This document shows positions 1 through 64,000 of a stretch of DNA of 64,000 nt, one piece after another. The first letter of the stretch is position 1. Each line of letters starts with the position of its first letter. A program made the position numbers and the translations under genes. The DNA comes from Trichodelitschia bisporula. Its lineage: Eukaryota. The stretch spans positions 124,001 through 188,000 of the forward strand of contig ML996708.1 in the NCBI GenBank assembly GCA_010356995.1. Direction: 5' to 3'. The notes beneath the pieces are model-generated. The model saw nothing but the letters and a program-made list of their open reading frames with translations. It had not been told where the DNA came from and ran no database searches.

Positions 1-3000
1 TCCACAGAGGCGACCGTGATGATCTCCTTGGTGGGAAGCTCGAGCAGGACCTCACCCATGGTTTGAACCGAGCTGAACACCGTCTTGTTCTTGAAGCGGA
101 CGAAGCTCTCGAGGCGGAAGGTTAGCGTCTTGTGAAGGAGATCAGTGTCGGGATCCTCGAGGCGGAACCATTCCTTCGAGCGGAGAATAGCGACCTCCTT
201 CGGCGATGACAGGTGCAGCTGCATCGGGGTCTCGGTCTTGCGCTGGAAGGTGTTCTCGAAGTCATTGTAATCACCGCGGTACAGGAACTGGCTGGTGACT
301 TCCATGACCGCCTCGCCATCACGGGTAATGGTACCGCAGACCTCGACCATCTTGCCAGAATCCTGGTTGATGACAGCGTTGACCTGGGCTGTGGTGTCGA
401 GTACGTCGCCCTTCTTGAGAGGCTCGGCACCCGGAAGCATGCGGAAGCTATTGGACAGATGCACGAGACGGAGAAGATCGCCATCGATAACGCGAGGGAA
501 AATAGGCTTGGTGATAGCCTTCCAGCCGACGACAATGGCGAAGTCCATGGGAGCAGAGGCTTCCCTGCCGGGACGGTCGACGAAAGCTTCGCCTGTGTTG
601 CCCACCGCGTGGACAAAGTCGTTGATGGCCTCACTGGTGATGGTAGCTCGGCCGCCATCGAACTTGGAGTCGATGGGCGTGTCGAAAGGCACCTCCTCAC
701 CATCGCCGAACCAGATACGGTAGTAGAACTCCTTGATCCGGTCGTTGCGATCCCCCATGACCTCGTGAATAGGTGCGTAGCCACGCTCGGGACGGTAGAG
801 GAACTTAAACGTGAGGAACTCCGGCTTGCCTGATGCCGACCTCCGCTCAATGAGGCTGAGAGAGATCTCGTTCTTCTTGCTCAGGCGGATCTCAATGGTC
901 TGGAGGGGATCTTTTGCACCGTTGAAGTTCTCTGAAACGGAGATGACGGTCCGCTCGGGCTCGTTGGGATGGTCGATCTTGACCACCATCCCCTGAACAG
1001 GATTGCACACCCGACGCATGGGATTCGTCTGGAAGCGTTGTCCCTGCGTAAAGACTTCGGCAGTGAAAAAGGCGTGACGCCAAGAGAATGTCTCTCCGGC
1101 AAGGAGCTGCATCCAGTCGTCAACAGACGGCAGGGGAGTATTTGGTTCCAGCTTGAAGCAGAGGAGATCATTAGTGTCAACCCAAGTAAGCGCTTTGACG
1201 TCCAGGGACTCGCTGATACCGAGGAGCTTGCCGCCAAAGTATTCGATGACGGGAATCTTCTTCACGTTGCCGCCATAGCGGTCGCGTGTCAGCATTTTGA
1301 TGTGGCCTTCATGGATGCCGTCCAGAATCTCTTTGACGGGCTCATCGACGACAGTGGAGTACTTAGCCGCCATGGGCCCGTGCAAGATGCAAACACGGCC
1401 AACATCCCGGCCAACGATGGCGTCCAAGTCCTCAGACTGCCACAGCGAGTCCTTCTTGAAGTAGTACTCAAAGTTGTCATCAAAGACAGGCACGAACGGA
1501 ACCGGCTTCTGGAAGCGGTTCTGGGCAAGCATCAGGAAGTGCTGCACGTCCTGCGCGTTCATGATCTGCGTCTTGGCCTGCGGGTACGTGTCTAGGATCT
1601 TCTCCACAAGTGGGAAGATGTCATCAAGGTCCGAGTAGCTTTGGATGAGAGAAGCCTGACCGGCAGCGGTGGCAAAGCGCTCCTCCACGCGGCGGAAGAA
1701 ATTGCCGGTCATAATCTTCAGGCTGACGTCGAGCCAGCGAGATTGGTGCTTGATGTACATCAGCTCAACGCAACGGTGAATGACCTCTGCATAGGTCATT
1801 TCTTCGAGGTCCACAACTTCGCCGGCCGAGTTGCGGCCAAACCACACCTTCTGGTAGTCGTCATTGAGCTTCTTGATGATGTAGTCACGGTTCTTCTCGA
1901 GCTCCACTAGCCGCTTCGCCTTGTCCAACGAGAAGATCTTCTTGTCCATCTCGGCCCAAAAAATCACACCTCGGGTCGCCAACTTGTGAATCGGCTCGCC
2001 CATCTCTGAACGGACAGTGATAACACCGCCAGCAGGACCCTTGTAGGTCTGCTCCCATTCGTGGTCTTCCAAGCCCGGAGCAGCAACGATGGCTTTCTTC
2101 GCATCGGGGGCGGTGTGGCACTCCTTGGAGGTCATGACACGGCTACCAAAGAAGCAGCCGTCGAAGGGCATAGGGGGATAGCCAAACTTCACCGACCACT
2201 GGCCCGTCAGATACGGATAGGTGTCTTCGGCGCCGCCGAAACCGCTACCTGCCAAGAGGATCAGGTTAGGGCACTTGCGGAGCCTGCTGTACATGGCCAG
2301 GATGGGCTGATGGAAGTCCTCAAAGGAATGATGGCCGCCGCCACGACCACCGGTCCACTTCAGGATGACAGGGAAGTGGGGATTGGCCTTGGCGATGTTG
2401 ATGGTTTGCTGGATACCATCCATCGAACCGGGCTTGAAAGTGATACGTTTGATACCCAGCGTCTGGATATACTCGTTGGCCACATCAAGCGACGGGACGC
2501 CGGCACCAATGGTAAGGCCCTCGAGAGGCACACCCTGTGCGCGGAGCTTCCGAATCATGGGAATCTGCCAAGACATGGCGAATGGGTTGACGTAGATCAA
2601 GTTGATGGAGATGCCGCGACCCGTAGGAATCGACTTCTCGATGTTGAGGATGGCTTCAGTCATCATGCGCTCGTCGAAATAGCCGCCACCAGCAAGCTCA
2701 CAATCGTAGCCAGCGTTCATAGTAGCAGCAACGAAGTCCCACGGCACGGTGGCCGGCGTCATACCGGCAACAATGACGGGCGGAAGACCCAAGAGCCGAC
2801 TCAACTTGGTGTCGACGAATGTCTGGCCCACGGAAGTGCGCACAAGGCGGGGACCAAACTCTTTGACCCAGTCCACTGCGTACTTGACGGCATGTTCTTC
2901 GTCGCGATCAAAGAGTTCTGGCTTATAGCCTACCTCCGTGTTTGACCCATCGATGGTGCCAGCCAAGATCACGCGCACGCCAGTGCCGTCCTTGTTGCGG

Positions 3001-4574
3001 TTCGTAAGAACGCCTAGACCAGAGATGCCACCAGGGCCGAAGTCCAGGATGTGAGTCGCCTTGGGAAAGACCGTAGCCTTTTCCCAATTCACGGGGTCAT
3101 GGGTGATCATGCGGATCAAGGCTGGGACAATATTCTTGGACCCGAGTTCCTGCAGGTTCTTGCCTGTGTTTGTGTCGAGCAGGGGAAGTCCAAGGCTGGA
3201 GCCGGGAATTTCAATGTCTTCGAGATCCTCCTCGATCAGCTTCGCGGCTTCGCCAAGATACGAGCTGTGGAACGGGGCTGTGATCGGCAGAAACCGGTTC
3301 ACGAAGCGAATCTTCCGTTCTGTGTACGGAATACGGTTCTGGTCGAGACCGGTAGGAGCCTTGACCTTGCGGAGCCGGACATTCAGACCGTACAGCGACA
3401 GAGGAGGACCAGTGACGACCACGTTGCGAGCGCTGTTGATCAGAGAGATGCCGATCTGGCGGTCCTTCGGAAGATGCTGATTAGTCGTATCGATGTGCGA
3501 CTGCACCTGAGCGATGGGAAGATCGCGAATCGACAACATAGGCGAGGGGGTGCCCTCACCATTGTCCACAGAATCCTGCAGAACTGAAGGCGTGAGAGAC
3601 GTCCGTGGAAACGCCTGCTGGCTGCGGGCACCGATCCAAAAGAGGATGGTGAGGGCATTGTGGGCTGCTTGCTCAAAGGTCGGCCAGTGGCCCCCCGCGG
3701 CAATGGCAGCAGCAGTGACCACACCCTGCGAGTGGCCCGTAGTTCCGCTGAGATAGTCGCGAAGGTTGCCTGGATCGGTACCCAGGACCTTACAGGTCAC
3801 ATAGTAGTGCGAGAGCTGTGTCAAGCCGATGAGAGGAAAGCTGACGGGAGCGGAAACGAGGTAGTCCGTATCAGGCTGCGATTCCGGGTTGCGCAGCCAC
3901 CGCATGACATCGAGACCCTTCGGGTAGAGCTTGACGGCGCGAGGATCGGCAGAGAGCTTTAGGAGGTGAGCGGCGGACTTCTCCACAAATTCTTGCAAAA
4001 ACGGCAAGTAGGTGTTGTAGGTCTCACGCAGCTCATCGAAGTATTCTTCAATGTTGCCCTGGCCGCCAAAGACGGCGTAAATGCGAGCTTGCTTGTCTGA
4101 GACGGCGCGCATCAGTGCCGGTTCGTGCGCCTTCGGCGCGCGTCCCAAAAACTTGCGTGCGGCGTAGTAGGACTTGACGGTGGCCAGCTTGCTCTGCGGC
4201 ATGCCTGGGAGCGACGCGACAAGCGCGTGAACTTCGTTTCCGCGCAAAAACTCGCGCTCAAACTCGTTGAGGGCAGCTGACAGGACAGTCTGGTAGGTGA
4301 GCGGGTCGGAGGCAGACTCAGTCTCCTGAGCGATGTGCCCCAAGAAACGTGCTACCAGTTCGGCGACCGATGACGGCTCATCGTCTTGTGCGTGATCTTC
4401 TGTCGGCTCCGGAAGCGTAGCAAGAAATGAATCCCGCAATTGTGACGCCGTGAAGTGGCTGGATGTGGTGATTGCAAACGTGTGCTCGAGCGAGCCGTAC
4501 ACCAGCGGAAGAGGGCGGAGAGACTGTCCTGAGCGAGGCGTGGCCGCACCGGTTTGAGGAGCGGAGCCGTACAT
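1..4574 (-). CDS. FAS1: Fatty acid synthase beta subunit (fungal type I FAS; 3' end lies outside the window)
   Basis: ATG at 4572-4574 reads MYGSAPQTGAATPRSGQSLRPL...; AT-domain AVFGGQGNIEEYFDELR, ER-domain GGRGGGHHS/FGGAEDTYPYLTG and ...LELPTKEIITVASV at the window edge. The frame at position 5 matches the start frame. It is absent from the ORF track because no stop codon is in the window. Confidence 0.97.
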   Translation of the reverse strand, partial: MYGSAPQTGAATPRSGQSLRPLPLVYGSLEHTFAITTSSHFTASQLRDSFLATLPEPTEDHAQDDEPSSVAELVARFLGHIAQETESASDPLTYQTVLSAALNEFEREFLRGNEVHALVASLPGMPQSKLATVKSYYAARKFLGRAPKAHEPALMRAVSDKQARIYAVFGGQGNIEEYFDELRETYNTYLPFLQEFVEKSAAHLLKLSADPRAVKLYPKGLDVMRWLRNPESQPDTDYLVSAPVSFPLIGLTQLSHYYVTCKVLGTDPGNLRDYLSGTTGHSQGVVTAAAIAAGGHWPTFEQAAHNALTILFWIGARSQQAFPRTSLTPSVLQDSVDNGEGTPSPMLSIRDLPIAQVQSHIDTTNQHLPKDRQIGISLINSARNVVVTGPPLSLYGLNVRLRKVKAPTGLDQNRIPYTERKIRFVNRFLPITAPFHSSYLGEAAKLIEEDLEDIEIPGSSLGLPLLDTNTGKNLQELGSKNIVPALIRMITHDPVNWEKATVFPKATHILDFGPGGISGLGVLTNRNKDGTGVRVILAGTIDGSNTEVGYKPELFDRDEEHAVKYAVDWVKEFGPRLVRTSVGQTFVDTKLSRLLGLPPVIVAGMTPATVPWDFVAATMNAGYDCELAGGGYFDERMMTEAILNIEKSIPTGRGISINLIYVNPFAMSWQIPMIRKLRAQGVPLEGLTIGAGVPSLDVANEYIQTLGIKRITFKPGSMDGIQQTINIAKANPHFPVILKWTGGRGGGHHSFEDFHQPILAMYSRLRKCPNLILLAGSGFGGAEDTYPYLTGQWSVKFGYPPMPFDGCFFGSRVMTSKECHTAPDAKKAIVAAPGLEDHEWEQTYKGPAGGVITVRSEMGEPIHKLATRGVIFWAEMDKKIFSLDKAKRLVELEKNRDYIIKKLNDDYQKVWFGRNSAGEVVDLEEMTYAEVIHRCVELMYIKHQSRWLDVSLKIMTGNFFRRVEERFATAAGQASLIQSYSDLDDIFPLVEKILDTYPQAKTQIMNAQDVQHFLMLAQNRFQKPVPFVPVFDDNFEYYFKKDSLWQSEDLDAIVGRDVGRVCILHGPMAAKYSTVVDEPVKEILDGIHEGHIKMLTRDRYGGNVKKIPVIEYFGGKLLGISESLDVKALTWVDTNDLLCFKLEPNTPLPSVDDWMQLLAGETFSWRHAFFTAEVFTQGQRFQTNPMRRVCNPVQGMVVKIDHPNEPERTVISVSENFNGAKDPLQTIEIRLSKKNEISLSLIERRSASGKPEFLTFKFLYRPERGYAPIHEVMGDRNDRIKEFYYRIWFGDGEEVPFDTPIDSKFDGGRATITSEAINDFVHAVGNTGEAFVDRPGREASAPMDFAIVVGWKAITKPIFPRVIDGDLLRLVHLSNSFRMLPGAEPLKKGDVLDTTAQVNAVINQDSGKMVEVCGTITRDGEAVMEVTSQFLYRGDYNDFENTFQRKTETPMQLHLSSPKEVAILRSKEWFRLEDPDTDLLHKTLTFRLESFVRFKNKTVFSSVQTMGEVLLELPTKEIITVASV

Positions 4575-6674
4575 TTTGAGGGTTGGGTATCGATTACTGG
4601 GAAGGAAGAAACTGGTTCTCTATTAGCAGCAGGAACCATAGAGCGTCCGTTGTAGCCCTGACCGCCGGTCGGAGGGTGAGGACGGCCGAATTGGCTGCCC
4701 CAAAGATGCTACAGAGATAGACGTACGATTACAAGTCACAGCTAACTTTCAGACAAGGTGGTCAATGACAATTGTCCTGCTGTTGGACTTCCAAACGATG
4801 TGTTGGAACGTGCAGTGGCCGGTGCAGGCGTTCCAGTTGCTGCAGAGAAAAAGAAGGGCGCAGTGTGGGGTATCAAGAAGGCGGGGGCGCGAAGGAGGAA
4901 GGACGTGAGATGCGCCTTTGGATGATGCGAGAGTGGGTGAATAGAGGGAACAGAGGATACAGTTAACGGGGAGTGTCAACTACTATCAATGTGTTGCTCG
5001 GTGGGAGCTTCCGTCAACACGCCTTTCACTCTTGCACTTTTTTGCTGGGGCGGTTTGACAAGGGGTGGGAGACCCGACAAGTCGTTGGGACGGCGGCTGG
5101 GCGCCGTCAAGCCTCCCCTGCTCGCGTGGATAGGCCAATCCAAAAAGTCTGTACCCTGGCATGAAGAAAATGGCAAAGGGTCCAGGGTCTCGGGGCGAGT
5201 GAGAATGTTTGCATTGTGCAGTGACTTTCTGGTGCACAGTTAAACTTCCTCTTCCATACATGGGACTTGGGACGTGTTCTTTTGGGATACGTTTCCTATC
5301 TTCGCTTTCATATCGATTGCCTGAGATACGATACTGTAGATGAGATGTTAGTTCCCCGCAATGCACTCGTAGGACAACAGCTAACATGGTCAGGATGTCA
5401 AGATTAACAACAATGTGCCAGGCAGTTGCATTCAACAGCGTCTCAACTCTCAACCACCCTGACCAACACCAACACGAAGGAGTCGCTCCAACGGGAACCT
5501 GATTACTGTCGTTGTCCGACTATTGTCCCAGAGTTCCCCCGACCCTCGCAATCAATCCCGCAGAGTTCCGTACCTCCAGAGGCCAGATGTTATCTTCTTC
5601 CTACCGGGAAGCATAGTAAGGACCCGATAGGCGGCGAATTATGAGCCGGCCGAATACCATCCGTGATCTGCACCCATTTCTCGCCTTCCTCGTCTCCAGT
5701 CTTTTTTGGTCGTTACTCCCCTCATTGCTCCACATATCTCCCCGCTTAACCCCCAGCTCAGGGACTTGAGGGTCGTAGAAAAAAAGGCTCGCGGGGGCAA
5801 TGAGCCCTGGACGGGTGTGGGGATCTAATCATGCAGCAAAGCAGCGCCTGCGCACGCCTGATGCTTCCCGGATCGCGCCCGCACGCCCGCATCCCCAGCT
5901 TCAGCTCCCGTCGGGCGGACTTGCAGCGGATGGCGCTTCACGAACGCCCTTGTCGAGCTGATATATTCGGCGCATCCGAGCAATAATGACCTTTCTTATC
6001 CTGTAGTTCTAGATGGTATCAGGGCGATGTTTGTATCGCAAGGAGGTTGTTGAGATGGACCAAGGGGATCATGTAGCAAATACAGCGAGGGTTGAAATCT
6101 TGTGCCACCAACGCTGCAATAATTGTTCCCTCGGTGAATTGGCCTTTTGGCCGAAGACAACCACCACCAACTCACTAAAAGCAGGGTTGCCCCTGACGAT
6201 TGGGATGGTCTGCTTAGAACTAGGGCCGGGGGTGAGGAGCGGCTTGGCATAGAACACCCACCATTTCCCAAGCAAGATTAGGGCGGAATTTTTACGTTCA
6301 TGTTGAATTGCCTGGGTTGAGAGTGGTTGAGACTTTCCCTACGGGCCCCAACAACACTCTGCTCAACCCGTTGGATCTCTTCGGATCAACTCCTAACCAG
6401 TCCCATCTCCATCGCCTGGTGCCTGTTCGCTAGAGATAAACCCAATTACCTCCACCGATCCCCTCAGGCTATTCCTTGGCCGCCCGAATCGCACGCTCCA
6501 ACTCCCCTCCACACAAAAAACATCTCCTTCCTCTCCCTTTGCCAACGACTCCAACGACGGCACCGGGCAATCTGTCGACCTTCACTGTTCTTGTTGCAGC
6601 ACTTCGAAAAATACCCCTTTGATTTCAGTAGTTGCCTTCTTCACCTAAAACCGAACCTCTAATCGACGCCCGTC

Positions 6675-9600
6675 ATGCGTCCCGAAGTCGAGCAAGACCT
6701 CGCGCACACTCTGCTCATTGAGCTCCTCGCATACCAATTCGCGTCTCCCGTGAGATGGATCGAGACACAAGATGTTATCCTCGGCGAGAAGTCGACGGAG
6801 CGTATCGTGGAAGTCGGCCCTGCGGACACACTCGGCGGTATGGCGAAGCGGACACTTGCTTCCAAGTATGAGGCACGCGACGCGGCTCTATCTCTCCAGC
6901 GCCAGATTCTGTGCTACAACAAGGATGCTAAAGACATCTACTACGACGTAGATCCGGTGGAGGATGAGCCGGAGCCGGAAGCGTCGACTTCTGCACCCAC
7001 AGCTTCATCTGGGCCCGCTCCAGTTGCTGCAGTTGCGGTCGCTCCCCCTGCCGGTTCCGGTCCTGCCGCATCAGTGCCCGATGAACCTGTCACTGCAACG
7101 GACATCATTCGCGCCATTGTTGCTCAAAAGCTGAAGAAGTCTTTAAGCGAAATCCCCCTCAGCAAGGCCATTAAGGATCTCGTAGGAGGTTAGTTTTCCA
7201 CTTCCGTGGGCGCCCGAAAACTTGCTAACCACCCATAGGCAAATCAACCCTTCAAAATGAAATCCTCGGTGATTTGGGCAAGGAATTCGGCTCAACCCCC
7301 GAGAAGCCGGAAGACGTACCTCTGGACGAGCTAGGGGCCGCCATCCAGATGACCTTCAACGGCCAGCTCGGAAAGCACTCCTCTTCGCTCATTGCCCGTC
7401 TCATCTCGTCCAAAATGCCCGGTGGCTTCAACATCACACTCGTACGGAAGCACTTGGAGACACGTTGGGGTCTGGGCTCTGGACGCCAGGACGGTCTTCT
7501 TCTGCTCGCGCTCACCAACGAGCCTGCCGCTCGTCTTGGCTCAGAAGCTGATGCAAAGGCGTGGCTGGACGGTATTGCCCAAAAGTATGCCACGGCAGCT
7601 GGTATCAACATTTCCGCGCCGGTCGCTGGCGGGGATGCCGGTGGTGCCGCAGGCGGCATGATGATGGACCCCGCGGCGCTTGATGCCTTGACTAAGGACC
7701 AGCGTGCGCTCTTCAAGCAACAGCTCGAGTTGTTCGCGCGGTATCTGAAAATGGATCTGCGTGCTGGCGACAAGGCTTTCGTTAACTCTCAGGAGGCGTC
7801 GTCGGCTCTTCAGGCGCAGCTCGACTTGTGGAATGCCGAGCACGGAGATTTCTACGCTGCCGGTATCGAGCCCATGTTCACACCTCTCAAGGCGCGCGTT
7901 TACGACTCCTCGTGGAACTGGGCCCGCCAGGATGCGTTGAGCATGTACTACGACATCATTTTCGGCCGCCTCAAGGCTGTTGACCGTGAGATTGTCAGCC
8001 AGTGTATCGCCATCATGAACCGTTCGAACCCCCGCCTTCTGGACTTCATGCAGTACCACATTGACCACTGCCCTACGGAGCGTGGTGAGACGTACGAACT
8101 CGCCAAAGAACTCGGCCAGCAGCTCATCGAGAACTGCAAGGACGTGCTCAACGTTGCGCCGGTCTACAAGGATGTGTCTCTCCCCACCGCCCCTTCGCTG
8201 GAGATCGACGCTCGCGGCAACATGAACTACCGCGAGGTGCCGCGCCCCAGCGTTCGCAAGTTCGAGCACTACGTCCGCGAAATGGCTGAGGGCGGCAAGC
8301 TGTCCGAGTACGGCAACCGCACCAAGGTCCAGAGCGATCTTCAGCGCATCTACAAGCTCATTCGCCAGCAGCACAAGCTCTCCAAGTCGTCGCAACTGCA
8401 GATCAAAGAGCTGTACAGCAACGTTGTTCGCTCGCTCTCCATGAACGAGGGTCAGATTATGCCTTCGGAGAACGGCAAAGCTATCCCTGGTCGTAAGGCT
8501 ACCAGCCGCGTCTCAAGCAACTTCAAGAAGGGCAAGGTCGAGACCATTCCCTTCCTCCATCTCAAGCGCAAGGGCGACTTCGACTGGGAGTACAGCAAGA
8601 AGCTCACCGGTGTCTACCTCGAAGGTCTTGAGAATGCGGCCCGCGATGGCCTGACGTTCCAGGGCAAGACCGTGCTGATGACTGGCGCGGGAGCTGGCTC
8701 AATCGGTGCGGAGGTCCTGCAGGGTCTCATCAGCGGTGGCGCCAAGGTCGTCGTCACCACCAGCCGGTTCTCTCGCGAGGTCAACGAGTACTATCAGGCC
8801 ATGTACAGCCGCTTCGGTGCTCGCGGCTCGCAATTGATTGTGGTGCCGTTCAACCAGGGCAGTAAGCAGGATGTGGAGGCGCTTGTGGCCTACATCTACG
8901 ACGAGAAGAAGGGTCTCGGGTGGGATCTTGACTACGTTGTGCCGTTCGCCGCCATTTCTGAGAACGGACGCGAGATCGATAGCCTCGACTCTAAGTCGGA
9001 GCTCGCCCATCGAATCATGCTCACCAATGTCCTGCGTCTGTTGGGTGCTGTTAAGAGCCATAAGAAGGAGCGTGGCTTCGAGACCCGCCCCGCCCAAGTC
9101 ATCCTGCCGCTCTCGCCCAACCACGGCACCTTCGGCAATGACGGCATGTACGCTGAGTCGAAGATTGGCCTCGAGACGCTGTTTACTCGCTGGCATTCTG
9201 AGAATTGGGGCGACTACCTCACCATCTGCGGTGCCGTCATCGGCTGGACTCGTGGCACTGGTCTCATGGCTGGCAACAACGTTGTCGCTGAGGGCATTGA
9301 GAAGTACGGTGTGCGTACTTTCTCGCAGTCGGAGATGGCGTTCAATCTGCTCGGTCTTATGGCGCCGGCCATTGTCAACCTGTGCCAGGTGGAGCCCGTC
9401 TGGGCTGATCTCAACGGCGGCTTCCAGTACCTGCCGAACCTCAAGGACCTCATGTTCCGCCTGCGCAAGGAGTACAACGAGACCAGCGAGATTCGCAAGG
9501 CCGTTGTCAAGGAGACGGCCATTGAGAACAAGATCGTCAATGGCGAGGCCGCCGAGGCCCGTTTCAAGAAGGTTGAGGTATCACGCCGCGCCAATATCAA

Positions 9601-12345
9601 GTACGACTTTCCCGCGGTCCCCGACTGGGAGACCGAAGTCAAGCCGCTCAACGAGAACCTTAAGGGGATGGTCGACCTCGAGCGCGTCGTTGTCGTCACT
9701 GGCTTTGCCGAGATTGGCCCCTGGGGCAACTCACGCACTCGCTGGGAAATGGAGGCGCACGGAGAATTCAGCCTGGAGGGTTGTGTCGAGATGGCTTGGA
9801 TCATGGGCCTCATCAAGAATCACAATGGCCCGCTCAAGGGCAAGAGCTACTCTGGCTGGGTGGACGCCAAGAGCGGCGAGCCTGTCGATGACAAGGACAT
9901 CAAGTCCAAGTACGAGAAGTACATCCTCGACCACTCTGGTATCCGCCTCATTGAGCCGGAGCTGTTCAACGGCTATGATCCCAACAAGAAGCAGATGCTC
10001 CAGGAGGTGCAGATCCAGGAAGACCTGGACCCTTTCGAGACGTCCAAGGAGACGGCCGAGGAGTTCCGTCGCGAGCACGGCGACAAAGTTGAGATCTTCG
10101 AGATCCCCGATTCCGGCGAATACACCGTCCGCTTCAGGAGGGGTGCCACTCTCCTCATTCCCAAGGCGCTGCGCTTCGATCGCCTCGTTGCCGGACAGAT
10201 CCCCACCGGCTGGGACGCTCGCAAGTACGGCATCCCCGATGACATCATCTCCCAGGTCGACCCTGTCACGCTCTTCGTCCTGGTCTCTGTGTCCGAGGCT
10301 CTTCTGTCGTCTGGTATCACGGATCCGTACGAGTTCTACAAGTACGTGCATATTTCGCAGGTCGGTAACTGCATCGGTTCCGGCATTGGCGGCACCAGCG
10401 CTCTGCGTGGCATGTACAAGGACCGCTTCCTGGATAAGCCCCTGCAGAAGGACATCCTCCAGGAATCGTTCATCAACACAATGAGCGCCTGGGTCAACAT
10501 GCTTCTGCTCTCGTCCACCGGTCCGATCAAGACGCCTGTCGGTGCCTGCGCGACGGCCGTCGAGTCCATCGACATCGGTTACGACACCATCGTCGAGGGC
10601 AAGGCGCGCGTCTGCTTCGTCGGTGGCTTCGATGACTTCCAGGAGGAAGGCTCGTATGAGTTTGCCAACATGAAAGCCACGAGCAATGCCGAGGACGAGT
10701 TTGCGCACGGCCGTACGCCCAAGGAAATGTCGCGGCCGACAACCACCACCCGCAACGGCTTCATGGAGTCTCAGGGCTGCGGTGTCCAGGTCATCATGGA
10801 TGCCCAGCTTGCGCTCGACATGGGTGTGCCCATCTACGGTGTGCTGGGATTTACTGCCACGGCTACCGACAAGATTGGCCGCTCCGTTCCAGCGCCCGGC
10901 CAGGGTGTGCTTACCACTGCGCGCGAGGCCAGCGGCAAGTTTCCGTCGCCCTTGCTCGACATCAAGTACCGCAAGCGTCGCTTGGAACATGAGCGCCGGA
11001 GCATCCGCCAGTGGCAGGAAGCCGAGATCCTCTTCCTCCAGGAAGAGGTTGCGGCCAGGGAGGAGAGCGAGGACTTCAACGCGGAAGAATACCTGCAGGA
11101 GCGCATCGCTCACATCGAGTGGGAGGCTACCCGCAAGGAGAAGGATGCTCTGTTTAGCCTGGGCAATAATTTCTGGAAGAAGGATCCGAGCATCGCGCCG
11201 CTGCGTGGCGCTCTGGCTACTTGGGGTCTGACCATCGACGACCTCGATGTCGCGTCCTTCCACGGCACATCCACGGTTGCCAACGACAAGAACGAGTCAG
11301 ACGTCATCTGCCAGCAGATGAAGCATCTCGGCCGCCAGAAGGGCAACGCTGTGCTCGGCATCTTCCAGAAGTATCTCACTGGCCATCCCAAGGGTGCCGC
11401 CGGTGCCTGGATGTTCAACGGATGCCTGCAGGTGCTCAACACTGGCTTAGTGCCCGGTAACCGCAACGCCGACAATGTCGACCAGGTCATGGAGAAGTTT
11501 GATTACATTGTCTACCCCAGCCGGTCGATCCAGACCGACGGCATCAAGGCCTTCTCCGTCACATCCTTCGGTTTCGGCCAGAAGGGTGCGCAGGCCATTG
11601 GTATCCACCCCAAGTACCTCTTCGCGACTCTGGACCACGCGCAATACCAGGCCTACAAGGTCAAGGTTGAGGCGCGCCAAAAGAAGGCCTACCGCTACTT
11701 CCACGACGGCCTCATCAACAACCGCATTTTCCAGGCCAAGGACAAGTCGCCGTACACCGACCCGCAACAGTCGAGTGTCTTCCTCAACCCGAACGCCCGC
11801 GTCACTCTCGACACCAAGAGCTCCAAGTACTCGTATCCGGCCAAGCCGGCTGAGCCCAGCACTGAGGAGAAGGAGGCTCTCCGCCGCACGCGTGAGACTG
11901 CTGAGTCGCTTGCTAAGGCGACAGCCGCTCCTGACTCTAGGGTGGGTGTCGACGTCGAGAGCGTCACGGGCATCAACATTGAGAATGAGACGTTCATCAA
12001 CCGCAACTTCACAGCAGCCGAGCAGGCCTACTGCCGCAAGGCGCCCAACCCTCAGGCCAGCTTCGCGGGCCGCTGGAGCGCGAAGGAGGCCGTCTTCAAG
12101 GCACTCAGTGTGCAGGGCAAGGGCGCTGGTGCTGCGCTGAAGGACATTGAGATTGCGGCCGATGCCAATGGCGCTCCTGTTGTCCAGGTATGTTTCCATC
12201 TTACGAGCGTGTGAATGCAGCTAACAGTTACCAGTTTCATGGTGATGCCCAGAAAGCTGCCAAGAAGGCCGGTGTGAAGTCTGTCAGTGTGAGCATCAGC
12301 CATACGGACGACCAGGCCCTCGCGGTTGCAGTTGCGTTGTTCTAG
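6675..12345 (+). CDS. FAS2: Fatty acid synthase alpha subunit (ACP-KR-KS-PPT); exons 6675-7188, 7239-12187, 12235-12345
   Basis: [36 protein letters not shown] motif [17 protein letters not shown] joined across a GT-AG intron with [26 protein letters not shown]...[11 protein letters not shown]; last exon FHGDAQKAA...VSISH...LF*. Confidence 0.98.
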
Positions 12346-13024
12346 ACTTTAATCTTCAGTGGGCTTGAGAATATGCGGCTGTCTGAAATTGGGCAACTTA
12401 GCTGGCGTCGGCTTTGATCTTTACGCGAGGATATTGTTGGGGATTTCGCTGTTTGGCTTTCGATATCCCAGTGTCAGCATTTGAGGAGGGTTCGGGTGGC
12501 AGTGAAGGTGTCGGATGACGGTTAGAACGAGTTATGTCGTTGTGTTATAGATGTACTCGTCGCTTGTCTGTGTTGTAGTATATTATGAATTGGATCGTTC
12601 ACGAGTTTCTATCTCAAGGATCATAAACATTGCTGTGAATCGTGGTCGAGCCTCGTCGGATCATTGGCGGTGCCCCGGCCCCGCAGCCAGGGCGTAACCA
12701 CAAGCGGTCGCGGTCACCTGCGGATAGCTACACACCCTTGCACGCACGGCCTCGACGTCGACACTTCTGGCTGCGAAACATCTCCAACTCTCAACATCAC
12801 CGTGCCTCAACGCAACCTGAATTCGAACCATTTTCTGCATTCCGGGCTCGTGCCCGCATTTTGTTCGCATCCTCCCTACTTCTAGTCCGCCATTCCTGTG
12901 TCTGCCGCCCGCCGGGCCGCCCGGCTTCTGTTGCCCCACTCCGCCGGCGCCGCATTGAGGACACGCTGCTCAACATCTGCGATCCGCGCCCTTTACACAC
13001 TTCACTTCGCAGCAAGACAAACTG

Positions 13025-13818
13025 ATGAGCACAATGTCTTCCGAAACGCCCGTCCTCTCCCCCACGAGCACGGCCCCCACCCCTCCTACAGGCCAGAGCC
13101 TCCCCCACCGCCCACCCACCCTCCCTTCCTCCACCAACGCCTCCCGCCGCGCAAGCCAAATCAACCCCATGGCCCCGCCGCCGCTCCCCTTCTCCTCGCC
13201 CACGGGCATGCCCCTCACACCCACGAATTCGATTCCGTTCCCCGCGCTGACGCCGACGCATACCATGGAGACGGGCATGCCGTCGCGGCATCCAAGGCAG
13301 ATGACCCCGGCGGAACTGCATTTGGAGCTGGAGAAGGAGCAGGAGGCTATGGTGAGTTTCGTGTTTGAGTAGTGGTTGGGATGGGATGGGGCTGACGCGG
13401 ACAGGTTAATCGGCTTACGCGCGAGCTTACGGCTTTGCGTGCACATTCGGCTAGTGTAGCTAGTACGGCGAGTTCGACGTCTACGGCGCCTGTGCCGAAT
13501 GTGCTGGGTACGGGGGAGGGGGCGGGGGCGGGGGAGACGCGGAGGGCGAGGAGCTCGAGTGCGGCGAGTCAGGGGATTATGCCGCCGATGGCGGGATATG
13601 GGAGTGTGCCTAGCGGCAGGATGGGGAGTGGAGCGGGTGGAGCGGTGCAAGGGACGAGCCGGTATGAGGAGGTTATGATGCACAAGGCGGAGATGGAGGA
13701 GGCGAGGCGAGAGAATGAGAGGCTGAGGAAGAGGGTTAGGGAGCTGGAGGCGCTGGTGAAGGAGAAGAAGGGTGTGTCGTCGCCGGATTGCGACGGGGGG
13801 AAGGTCAAGGAGGGCTAG
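13025..13818 (+). CDS. Conserved fungal coiled-coil protein of unknown function; intron 13352-13404
   Basis: Splicing GTGAGT...GCTGAC...CAG joins AELHLELEKEQEAM|VNRLTRELTALR; C-terminal coiled coil RYEEVMMHKAEMEEARRENERLRKRVRELE. Confidence 0.8.
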
Positions 13819-14431
13819 GTTTGTGTGCTGGTTTTTGTGAGGGGAAGGGAAAAATGGTCAGCGTGATCATGGTGCTATGGTTTCGGTATGCTTATGGTGC
13901 GGTATCGGCGCAGTGTTAGATGGCCTTGATATCGCGAGGACTTGAGGGTTTGTTTTCTCTATGCCAATTGATAGCAGATCTTCCGGTCTACTTTCTCACG
14001 ATCACGGATTCACCGTAGCAGTTGGCAGTACGCGGTTTATCTCTTGATATAATTAAGAAGAAATTCTACTTCAAGTTACCCGCTTCTTATGTCCTCTTCC
14101 TTGATATGCTGACGAATCCCCCGCACTTGGTTTGCCCCGCACCCCACACCCCTATCCGGCTAGACCAGGCTGCACCGCGGGAGCGGCTGGCCCCGCGATA
14201 ATGGAACGCGGGGGCGCCGCCAGACGTCCACCACGCCACTTCAGCCGCCCCGTCTGGCATTGCCGATACGAGAATCAGCCTCGCGATACGAGAGTCAGCC
14301 TCGCAGTGCGGGGTATAAAACCCTCGCTCTTCCCTCGCTCCTCCAGGCTTCGAGCCCACCGAGCGCCAACGGATTTCCTTCCGCCCGCTTCATACCTACC
14401 GTCTTCCAACATCCCTCCCACCATATACAGC

Positions 14432-16072
14432 ATGGCTGGGCCTATCCCACGCATCGCAATCCTAGGCGCCGGCTCCCGTGGCCGCGCCTACGCCCGCGCT
14501 CTCGCCGGCACACAAAGCACCATCATCGCCATCGCCGAGCCGCACGCCTTCAAGCGGTCCACCTTCGTGTCGAATTTCATCCGCGGGGAGCGCTGCGACC
14601 CCACCGTGCCGGGCGAAGCCTTCGCCAGCTGGGAAGACCTAGTCGCGTACGAAACCACCCTACGCTCGAAACTCGCCGCCGGGGAAGAAGTGGATCGTGC
14701 GCCAGCGGATGCGTTCATCGTGTGCGTGCTAGACGAGCAGCACCCGGCAGTAGTTAAAGCTCTAGCACCGCTCGCCGCGCATGTGCTGTGCGAGAAACCC
14801 CTCGCGCCGAGCCTGGGTGCTTGTTTGGGGATGTATGCGGACGTGGTGCGTGGATGGAAGGATGCCGGGCGCGAGGGGGTGTTTGGGATTTGTCATGTGC
14901 TGCGGTACAGTCCGCATAATATGTTGCTGAGGAGGTTGGTAAGGGAGGAGAGTGTTGTTGGGGGGGTGGTGAGCGTGGAGCATACTGAGCCCGTGGGGTG
15001 GTGGCATTTTGCGCATAGTTATGTGCGGTGGGTCGCGTTTCCCCTTCTTACCATATAAGTCGCTGACACTCCTGCTAGGGGGAACTGGCGGAGGGAAGAC
15101 ACGTCCGCGCCAACGCTGCTTACGAAGAGTTGTCATGACATTGACTTCTTGCTTTGGCTGCTGGCCACGCCGCCGAGCGACACGCCGGATGCGAAGCCCC
15201 ATTTACCTGCTACGGTCACGAGCTCGGGAACACTGACCCTGCATCGCCGGGCTAGAAAACCGCGCGGGGCGGGGGAGGCGACGAATTGCCTCTCCTGTCC
15301 CGTGGAGCCTACGTGCATCCACAGCGCGAAGAAGGTGTATGTGGAGCGGCATCTGCGCGGCGGAAACACGGGGTGGCCGGTGAGCATCGTTGTTCCTGAG
15401 ATCGAGGACGTGCGCCGGTCTTCTGGCCCCGAAGCCGCGGAGCAACGGCTCTTGGAGGTGTTGGGGGAGGATTATGGCCCCGAGACAGGGGATGAGAAAG
15501 TGAAGGGGCGGAATTGGTTTGGGCGGTGCGTGTTCGAGGCGGATAATGATGTGTGCGATGACCAGACCGTTGTTCTGGCGTGGGAGGATGGGGAGGGGGT
15601 GGAGGAGATGGGTGTGGGGGGGGAGGATGATCCGCTGGGCTGGCGGGCGGCGAAGACGGCGGTTTTTCATATGGCGGCGCAGAGTGAGGCGGTTTGTGAG
15701 AGGAGGGGGAGGGTGTATGGCACAAGGGGGGAGGTGGTGTATGACTCCACGACTATTGCCGTGACGGATTTCCGCACGGGCGAGACGAAGACGTATAAGC
15801 CCGAGGCTGCGGCGGGAGGGCATGGAGGGGGTGATGCGGGACTGGCGGGGAATTTTGTCAGTGCGGTGAGGGCGGCGATGGGCGGCCGCCCGGCGAGGGA
15901 GGCGCAGAGGGAGTGGCTTGGGTGTAGTCTTGAGGAGGTGGTTAGGAGTCATGCGCTTGTTTTTGCGGCGGAGGAGGCGAGGGTTGAGGGGGGAGTTGTA
16001 AGGTGGGGGGAGTGGTGGGGGAGGGAGGTTGAGGGACGGCTGAGGGATATGGGTGTTGAGGGGGGGTTTTGA
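14432..16072 (+). CDS. Gfo/Idh/MocA-family NAD(P)-dependent oxidoreductase; intron 15028-15078
   Basis: IAILGAGSRGRAY Rossmann motif, VLCEKPLA, HVLRYSPHN, spliced HSYVR|GNWRRE, LLTKSCHDID and GGHGGGD. Confidence 0.92.
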
Positions 16073-16732
16073 GGTTGATAAGGATTTATGGGCAAGACTG
16101 GAGTGATATGGCACTGCTATGAATGAATGAGGGCTCGTAATTGAGGACACGAGGAAGATGAACGGATTGGAAGGTATTATATCTAGGTTCAAGCCAGTCG
16201 AATGGGCGTGATATCATGAAGGACTAGAGTACAGACCCAAAGAGGCCGGTAGCGCTCCTACAGACTGTCCAACCGCTGTCAGGGAGGAGCGAGGCCATGT
16301 CTTCTTTTGTCCCTTAGCTAAGCGGTGCTAGATCGGCTCCATTCTCAGTATTAGTACAGGAACTTCCCATTTCTCTTCAGGGCCGTCTCTCTCGTCCCTC
16401 GGAGCTCCGATATAGATCTCTTCCCACATCATACATGTCCGATGCTCACTCTTCTCAAGACAACGCGCAAACTCATTCTGGAGTAGGAAACACATCATTG
16501 AAGCTTGATCTCACACTAGTTCTAAAGGCCGTTCACTTCATATCGCCCTCCTCATCATCGGCTTGCCGGTGCGTCCGAGCCAAGCAGAGCTCTGCAGTCG
16601 CCATCCATTCAATGACGGATCCCCGTGATGTCTCCACGGTCGAAGAAGCATCATTCAGTGAGGAAGACTCCGCGGCACCCATTTACCCGACCGCGCCCAG
16701 CTCTTCAGCCACAACACCCAGCAAGCCGTGTC

Positions 16733-19001
16733 TCACTCGCACACATACTTCCATCCGTCAACCGTCTTCTCCAGCGTCACAACCGTCCCCGTCGCTACGA
16801 GTTCCAGCTCCGCCAGGCTCCAGACCGGCCCGCCAAGGTTCTGCCCCTGACCGGCGTACAGGAGCGGCAGGATATCCGACTTCCAAAGTGGCTGGTCGCG
16901 GTATCTGACTCTAACTGACTGCACGGCCACCGTGCACAGCAACACCGCCCCCAACAGTAGCAGCGTCGCCGGCATCGCCAGCCACCATGGAGCAAACTCG
17001 GTGCAAATGGCCGTTTGGAACGCCCTGCCCACTACCACCTCGCTCTTGTTCGTGTGCTTGTCCACGCCAAGGAGACGGAGCTGCGTCGTCACTGCATCCG
17101 CCACGGCCCCCATAGTACTAGAAATGCTCCCGTACGTCGCGTTCCCGGAGTTGAACATGCCCGTCAGCCACCATAGGTGTTCCGATATTGAGTCGGGCGG
17201 GGGGCCTGTGCACGAGACCGATTCTCGGCTGACGGGCTCAAGAAGGTTCTGGGGAATGTGGCATGTGCCGTTGAGCATGGTTTCGAGGAAGCTTGCGATG
17301 GTGTTGTCAAAAAAGTCCCGGATGATGTTGATACAGTTCATGGGCACCACCGTTGTGAGGCCGTCAGGGAAGTGCGCGGTAAAGGTATCGTTGCCGTAAG
17401 TTAGGGTTTCCGCTTTCCAAAGTTCAACGCGGCTTCCGTGGATGTGGCACGTAGTGTTGAGCCCGGCAACGCCAACGCCGTACTTAGTTTCTTCGATGTA
17501 CCATGGGGCAGGGACGTCGGCCAGCACATTTTCAACGAGATTGCCGTTTTCGACTGTGGCGTTGTAGTACCGGGTGCATGGGTAGAACACGCATGTGGAC
17601 GCAACATACCTAAAGTCAAGTATGGGGGTATGGTCTTCGGGGCCCAAGTCGTACCCACAATCCCACTCCCCGCCTGAACGACCCGCGCAGCCAACAGACG
17701 TACTCGTCAGCATCGTCCACTTGATAATGGACGGCCCTTTTGAGACGGCTTTGAGCCGGGCCGGCGCTGTAGGCAGCCATGGTAGCCATTCCAGCGAGTC
17801 ATCGAATTGGACTACAATGCTGGGTGCGGACAGGTTAGGCCCGGATATGACGGGGATGTGCAACCCATTTGGCAGCTTCGGAATCTTTGTAGTCACGTTT
17901 CCGGCATCTGACACTGCCCACGCGGGTACCCACTCTATCAGGTTGGTTGCATCGATGCATTGAGTGCATACTCCAATCGTGGAGTAGGCGACGCCGTTTC
18001 CGTTCCCAAAAGTGCAGTTTCCGGTAGCGCAACCGTCAAGGACCTGCGCCGTGCCTTTCGCGCTTGATGTATAGCCGGAACTAGTGTTGAGAGGAGAATT
18101 TGCTATGGCATCGAGAATGGCACTTGCGCCCACGCTGTCGAGATTGTAATCTGTCTCGAGGTCGACGGTATCGGGAATTGAGTTGGCAATGCGAATGGTT
18201 GGGTGCAAGTGGGAGAGGGGCTTTTGGCAGTTGACCGAGTGGAGGGCCTGCTGGGAGAAGGGGCCGATGGCAAGGGAGAGGATTGTGATTAAGCCTCCCA
18301 GATGAGCGACGGACCTGGACCGTTAACCTTCGCGACACGACTGATTGGAATACGCACAGCGAGCGGAGACGAAAGAAGAGAAAGAGCGACCCTAACGGCC
18401 CGCGGCTGGCAGCGTCGAACAGAGACAAATGCTGAAGGGGTCGCGGATCACAGTGCCAGTACCATTTCAGCTGGCTGATTGCTAGTCTCGGTCAGCCCTG
18501 GACGAGCGTTGAGCAACTCGATGGGGACACACCTGCTTCGACGGCGGTGCTCAAGCACATTCGCAGAAGAGTAGACATCACCGCAATGATTGTAGACAGA
18601 TTGATGCTATATCGCCACGACGGTTGTCTCTTGCCGTTGTAGACTGCCAGAATGGTGGAGATGGCGGACAACAGCGCAATGGCAATGAGAAGCGAGAGCC
18701 CTTCAAGCCACCATCCCTGCAGGGCAGTTCGTTTCTCACTTTTGACGCTCGGTGCCGACTCGATGGTAGCCGATGCTGCCGGGGGGTGCAAGTCGACAGA
18801 GAACTGGCGTAACTCGAACACGTCGCCCGCTCTGTTTCCCGAATGTAAAGCGGCCGGGGTTGTTTGTGGACAAAGCGGACGTGATGATGTCTGATGCTGT
18901 TCATGAACGGTACCGTTGTCTTCGCCTTCGCTCAGTCCTGATACAGGCGATCCGGCCCTGACCTCGCCGTGTTCCGCGTGACCGTGCCGACACCTCTCCA
19001 T
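16733..19001 (-). CDS. DUF3176-like fungal membrane protein (intact copy); introns 18482-18532 and 18315-18357
   Basis: WWLEGLSL...SINLSTIIAV, AISQLKW, FDAASRGPLGS, AIGPFSQQA, C-x-TGNCTF...YSTIGVC, and C-terminal WWLAMPA-TM-PLWKS motifs typical of this family. The start codon is uncertain. Confidence 0.85.
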
Positions 19002-19303
19002 AACAAGCCGAGCGAGCAGAGACGAGGTGGTTCCAAGGCCGACGACTCTGGGTTCGTGAAGGTGAGGGAAAGCTAGGGAAAAGAGAAGGCGGACTCTAGG
19101 ATGTGATCAGGCTGGAGGCACGAGGTCGGAACCCGCCAAGCCAGCTGAGCCTCACAGCTCCGCCTTGTTTGCACAGCCAGTAATACACGATTCGGGAACA
19201 GTCAATTATTGTTTGTCTGTATAGATATTCATCCTGCAGTGACTGGGTGTATACCGTCATTGCTCGGTCTGACAATTATGGACGAGGCTGAAACGGGACG
19301 ATG

Positions 19304-19511
19304 TCATGGGCCAGGCCAAGGGCTAGGTAAAAAAGTCGTGTCACCACTCTGGTGGCTGTTGTTAGATGCCACCGACGAATGCTTACCACGACTTTTTCAC
19401 CTAGCCCTTGGCCGTTAGGACCCTTAGGGTGGTGTCCCTGGCGTACCAGATGAATGCTTGGCAAAGGATCCTAACAGGGCCCTGATACCTGCACGGATGT
19501 TTGGCCCGTGA
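19304..19511. repeat. Nested inverted-repeat / multi-hairpin element
   Basis: 27-bp inverted repeat 19314-19340/19387-19413 (1 mismatch); 12-bp inverted repeat 19414-19425/19464-19475 (1 mismatch); closing pair 19304-19313/19502-19511. Confidence 0.85.
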
Positions 19512-20596
19512 TTATGATAATGACTGATGCGGTCGGGATGGGATGACTGGATGACGCTTCGCTTCGCTACGATATAATGTTTTGGGATGGGTTGGGCCGC
19601 TTGTTCGGTTGAATTGATGAGTGCTCTGCTCTATTCTGGCGGCGTGTACTCCGTAGTGTTCTCGTTAACCATCGGTCCAGGTTCGCGGAGCCGCTCGGCC
19701 ACGGTCCGTTCCGTGGCTGGTCGGATCGGGATACCATTCGGCCGGATCGAAGGTCCAAAGGCTGGTACAAGAATTCGTTGCCGTGCCCCCTCTCCAAATT
19801 TGGTCGGGAGGGCGGCAACTAATGTGGTTATGGAAGAAGCCTTCTTATGTAAGCAGGGACGTGATGTAATACGAGTATGATAGAAAGGAAGGAGCAAAGG
19901 AGTATACTTGGCATCGTGTATTTATACCTCGAGAGTCTCTAACTCTCTGACTCTCCTTGTCTTTCATTCAACTCTTTCCCAATAACCATATTGTATACAC
20001 GTGCCGTGAACCTGTCTCTACATCAGTAACCACCTTTTGTACCAGCCCTTGGTCTCTGGTCTCCCATGGCAGTGTTCGCATAGCCCTGTGATATGCACGG
20101 CGATACTTCAGCTTCGTCGCATTCTCGAGTCTCTCTGCAGTGCAACATTGGCTCCGAGACCGCATCTGCGAGAGCTCAAGCATCTATTCGGCTCTCTGAG
20201 CCAAGAGGCGCACAACGTACAGCCCGTCGACGTGGCGGGCCCATGCGCAGTACGTCTCTCCTCACTGCCCTGGATGGCAGCCCTCATCCGGGGTGGCGCT
20301 CAGCTGAATCAACGGCAAGCCTGCGGTGGGCGGCAGACACTTCTTCAATCAGCACGTGAGGCTCATGCTAAGTGAAAAAGTGTCTGTCCACCGCAGCCTT
20401 GCCCAAGCTCTGGTACCGCCGGTTCTTATCTCCCCGCAGCTCCGCCTCTATGTAGTCTCGCAGCCACTTGGTTAATGGCTGTGAGGCAGACGCGGGGTAT
20501 GGCGGTTTGGGGGACCGTGGGACGGATACAAGATGGAGACGGCCGCACTTCTGACTTGGAAGCACTTCAGTCGCATGGTTTTGTCGCCTTGCTGAA

Positions 20597-22713
20597 ATGA
20601 CGAAATATCAACACGTTGCTGCGGACGAAGAGAGCGTCGGAGATCAAGCGACCGTCGTGCACACTAGACCCAGCGATAGAGAGGATGACGGACCTCGTGT
20701 CGCCGTGCACACTCGACCCGAACACCACGAACACTGAAACGGCACCGAACCGCGAGTGCCCCTGCATACTAGACCCAGAGATGGAGAGGATCCTGGATCT
20801 CAACCGAACATGCACACTGAAGCCGACGGCGAAGCCAAACTCGAGCTCCCAGCATTTCGCCCCGCGCTGGTGCCAACAAGCCCGATCGTCCTAGCGATGG
20901 AGTCGGATCTCTCCCTAGGACATACCGGGCAGGACTCGGCCAAGGGTTCGACCAAGACATTGCACTCCTTGAAAGGATGGTGGACGCAAGCTGGTGCTCT
21001 TCTTGTCAGCTTCAATTTGCTGGCTGTCATAATCAGCCTTCTGATGAAGTACAATCACGAATTGCAGCCGCAGTGGAAGTACAGCATCAACTTGAACACG
21101 GCGGCTGCCGCGCTATCGACAATTATCCGAGCATGCTTGGTCTCGGTTGTCGATGAAGGTCAGTCCGTTCTCATTCCTTCAGTACATACTGAATAAGAGC
21201 AGTAATTAGTCAACTAAAATGGTACAGGCACCGCCAGCCTCCACCGCTTCAACACATCTCGTACTTTGATAGTGCCAGCCGTGGGGTATGGGGTGCAGTG
21301 CTGTTCCCCTTTCGTATCCGGTCACTGTAAGTGCCCTTCCGAACGCAATCATAGACTAATCCTACAGTTCTTTTGCTCAAATTGAATGCTTTCTTACTGT
21401 CGCTTCGTTTGCTATCGGGCCGTTTACGCAACAAGCTATTCGCTCAGTCCCTTGTTCAAGACCTGCTCCAGATATGTGCCCCTTCTTGCCGGTTGCGAGT
21501 AATATCATGCGGTCGCGGGAAATAATTACTGATGAAGCCACTGGGTTTTCTATTGATGCCCCAAGCAAAGGTGCCATCCTCAGTGCTATGGTAAACCCGC
21601 CTTGGAACCAATCCGTTCACCTTCTCGGCGACTGTGGAACCGGGAACTGTACTTTCCCAGAAGCGGATGGCATTACACATTCTACGCTTGGGATGTGCAC
21701 TAAGTGCGTGGATACAACGAGCTTGCTGAGGAGGCTCAATGAAGTCTATGCCGACAATACGGTACTCCTTACCGTGGGTCTACAGGATATCGGACTGCTA
21801 GTCCAGCCCTTCTTTGACCAGGGCCAGGCAAGCGCTTTCTTTTACTCTTTGGATTGGATGCTGCACATGGCCGACGACGGATTCAAAGAAACTGTTTCTA
21901 ATTCAATTGCAAATTGGTCAGTCGTCACATCTTCACTTAAAGGATGCCAAGTGGAGAGCACCGACCCCGACGTTAAGTATCCATACCACTAGAATTGTGG
22001 CTCTCATGGGCAAAATGCGACGTACGAGGACCAGTGGAGCCAATTTATACCCTACAAGTATATCTCCACAACCTGCACAATTTACCCATGTACGAGGCAC
22101 TACATCAATGCGATGTGTTCGTACCTTTCTCGGGTTCTCCCAGGCACCTGCCAGATGCACAACGTGTCCCAGACCAACTATACTTCGGCTGCTGACACCC
22201 GCTCCTACCGCAATTTTTCGGATTGCTCTACAGGCCAGATTAGGGAGGCGTGGTGGCTCCCTGGCTTCTACAACAGCGGGAGCGCAACTCACGAGACCAT
22301 TTCACGCACGCTCAGCAACATGGCCGACGCGATGGCGGCGTGCATGCGAGTGGCTGGCAGCAAATTCGACGAGAGCAGCAAAGTCGGCGTGGGCAGTGGC
22401 CGGGTGTATGGCACAGCCTTGGAGACGACCATATGCACGGAGTTCAATCCCTGGTGGATGGCCATGCCGGCTGGGGCGCTCGTGCTGGGGAGCGTGTTCC
22501 TGGCCGTCGCGGTGGCGCAGGCGATGCGCGCGGAGCAGCCGCTGTGGAAGTCGTCGGTCCTGCCGCTTGTGTTTGCGGGCGGACTGGGGCCGGCGGGGGA
22601 TCTGGACGAGCTGGAGGCGGTTGGCCAAGGGGGTGGATGTGCAGCTGGTGCGGGCGGGGGAGGGGTGGGAGTTTGTGGACGGGGCGCGGGTTGGACGGGC
22701 CGAGCCCGCTTAG
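20597..22713 (+). pseudogene. Disabled DUF3176-like paralog; introns 21159-21202 and 21327-21367 at the same positions as in the intact copy
   Basis: Same motifs (SINLNT, ISQLKW, FDSASRG, AIGPFTQQA, CGTGNCTF, WWMAMPA, PLWKSS). Lesions: in-frame TGA 20735-20737, TAG 21990-21992, a large in-frame deletion after PCTRHY, and a frameshift near 22620. Confidence 0.85.
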
Positions 22714-23347
22714 GTTCGTGCTGAGTACGCTGTTGGTGGGCTATTTGAGGTGTAGACGCTGGTGTTTAATGAACAATTTCTTGGGAAAGGTGGCTTCCAT
22801 TGGGTGCAGTCTAGTGAAAGAAGTGTAGGAGGAAAGCAATTGGGATAGTCCTGAATGTCGTTTTTGATCGTGGGCAAGGCATCGGCGCCATACGATCCGC
22901 CAAATGGACGGAGAGAGTCGGTCACACTGCTTTGTACTCGGAGACCACGAGACGGGATGGTAGATGAGTGTCCAGATCTACTGTGCCTCTTCACAAACGG
23001 TTAATGGAGCATGCGATGCTGCTGGGTTGATATCGAAGCCCCGTCTATCCTTTCTGTTACCGGTACCATGGACATGGATTTCACGGCCCTTGGTTTACTA
23101 CCATCTCTGGAGACGAAATGTCAACCCTTCTCCGCCTCACCCCGAGAGCGGCGGCTGGGAGCGAGGTCCGCCATGCGCTGAATGGTCTTTGAGTGCATCG
23201 ATTCAGATCTTCTTCTAGCCTTATCTAGCACAACATTAGCATTACACCTCACTTGACGCCATCCCATACCTTCCTGATGTTTGAGTTCCTCCCTTCACAG
23301 CCTTCTTCCAGCGTGATGTATCAACCCCATCATAACCATTCCCACCA

Positions 23348-24193
23348 TCACTCCCCCCCATCCCAAACCTTAGCATGCCTAAAATACTTCATACCCACCC
23401 AAGCAACCACAACCCAAACCCAAGCCATAACCCCCGTCATAACAATAAGCGCCGGATAATACCCCACAATCGGCAACGTCGGATCATCCTCCAGCTCCGG
23501 CGGCGCATACGGCGTCTCCCCCACATCCCACGCCCAGCTCCACACATCCAAACAGCTCCCCATGCCTACCACGAAGACCACCCAGGTGGAGAGGAGCACC
23601 ACCCAGCCCCACCACGCTGTGTTACTGTAGTCGTGCCCGCCGGCTTCGATTACGATGGCAGCGTCGGGGCGCACTGTTCCCGCGGCCCGCGAGGACCGGC
23701 GCCGGCTCAGACCCAGCGCAGCGCCGGACACGGGGCTAACGCGCATGCTTAGCCCTTCGTCGTCGTCGGTTGTGCTGGCGTAGCGGGACGCGGGGCTGGT
23801 TGCCGGGCTTGTGGCTGTGGTGCTGGGCGGGGATATTAACGTTGCGGGCGTCAGCAGCGCGGCGGCATGAATATCCAGCGAGAGGGGCGGCGGGGGCGCG
23901 GGCCAGGGCCGCCGCGGCGATGGCTCCGCGATGGTGGTGGGGGAGGTGGTGGTGTGGAGGGAGGGTTCGGCGGCATCGTGACGCAGGCGCCCGGTGCCTA
24001 GGAGGGCGGTTTTGCGGAGCGAGCCTTTGCGGCGCCGGGTTTTGATGCTGCTTGTGCTGCTTGGGGGGGCATCGTCGCTTGTGGATGGGGGTTCTGAGGG
24101 GTGCGGGCGGAGGAAGGGGAGGCGGGAGAGGATGCTGGCGGAGGGGGTGCGTTTGTGGGAGAGGGAGGGGGGTGATGAAGGGGCGGCGTCCAT
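23348..24193 (-). CDS. PIG-Y/Eri1-like subunit of GPI-GlcNAc transferase with a long disordered N-terminus
   Basis: C-terminal two-TM domain WWGWVVLLSTWVVFVVGMGS...LPIVGYYPALIVMTGVMAWVWVVVAWVGMKYFRHAK; first ATG (MDAAPSS) at 24191-24193. Confidence 0.8.
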   Translation of the reverse strand: MDAAPSSPPSLSHKRTPSASILSRLPFLRPHPSEPPSTSDDAPPSSTSSIKTRRRKGSLRKTALLGTGRLRHDAAEPSLHTTTSPTTIAEPSPRRPWPAPPPPLSLDIHAAALLTPATLISPPSTTATSPATSPASRYASTTDDDEGLSMRVSPVSGAALGLSRRRSSRAAGTVRPDAAIVIEAGGHDYSNTAWWGWVVLLSTWVVFVVGMGSCLDVWSWAWDVGETPYAPPELEDDPTLPIVGYYPALIVMTGVMAWVWVVVAWVGMKYFRHAKVWDGGE

Positions 24194-24466
24194 TGGAATT
24201 AGAGTCGGAGTGGTGGCCGGGTGAGATACGTAGACTTGAGTGTCGTTGATGATGCCGCGAGGTCGCGCCGCGGCGATGCCTCGCCGTCGCAAGGCATCAG
24301 GCAACAATTTACATCCCTAGCAACACTCAAAGGGGTCGCCCGCGCTGTGTTTACCACGTACACCACCAGATCTTTATACATCACTCTCTTTCTCAACATA
24401 CACCGCCGCCTCTCCCTCGGCATGCCCACACACTCCTTTCAAACCTAAACCCCCTCGTCATCCCCA

Positions 24467-25918
24467 ATGGCCACATCCATCCCCGCGCCACCGCGCACAC
24501 CCACGCCCCCGCCCGACGACCCCCCGCCTCCACCCCAATTCCCCTCCGGCTTCAATCCCGACGCGCTCTCGCCTCTATCAAGCACCTTTCCCACGTCCTA
24601 CCGCAACATCGCCGGCTCGCCCGCGAACTATGGAGTCTCTCCGAGCCTGAGCGACGCCTCGGCGCTCAGCCCGCCCAGCACCGCCGAAGCCGGCCCTTTC
24701 AATTTCAAACCAACGCCATACATCGTCGGTCGTCCCGCAGGCGCCGCCGCTCAAAAAGTACACACCCCCCCCCTTCCCACCAACCCCATTCCCCATCTCG
24801 TACCTTACATCTGACCTCTACTCCAGCAAACCGAACTCGGCCGCCGCCGCGGCCACAAATACGCCCGGTCCAGCATATCCCACCAAATCATCCTCTCCCC
24901 CACCCCGCGCACGCCCCTCGCCCTCCCCATATCCCTCCCCGTCCCCACGCTGCGCGAATACATATCCAGCATGTCACCCGAGCAGAAGCGGCGCTGGGCG
25001 TGGTGCACCACGCACCTGCTCGTCGCGGGGTGGGTGCAGACGCGCGCGCACGGGTCGCTAGCGACAACCTCCCTGTCCCACCTTCTATTCTTCGACGCGC
25101 TAGGCGCGTTTCTATGCGTGGCGGTGGATGTGGGCGCGAATTTCGAGGTGTGGACGAGGAGTAGCATTGCGCATCCGTTTGGGCTCCAGCGGAGTGAGGT
25201 GCTGGCGGGGCTGGCGATGAGTATTATACTCTTGTTCATGGGGCTCGATTTGCTGAGTCATGGGCTTGCCCATGCCGCTGAGCACCGCCGCGCTGGCCGC
25301 GGGCCGCACAGTCATGCGCCGCGCGCCCTGCCGCCGGGCACAGTCGACGCGGCGGCTCTGGCATCCATCGTGTGTTCGCTGGTGAGCGCGGCGAGTCTGG
25401 GGAATCATGCGAGGATTGGGAGGGCGATGCGGTTTGAGCTGTTCCCGGCCGTGGGGTGGCTGCCGCGGGTGTTGCGGAATCCATCCCATTTGCTTACGCT
25501 TTCCTGCGCAGGGTTGTTGTTACTGGTGCCGCTGCTCGGGGTGCCGATGTATGCGTGGGTGGATGCGGCGCTGGGGTTTGGGTGTGCGGTTGCGATGGTG
25601 GGCTTGGGGGCGAGGCTGGCGTATACGCTTGGGCGGATGTTGTTGATGAGTTACTCTGGGAAGGGGGTGAGGGAGTTGGTGGGCGAGGTTGAGGGGCTCG
25701 ACGGGGTGGTGGCGGTGGATGAGGCAGGAGTTTGGCAGGTGCATTATGGGTTGTGTATGGCGAGTTTTCGGGTGAGGGTGAGGGGGAAGGGGGAGGTGGA
25801 GGGGTTGAGGGAGAGAATTGGCGCGTTGGTTAGGAGTCGCTTGGGGGGGCAGGTATATGGTGAGGGGAAGAGTGGAGTGAGGTGGGAGGTTTCGGTGATG
25901 GTGAATGTGGAGGAGTAG
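24467..25918 (+). CDS. ZRG17: ER zinc transporter, CDF/cation efflux family (Zrg17-like); intron 24758-24826
   Basis: PFNFKP, spliced GRRRGHKY, PISLPVPTLRE, HLLFFDALGA, FEVWTRSSIAHPFGLQRSEVL, WQVHYGLCMA. Confidence 0.88.
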
Positions 25919-26093
25919 ATTTGTCGTTGGGACATCTAGAAGCGGTCACATGTACGGTACCAGTCGGTGTAACGGGGTGTACGATATCCCGACATTCACG
26001 GCAACGAACCCTCAGCAGCATATGTACGATAAATACACGCGAAACGCTCAATTGCGTACTACGGAAAAAAAAAATCCCCTCCTTTTAACAAAT

Positions 26094-27021
26094 CTAGATA
26101 TTCCGCCCCCCCGTCACGCTAATCGTCTGTCCAGTAACATACCCAAACAACGGGCTAGCAACCGCGAGAATCGAGCTCGCCGCCTCCGTCGCCGTCCCCG
26201 GCCTCCGCAGCGGAATATCAACATGCTGCTCCCCCTGCGCCCCCTTCCCACGCGCCGCCTGCTGCGCGCCCGGAATCCCAAGCGCAACCTTCGTGCCATC
26301 CGGCGTCGTCACAAACGCGCCCTCCTCCTTCGCCTGCGTCAACCGCGTCAGGATATACCCAAACGCAATCGTATTCGCGCGCACCCCGAACGCGGGGCCC
26401 CACTCCTTCGCAATCGTCTTCGTCAGCCCCGTGATCCCCGCCTTGGCCACCGCGTAGTTCGCCTGCCCCGCGTTACCGTGCAGGCCGGAGGTAGAGCTGA
26501 TGTTAATGATGTTCCGGGGCTCGCCGTCTTTGACGCGGAAGTAGGGCGCGGCAGCGCGGATGAGTTTGAAGGGCGCGCCGCAGTGCAGGGCGAGGATGGT
26601 GTCCCATTGCTTGTTGGTGGTCTTGTGCAGCACGCCGTCCCAGGTGAAGCCTGCGTTGTTGACGATGATGTGTAGCTTGCCGTTGCCGAATTCGGCGGCT
26701 TTTTTGACTAGCTCCTCGATGTAGGAATCATTGAGCAGGTCGCCGGGGATCGCAATGGCGGAGCCGCCGGCGCTGTTGATGGACTTTGCGACTTCTTGTG
26801 CCTTGCCTGCGGGGGTGTTAGGATGGATTTCATGGGGAGAAATTAGGGGACAAACCAGCGTCAACGTCGCTGATCACCACCTTCGCCCCCTCGTTCGCGA
26901 AGAGCCGCGCTGCCTCCGCGCCGATGCCCTGCCCGGACCCGGTGATGATGGCGACTTGCCCTGCGAGCAGGCCGCGGGGGTAGTTGAGGTGGCCAGCGAC
27001 TTGGCTGAGACGGTCGGCCAT
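26094..27021 (-). CDS. Short-chain dehydrogenase/reductase (FabG-like) with N-terminal PTS2; intron 26807-26855
   Basis: TGSGQGIG, VNNAG, S-x12-YxxxK (NYAVAKAG); N-terminal RLSQVAGHL fits RL-x5-HL. Confidence 0.93.
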
Positions 27022-27168
27022 TGTGGTTGATGTGGGTAGATAGGTAGGTGGGTGGGTGAGATGGTGAGGTGGGATGAGGATTGGGTGGTGAATTGGAGGT
27101 CGTTACAGCTCGCTCCCCATGCTCCACATATATCGCGCGGGGGAGAAGCATAACCGCACCGCGAGTTG

Positions 27169-27185
27169 CCGAGGCCCGGCCGAGG
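27169..27185. promoter_or_regulatory. Two CCGAGG (FarA/FarB/Ctf1-type) elements upstream of the SDR
   Basis: CCGAGG at 27169-27174 and 27180-27185, about 150 bp upstream of the ATG of a PTS2 enzyme. Confidence 0.5.
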
Positions 27186-27383
27186 CTGGGAACTTCGGGG
27201 GTTGGAGGCTCGGCTTCTGGGCCGGGGCCGCTGTGGCTAGTGCCGGGAGCGGTTCCTGGATTGTGGGGAGAGCTTGGCTTGGTTCATGGACATCGTGTGC
27301 ATTTTTTGCTAGCTGGTGGAAGAGTAAACTGATGGTCTGTTCAACGGCTTCTCGGCTCGAGTGTTGCTGTCCCACCTCTAAGG

Positions 27384-27833
27384 TTAGCCGCCGAGGCCCG
27401 AGACCCGAGACATCGATGCGGACCTGCGCGACCCGTCCGACCCTCGTCTAGCTACGAGCCATCACACAATGCGCAATGGATATGGCGTGCACGCCTTCTT
27501 GCACTTTTGGCATGACTAGAACTAGGCCTTGGCCGTCGTCGATGGCAACGTGTGGGCCGACCGCATCACCGATTTCGCCGGACGTTGTTACGTCCAAAAC
27601 TTTGACGAGTTCGCTCGCTGGGCGTTCATCGTTGCGCTACGCCGACGGCCCTGCTATTCATACCTTGAGAACTTCACCAACGCTGTCGGAGCGTACGGAT
27701 GAGGCTGCGCGCGAGCGGGCGTTCTGGCACCCGTTCACAAGATCACCACGCGCTGATCTGAGCTCCGCCATGCACCGCCATCGCCATCACAAGACTGAAA
27801 GCGCAGCCTCGAAGTCTACAAAGAGCATGACAC
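27384..27833 (+). repeat. Decayed coding-derived repeat, copy A
   Basis: Shares collinear blocks (CCCGAGACCCGAGACATCGA, CATCACACAATGCGCA, GCACGCCTTCT, GTCGTCGATGGC, GACCGCATCACC, GCTCGCTGGGC, CTGAAAGCGCAGCCT, CTACAAAG) with the reverse complement of 31924-32397. Confidence 0.88.
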
Positions 27834-28063
27834 AAGCAGCAGCGCGTAATCAATTGTATATCGTATCAATTAAGTGCCGCAATACCAGCAACATGTAACA
27901 ACAAGTCTTTCAGGTCCCAAAACGCCGGCTTCATCTTCGGAAGCATATCCAACCCAACACGCCGTATTACACATATCAGTGGTCCTGCCAGCAGGCTGCA
28001 TCCGCCATTACACCGTCCCCACCCCAGGTATACAACAAAACCAAAGCAACTCCCACTCCCCAT

Positions 28064-29845
28064 CTACCCCCTCCGTCCCCGTTTCGGATGCTCCTTCCGA
28101 CTCAGTCCCTCCCCAGGCCAAACCCACCCCCTAACCCTCCTCGCCTCCCTCGTCTCCCCCTGCCCCGCCTTCGGCATCCACGAATCCCGCTCCCTACAAT
28201 TCTGCCTCGTGAGCGCCGCCGGCCCCCCCACCCCGAGTTTCCACCCATACTGTCCCGGCAAACTTGTCTCCCTAGCAAGCATATGCAAATACCAAAGCGC
28301 GAGCCCGGCAGTCAGCCGCGGCGTCCCATCCTCCTCCCCCCCATGCGTGGACAAGCGAATCGGCGCCGCAACATCCAATTGCCCGAAAATCGGCACCGGG
28401 CCTTCGTCGGGCAGGGCCGACCCAGCGGGCGGGGGTGTGTAGGATGAATCCTCGGCGCCCGCACGCACGACTACGAGCTCGATCTCGGTGATTATGAACC
28501 CGTACCGACACCCATGGTCGCGCATAACACGCTGCAGGTGCGCCAGCCCGCGCAGGTACGCGACTTGTGCGGGCGCGGCTTGGGACCGTTGCGCGCTGTT
28601 CCACGCGTCGTATGCCTTGACGAGTCCTACGAGGCGGCCGCGCGGCGCGCCGGAGTGCGTGGTGAGATAGCTGTTCGGATACGTAGCTAAAAAGTCCGGG
28701 CGCGGTGTCGGGGATGAGGTCGCGCTGTTGTGCGGCTGCAGGCGCAGGTGGTTCGGGCCCTGGGAGAGGCGCAGCGCGGCGCCGAGTTTGGGGCCGAAGA
28801 AGGAGGCGTGGACGTCCCTTAACGCGAACTCTGTTTCCGGGGATGGAGTGCCGGGGCGCGGGGTAGGGAGAGCGGAGGCGTCGATGGGGATGTTGAGCAG
28901 GTGCGGGAAGGAAGGGATGGACAGGATGGTGCTGAGATTGAAGTCGCTCCAGCTGCGCAGGTTGCGCACGTCCCACCAGTACCAGTCGCGGAGGCGGCGT
29001 TGGTCGCCTAGCACGCGGCGGATGAGGGCGGGGGCGGGGTTGGGGGATGTCAAGTATGAGAGGAGGGTGGTTGTGTGTGGGGTTAGGGGCGGGGTGGGGG
29101 CGGGGGGGTAGAGGGCCGTCCCGCTTGGGGTTGCGGGCGAGTCGAGCGGGAGGTAGGTGGAGGAAGCGCGTTGCATTGCCGCGCCGGTGCCGGCGGGGGA
29201 GAGGAGTGGGGTGGGGTTGTTGGCGGTGACATATTGCGGGATGCCGGTCCTGTACTGCGTGGGGTACCCGTGGCGCCAGAGGGTGGCTTCGTCGACGGAT
29301 GCGGTGCTGGAGCTACGGGAGTGCGTGCGGGCGGGGGCGGGGGCGGAGGCGGTGCGGATGTGGTTGCTGAGCTGGGAGGGGCGGCGTTGCTGCTGTGCCT
29401 GCTGGGCGGGCTGCAGGGCGGAGGGCGGGAAGGTGTATGTGGGGCTCGGGGCGGCGGAGTCGTAGATCAGGGGCGCGGTGAGTGCGGCGGGGGAGATGGA
29501 TGCTTGGTGGGGGTGGGGGTAGCAGTCGAGGAGGGGGGGGGAGGGGCGGAGGGAGTAGTAGAGAGGGGTGGAGAGGGAGAGGGAGGAGAGGGGGGTGGAG
29601 GCGGTCAGGGAGGTGGAGGTGCTGCAGGTGAGGGAGGAGGCGGAGGGGGGTTCGGCGGTCTGGTCCTGGCAGCGGATTTTGGGGAGGAGGGGCGGGCCAT
29701 GCTGGCGGATAACTTCGCGGGGGGAGGTGTCTGGCGAGGTGAGGTTGGTGAGGAAGGTGTCCGGCGAGGAGTGGGCGGAGGGGAAGGAGAGGTCGGTGTA
29801 GGCGGATTCGGCGCTGGGGGGGTAGTAGGTTGCGTGGTGGAGCAT
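28064..29845 (-). CDS. Conserved fungal hypothetical protein: Ser/Pro-rich N-terminus and a C-terminal alpha/beta domain
   Basis: Uninterrupted ORF with WYWWDVRNLRSWSDFN, RPDF, RLVGLVK, YLRGLAHLQRVMRDHGCRYGFIITEIELV, LTAGLALWYLHMLA. The start may be 29845 or 29890. Confidence 0.8.
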   Translation of the reverse strand: MLHHATYYPPSAESAYTDLSFPSAHSSPDTFLTNLTSPDTSPREVIRQHGPPLLPKIRCQDQTAEPPSASSLTCSTSTSLTASTPLSSLSLSTPLYYSLRPSPPLLDCYPHPHQASISPAALTAPLIYDSAAPSPTYTFPPSALQPAQQAQQQRRPSQLSNHIRTASAPAPARTHSRSSSTASVDEATLWRHGYPTQYRTGIPQYVTANNPTPLLSPAGTGAAMQRASSTYLPLDSPATPSGTALYPPAPTPPLTPHTTTLLSYLTSPNPAPALIRRVLGDQRRLRDWYWWDVRNLRSWSDFNLSTILSIPSFPHLLNIPIDASALPTPRPGTPSPETEFALRDVHASFFGPKLGAALRLSQGPNHLRLQPHNSATSSPTPRPDFLATYPNSYLTTHSGAPRGRLVGLVKAYDAWNSAQRSQAAPAQVAYLRGLAHLQRVMRDHGCRYGFIITEIELVVVRAGAEDSSYTPPPAGSALPDEGPVPIFGQLDVAAPIRLSTHGGEEDGTPRLTAGLALWYLHMLARETSLPGQYGWKLGVGGPAALTRQNCRERDSWMPKAGQGETREARRVRGWVWPGEGLSRKEHPKRGRRG

Positions 29846-30886
29846 GGTTGGCGGGGTGGTGTGGCGGGAGGTGGTGGTGGTATGGTACATGATTTCGTCA
29901 AAAAAGATGCGAGAGGCGTGAGAGTCGTGAGAGGATGAATGCTTCCAGACTGGCGAAGGCATTAGCGACCAATGGATCGATATCAAGGAGGACCACTCAC
30001 GCAAAGAACGAACGACGATATTAGCGAACGATTAGACGAGGGAGAACCAGCTCCAGATTATGCCTTGTAAATGCCTTTGCACAACAACGAAGGAACTGAG
30101 CCGGTGGATGAGGATGTTTCTCGTGGGCATCCCCGGCCTACTTATCCATCGCCCGTCGGCGCCTCTGCCATCCAAAGAACCCACACCCGCACAGGGGTGT
30201 CGCGATGTTGAGCCCCATCTCGCGCCCATCGACGCGCTGAAACACGCACCTCGCGCCGCACAAAGCGTTACGGTCGGGCGGTAAGTAGCCGGCCAGGCCG
30301 CCGGGGTGGTGTGAGGCTCTCACGAGAATGCATCCGGATTGGGGCTAATAGCGGCCCAAAGGGGAGATGAAACGGCGGTTTCGCAGCACGCTAAATCGGG
30401 AGTTATTTTGTGAGAATTGTCCGAATGAGGGTCATTGGGGGAATGGTTGTAGGGCTAAGACAGAGCCGCCCGGCCTGTCTGTGGGCGCGACGCTGTTGGG
30501 ACGCTGAGAGGGCGGTTGGCGCGCGGGGTGGGAGCCGAAACGTTCATCGCTCCCGAAGGGGGTATTTTTGGGATGTTTTACGGGAAGGCTGACGGCAGAG
30601 GCGTTGAGGGCGCTTGTTTCGAGAGGAACATGGAGAAGCGCTGGGGTGAGAGAAGAAAAGCTGTCAAAGTGGTGCAAGGCGCGTGGTTGGGCCGGGCGGT
30701 TCGTGAGGCGGTGATGCTTGATTGGGTGGTTGGCAAGAGGTCAACAGTCATACTCGCGTCTGGCCCGCTCTGCTAGAGTTGTAGGTGAAGCTGAAACGAG
30801 CGATGTGGATGAAACTCTACACTCTAGATGTCAAGAGACCAATTCGCGGTGAGAGATGGCCTGCACGGCGGTCGAGAAGAACCGTT

Positions 30887-30923
30887 GTGCATCTCAAGTG
30901 CATCTCAAGTGCATCTCAAGTGC
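30887..30923. repeat. Perfect 11-bp tandem repeat (GTGCATCTCAA)x3 plus a partial unit
   Basis: Read directly from the sequence. Confidence 0.9.
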
Positions 30924-31146
30924 CGTGGTCGGCAGTTTCAGCTCGTTGAGTCACCGACGCGTGCTCTTCTTGCAGTCTAGTGAGGTACATCTGCAGTAGC
31001 AAAGAGACGCGTCTTCTCGTGACTGTGACTGGACGTTGAACTGCGGGGGATCCATGAAGCTGAGTAAAGGACGAACCTCAACATCACCAACATCAACCAC
31101 CTCTCTCCCCAATCCCACCTCATCCTCATCTCTCTCCAACGTCTTC

Positions 31147-31185
31147 ATCATCTCTTCCATCTCTTCCATCTCTTCCATCTCTTCC
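31147..31185. repeat. 9-bp tandem repeat (CATCTCTTC)x4
   Basis: Read directly from the sequence. Confidence 0.85.
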
Positions 31186-31923
31186 TCAACCATCCACGGT
31201 CTCTCCCACTCTACCTACAACACCCACGGCGCTTATCCCACCCACCCACCCGCGCACTCCTAACACTGGTCGCACGGCGAAGCGCTCGCGCCTAGCGAAA
31301 TTACCCCCGTCCGTACTCCCACCGCAACTCCTACAACAACACATACTAAAAAAGAATAACTATTGCGGTGCACCGTGCGGCCCTCAATTTCCCGGGCGAT
31401 AGTTCGTGCGTCCAGCGTCGCGCTGCGAGCTTCCTATCTATTTTTGCTTGTCTACTGTAGGCGCGCCCATGGCCGAGTATCATGTCGCTCCACCTAATCA
31501 GGTGCACCCCGGTGCTTCCTCCGCCACGATGGATGGACATGTACCCTCCACCGCGATTATTGCCCATCCGAAGTCCCCGAGGTACTTCCCAACACTTGTT
31601 GCTTTTCTGCAGGCAGACTCGCCAACCCAACGCCAACCCAACGCCAGCCCTACCGGCAGACGCAAGAACCAGTTTCGCCGACATCTGCTTCACCTCCCCT
31701 CCCCATCAAGCGCCGACCCATATGGTCGTCGCAAGTGCTGAAACCGGAGGTACCCATCCCGTTTCTTCGTGAATGCGGTTTACGATGCGGCGAGATGGAG
31801 GATGTTGGTCGGCCTGATGCCGAGGTCAAAGCACGGCGATGATGGTGGTGCTGCGCGCAGTCGGATCGTCAGTTTCCGCTGCGGGCTTCGCCTGCTTTGT
31901 TGTGTGTCCTGCGCCACTTGTAT

Positions 31924-32397
31924 GTGTTGTACACTTTGTAGTTTCAGGCTGCGCTTTCAGCCTCGAGATGTACGTCGATAGCGGTACATGACGGAGTCCG
32001 GCTCGGCGGCTGGTGATTCTGCGGACCGGTGCTACAGTAGACGCTGCTACTCACACACGGGTATCGTCGGTACCCGCCGAGGGATTCGATGAAGGTTTCA
32101 AAGTATGGATAGCATCGGTATCGATGTAGCGTGACGATGAATGCCCAGCGAGCAATCCCATCATGGCTTGGAACGCAACCGTGTCTGCCGAAGCCGGTGA
32201 TGCGGTCAACCGAAGCCCGAGTGCCGTCCCATACTCTCACCCGCCATCGACGACCGTCAAACCCTAGCCAGGGCAAAAACGCGAGAAGGCGTGCCCGTCA
32301 TGTCTACTGCGCATTGTGTGATGCCTCGCCGACAGACGTGGTAGTCGGAGCCCACAGGTCCCGCGTCGATGTCTCGGGTCTCGGGACTCGAGACTAA
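31924..32397 (-). repeat. Decayed coding-derived repeat, copy B (inverted relative to copy A)
   Basis: See copy A. Translation DRITGFGRHGCVPSHDGIARWAFIVTLHRYRCYPYFETFIESLGGY aligns with copy A's DRITDFAGRCYVQNFDEFARWAFIVALRRRPCYSYLENFTNAVGAY. Confidence 0.88.
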
Positions 32398-34298
32398 ATA
32401 CCCTTTTGATGCTATGTATCCTCCTATGCTCCTTCCTCCCATCATGCACACATTACCATGTTCCTTCCCGAGAGTAACGTGCTCCTTCCCAAGAGTAATA
32501 TGCTTCTTTCCCTTGTCTGCCTCAGATGAGGGGTCAAAGGCTAATCGAAAATGTCATGTCCACCCCAGCGACTCGACCTCTACCAAAATCCGGAGAGAGG
32601 GGGACATAACTTTTTCGGACAGCCGTTAGGTGCGTTGACTGACGGCCTCCCGGACGGGATATCCGCCTTGCTCGCACTCCTGGTCCTTTTGCGAACGACC
32701 TGTTAAAGATCCGGCTGGGATTCGCGTCCAGAATCTTCTCAGATGATGACTCCTTAGTAAAACCTGTGAGGTCATGTATATATAGTAGTGTAGCCGAATC
32801 AGAGGTGGGGAACTGGACGAATTTTCTACGATTTAAATTTCATCCATCAGCAATCGCATCCAAGTGGGGCTGATCAAATCCAAATCGAGCTCGTCATAGC
32901 CTCCACCCATATCTTCTCTTCTGCTCGAGCCCAGCCCACCGCCAGCCGGTCCGATTCAGCATCCATGGCACCGTCCTGAATCCAGAACCAGACACCCGTC
33001 GCAAGAAAAGCCCAGCCTCGCCCAGCCCACACAAATTCGGCCTCAAAACTCTAGGACTACACTGCCGAAATGGAACACCTAACCCTGCCAAAGAAACCTT
33101 AATGTAACCTCAGTGACAGGCGCCTCAAGAGCTCGACTTCCGCTGCTGACTTTATGCAACCCACAACCAGCTCTTCGCGAACCAATGACAATGATACAGA
33201 ATTGATCCATGTAGACTTCACTGCCGTTGCTATGGGCGGCTCGTCATCATTGGAGAAGCGGGCAGCGAATATTGCAACGCCTTCTGCAACACAAAACATG
33301 TTTCTTGGGTTGTTCGTGACATTCCTCGGCTGCACAGAAAACACTCACCGCACAAACCTTAAACAATGATCATCGTGAAGCGGTCAGTTTTTCCCCGCTT
33401 GTGACATGTACCATGTACGCCCAGGCCCATGGAGTCCAAAACGCGGGGATGGGAACGGACGAAGGCTGAATAGCAGTTCGCGCTGGTACAACATGTGCTT
33501 CCAACACAACGTGTGTGCTTTCTTCCTGCCATCACCAGCAGGTAGCGTGCCACGAGCACATCGGATGCCCCGCCTCAGCACACGCACACCCGAAGCGCAC
33601 AAACGGCCACCCTAGCGGGATGTGCCGGCGTGTCCAGCGCAACACACCCCTTCCGCACCGCCATGTTTCGCGATCTGGCGGATCGGACATGACGCCGACA
33701 TCCATGCGGGGCATGCCACATGCGTGCTTCAGCAGGCTTCGTTGCCCTGCTCTGGAACTCTTTTAGCCTCGCGACATTGGTCAAGCGTTCATGGGATGCG
33801 TGTCGGCGCGAAGTTACGCCGCGCGTTCCGCGTCTTCGAGCCCGATGTGACGCAAGTGTACAAAGGCCTTGCCGGCGCAGCGAGAGGCATGCATAACAGT
33901 ATATCCGCGTGCGACGCCGTTAAGGCGCGCCGTGCCCCGCGCTGGATACGAGGCCGAGTCGAGGCGGGAGGTAGCGTGCTGGGGGATACACGCGATGAGA
34001 CGAGAGGTACGGCGCAGGATCGGTGGCGGTAGACGCTTGGCTGGGTCATGCATGACGCTGCGGGGGTGGAGCGAGTACATAATAGCTGCGACGGGCTGCT
34101 GCGCGGGGGCGTTGAATCCGAAGGAGCCTGATGCTTGCGACGCAGAATGTGATCGTTGCGTTTGTCAAATGCTATGTTTTTAGTGATGGTTTAGAACTAG
34201 GGCTTTGAGATCATTGTTTGTTTACCTTGACCACCCCCCCCCCCCCCCCCCCCCTCATCCCCCCCAATCGTCAAGCTTCAAGTCCCCCCAAAGTGACG

Positions 34299-36225
34299 AT
34301 GGATGCACCCGCCGCCGGCGCACACAGTGCGCTCGCTGCGGAGACCGCACAGAGCGGGAACCTAGCCATGCCAGCGGCCGCCGTCTCAGCGACGCACGAT
34401 GAGAAACTCGCCTCATCAACGCGCTCAACAGCATCGAAGGACGACATCGTAGAGCTCTCACCCTGGAAATTCACCCTCGTCCTCATCGCCCTCTGCCTAA
34501 CCGTGCTCTGCATGGCACTTGTAAGCCCTTGTCCCACCTCCGTCACCCAGTCCCTTACTTAATAGGACAACACCATCATCGCAACCGCCATCCCCAAAAT
34601 CACAGACCACTTCCACGTCCTCGAAGACGTGGGCTGGTACGGCAGCGCCTATCTCCTCACGCTCTGCGCCGTGCCGCTGCTGTACGGCAAGCTTTACGCG
34701 TTTTACTCCCTCAAAGCCGTGTTCCTGTCGAGTGTGGCCTGGTTCGAGGTCGGATCGCTGATATGCGGCGCGGCGCCGACGAGCACGGCGCTGATTGTGG
34801 GACGGGCGATCGCGGGCGTGGGTGCGGCGGGGATATTCACTGGCGCGCTGTTGATTATTGCTGCGACGGTGCCGCTGCAGAAACGGCCGGCGTATACGGG
34901 GTTGATTGGGGCGATGTATGGGATCGCGGGTGTGGCGGGGCCATTGTAGGTTTCCAGTGCGCGTTTTGGGGTGGTTCTGATCCGAGTAACCTTAGACTGG
35001 GTGGCGCGTTTACCGACCATGTGTCTTGGAGATGTAAGCTTTACGGTCGGCCGGTTGCTTCCTGCTAACGGCACAGGGTGCTTTTACATCAATTTGCCCA
35101 TCGGAGGGATAGCCGTCCTTTTCGTCGTCTTGTTCCTGCGCCTACCTCCGAATTCGGACAACAGGGGCCTGCGTCAGCTCTTCAGGGAAATGGACATTCC
35201 AGGAACCATCCTCTTCATGCCGGCAATCGTGTGTATTCTTCTCGCCCTGCAATGGGGTGGTTCGAAATACCCGTGGTCCAGTGGCAGGATTATCGCTCTT
35301 ATCGTGCTCTTTGCTCTCCTGATCATTGGCTTCCTGATCATTCAATTCTTCCAAGGTGAGAAGGCAACCATCCCGTTTCGGCTGATCAGAAACCGCGATG
35401 TGTGGGGTGCCTCGGTGTTCGGTTTCTCGCTCGGCGCGGCATTCTTCGCCGTCATCTACTATGTGAGTCTTCTGTTGCGTTTAGTGACCTTCTAACGGTC
35501 ACCAGCTCCCAATCTGGTTTCAGGCTGTAAAAGGTGCCTCAGCCGTGCACTCATCCATTATGAATCTGCCCCTCATCCTAGGCGTGACCATCTTTTCTGC
35601 CTGCACCGGCGTCCTCGTTAGCATAACACGCCACTACATCCCGTTCATGTTTGCGTCCGCAGTCCTCATGGCAATTGGCGCCGGGCTCCTCACCACATTC
35701 GAGACCAATACAGGGCACTCGAAGTGGATTGGGTACCAGGCGATATTTGGCATCGGCGTTGGACTCGGCATTCAGCAGACTCCGATCATCATCCAGAACT
35801 GCTTGCCACAGGCGGACGTCCCAATCGGTACTGCCATCATACTCTTTGCGCAAACGCTAGGGGGTGCTGTTTTCATCTCTGTTTCGCAAAACATCTTCAC
35901 CAATAAGTTGATCAGCAATCTAAAAGCTGTGGTGCCGGAGATCGATCCGAACTTCGTGCTGAGGGTTGGTGCGACAGAACTCAAGAATAAGGTCCCCAAG
36001 GCGTTGCTGCCGCGGGTGCTGGAGCAGTACAGCGATGCATTAACCAACTGTTTGTACCCGGCTGCGGCAGCTGGCGCGCTGGCTTTCGTCGGAGTCGTTG
36101 CCGTGCGGTGGAAAAAGATACGAAAGACTCCAAAGGAAGACATTAAGAAGGAAGAGGTGAAAGTGGAAGAGTCGAAAGAGGAAGAAGCAATAGCGGTGGA
36201 TTTGGAAAAGGCCGAAGAGCGGTAG
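34299..36225 (+). CDS. MFS drug:H+ antiporter (DHA2, 14-TM; AflT/GliA/ToxA-like); introns 34521-34565, 34946-34995, 35034-35076, 35463-35505
   Basis: [83 protein letters not shown]. Confidence 0.95.
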
Positions 36226-38245
36226 TGGAAGCGCAGGTCGCTTACATGTTTGGATAGTGGCGGGACATGGTTGGTCACGAATTGACGGTCTATATACCTC
36301 CTGTATACTGCACTGGTTAGAAACATGTACGTATTATCTCACCTCACAGCTTGCCGACCTGAGATGATTGTGGGCGGGATGCTTGATGTTGAAGCAGGGG
36401 TTCCTCGCGCTCCTGCCGGTCCGCTGGGCGTCTGATGACATGGGTGGCAACGACTACGATCCGGGCATTGATAGCGACCAGCTCGTACTCGAAGCCAAAG
36501 CTACGAACGAAACACTCGAGAGTGAAAAGGCGATCAGGCTGGTACCGAGGCCGAATATAGACAGAGAAGATCTCCGCTTCCATGACGTCCGCTCCAAGCC
36601 GGGAGCACAATTCGAGCAGCAAATATCAACATCAGTCCGGGATCACAATGGAAACTGCGGGAGTCAGCGTCGTCCTCATCTTCTCTTCCATCACTCCATC
36701 TTCGGTGGAGCAAGGTAGTCCTCTTCCTGCATAACTGGTGAACTGGGCTGTACGGTCAGCCCGGGGAGTGCTCGAAGAATCGTCATGAGGGTCGCCGAGG
36801 TGCACAATCGGATGCATGGATCCGTCGTCTGCTCAGCCGAGTGAGCACTACTAGAGTAGCTTCGATCGTCGCCCTGCTTTTGAGCACACAGCCCCAGAGG
36901 GCGAGAAGGCACCAAAAGCTGACAGCTGAACATCATGCTTGGCATCTGCACTTGCAAGCTCTTTCTCTTGGGGCTAGATATCAACCCACATGTTTGTGTT
37001 GCGGCAATGGTTCCTGGTGCCTTAAGCAAAAAAGAACGAGCGCTATCCATCAGCTTAAGGTTCGGGCGGATGATTGGACGGGATGTTTGATGCATGCTAT
37101 CAAATGACACGACATTAAGTGCAACCGGCAACCGGCATCCGGCATCCGCTGCATTCTCGAGGGGAGCCGACTTTCGGAAGTGTCGGGTGCTTCTCATGCT
37201 ACCACGCAGAAAATGCCCGTCGGGTTTAACAGTATCCGCGTCAGAATGCGAGCGGGAAAGCCCTCCCACGAGCTCTCCAGATGGCGACGTGCAACGCGGA
37301 GAATTCGGACGATCCTCCTCGATCCCCTTGACTTGTCCTACCCCAGTTCGTGGTCAATGGATTTGGTGGAGTGCCGCGCGGCGGCGCCGTGACGGCTGAG
37401 TATGCGGCGTCAAGGGGCGCCGAGGGGCGGGCTAATGGCTTGGTGACAGAAGGTTTGAAGAGGTTTGGAGAGGTTTTGGAGGAGAAGGAATGGATGAAAC
37501 GGGTGTTTCGCACCGCAGTTTGACTCCACTGTGGCGTCCTCCGAGTCTCCAGCGATGCCAAGGGGATAACGCTAACTGGACGGGACCTTGCATTTTCTAG
37601 CCACTAGTAGGGGGACCCCTTGTTCCTTTGGTGCGGAGGCTGTGCGCCCTTACCGACGCTCTGTGCCTGGCGTGGCCCTGGTTGGCGGGAAAGAGGAAAA
37701 AGATCGCCACTAGGAAGCCACTACCCGTACCTGGGACGACCACCACCAGGCTACGGTAGAAAGCTTCGGAGGGGGAAGACAGAAAAAAGCGAACCTCCCC
37801 TAAAAGAAGTGACTGCCTGCCCAAGGCACATGTCTTCTCCTCAATTGATCATCATCACCTCTTCTCTTCCCCTTTGTCTCTTCCCTTCGTTCTTTCTTTC
37901 TCTTCCCCAACCTCACGCACAACGTTCTTTTCGTCCAAAACATCGAGTCGCTCAAAATCCCGCCTGACTGTTGATAGTTGAGCTTCAAACGTCCAGCCCC
38001 TCGGCAAACCACCCGCACGCGTTTCGGTCCTTGATATCCACATCACCTCCACACTCCGCACTCCGCATTCCTCAGACCCGGTTTCCACTCATTAACCCTA
38101 AGGGTTCGCCCGCCTACGTCAAACCCCTCATTCCTTATCTGCCGGAACAAGCTTGCTTGATGCATTGCCGGCTCGCAACTTGCCTCCTTTGAATACTTCG
38201 ACCTCAACATCACACAACCAACAACAAGCCCAACGTCTGGCACGT

Positions 38246-41082
38246 ATGGCCGGTCCCTCGCCTCTGTCACCACGCTTTCCCCAGCTAGAAGGCTTCACTG
38301 CTCTTCCCCGCTCTCGTGGGGAACCTTTCTCTCAAGACGCCACCATGGATATTCCTCTCGAAAAGGTCGTCACGCACGGCTCGACCACGGGCACCCGCCA
38401 ACCCTCGCAGAGCGCCAGTACCTTTGGGTACGACAAGAACGAGAAGTCCGGCCACTTCAATCCCTATATCGGTAGACGGAGGAAGCAGCGCTCGGACACC
38501 ATTGGTCTGGGTGGCGGTCGGCTGGGTGACGATGAAGACAAGACGACGATCAATCAGATGGGCAGAATCTACTACAAGATCTTGAACTTCTCTATCATCA
38601 CTCGCTACTTCATCTACATCTTGCCGCTCGGCCTCTTGCTTGCCATCCCCATCATCGTGGGAGCCACAGCTGCACCGAAGGCCAGGATCGGAGGCGTCAA
38701 GATTGTCTGGCTCTTCACTTGGATTGAGATTGGTAAGTGATCCCGTCATTTGCAGGATTAAGGCTGACAGGAACAGTTTGGCTGAGTTTGTGGGGGTCCA
38801 AGATTGTCGCCCACTTCCTGCCCAAGTTCTTCCAGTTCGTCATCGGCGTGGTCAGTGCTGGCGTCCGAAAATACGCACTGGTCATTCGTGCCCTGGAGAT
38901 TCCGCTGTCTCTCGTCGGCTGGGCGCTCGTCTCGTTCCTCACATTCACCCCACTCATGCTCCGCAACCCGGACGCCCTCTCAGATCCGGATCCGAAGGCT
39001 CGTACCCTTAAGGATTGGCAGACAGTCCTCCGGCAGCTTCTGGCAGCGGCACTCGTTTGCACTCTGATCTTACTTGCCGAGCGCTTTCTCATTCAGCTGA
39101 TCAGCATCAACTACCATCGTAAGCAGTTTGACCAGAGGGTTAAAGAGAACAAGCATCAGGTCTTTCTGCTTGGTCTGCTTTATGATGCCTCTCGCTCGAT
39201 CTTCCCATCATACTGCAACGAATTTGCCGCTGAGGACTACATCATCGACGACGCGCTGAATATTTCGTCGCTGAAGAAGAAGGGCGAGAGTGACAAGCCG
39301 AGTGGTACCGCTACACCAATGAGGCTGTTGCACAACGTCGGCCGGTTCGGGGACAAGGCCATGTCCATGTTCGGAAACGTGGCTTCGGAGATTACAGGGA
39401 AGAAGGTGTTCCAGACCAACTCGGCGCACAACATCGTCGTCGAGGCTCTGGAGCGAACCCGCGCTTGTGAGGCTCTCGCCCGGCGGCTCTGGATGTCGTT
39501 TGTCGTTGAAGGCCGGGACTCCTTGTACCAAGACGACATTATGGAGGTACTCGGCCCTGACCGGCGCGTGGAGGCCGAGGAGTGTTTTGCCTCCCTCGAC
39601 CGTGACGGCAACGGCGACATCAGTCTGGACGAGATGATCCTCACGGTTACCGAAATTGGCCGCACCCGTAAGTCTATCGCCAACAGCATGCATGATGTCG
39701 ACGCAGCCATCAAAGTGCTTGACGGCCTCCTGGCCACGGTCGTGTTCATCATTGCCATTTTTATCTTCGTGGCGTTCCTCAACAAGAGCTTCACGACAAC
39801 CCTCGCAACTGCTGGTACTGCGCTGCTGTCCATGTCCTTTGTCTTTGCCGTTACGTGCCAGGAAGTGCTGGGCTCATGCATCTTCCTGTTCGTAAAGCAT
39901 CCTTACGACATTGGCGACCGCGTCGACCTGAGTAACGACCAACTTACGGTGGAGAAGATTTCGCTCTTGTACACGGTCTTCAAGCGGGTCCAGAACGGCC
40001 GCATGGTGCAGATTCCGAACATTGTCCTCAACACGCTCTGGATTGAGAACGTATCCCGCAGCAAGGCGATGCGCGAGCAGATCTCCATCTTCGCCAACTT
40101 CGACACGTCGTTTGATGATGTCAAGGCCCTGAAGGCTGAGATGCAGGCCTTTGTCCTCGACAAGGAGAACAGCCGCGACTTCCAACCGGAGATTGAAGTC
40201 GAAGTCGTCGGCATCGCCGAGCTCAACAAGCTGGAGCTGCGCATCGAAATCCGCCACAAGAGCAACTGGTCCAACGAGGCCGTTCGTGCCAACCGCCGCT
40301 CCAAGTTCATGTGCGCGCTCGTCCTCGCCCTGCGCAAGGTGCCCATCTACGCGCCAGGCGGCGGCGACGCGGGTCTCGGCTCCGCCAACCAGCCCAGCTA
40401 CTCCGTCGCCGTGTCCCCCGACGAAGCCGCCCGCGCCCGTGAGGAATTCGCGGCGAAGAAGGAGGCTAAGCGCCTCATCAACCAGAAGAAGCAAGCCGCC
40501 GAGGCTAACCCGTTTACGGCTGAGAAGCCCATGGCCACTGCGACGGGTAACGACTTTGCCACGCGCGACCCGATGATGAGCCCCATTGACTTGCGCGACG
40601 ACGTCTCGTCTCTACATGAGCGTCCTAGCATGGACTCGCAGAGCATCGAGGAGGTGCGCGGCTTGTTGCACAGGGAGAGCACGCGCGGCCGCCGGAAGCA
40701 ATCTGAAACACCGCTGTCGCCTATCGCCGAGCCCCTGACTCCGCGGGCGACGTATGCGCCTCAGCCGTTTGCGCAGTACGCTCCGCGGCCTGTGGTGCCG
40801 GGGAATGCGTTTGCCCCCACGCTCTCGCGCACAGCGGGGAATGCCTTTGCGCAGCAGGTCCCGCAGCAGCAGGGGCAGAGCCAGTCTCAGGCCCAGGCTA
40901 TGGCAAGGGGAGGTATGGGTGCGCAGCAAACGCAGGCGGGACGGCCCGCGCAGCCGGCGCCCGGTGTGCAGACGGGTGTTAATCCGGCGGTTGGGGCGGC
41001 GATGGCGGTGAATGGGGGTGTGCTCGGAGGGGTGGCCTCGGGATCGGGGTCGGGAGATGGCTCCGGGGAGGGAGGGGATTGA
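38246..41082 (+). CDS. MscS-family mechanosensitive channel with EF-hand (Msy1/Msy2-like); intron 38733-38776
   Basis: QLISINYHRKQF, EF-hand DRDGNGDISLDE, CIFLFVKHPYDIGDRV, IPNIVLNTLWIENVSRS, HKSNW. Confidence 0.93.
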
Positions 41083-41527
41083 GGGAAGGCGTGTAGTTGA
41101 ATTCGTGCATGTATATGGTTGGGATGGGACGGGTGTCTCGCGGCGCTAGAAGCTGCTTGTGGTTGATAGAATTAGATCTAGACGCGCGGCTGAGATGGCT
41201 GCGCATGCGCTATGAATGCGATGATCGTTATCTGAATGGTTTTATTGTACGTGTGGGTTCTACCCAATGTCCCAGGCCGCAGGAATGGGGCGCGAGTTGA
41301 GTGGCTGTGTGCTTGGGCGTTGCGGTGCAATGTGGAAAGCTGATATAGTCTTGCCCGGCTGCCGAGGACTGGCGAGCAGGCGGAGGAGCGCCCGGAGAAG
41401 GCCCAAGGGGTGATAAGACCGAGCAGTGTGCACAGGGCATGGAATTCGGATCCGCACGTCAAGAAGGTTCATCCAGCGTTGCTCGCCGGGCAAGCTATAT
41501 ACACCAACCAGACATCACATCCATCCC

Positions 41528-42404
41528 CTACGCCTCCACAACCACCGCCCTAGGCACAACCCTCACCACCCGCCTCACCACCTCGCCCGCCCCCCTAACA
41601 CTAATCTCAACATCATACTCCCCAAGATGCTTCAAGTGCTTCAGATCATCCCCCCCGGCGACGCCTAGAAACCGCACATCGCGACTCGTAAGCGGAATCC
41701 TTGCCGCTTCCTCGTTATGCACGACGGCGGCCTTGACCACTGCGACCACATCGCCCGCCGACACGGAGCCGTAGATAGGGATGGGGCCGCTGCTGGACGC
41801 GGCGGCGGTGGCGGGGACGTTGGCCGAGGCGGGTGCGTCGGGCACGGCGTCGACGGGCGCGCGCGGGAAGTCCAGGTGTGCGGGGAGAAGGGCCTGGAGG
41901 AGGCCGATGGCGCGGTCGGGCTGTGAGGGAGCGTTAGCGAGCGAGCTCTTACGTCCTATAATATTCCAGAGAAGGGGAACGTACGGCTACTTCAGCGATA
42001 ATCAGCTTCTCAACCAGCTTGTCCTGCGCCTCCTCGACCAGCGCCTTCCTAGCCTGCTTCGCGGCGGCGCGCTCGCGCATGTGGAACGCGTAGCGGGAGA
42101 AGAGGGTGTCGCGCTCGGGGGGGTGCGGGGCAGAGAGGACGGATTTACGCTCCGTGGGGGAGAGATAGGTTGCCAGTCGGGCGGGGAAGAATTTGTTGCG
42201 CATTTGCCCTGCTGGGATGGGGACTATGCTGCCTTGTTTGCCGTAGGTGTCGAGGTGCTTGAGGAGGCGGACGGGGATTGTGGCGGGGCCGTGGGCGGTG
42301 GAGGAGCGGGTTTGGTGGAGCCATGGGGAGGGGGATGATGAAGGGAGGTGTGGTCTTGTATGTGTGGCGACCTGGAGAGGTCGGAGGGCGTTGTGTGGCC
42401 GCAT
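41528..42404 (-). CDS. Mitochondrial ribosomal protein bL9-like; intron 41921-41984
   Basis: Arg/Ser-rich presequence; L9 N-domain IPVRLLKHLDTYGKQGSIVPIPAGQMRNKFFP; C-domain IYGSVS...LKHLGEYDV. Confidence 0.85.
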
Positions 42405-42863
42405 TGTGCTGGTGGTGATGTCGGCGGTGGTGGTGAGTTTTTTTGCTGAGGTAGAGAGGTACTGGTAGGGATGGGGGGCCGCAGTGCACGGAGGCGGAGA
42501 CACCCGCGAGGGCAGAGACGGGTGTTGCGGAGGCTGTGAGGCTGTACCACCGCGGTATAAACGGGTAAATGCAAGTTGCTTGCCTTCTCCGTTCGCTATC
42601 TCGTCCGTCTACCCTCTGCCGCCTCTCCCTTCACCTCCGACATCTCCAATGCCCCTCCCCACGCCCGCACGGCCCAGCAGCCGAGCCCGCTCCACCACCA
42701 CCGCCGGCTCGGCGCAACACTCCCCCATCACCACGCCGCCCACACCTAACCCGCACCACACTGCACCACCACGCCCCCGCGGCGCATGCGCACAACCACA
42801 TACACGTCATTACCCCTCGTCCTCCCTCGTTACCCGGCGCCATCCCTCTAGCCCCCCTCCCCA

Positions 42864-44763
42864 ATGCCCGACAAACCCCTCACCATCGCGACCTACGCCG
42901 CCGGCGCCTCGCTCGCCGCCATAACCCTCGTCTACGTCTTCGCGCCCACGTTCTTCCTCGATGGCGGCGCGGGCGGCAGCGAGGATGCGCGCGGGGGGCG
43001 GAGCGCAAGGCGGCTTGTTGTTGGGCTTGTGAATCCGGCGAATGGTGCGTAGGCCTAGGGGTTGCTGTTGCGTAAGGTTGCCGTTGCTGACCCGCGCAGA
43101 TTGCTTCATCAACTCCGTCCTCCAGGCGCTGGCCGGGCTGCCCGAGCTGCGGAAGTATCTAATCCGGGAAGTGCACCGACGGGCGCTGGACGGGGATATG
43201 TATAGCGGCGCGGGGACGAGCAAAGAGGTGGATGCGCGGGCGTGGAAGGCGGAGGGTCTAAGGCGGGGCGTGGTGACGCGCGCGCTGAAGGAGATTCTGG
43301 ATAGATTGAATGAGAGGCCGATTTATCGGAAGACGATTTCGGCGCAGGAGTTTGTGGCGCAGTTGGAGAGGGCGTTTAATACGCATATTAGTCGGCAGCA
43401 GCAGGATGCGCAGGAGTTTTTGCAGGTTGTTACGGAGCGGTTGGGGGAGGAGTATGCGGCGGGGGTGAAGGCGAGGAGGGCGCTTCGCGACGGCGGGGGG
43501 GACGAAAAGGAGGAGGATGAGGCCGACGGGGACAAGAAGGAGACGGAGAAGGATGAGGAAGAGGAAGAGGAATCCGGCTTCCCCTTCTCCGGCCAACTCA
43601 AATCGCAAATCGAATGCGAAACCTGCAACTTCAAGCCCACCCCCACCCTCTCCTCCTTCGTCACCCTAATCCTCAACGTCCCGCAACGCTCCGCCACGAC
43701 GCTGAACCACTGCTTCGACGGCATGCTCAAGATCGAACACATCGACGACTTCAAATGCGACAAGTGCCGCCTGCTCCACGCTCTCGACCTCAAGTCGCGC
43801 GAAAAGGACCGCACCCGCGACCCCACCCGCGCCGCTGCCCTCGAATCCGAAATATCAGCAATCAACCACGCCCTGGCCTCCGACCCCGAGCACCCTCCCC
43901 CCGCCGCAAACCTGCCCGCCCGCTCCCTCGCCCCCCAGCGCCGCATCAAGCGCTCAATCCGCATATCCCGCTTCCCGAAGATATTGGCCATCCACCTCAG
44001 CCGCAGCATATACACCACCGCCCCCCCGACCAAGAACACAGCCAAAGTCGCTTTCCCCGAGCATCTCCCCCTCGGCGGCGTGCTCTCGCAGACGCATTAC
44101 CGTCTGCTGGCGCTGGTGACGCATAAGGGCGGGCATAACTCGGGGCATTACGAGAGTTTTAGGCGGCAGGTCACGGCTGGATTGCCGTTTAGTACGCCGC
44201 ATAGCTTTGGGGCGCAGGGGCCGTTTAGTCGCCGCCCGGGCGCGGTGCCTTCCCCGAACCCGGATCGGGATGGGGACGCAGATGATGGGCCTGAGCTGGA
44301 TCCCGAGGCTGAAGGGGAGGGGGAGAGCGAGGCGGACTCGCCGTCGACGATGTCGTCTGATCTTGTGTCTACGCCCCCCTCCACCACGTTGTCCTCGCGC
44401 ACATCCTCCTCCGCCTCCACCGTAACGCCGAGTACAACACCCACGCCCTCCGCCGCGCCCTCGGCACGAACATCCCTCGCCCCCGCCTCCCCCGTCCCAT
44501 CTACCGCTCCGTCCGCCGCATCCCGATCCACCTCCTCGCGCAGCACACACGCGTCCGCGCCTCCATCCGCGCCCTCCGTCACACTCGTGCCCCTACCTAC
44601 CTCTCCCGCGAAAGTAAAAAAGCGACGGGATGACAAGCGCTGGTGGCGCATTAGCGATGACCGCGTACGGGAAAGCAAGACGGCGGAGGTGCTGGGGATG
44701 CAGAAGGAGGTGTATTTGTTGTTTTACGAGGTTGATGAGGAATGGAGGAGGGGGCGGGGGTAG
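42864..44763 (+). CDS. Ubiquitin-specific protease (C19) with N-terminal TM anchor, Ubp16/USP30-like; intron 43045-43099
   Basis: Cys box GLVNPAN|DCFINSVLQAL, QQDAQEFL, CxxC pairs, His box VTHKGGHNSGHY, WWRISD. Confidence 0.93.
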
Positions 44764-44901
44764 GGAGATGGGATGGGAAAAGGCGGTTGGGTATAGATGA
44801 TAGACTACGGATATGGTGGTGCGTAGAGGGGAGCTCGGGAGGTAGGTAGACTACAGGTAAGAAGAATATAAACCAGCCTTGCGCACGAACACCCCCCGGT
44901 C

Positions 44902-46071
44902 CTACAACTCATCCAAAAACCTGTGAATCCTCTTCCCCCACCCCTCCACCTTCTCCGTCACACTCCTCCTCCGCCCATCCCCCCTCACAAACCCTTCCAC
45001 CGCACACGGCTCGCCACACTTCCCCCCCAAATCCGGCCCCTGCGGCCCCCATCTCACGCGTACAGCGCGCGCCTTCCGTCCCTCCCACCCCCCCGTCGCC
45101 CCATCCGTCCCATGGAACACGCACACCGTTTCTTCCTTCCCCTCCCCCTCTCCAAGCGGCGTGCGCACAAAACATCCATGTCCCACGCCGTACACGCCGC
45201 CTCCGCCCCTGAGGATCTTCCCGCAGGGCTTCCAGGAGGAAGGGTTCTCGACATCCCCGCCGACGTACTCCAGCGCGCCCATCGCGTACTCCGGCGTCCA
45301 GGATCCACCACCGGAGTACACCAACCCCCTCCACCTACCGTCGGGGCTCTCAACCCACTCCGGCCCCTCAACCACCACGCGCCCCGTCCCAGGCACACCC
45401 TCCCACTCCTCCGGTCCAGGCGCATAAATACACCTCCCCGGCCCCGCAGCGCGGTCCGGCGCTTCCAGGCGCGCGAGCCAGAGCACCTGCGCCGTATCCG
45501 GCTCCACCCCGGGCATCCACGCCGAAAAAACCAAATACACAACCCCATCCAGCGCAAGCGGACTCGCGTCTATACCCCACATATCCGGATCCAGCCCCTT
45601 AATCAAACTCGGCTCCTCAGCCCAGCCAGGCGTGCTCGGAGGCACGGATGATTGAGGCCCGACGAGGACGAGGGGGCGGTGCGAGGGGTTGCCGAGCCAG
45701 GGGTGGGCGGCGGTGAAGTAGATGTACCAGCGTCCGGAGATGGCGTGGAGTTCGGGGGCCCAGATGCTCTCTGACCAGGGGGAGCCGGGGGGGNNNNNNN
45801 NNNNNNNNNNNNNNNNNNNNNNNNNNNNNNNNNNNNNNNNNNNNNNNNNNNNNNNNNNNNNNNNNNNNNNNNNNNNNNNNNNNNNNNNNNNNNNNNNNNN
45901 NNNNNNNNNNNNNNNNNNNNNNNNNNNNNNNNNNNNNNNNNNNNNNNNNNNNNNNNNNNNNNNNNNNNNNNNNNNNNNNNNNNNNNNNNNNNNGTGGCTG
46001 TGGATTATGAAGGGGTCGGGGGTGGAGGTGGTTGTTAGGGTTAGGAGGGGGTTGTGGTGGGAGTGTGGCAT
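44902..46071 (-). CDS. Glycoside hydrolase family 43 (arabinofuranosidase/xylosidase-like), interrupted by an assembly gap
   Basis: PDPFI, IWAPELH...WYIYF, WGID, VEGPE, GVGHG; no evident signal peptide. Confidence 0.85.
   Translation of the reverse strand: MPHSHHNPLLTLTTTSTPDPFIIHSHXXXXXXXXXXXXXXXXXXXXXXXXXXXXXXXXXXXXXXXXXXXXXXXXXXXXXXXXXXXXXXXXXXXPPGSPWSESIWAPELHAISGRWYIYFTAAHPWLGNPSHRPLVLVGPQSSVPPSTPGWAEEPSLIKGLDPDMWGIDASPLALDGVVYLVFSAWMPGVEPDTAQVLWLARLEAPDRAAGPGRCIYAPGPEEWEGVPGTGRVVVEGPEWVESPDGRWRGLVYSGGGSWTPEYAMGALEYVGGDVENPSSWKPCGKILRGGGGVYGVGHGCFVRTPLGEGEGKEETVCVFHGTDGATGGWEGRKARAVRVRWGPQGPDLGGKCGEPCAVEGFVRGDGRRRSVTEKVEGWGKRIHRFLDEL
45794..45993. other. Scaffold gap (200 N)
   Basis: Run of N next to a G homopolymer. 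Confidence 0.99.
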
Positions 46072-46494
46072 GGTGAGTGAGGTTGGGGGGGCACGGTCTG
46101 GGATGCGGGTTTGTGGTGTTGAGGTTGAGGATGGTTGTGGTTGCTGGCCGTTGTTGCCGTTGCGGGGTGAAGCTGAGGTACGTCATACGAGAGCACCGAA
46201 GGATCCGAGCAGGCCGTGCATACCCGAGCCGCGATATAGCCACATCGTACCAGCGTGATTCATCAATTTTATTGTTCTCACGACAGGCATTGTGCGCTGT
46301 AATGGATAATGCTTCCATCGCATATATCCATCCCTTCAGGGAACTAGGCCCCGAGAACACGAGGCTAGGCAAAGGCACCAGGCGCGCCATGTAGCTACTC
46401 CAAAATCCCCGCTATGCTGCCGTCAATCCTAAAGTACAACCAGATACAGGCGTGCGAACACCGTTTCTACGAATTGAGCCGCTTTTTATGTCTT

Positions 46495-48456
46495 TTATGT
46501 CATGATGTATTTGGGACCCTCGCCGCCCTGCGGTGTTGACTGTCTCGAGTTAGCTAGCATCTTTGAAAGAGAGGGAGAGCCATACCCAGTTGATGTCCTG
46601 GCTCGGATCCTTGATATCGCACGTCTTGCAATGCACGCAACTATACCCAGTTAGCCCAGTCCCCTCAAACCATCTTCAATAACCCACTTCTGCGCATTGA
46701 TCTGAAACCGCACCCCCAACTCCTTCGTATCGTCCTCAACATACTCATACACCCCCGCGGGACAAAACCGATTCTCAACCCCCTTATACTTCGGCCACTC
46801 CATAGCCGCATGCTTATCCCAGTCCTTAACCTGCAAATGCACCGGCTGATCCTCCTCATGATTCGTCCCCGTCCGGCTCACGCTCGTCAGGATATCGAAA
46901 CTGAGCTTCCCGTCGGGCTTCGGGTACTCGATTTTCGGGCACTGGTCCGCGGTTTTCGTAGCCGCGTAGTCGGGCTTGCCGTGCTTGAACGTCCAAGGTT
47001 CCTTGCCGCGCAGCACGAACGCCGTGAGACCGGAGTATAGCACGCCGCCGTAGAGGCCCAGGGGCGTGTGGAACGATGGCCGCATGTTGCGCACCTCCTT
47101 CAGTTCTTTCCAGATACTAGAGCTGCGCAGGTTGTCCTCATAGTCGTACAGGAACACAGCGCCGGGTTGCGCGTCCGTCAGCGCGCTGTACGCGGCTTCA
47201 GCCGCTAACATGCCAGAGCGCATGGCGGTATGCGTGCCCTTGATCTTGGGCACGTTGAGGAAGCCCGCTGAATCGCCGATGAGGGCGCCGCCGGGGAACG
47301 CAACCTTGGGGATGGACTGGAAGCCGCCCTCATTGAGGGTGCGTGCGCCGTAGCTGATGCACTTCCCGCCCTCGAGGACAGAGGCGTAGATCGGGTGGTG
47401 TTTCATCTTCTGGAACTCCCCGTAAGGAGCCAGCCACGGGTTCGAATAGTCGAGGCCTACGACCAGGCCCACGCTGACTAGGTTCTCGCCGAAGTGGTAC
47501 ATCCAGCCGCCGCCGTAGGTGTCGGATGGGAGCGGGTAGCCCATCGTGTGGGTAATGCTCCCCTTGTTGAATTTCTCCGGCTGTATTTCCCAGATCTCCT
47601 TGATGCCGAGGCCGTACGTCTGGTGCTGGCTATCCCGGCGGAGGTCGTATTTGCGGATCACCTGCTTCGTGAGACTCCCGTGGCAGCCCTCGCCGAGCAG
47701 CGTGACGCGCGCGTGGAACTCCATGCCCCGCTCGAATGTATCCTTGGGCTTGCCGTCGCGGCCCAGACCTAGGTCGTTCGTCGCCACGCCCTTGACGCAC
47801 CCCTCGCTGTCATACAGCACCTCACTCGCCGCAAAACCAGGGTAAATTTCGACGCCAGCTTCCTCCGCCCGCTCACCCAGCCACTTCGTCAACTGATTAA
47901 GACTAACAATGTAATTCCCCGCATTATGCATCTGCGGCGGCGCCGGCAGCGGAACCGCATAATTCTTCGTCAAGAACCGCATGCGATCTTTCCCCGCTGG
48001 CGTCGCGTGCTCGAAGCGATTCGGGTTGTCCTCGGCATGCCAGTCGGGCAAGAGTTCTGTCAGCGCGCCCGGCTCCAGCACATTACCCGACACGATGTGG
48101 TCGCCCAATTCGCCCGCCTTTTCGAGGAGCAGGACGCGGAACTCGTCGTTCCCGGCCTGCGTCGCGAGTTGCTTGAGGCGGATGGCGGCGGACAGGCCCG
48201 CGGGCCCGCCGCCCACGATGCACACGTCTACTTCATCGGATTCGCGCTCGTGCTGCGTGGGATCGAAGGCGGATTCGGAGGGGGAGGCGAAGAGGCGGGC
48301 GGACGCGGCGTGGAGGGATCGCCGCTGTGCGACGGCGGGAGATCGGGCGGGACGGCGGGGTGGTGGGAGGGCGGTGCGCGGCGCGGTGAGCGGGCGTGGG
48401 ACGCGCAATTGCGCGGGGAGGCGGGGGAGGAGGCGTGGTAAGGTGCGGGCGGACAT
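46495..48456 (-). CDS. CIR2: Electron-transfer flavoprotein-ubiquinone oxidoreductase (ETF-QO); introns 46641-46687 and 46540-46585
   Basis: Mitochondrial presequence, [31 protein letters not shown], spliced [13 protein letters not shown] and final exon [14 protein letters not shown]. Confidence 0.96.
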
Positions 48457-48869
48457 TGCTGGTTACCGCAATGGGAGGGCGTGGGTTGGGAGAGGTGTGT
48501 GAGCATGTGGGGGGTCTGGATTTAGAGGGACGGTGTTGGGACGGGTGGGTGACGCGGGTAGATTTCCATGTGCCCGGCGTGCCGCCCCCGAGGCTCTCTG
48601 GTGGGGAGGGGAGCGCGGCTATTGCTGGAAATGCTCGGCGGGCCGGTGGTCGGAGCGAGTGAGGGTTTAGGGGATTGGAAATAGAGTTGGGACTTGTGGA
48701 GTGGGTTGGAGCAAGCTACGTGAGGCTACTGATCGTGCTACTGTACTATATAAGAGTTTAGAGAACAGCGGAAGAGAGCTATAAAGGTTAATGATGCTTG
48801 AAGTCAACGGCGCTCTTTTCCGAGACGGAGCATTGAAATACTCGGGCGATGATTTGTTAAGAGGTCGGA

Positions 48870-48877
48870 TGACGTCA
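48870..48877. promoter_or_regulatory. CRE/ATF palindrome TGACGTCA in the divergent ETF-QO/srp2 intergenic region
   Basis: Exact 8-bp match; function untested. Confidence 0.3.
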
Positions 48878-49595
48878 CTAGAAGAGGTATGATCATGGTA
48901 CGTACCAAGTGCGAAGTACTGTAGTGAAGACGCGGACGAGATATTACATAGACGTGATGTCAGAGAATGAGAAGCAAAAGCTCATCACTCCCATTCAACG
49001 CCGTAATCATATCGACACGGCCTCATCGAGAGATAGTCTAGGACTGCCCAGACTGGAGAGAGCAAGGCCGATCCGCCAAACAGAGAGCCTCAATGCTCAC
49101 CGGTAGAAAAGACAAATCTCTCATCATTATGGCCTCGGCCGCTTCTGGAAGGTGGCGTAGATGAAGCCAAAAAGGCAAAAAGGCAAAAAATGGAGGGGCT
49201 TGCTTCATTTGGTGCTTGATGCTCTTTGGATTGTCACTGAGATGGCCAAGCCAACTTGCAAATGCCCTGGCCGTCCGTCCAAAAGTTCGTAGCATCTCCT
49301 CCCTCAGATCTTTGCCTAGCAGTGCGCATAGACTTCGTGGGGGACTCCGATCTTCAGGTCCCAGGTGCAAGGCAGAGATGAGGCATTTATACGGACACAT
49401 CACGTGCCTGGCTGACTAACCCAATGCGCCCCATGAAATTTGAGGCCTCCGCCTCATTTCCCGCCTCATCTTTCCAACCTCTCCTTCGACCACCACCCGG
49501 CACTCCATCAGTGTCCTCCATTTCATCAACTCCCAACCCCCGCCCACACATCCCCGCATTTCCATCAACAATCGTGAATGACAGATCTATCCGTC

Positions 49596-51008
49596 ATGAC
49601 GACTGAGGTTTCGCCCACCCGCCTGTACTTGGGCAACCTGCCCCGCAACGGTATGCGCCCAGCTGCAAACGCCATTTACCTGTCATGATAGCCAGCTAAC
49701 ACGTAGAACTCACAGCCACGAAGGCCGATGTCGAAGCTCACTTCGCTTCGCATGGCACTGGCAAGATCACCGAGGTCAAGCTGATGAATGGCTTTGGCTT
49801 CATCGAATATGAAGATGCCATGGATGCGCGTGATGTTGTTCCTGGTGTGTATCGCATTCCTACTGCTGCCTGCAAAAGAGAACACAGCTAACTCTATCTC
49901 AGCTTTCCGTGCGTTGCTTTCATGAGCTCCCCCCCTACACTATAAATCGAAAACTCACAGCTGATGTTACAGATGGTTCTCTCTTCATGGGTGAGCGGCT
50001 GACTGTACAATTTGCTCGTGGTTCGCGTCGCAACAACGAGCCGTTCCCTCACCAGGAGCGCAACCCTCCGCGTCCGCGTCGCACTCCGCACCGCATGCAA
50101 ATTACTGGCCTCCCGGTCGAGACTAGCTGGCAGGTTAGTCCCTTGGTTCCTGGATTTGGTGCTTTGGACCTGGTTTTGCCCCTCTGCCCTGTTCTGCTGT
50201 TCAGGTGTCCCCCTTTTGCATTTCCCGGAGCCGTCTTCCAAAGGACCTAAGGCTTCCGGACCACCCTCGCATTTGCTGGCTTTCCGTGGACTCACTCTAG
50301 GCTAGGATCTCAAAGACTTTGCACGCGGGTCTGGACTCGACGTGGTATTTTCGGAAGTTAGTCGTGACCGTGATGGGCACGGGTATGTCTACTCTCTCCG
50401 ATGTCCAAGGACCACAAAACTGATGGAACCTCCCAAGCTTCGTCGAATACGAGACGAGCGCCGATCTCCGCTCCGCGGTCGAGAAGTTAGACAACACCGA
50501 GTTCAAGGGCAAGACGGTCCGCTGCGTCGCCGACGTGAGTCTATTCAACGCCTCGCAAGGCTCCCCAAGCTCACTGGTACAGCCTCAAGAGGAGCGCCCG
50601 CGTGACCGTTTCCGCTCGCGTTCGCCGGTCCCCCGCGGCGCCCGTGGCTATCCTCCGGCGCCTCCTGATGACTACGACTACCGCCGCCCGCGCGCCTACA
50701 GCCCGCGTGTCCGCGAGGACTATCGTCGCCGCTCCCCCCCCCCTCGTGACTACTACGAGCGTGACCGGTACGCGCGTTCGCCGCCTCGTGGCCCTCCTCA
50801 TCGCCCGCTGGATGACTACGTTCCGCGTCGCCCTTACGATGATCCCTATGGCCCGCCTCGCAGTGCGCCGTACGACGACCCTTACCTCAACGGCCATGCC
50901 GCCGCTCGGAGCAGCCGGCCTTACCCGCCTCCGCTGTCTCCTCGTCGCCGCAGCAGCCCCGTTCGGGCCGCCGGCTACGAGTACGACCGTCAGCCGCGCT
51001 ATTGGTGA
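49596..51008 (+). CDS. srp2: SR splicing factor with two RRMs (Srp2/SRSF4-5-6 type); six introns: 49651-49715, 49845-49902, 49909-49972, 50134-50305, 50383-50438, 50535-50583
   Basis: RLYLGNLP, GFGFIEYED, ERLTVQFARG, signature SWQ|DLKD, GFVEY, RS/RP/RD-rich tail. Confidence 0.92.
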
Positions 51009-52364
51009 TTACCCTACCCTCTTTTTCCAAAGCTGCACTCCTCATGGGGCCGTATGTGTGTTTGCAATGAACGCAGCTCACTGGTGTAGAAGAATGCATA
51101 CTTCGACTCCGATGAAAAGTCCGTACGACGATAGATGATTTGAAACCAGGCCTGGTTTCCCTCCACACTCCTTTTTCCCTCCGAGGGCGCTGGTGGACTA
51201 GGATGGTTTCAGATATCCCCGGCAAGGCTTTTTCTACTGGACGTTTCTCTCCCATCGAGCCCCAATCCATGGGAACCGGAAAAATGACTGGGTGGTCTTC
51301 TCTTGCTAGATATTGGGCTGTCGACGACCGCAACACGGGGCGCAAGCGGTGAACTGTTTCCGGGACCGATCTTTTAATTTATCCGTAGCGTATGAAAAAG
51401 TGTCTTTCCGCTAGATCTTTTGGGACTCTTGCCTGTCTCTACTATTGGAGTTCGTCTGCCATGTCGACTAATCCTGTGGCCTGCCGTTTAATTTCGCGGA
51501 GGCTTCGTCGGACTACAGTGCTGGACTTTTGGGCTGGCTTTTGGGATGACTTTTGGGGCTGGCTTTTAGACTGGCTCTTAGACTACTGGCTTTGGACCAG
51601 GCCGAACTGGACTGGCCGCCTTCAGTGGAGTTTCTGGTGTGATAAATGGTGAGTTCATTGGTCTCTTTAACGACTGTAACACCATTGGAGTCCTGACGTG
51701 GGATGTACACTCTGTACACGTAAAATAGAACGAGGATGAGATGTCATGCAGACCCTGGGGAAATTCTTAATGATATATCTGACTTGTTAAGACTGGAGTT
51801 ATGTGAATGCATGACTATTATTGAATCACGCTTTTAATGTCCGGCATCAGCTGCACTCACTTCCTAGTTCTAGTAGGGGAGGGCGAGTCCATGGTCATTC
51901 TCGCGCAGAGCCTTTGGAAGGGGCAGCCGTACTCTCTTTTTGAAGGAGTATCCATGACAGGGGAAGTAGCTGAGAGAAGTAATGGAAGGAACCCCGGAGG
52001 ATGACAGGTATATCATGATATGCGCGGCCCTGTCACCTGTCACTCTCCTCTCCTCCTCTCTTCTGCTCTTCATCGAGCTCATGAACACAGGTGCAGATGA
52101 GCCTACTATTATCATCGTCACTATCATCACAAGCATCGTACACAGCAATGGCAAACAAGCCGCCTTACGGCAATACGATTATCCTGCCCTCCACATCTAG
52201 CATACAATCATTAACCTGAGAAATAGATTCAGAATAAAAACGCCATCAGCATCCCCTTTACCATGTACTAGAGGACGCGAAGAAAAGCAGTAAACGCCGG
52301 GATATGTGCGCCGCAGGCACTGCGCTTATGTTACAATACGCACAACCTTTTCCCATGCAATACC

Positions 52365-55064
52365 TTAAACCAGCATGGCGGCGACAACACCGACCAGGCC
52401 CACAATTCCACCGACTGCCTGCTTGGCGGCGGCGCCAGTAAACTGAGCCGGAAGACCCGTCTTGGTCCCCATCGCACTGCCGGTGCCATACACCGACGCA
52501 AGCGTCTTGCTCGCAGCAGCAGCATACGGCACGGTAGAACTCCGCTCCGCGGCACCTGTGGGCTGTGCAACCGCCGCCGCCGTGGTGGTCGGCACGAAGA
52601 GACCCACGCTGGATCCCGTCGTCGCGAACGCAACCTGCGGGACGACGACTTGGGTGCTGAGCTGCGTGGTCGTGCTCGAGCTCGGGATGGTCTGGCCCGC
52701 CGACACACCGGTGCTGTACGTGCAGGGTACGGTGAGCATAGTCGCGATGGTCAGGGTCGTGTACGGCACTTGCGCGGCGGGTGTGATCAGCGGCGCCACG
52801 ATGGTGGAGGTGCGGGTCAGGGACAGCGTGACGGTGGTGTCGGCGCTGACGGACATGGTCGTGTAGATGATTTCCGTTACGCTGGCCTGCGCGACGGGCG
52901 CGGCGGTCGGCTTGTGCTCGCACACGGGGCAGACAGTGAAGGTGCTCGTGACGCGGATGGTGCTCACACTGGGGGTGGCAAGGACAGTCGTGCTCCCCGC
53001 GTTGACGACGGTCTGGCCAGGCGGGCACGTGGTCACGGTGGTGGCAACAACCTCAGTCGTGTAGCTCGTGCTCGGGACGACAGTGTTGACCGGGGCTGCA
53101 GGCGTGGAGCTCGCGGCGACCGGCGTCAGCGGGATGTCGCTCGGGCAGTTGGTGACGAGACCGGGGTTCTGCGGGACGTACGCCGCGCAGATGCCGACGA
53201 GGTAGCTGAGCGCGGCTTGCACCTCGGTCGTGTCACCGCCCCACGCGGTCACGCACCCGATGACGTTGGCCGTGAAGTCGGACTTGCTGCAGTAGCAGGT
53301 GAAGTCAGCGTTGTCCTTGCAGCCGGTCTGGTGCAGCCAGGTGTTCAGGCACTTGGGGAGCACGTCGGGGCACTGCGCGGTTTGGACGGGCGGCGCGGGG
53401 CCTGAGGAGGATGCGGGGCTGACGAGGATGGACGACGAGGGCGCGGGCGAGGACGACGGACCGACGCAGGCGCCGTTCATGTCCTTGGTCATGCCGGAAG
53501 CGCACACCGAGGCGGAGCTCGAGCTGCCGCCGACGGGGATGCAGCCGCCCTTGTTGTCGGAGATCATGCCGGAAGCGCAGACGGCCGGGGCAGAAGACGA
53601 AGGAGCCGCGGCAGAGCTGGAGCCAACCGGGACGCAGCCACCCTTGTTATCAGAGACCATGCCGGACGCACAAACCGCGGGAGCAGACGATGACGGCGCC
53701 GGGGCAGAGCTCGACCCGACGGGAACGCAGCCACCCTTGTTGTCAGAGACCATGCCGGAAGCGCAGACAGCAGGCGCGGAGCTCGAAGGAGCCGGAGCAG
53801 AGCTGGAGCCGACAGGCACGCAGCCACCCTTATTGTCAGAGACCATGCCGGACGCGCAAACAGCCGGGGCGGAGCTCGAGGGCGCAGGCGCCGAGCTAGA
53901 CCCAACGGGCACGCATCCGCCCTTGTTGTCGGAGACCATGCTGGAAGCGCAGACGGGAACGCAGCCGCCCTTGTTATCAGAAACGGTGCCAGAAGCACAG
54001 ACAGCAGGCGCCGAGCTCGAGGGAGCAGGAGCGGAGCTGGAGCCAGCGGGCGAGCAGCCGCCCTTGTTGTCCGAGACGTAGCCAGACTGGCACACCGCCG
54101 GGGCAGAGCTCGAGGGCGCGGGAGCCGAGCTGGACCCAACGGGGACGCAGCCCCCCTTGTTGTCCGAGATAGTACCAGACGCGCAGACCGCGGGAGCCGA
54201 GCTCGAAGGAGCAGGCGCGGAGCTGGACCCGACAGGAACGCAACCGCCCTTGTTATCGGAGACGGTACCGGAAGCGCAGACCGCGGGAGCAGAGCTCGAG
54301 GGAGCGGGAGCGGAGCTGGAGCCAGCGGGCGAGCAGCCACCCTTGTTGTCCGAGACGTAGCCAGACTGGCACACAGCCGGGGCAGAGCTCGAAGGAGCGG
54401 AGGCCGAAGATGAGGGCCTCGGAGCTGAGCTGGACGGCGCAGGGGCTGACGACGACGCGGGGCGGCTGCTAGCCGCGCTGCTCGAGACACGGACCGAGGA
54501 GCTCGCGGGCGGCGAGCAGTCGAAGCCGATGGAGTGGATACCAATATCGCAGCCGCCGCTGCTGCCCTTCGGCAGCTGGAAGCTAACCCCCGTAGCACCA
54601 CCGCACTGGGAGTTCTTCACGAGGGAGCCACTCTTAGAACACGAGGCAGTCTGCTTGCAGGTGGAGCCGTCGGGCATGGAGTAGTGGAACTCGACGGGTG
54701 TGTCCTTGGACGTCGAAACCTGGTACTCGCTGATGGAGAAACCGGGCCGGCCGGTGCCGCAGTTGAAGCTCGGCCCGCTGCTGGCGGACATGCTGCCCTG
54801 GATGACCTTGGACTGGAATTGGCGCTTGGAGAGCACGTCGCGCTTGCCGAAGCTGTTGGCGCAGCTGAAGCCGCTGAAGCTGTAGCCGTTGTAGGAGGAG
54901 AAGCCGCCCGTGCCCAGGTTGCCCCAGCTGAAGCCCTGGCTTTCCTGCTGGTTGCACTGGTTATTGGTGACGGCGGGGGCGTTGAACGTCGGGGCGTTGG
55001 TCCAGCCGCCCATGATAGTGGCGGTGGCCGCGCCGGCGAAGATGCCGGCTGAAGCAATCTTCAT
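52365..55064 (-). CDS. Secreted GPI-anchored CFEM-domain adhesin (Mad1-like) with tandem Cys-Ser/Ala/Pro repeats
   Basis: Signal peptide; Cys/Gly-rich N-domain with KR sites; repeat array; CFEM-like CPDVLPKCLNTW...C..NADFTCYC...C...C; Thr-rich stalk; QFTGAA omega region plus hydrophobic tail. Confidence 0.9.
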   Translation of the reverse strand: MKIASAGIFAGAATATIMGGWTNAPTFNAPAVTNNQCNQQESQGFSWGNLGTGGFSSYNGYSFSGFSCANSFGKRDVLSKRQFQSKVIQGSMSASSGPSFNCGTGRPGFSISEYQVSTSKDTPVEFHYSMPDGSTCKQTASCSKSGSLVKNSQCGGATGVSFQLPKGSSGGCDIGIHSIGFDCSPPASSSVRVSSSAASSRPASSSAPAPSSSAPRPSSSASAPSSSAPAVCQSGYVSDNKGGCSPAGSSSAPAPSSSAPAVCASGTVSDNKGGCVPVGSSSAPAPSSSAPAVCASGTISDNKGGCVPVGSSSAPAPSSSAPAVCQSGYVSDNKGGCSPAGSSSAPAPSSSAPAVCASGTVSDNKGGCVPVCASSMVSDNKGGCVPVGSSSAPAPSSSAPAVCASGMVSDNKGGCVPVGSSSAPAPSSSAPAVCASGMVSDNKGGCVPVGSSSAPAPSSSAPAVCASGMVSDNKGGCVPVGSSSAAAPSSSAPAVCASGMISDNKGGCIPVGGSSSSASVCASGMTKDMNGACVGPSSSPAPSSSILVSPASSSGPAPPVQTAQCPDVLPKCLNTWLHQTGCKDNADFTCYCSKSDFTANVIGCVTAWGGDTTEVQAALSYLVGICAAYVPQNPGLVTNCPSDIPLTPVAASSTPAAPVNTVVPSTSYTTEVVATTVTTCPPGQTVVNAGSTTVLATPSVSTIRVTSTFTVCPVCEHKPTAAPVAQASVTEIIYTTMSVSADTTVTLSLTRTSTIVAPLITPAAQVPYTTLTIATMLTVPCTYSTGVSAGQTIPSSSTTTQLSTQVVVPQVAFATTGSSVGLFVPTTTAAAVAQPTGAAERSSTVPYAAAASKTLASVYGTGSAMGTKTGLPAQFTGAAAKQAVGGIVGLVGVVAAMLV
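53460..54371 (-). repeat. Intragenic ~93-bp minisatellite, 11 Cys-pair modules
   Basis: Unit CASG(M/T/Y)VSDNKGGCVPVGSSSAPAPSSSAPAV (31 aa). Confidence 0.95.
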
Positions 55065-57675
55065 GTTGAGAATGAGGATATCGGTTAAAACGATGGACTT
55101 TTGGTTCGGAGAGAGACCGGCTCGAACGTTATGGTTGTTCTTTTCACCGAAAAGAGAGGACGAGTATCAAACGCGTTTTTTTTCTAAAATGGTAACGACA
55201 AGGCTGATACTCCAAACGATGGACGGAGTTAGAGACTGGGCTCAAACGGAAAAAGGAAGAAAAGCGATAGTGGGAAGTGAGTGTGAGAGAGAGAAGTAAA
55301 GAGGGAATAGGTCAACTGGTTCTGTTGGGAGGGGGGTCTTAAAGAGTGAGCGTGGCAAAGGGACTTGTCCCGTTTCTTCATTCTTTCCCCTTTGGGCCCA
55401 CTCGACGGGTCCTTTGAGGGTGGTGAAACAAAGGCCGTCGAAACAAGGCCGAGTGGGTCCTGTCCCTAGACGGAGCGAACCAACCAGATGCTCAATCCTG
55501 TCGTTTTTTCTTTGACAAATGACAAAGCAAATGGGTTAGTGCTTCTCGCGCGGTACGCACGGTATCCGTCCGATCCATGGCAGCGCCAGCGCGAAGCTGC
55601 TGATGGCCGTCATCGGTGGAGCATCGGCGGGGAGTGTGAAACGGCAGAGGGGTGAGGGTGAGAGAAGTGGAGACCGCTGGTGCGGGCGCCACGCCCTGTG
55701 TGGACTCCATGCCTTGGAGTGCTCCATTTCCTAGCGTCGAGTCGGGAGAGCCGCTGCGCTTGATGCTCGGGGCGCGCCTGCAAGGTACGGGCAGGCGCTG
55801 GGGTTGAACGGTCGGCTACGTAGCGGGTGGTTGAATCGCCTTGCAGAGCCGCAGCCAGTCAATGGCGCCATGCTGGGGTGTGATGGCTGCGGGCGCCACG
55901 GGGTGGGCGAATCAGAGCGGGTGGGTGCTTTTCTTAGCTACGCCCCCGTGGCTTGATGCGCGTTGCGATCGATCCTCGCGAGCGTCGCCATGGTCGTCGT
56001 CCTCCTCTTCGTTGTGGTGGTGATGGGCGAGAGGTAGAGAAGCGCCGCTACAGAGAATTGGCGTCGTGATGTTCAGGCTTAGAAGCTGGAAGAGCCGTCA
56101 GGTGTCGCCTACGCTGAGCGCGCGCGACGAAGCGTACGGTACCGGGTACTGTGTACATGGCGAAAAACTCGAGCATTATTCTCCGATTGTTCACGATGGA
56201 AGGAAGCAAGTGAGGCTGTGCCGATGTCCGAGTGTCCCGGTACCCGTACGACGACGCAGTGACACTCCAGTTTATTGAGCGAGATTCGACGGGATTGAAA
56301 CGAATGCAAACATGCAGGCTCAAGCTTCAAGCTTCAAAGCTTCAAGACTCGAACAGGAGGTTAGAGAATTTTTGCACTGCCACCCCGCCCGCGCCCTACC
56401 GTATCTGCCAAGTGAAGGCGCCACGCGTTTGACGTCGAGGTGGAACAAAGCCACTCTTGACGTTGTTCGCCGTGTCTGCATATCGAGTGTGTACTTTCTG
56501 CGACGGATGGTGTGGGGTGGTTTGCTTTGCCGGGAGGGAGGAAAAGACGGTTGCTTTACCTCCTTACAGCGAAAGGTGTGATCGGCATAAACTCTGCATT
56601 GCATAAGATGCCGGAAACGAGTGCAGTAAGCATCGTGAATCCGCATCCCATCAACTACAGCGCATGGCCCAAACATCCACACCACCACGATATCAAACAA
56701 AGCCTCCCTCCCCCCCACAAAGAATCCACACGCCAGGAACCGCCGCCAACCTTCCTCCCTCGGCTCCTCCCATCCTCCCATCCTCCTCAACAATCCCAAA
56801 TTCACCTGTCCCCAAAATAGTCTTACCCAATCGAGCACCCCTCTCTTCCCAATGCGTCCACTCCTCCCTCCTCCTATCCCAACTCATACTCGCAAGAGTC
56901 GGTTAGCTTGGCACCTAGTTGCGTAGTCTACCGATGTACGATGAATCGTGAAGTTCGCGCCGCTAACGCAGGTACCGTACAGTCCGTGCTTTCCGCGCGC
57001 ATGCAGCTCGCTCGGCCTGAAACATTCGTGTAAACGACAAGAACGGGGTGAGGTGCACAGCCTCGCGCTTGTCGGAGGGGTTGGTGTGTTTCTTGAAGCT
57101 AAAGTTCAAACTAGAGTTAACCTTAAGAAGCAAGAGTCGAGTTTCCCAAAGCTAAAAATCTTGAACTGAGATTCGGGATTTTAGAACTAGAATTTAAACT
57201 TGCGAGCATGGTCGTGCATCGTGAACTATTGGCATCGTATTACATGACTCCCTAGTCAAAGGATAACCTTACTCCACGGGTGATCTGCATGACGAGCATC
57301 GCACGCAGCTAGGCACCGTAGCTCAACACTCGCATGAACTCTCCAGCAGAAAGATCGAGCTTCGTGAACCGTTCGCATTGTATTACGTGACTCTTTAGCC
57401 GAAGAATACCCCACGTGCGATTCGACGTGACAAGCATCGCAAGCAGCTAGAACTAGACACCGTAGTCCAACTCTCGCACAACTCGCCAGCTGAACGTATC
57501 AAACATGAATACAGCCGGGAACTCGGCAGACTAACCACAGCCCATGACCCACGGCCCACAGCCCACAGTAAGAAAGCCACAAGGAATAGCAACGCCGGTA
57601 CCACAGTTCACAGAAAAGCCGTCGCCTCTTTCCCATACCCAAGCCATCCCCATGGCTATCCCATCATCATGTCCT

Positions 57676-59475
57676 CTAGATCAGCCACCCATCCTCCAAC
57701 AAGCTCGAGCTCGCAACAAAACTAAACCCCCCAAACGGATCTTGAACCGGCACCCCCCCCTCATCCCCCACATCCATGCCCACACCCGGCCCATCATCAC
57801 GACTCACAACCGGACTCACAGGCGCGTGCGTAAACTCGTGCGCAAAATTCTCCGCCAGCTCCGGGTCCGTAACAACAGGCCGAATAGGCGGCTCCATCTC
57901 CCTCCTCGTCAACTTCACCCAATCAATCTTGCGAAAAAACCTGTGCCCCTTGAGAGCCACCATATCCTTCGGCATATTCCCCCCCAACCTCTTCCGCGGA
58001 TCCTTGCGCAACAAACGCGTGAGCAAGTCCTTAGAATCCGGGGACAAGAAGTAGGGCATCTGCAACTTGCCCTTCAGGATTTTCTCTTGGATCTTTTTGT
58101 TGTTGGGAGCAGCAAAGGGTGGGTTACCAGTGAGGAGATCGAAGCCGAGCGCGCCGAGGGACCACCAGTCCACCGCCATGCCGTACTCCTTACGCTCGAT
58201 GACTTCGGGCGCCATGTAGTCGATGGTGCCTAGGAAGCTGTTGCAGCGGTCATCCCCGTCGACGGCGACCTTGGAGAGACCGAAGTCGGTGAGCAGGAGG
58301 TGGCCTTCGTGGTCCAGGAGGCAGTTCTCGGGCTTAAGGTCGCGGTACACGACGCCGACGGTGCGGTGGAGGTGGTCGAGCGCGAGGACGAGCTCGGCGA
58401 GGTAGAACGCGGCTGTGTCCTCGGGGAACAGGCGCTCCAGCGCAAGATGGTGGAAGAGTTCGCCGCCTTCCGCGTACTCGAGGATCAGGTACAGCTTCTC
58501 GTGGTCCTGGAAGGCGTAGAAGAGCTTGACGACAAATGGGTGCCGGTTGACGCTCTCGAGGATCGCGCGCTCCGTCTTGGTCTGCTCAACCAGCCGCTTG
58601 TGCACTACGAGCGAAGCTTTCTTGAACTGCTTCTGCGCATAGAGACGCCCAGTAGCGCGCTGCTTGACGAGCAGCACCGTGCCAAACCCGCCCTTGCCGA
58701 GGCAGAGCAGCGGCTCAAAGTCCGCCGCCGTCATCTTGCGGACAACCGAGTCGCGCATCTCAGTGACCATGGTAGGCGTCGTCGACTTAGTCGCAATCTC
58801 GGGGTTCACAAATGGGAGATTGAGCGGAATCTCGTAGCTCTCCATCTTCTCACCCTCGCTAGACTCGGACGGCGGGGTGGGAGTGAGGATGCGGCTCCGG
58901 CTGGCGCTACGCGAGGGTGATGTGAAAGGCATGAGGCCAGGCGACGCATGCATGCTCAGCGCCTCCAGGCGCGTGGTGAGAGTGCTGATCCCGGACGACG
59001 TCGACGGGCGCAGCGCAGGGCTGGACGTGACACTGGACAGCATCTTCGGACCGAGACGGGGCGTGCTAGCTGCCGTGGACATATCGGAGAAGTCCTCCCC
59101 ACCGGAGGTAACCGGCGGCGTCTGGAACCCACGAACAGTCTGGACGGCGGGTGCGACAGCGCCGATCCGCTGTTGCTGTTGCTGCTTCTTCTTCTTTTTA
59201 GCAGCCTTCTTCTTGAGCTTCTCGAAGTCGAGCTTCGGCTCGGCTCCGTTGGTAGTGGTTGCGAAACGAGCCGGAGACTGCGATGGAATGCGCACGGCGG
59301 GGCTGGTGGCCATGCCCAACCCGAAAGCCGGCCGGCCAGCGCGAGACTCGCGCTCGAGGAAGCGGTCCGGACCCTTCGGCATCGGAGGCTCGACGTTGAT
59401 CTTCACGCCGCCGTCCGGGGATCCAGTGGGCATTTGCTGCGCGGACGGCCGCTCGGACTCGAAAGCGAAAACCAT
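57676..59475 (-). CDS. psk1: AGC Ser/Thr kinase, S6K-like (Psk1/Ypk3)
   Basis: N-terminal TOS-like MVFAFE, LGKGGFGTV, YRDLKPEN, TDFGLSK, SFLGTIDYMAPE, hydrophobic motif FGGFSF. Confidence 0.9.
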   Translation of the reverse strand: MVFAFESERPSAQQMPTGSPDGGVKINVEPPMPKGPDRFLERESRAGRPAFGLGMATSPAVRIPSQSPARFATTTNGAEPKLDFEKLKKKAAKKKKKQQQQQRIGAVAPAVQTVRGFQTPPVTSGGEDFSDMSTAASTPRLGPKMLSSVTSSPALRPSTSSGISTLTTRLEALSMHASPGLMPFTSPSRSASRSRILTPTPPSESSEGEKMESYEIPLNLPFVNPEIATKSTTPTMVTEMRDSVVRKMTAADFEPLLCLGKGGFGTVLLVKQRATGRLYAQKQFKKASLVVHKRLVEQTKTERAILESVNRHPFVVKLFYAFQDHEKLYLILEYAEGGELFHHLALERLFPEDTAAFYLAELVLALDHLHRTVGVVYRDLKPENCLLDHEGHLLLTDFGLSKVAVDGDDRCNSFLGTIDYMAPEVIERKEYGMAVDWWSLGALGFDLLTGNPPFAAPNNKKIQEKILKGKLQMPYFLSPDSKDLLTRLLRKDPRKRLGGNMPKDMVALKGHRFFRKIDWVKLTRREMEPPIRPVVTDPELAENFAHEFTHAPVSPVVSRDDGPGVGMDVGDEGGVPVQDPFGGFSFVASSSLLEDGWLI

Positions 59476-60307
59476 TGTGGTAGGCTAGTGCGCCGAGCGC
59501 AAGAGTGGGGCTAGAGCTGCAACTAACGCAGCGCAACTTGAACTTGTGATAACTGCTTCACACAATCTGTACACTCGCTGGCGCATGTCAGCAGGCATTG
59601 AGCGACAGTGTGTTTGATGCTCACCTGTAAGCAGGAGTGTGTGCTCTAACGAGTTTACCGTCCGCCCGATCAAGGCGGACCTGGTGCCAGTGGCCACTTC
59701 AAGGCCCCAAAGGTAGGCTTCGGAGTCGTCGACACGTTGGCAGTGTTCAGATTGGTGGAGGTCAACGAGGCAGAGCTGCAGACCGAGGAAGTGGAAAGTG
59801 GGGCGAAGGTAGAAGTGCAGGAGCCCATATGGTATCGTGGATGGTGAATAAGGTTACGAATTTGACACCAGCAAAAAACAGCTGGCGGAACGGACTGAGG
59901 AGTGGTCGAGAGATAAGTTTCGAAGAACGTGTTGTGGAGGAGTGGTTTGAGTGCACACAGGAAACCAAAGAGTCGCGAAATTTCCCAGTCTCTGTCCTTG
60001 GCCAGCGCTGGACAACGCGGTTGGCTTGGCAGGGAGCGAGACGGAAATGGCTTAGCGTGGGTCTTTGGGAGGCCGAAATTAGAGCACTCTTTGTTCGTCC
60101 GCCCTACCCGCTGCCCTTACGTGGGGAAGGTGATTCAAGGATCGTTGATTGATGAATTCATTGATAGCTTACTATCGCTTACAATATAGATTCACCGGAG
60201 GCAAGCACGCGGATACACCACATCGTTTTGAACAGGATATCATTAAGCTTTGTCTGACTGCCACCGACGTCTAGACTAGGACAACATCAACATGACCATT
60301 TTCCATA

Positions 60308-62023
60308 TCAGGTCTTCACAGTCGGCTCGTCACGGTCGACATATTCCTTAAGCTTCAACAGGTCAGTGGCGAGCTTGATGTTATCCGCCAGATAGTCCTG
60401 CGCGTCCATGTCGAACTTGCTCTTATCGCTCTCATACTTCTCAACGTACAGGCGAATGGTCGCGCCGCTGCTGCCAGTGCCCGACAACCGCACCACGATC
60501 CGGCTGCCGTCGTCGAACTTGACGTAGATGCCCTGGTTCTTGCTGACGCTACCGTCCAGGTCGGTGTAGGAAAAGTCGTCGGCCTCGAGCACCTTGCGCC
60601 CAGCCACCGTCGACCCGACGAACTCGTCCTTCTTCGTGGTGATGAGCTCCTTGATGTGCGCAATCACCTTACCGGCGCCCTCCGACTCGCATCCCTCGTA
60701 GTCGTAGCGCGTGAAGAAGGTGCGACCGTACGTGTTCCAGAAGTCCTTCTGGATCCACTTGATCGACGGTGTCGTGCCCGTCTCCTGGCCGACGCCAGCG
60801 ATGATGTTGAGCCACGCAAGCACAGCCCACAGGCCATCCTTCTCGCGGATATGGTTGCTGCCCGTGCCGAAGCTCTCCTCACCACAGATGTTCATCTTGT
60901 CTGCGTCAAAGAGACCACAGAAGAACTTCCAGCCCGTCGGCACTTCGTAGCACTGCAGACCCTTCTTCTTGGCCACGAGGTCGATGGCACCAGACGTGGG
61001 CATGCTACGCGCAAGGCCGTACACGCCCTGCTTCTTGAACCACGGGATGAAGTGGGAGTAGTGTGCGATGATGGCCAGGCTGTCGCCGGGAGACACGAAG
61101 CTGTTGGCACCGTAGATCATGTTGCGGTCGCCGTCACCGTCGCTAGCAGCGCCAAAGTGGATCCCGTTGGCGTCGACAGCCTTGACCAGCGAGGCGGCAT
61201 ACACCAGGTTGGGGTCGGGGTGGTGACCGCCAAAGTCCGGCTTCGGAATGCAGTTTTGTGTGCTGCCCTTGAGACCGAACTCCTTCTCGAAGATGTCGAT
61301 CCCGTAGGGGCCCGTGATACCGCTCAGCGCATCGAACAGGACCTTGAAGTCCGAGTGCTGCTGGAGGAACGACTTGATCAGATCGAAATCGAAGATCTCC
61401 TTCATGAACTTGACGTATTCCTCCGTCGTGTGCACAATCTCCACTTCGAGCGGGCCGTACTTTTGCGTGCCCAGCGCTGACAGATCGATGTCGGGGATGT
61501 CTGCGATCTTGTAGGACTTGAGCGACTTGGCCGTGTCGTACATCTTGTTCGTCACACCCTCGGGCGCAGGCGCACCGTTGGCGAGGTTGTACTTGATGCC
61601 AAAGTCCTCTTCGGGCCCTGGAAAGAAGTCAGTGATATAACAGGCTGAAGGGCTTCACTTCACCGCACCGCCGGGGTTGTGGCTAGCCGTCAGGAGAATT
61701 CCTCCCGTCGCCTTCTTCTGGCGGATGATGTGGCTAGCAGCAGGCGTGCTCATGAGGCCGTTCTGGCCGATGATAAGCTTCTTAACGCCATACGCAGCAC
61801 TGATCTTTGCGATGAGCTGCGTGACTTCGGGGTTCCAGTAGCGACCATCGCCGCCGATGACGAGTGTGCTGCCTTCTGCGCCCTCGGGAATAGAGAGCAA
61901 GATGCTGGTAATGAAGGACTCGCTGTAGTGGGGTTTTTGGAAGACCTTGACCTTCTTGCGCAGGCCGGAGGTGCCAGGCTTCTGGTCGGTGAAGGGGGTG
62001 ATTTCGACTGTCTTGACGCTCAT
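60308..62023 (-). CDS. PGM2: Phosphoglucomutase; intron 61618-61668
   Basis: DQKPGTSGLRKK, TASHNPG|GPEEDFGIKYN, SDGDGDRN, CGEESFGTG, SGTGSSGATIRLY. Confidence 0.97.
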
Positions 62024-63396
62024 GATGACTGTTTTCTAGAGGGTTCTCAAGAGGATGAGGGGGAGTATGGGAGAGATATGAAAGGGTTCACGAGGGAAAG
62101 AGGGGTGATTGAAGCAGTTGGAGTCAGTGGAATGAGCGGTCTATCTACGATTGTTGGTTTTTCTAGGTGAAGGGCGGGGCAAGCTACCAGTGGCTACGTC
62201 AACGTCAGAGCTGCATTGGCAGGGGAGGGGAGGTCGTTGCCCGAAATGGCTATTTAGTTTGCCTTGGCCTTGAAAATAGAAGCTACGACTTGCGGTTCGA
62301 GCCTTCATGGCGGGGCAGTGGGGTTGTGATTGGGCAAGATGGTCAACAATTTGCAAGTGTGTGGCGGAGAGTTGCCCAACGGTCATTGAACAGGGGGATT
62401 GGAGAGTGCAGCACGCCACAATGCATTGATATCGGGTGAACCGTTTGCAGATTGATGCTCGGCTTGCAAAATCTTTTGATATCGCCCCCGGAGTTGACCG
62501 CGGTTTTGCCTTCCTTGATTCTCCGCAGTGGCCGTGGGTGGGGCCGCTCCCGCCTCAGCTGGAGCCAAAGTCGGGAGCGGCCTCACGTCTTATCGATGCG
62601 CCAATCCTCCCTCCCTATCGTCAATTGAAGACTGTGGCCACTCTCACTTGAATCACACCGCAGCTTGTTGAGCTCAGACGTTGACGAACATTGCCCCGCG
62701 CATCGGCCCCGCCTGCCCCTCACCTTGGCCAGCACGAGCTCAGACCCGCTGCCGGGAGTGGCTGCGCTTTGACCCCGAGCATATCGGGTGGCGTTCTCAA
62801 CAAGACGTCGGCTTCTTTGTTGCCACATTCGCTCGGACCGAAATAGAGCAGAGGGTTTGACTTGGGGAAGAGTCAAAGTTATGGACGCGACGTCTGCACA
62901 ATCGCAAGGGCAGAAATCTCCTACCGTCACGGCGGCGGTTGTGCTGGGGCCGGTTGACTTCTTGCTCCCTAGTGATAAGGCGGCTGCAATTGCCATGGAT
63001 GGGGTCCCAAGGATCATTGCATAGCCAAAAAAAAACCCCGTATGCAAACTGTGCAGATGCTGAAAGCAGGAAGGGTCGAATTGCCAACGGTAAAGAGGCC
63101 GAGATCACCTCTGATGTTTCACAATGCAGAGAAGGCGAAACGGGCGCCCGAGTCAAAGTTTGGCTCGAAGAACGATAGTGATATGTCCCAGCCAGGCCGA
63201 ACCGTGAATCGTACTCCCGCTCCAAACAACGCATTCGAGAATATTTCTGAGTTGCGACTTAAGACGGTGCGATAGCTACCGGGTAGCGTAGCGCTCTGTT
63301 CCAGAACGCCGGCACCATGCCTGTTGTACATGCCCTCCTCCTCCTTCTCGTATCCAGATCATAACCCTCATAACAGACACCCTCTGCGGGGGGCAT

Positions 63397-63627
63397 CTAA
63401 GGCGGTAGAAGAATCTCGCTGAAGCTGCTGTGGAAGAACGCAACGCCGGCCTATGGGTGTTAACTTGCTTTGAAGGTTCGGAGAGGGGGGGCACGTACGG
63501 CGAAGAGCCCGACTGCGGTGATCACGCTGCGGTTCTCCTGGCTGAAGAGCGCGTCGTATGTGCTGCGTGCGTAGCCCTTGGGCTGCACCGTACGGCCGGG
63601 GCCGCGGGCGATGGGACGGCCGGACAT
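63397..63627 (-). CDS. TOM6: TOM complex small subunit Tom6 (60 aa); intron 63451-63498
   Basis: Spliced product MSGRPIARGPGRTVQPKGYARSTYDALFSQENRSVITAVGLFA|AGVAFFHSSFSEILLPP* matches the filamentous-fungal Tom6 pattern (STYD..EN.SV..F..VAF..S). Confidence 0.85.
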
Positions 63628-64000
63628 TGGGGGTGGAAATGTGCGGTAGTGAGATGAGTGAGGGCGGTTAAGATTGGTGTTGGGTTTGGGGGTGTGTGGG
63701 GGTGCGCTGCGTTGTGGTGATGATGATGTGGTTGGAGGTCGTTGTGGGAAGGTGGAGTTCAAGATTTTAGACGCAGACCGTGGTCACGTGATTGAGCATT
63801 TGGATTGACCACTGGTCGGCTTCAGGGAGAAATGGTCACAGCCAAGGTGGACTCGATGCATTATTGCGACAGTTCATTCATTGGCTAGAAGAAAACTACT
63901 GCAATCAACCACACCAGTAGACTATTGTTTCTTTGCTTTCTTTGTCCGCCGGTTGAGACCTTCACGCTCGGTGAACTGAAAGTAGCATGAAAGAGCCATG

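Follow-up and report, generated by a model that had tools for sequence, protein, structure and literature searches.

The intergenic region between two head-to-head DUF3176 genes of Trichodelitschia bisporula contains 208 nucleotides (nt) that can be folded into nested, abutting hairpins, raising the question of whether this structure is a selected RNA, a mobile element, a set of structured introns or a local fold-back. The locus was analysed within a stretch of 64,000 nt (assembly GCA_010356995.1, contig ML996708.1, positions 124,001 to 188,000 of the forward strand), here called the window; its features are listed in Table 1. The stems and motifs described in an earlier note on this DNA were all present at their claimed positions, including the inner stem (GGTGGC/GCCACC) and the pairing of the arms of hairpin A at 26 of 27 positions, and the closing stem of the second hairpin, A2. 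The two outer arms that it had reported also exist, but the stem that they form was absent from the minus strand fold.

Table 1. Features of the window at and around the hairpins (positions in the window; z values are given for the plus/minus strands).
Feature	Position	Strand	Description
DUF3176 gene	16733-19001	-	Spliced; introns 18315-18357 and 18482-18532
Short repeat left of hairpin A	19222-19274		Probable; contains a small hairpin; unexplained summed depth (bin 19168-19389), loose ends at 19222 and 19274
Outer stem	19304-19511	+	10 bp, 19304-19313 with 19502-19511; seen in the plus strand fold only
Hairpin A, repeated unit	19314-19413		27-bp inverted arms 19314-19340 and 19387-19413; 46-nt interior
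Intron-like block in the loop of A	19356-19386	-	31 nt; consensus donor, branch point and acceptor
A2, second hairpin	19414-19475		12-bp closing stem 19414-19425/19464-19475; second copy of the 11-nt motif
Hairpin B, diverged relative of A	19753-20054		Arms 19753-19779 and 20028-20054
High-copy repeat inserted in B	19823-20033	+	211 bp; solo-LTR-like layout (inferred label)
Hairpin C	20314-20403		90-nt rod; z -8.1/-10.4; basal motif and 15-nt word in common with the A arm
DUF3176 paralogue	20597-22724	+	In-frame stops at 20735 and 21990; both introns spliced in RNA contigs
Hairpin E, decayed copy of A	32532-32631		100 nt, as A; gapless alignment to A

The fold was strong, as a check against shuffled sequences proposed in the earlier note confirmed: the stretch 19300-19515 (216 nt) gave z values of -7.8 (plus strand) and -10.5 (minus strand), and 0 of 200 shuffles folded as well on either strand. 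The fold signal of the 208-nt structure stems from hairpin A alone, which reached -9.5 (plus) and -11.8 (minus) by itself, while A2 and the right outer arm (19414-19511) folded weakly (-1.3 with 20 of 200 shuffles as good on the plus strand, and -2.8 with 1 of 200 on the minus strand). The arms of A (96% complementary) were the longest inverted pair in the window among the matches listed, A contained a duplex of at least 21 bp, no open reading frame of at least 120 amino acids overlapped it, and the four best of about 2130 folding windows in a scan of the 64 kb all fell on hairpins A and C.

Copies of A were sought in assembled contigs at 80% identity (window positions 14950-21600). Four runs carried the stretch: X1 and X2, from one DNA sample which may be the source of the window DNA itself, and X3 and X4, also from one sample. 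Other contigs were aligned over the loop of A (7 at 19367 and 4 at 19346, the same in X1 and X2), and by depth matching none of them departed far from the depth of the window's own contig (394-450 vs. 409 in X1), as separate single-copy loci would be expected to behave. Some of these contigs may be halves of one locus, and the close copies were therefore taken as 4-7 loci, an estimate made from contig counts, since summed depth is not a copy number. Hairpin A is a dispersed repeat. The earlier note had held that a single copy, together with a lack of conservation, transcription and small RNAs, would point to a local fold-back accident; the 4-7 other loci with at least 80% identity refuted this for A, and a single accident is scarcely credible as an explanation. 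Its suggestion of a transposon-derived foldback gained support from both close and distant copies. In other collections (with few fungal genomes), a pattern with the exact arms had 0 loci in viral contigs and 3 loci in metagenomes, all unrelated: a long perfect palindrome in bacterial-type DNA, a short terminator-like hairpin and a tandem repeat. Positions 1-3098 of L001, which is bacterial-type DNA, formed a palindrome with arms of about 1.5 kb each, probably an assembly or amplification chimera.

The two longest pieces listed, 19316-19410 (6 differences) and 19318-19411 (16 differences), were located within contigs of 18.7 kb and 26.7 kb; both ended at most 4 nt from the ends of the A arms, and neither entered A2 or the outer stem. 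The extra depth in the bin 19390-19611 was likewise explained by 19390-19411. Since the homologous pieces stop at the arms of A, the unit is narrower than the nested multi-branch structure, and A2 and the outer stem belong to the local sequence outside the element. Ten of the 16 differences of the 19318-19411 copy were attributed to 19346-19372; the conservation of the arms in close copies is inferred by subtraction, as differences at alignment ends seem to be absent from the listing. The inner stem was broken at 2-3 of its 6 pairs in two other copies (by depth matching), and both partners had changed at the pair 19346/19380 in one copy and at 19352/19372 in another.

These boundaries bear on the proposal that the whole 208-nt structure is one selected non-coding RNA or 5'-leader element with interacting hairpins. 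In its favour, the motif which the earlier note saw repeated in both hairpins was present at 19374 and 19449, but the shared 11-mer exceeded chance by a modest margin only (p 0.01, from 3000 shuffles of the loops), with a third copy at 29934. Also in its favour, the linker of A (19342-19350) is complementary to that of A2 (19426-19434) over 9 bp (-13.7 kcal/mol), a loop-to-loop pairing which had a p of 0.097 by shuffling, and an A/A2 pseudoknot was dropped on that account. Against this proposal, the homologous pieces lack A2 and the outer stem, both of which fold weakly. No further copy of A2 was seen at 80% identity, nor any standout match within the 64-kb window. In two Rfam scans at different E-values, 0 of 2 and 0 of 7 matches reached the gathering score (the best, a generic miRNA hairpin, with 31.3 vs. 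67 bits), in line with the earlier note, which had recognised no known snRNA, snoRNA, SRP, RNase P or TPP motif. A tRNA scan gave 0 hits, and hammerhead, H/ACA, C/D, SRP and telomerase RNAs were dropped, their consensus features being missing and the Rfam scan negative. A single multi-branch RNA with a shared motif, as first proposed, is thus very unlikely, only A being repeated while A2 and the outer stem are specific to the locus and weak; the outer stem is probably incidental, and a local fold-back accident is still a plausible account of A2 and the outer stem.

Older relatives of A, of which 2-3 lie within the 64 kb, fall below the threshold of 80% identity. When 4568 windows were compared with the A arm, the arms of hairpin B ranked first and second after the self matches, and B without its 211-bp insert became a 96-nt hairpin in register (z -7.6/-8.8). 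Hairpin E was the best non-self locus for A in the window, with identity concentrated in the arms (19/27 and 17/27, that is 36/54) rather than in the loop (14/46) or the flanks (10/30 and 9/30, background level). Its stem has decayed (z -0.6/-2.7), with 7 of 27 pairs broken and an eighth unpaired cell which corresponds to A's own mismatch; the loop of E, read on the minus strand, was weakly similar to that of A (p 0.047). Hairpin C, a single copy at 80% identity (its bin depth being that of the one contig), is likely to be related to A, judging from the motifs that they share, though the case is weaker than for B or E. A covariance model built from A and E gave 4 matches, confined to those two loci, and recovered neither B nor C. 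The units had similar lengths (100 nt in A and E, 96 nt in B without the insert and 90 nt in C), and A, B and C lie within 1.1 kb.

On balance we lean towards reading hairpin A as a young copy of a family of non-coding foldback repeats of about 94-100 bp, MITE-like and passively co-transcribed. This reading is based on the inverted ends, the constant short non-coding length, the copies of different ages and the homology ending at the arms. The 24-27-bp arms would have served as terminal inverted repeats, the unit would have been moved by a transposase supplied in trans, and the copies would have decayed after insertion; A lies among several other repeats, 5' of a DUF3176 gene, and would be co-transcribed passively, the RNA folding simply as a result of the mirrored arms. 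No TSD was found at the ends of the 27-bp arms of A, as the earlier note had remarked. With the boundaries placed 3 nt inwards, 3-bp direct repeats appeared in 2 of 4 copies (B and E), with A matching at 2 of 3 bases and C having none; these repeats may be an extension of the palindrome. As a TSD and a high copy number (at least 10) were not established, A was kept out of the MITE class proper; the 10-copy rule for MITEs is the one quoted in PMC3227409, and A has 4-7 close copies. The splice-like signals in the loop, the better minus strand folds of A, A2, B and C, and the pairs changed on both sides likewise count against the MITE-like reading. So read, the locus adds another miniature repeat family, as yet uncatalogued, to what is known of a little-studied fungus; this helps annotation and serves as a warning that strong folds in T. 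bisporula often mark repeats.

Other repeats surround the hairpins. The repeat inserted in B was covered at 19903 by 57 and 62 contigs, with alignments beginning at 19822, and it was called solo-LTR-like because it has a pyrimidine run, a TATA-like box, a TG start and a short terminal inverted repeat. The last three features, a size of about 210 bp and many copies are shared with fungal solo LTRs, but the 3' end of the repeat does not close with the A of CA, and a TSD was looked for and not found. This repeat may supply the promoter of the plus strand DUF3176 gene. A diverged second copy was located at 32408-32456, about 75 nt from hairpin E; at both A and E, the A-type hairpin and the high-copy repeat keep the same relative orientation, with the hairpin on the 5' side, and the two are also joined in another DNA contig (19411 to 19884). 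A target preference or a composite element is a possible reason for this pairing. The segment 19222-19274, to the left of A, is probably a further short multi-copy repeat, on weak evidence. A GC-rich branched hairpin (19668-19752; z -3.2 on the plus strand vs. -0.5 on the minus strand) lies directly 5' of B. A tandem repeat scan detected one trivial 8-mer array, and the dinucleotide indices of RIP were close to the window mean.

None of the four runs is recorded as RNA; transcription was followed in X3 and X4, which were judged to be RNA because five GT-AG/CT-AC joints were present in both and in neither X1 nor X2. The RNA contigs were unstranded, with rare forms dropped, and stretches without RNA cover (19366-19387 in the listed X3 pieces, and between 19139 and 19536 in X4) were not counted as evidence. 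Both neighbours were matched to DUF3176, as had been claimed, and the ATG of the minus strand gene (19001) lies 313 nt from hairpin A (about 300 bp in the earlier note). One X3 contig (contig 19) included this gene in spliced form and then continued ungapped to 19365, another (contig 20) ran ungapped over 19388-19925, and the X4 pieces ended at 19139 and covered 19536-19896; sequence similar to A at 19367 was present in six X3 contigs. Hairpin A is partly covered by low-level unspliced RNA.

An annotated T. bisporula protein starting at the ATG at 19001 matched the minus strand DUF3176 gene with 100% identity over 45% of the query. The annotated protein stops at 439 amino acids with a different tail, whereas the last exon (16736-18322, minus strand) is open for 529 codons and is free of introns in the RNA contigs; a truncated annotation is possible. 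The plus strand paralogue is probably a transcribed pseudogene, and short diverged repeats were found in its N-terminal region (20653-20826). Near the end of an oxidoreductase gene, X4 alone showed a 126-nt skip with GT..GG ends (15926-16053).

The earlier note had read back-to-back intron signals on the minus strand of the hairpins, which would make them introner-like, that is, introns of a long 5' UTR that are both structured and mobile. GT..AG pairs are readable on the minus strand at 19400-19325 and 19475-19401, and A is multi-copy and structured, but the repeat (19316-19411 or wider) exceeds any such pair, and 4-7 copies are far from hundreds. The proposed signals stood in part: the donor, branch point and acceptor of the block 19386-19356 all fit the consensus, while 19475-19401 starts with GTTAGG, a poor donor, and the donors were poor in general. 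The donor at 19475 was read through unspliced by X3 contig 20, with more than 31 letters on each side, and contig 19 was unspliced through 19325. No splice junction at 19475, 19401 or 19356 was present among the 9 joints listed. With a unit that is not bounded by GT..AG, and 0 of those joints at the proposed sites, the introner-like reading did not hold up and is now highly improbable.

Selection on RNA is not required by the evidence. All four hairpins (A, A2, B and C) folded better on the minus strand, and a strand bias of G-U pairs was apparent in the folds; it disappeared with a strand-neutral wobble count (8 G-T vs. 9 A-C, p 0.5). Between A and E, 3 pairs had changed on both sides, which was reached by 65 of 500 shuffles, whereas the share of paired cells was reached by 17 of 500. 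Such double changes can also arise from arm-to-arm correction of a DNA palindrome.

These tests weigh on the alternative in which A, B and C would be clustered milRNA/hpRNA-like precursors, perhaps domesticated from the repeat, and a Pol II intergenic transcript would contain 90-100-nt rods to be cut by Dicer into 21-25-nt RNAs from the conserved arms. Several results are in its favour: the rank of A and C in the folding scan, three related rods in 1.1 kb, arms better kept than loops (in E, and in the 19318-19411 copy), A-like sequence in six X3 contigs with partial cover of A itself, and the better minus strand folds in four of four hairpins. The unbiased wobble count argues against it, as do the decay of E, the splitting of B by a 211-bp insertion, and the arms of A, which would yield nearly identical small RNAs. 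When 32 arm 21-mers were scanned against the window for targets, nothing had a penalty below 5.5, and the best (5.5) was hairpin C itself. Moreover, a fungal re-analysis (PMC9757828) excludes loci that overlap a transposable element; A itself is a dispersed repeat and a putative transposable element, and B has another repeat inside it. We regard this alternative as unlikely but not negligible. The MITE-like and small-RNA precursor readings are compatible and can both hold; in plants, hairpins derived from transposable elements can turn into miRNA genes (PMC3086885).

The 31-nt block in the loop suggested a more specific possibility, a splice-gated hairpin: a minus strand transcript would carry this block as an intron, and its removal would leave a 69-nt rod as a Dicer substrate. 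The rod (27 bp with one mismatch, 5 bp and a triloop) reached -58.7 kcal/mol and a z of -15, and splice signals of this kind occurred in 4 of 20000 loop shuffles, the rate in shuffled intergenic DNA being about 2 in 10000 for each 46 nt. Elsewhere in the window the splice pattern, which was written after the sequence had been seen, had just 3 matches (43-44 nt), and it fitted 0 of the 5 introns verified there, which measured 41-51 nt against the 31 nt of the block. The listed differences between copies spared the positions from branch point to acceptor (0/10 vs. 11/25 at the other positions of 19346-19380; Fisher p 0.015, rising to 0.12 without the variable patch), and the most variable patch among the copies was the would-be terminal loop after splicing.

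On the other side, no joint skipping the block was found among the 9 listed, the contigs there being unspliced only. A paralogous RNA contig (35.6 deep in X3 and 16.2 in X4, by depth matching) continued across the acceptor, extending beyond 31 letters in both directions; at A itself no RNA contig bridged the block with more than 31 letters on each side. E holds the 31-nt block in register without splice signals, and the near-perfect rod after removal is partly automatic, as the block belongs to an internal mirror duplication, of which it makes up one unit. The splice-gated hairpin is accordingly improbable, and an equally long shot is its wider form, a dispersed family of splice-gated hairpin RNA genes in which splicing would switch small-RNA output on and B and C would be intron-less members. 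Splicing of the block, if real, would mean that an ascomycete intron of unusually small size gates a hairpin precursor, and would provide a clean fungal case of a transposon becoming a regulated small-RNA gene; a literature search gave nothing clearly on an intron inside a fungal hairpin precursor, nor on a MITE-derived milRNA.

Compared with known systems, A shares with the fungal introner-like elements described in excerpts of PMC3609843 its multiple copies, stable predicted structure and Dothideomycete host, but its unit is not a GT..AG intron, splicing was not seen, and its copies are few vs. the 24-377 near-identical copies given there. Like the fungal mi/milRNA loci treated in part of PMC9757828, A is intergenic, without an Rfam structural hit, and has a long duplex and some transcription, while its repeat origin counts against it and it is known from sequence and RNA contigs only; the top-tier loci have less than 20 nt between the duplexes, vs. 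the 46-nt interior of A, and the spliced form would fit. The MITEs of Epichloe festucae (EFT-25m, EFT-29m and EFT-3mA/Toru, in passages of PMC3227409) differ from A, which has neither a TA/AT nor another clear TSD, has fewer than 10 close copies and carries splice-like loop signals. Size and layout, rather than the EFT consensus sequences, link A to these elements: 80-135 bp with inverted ends of 24-29 bp (EFT-25m, 81 bp, TIR 24; EFT-3mA, 135 bp, TIR 29) and no coding capacity. The Epichloe MITEs are, like A, dispersed and degenerate, often found 5' of genes and sometimes nested with other repeats (same passages of PMC3227409).
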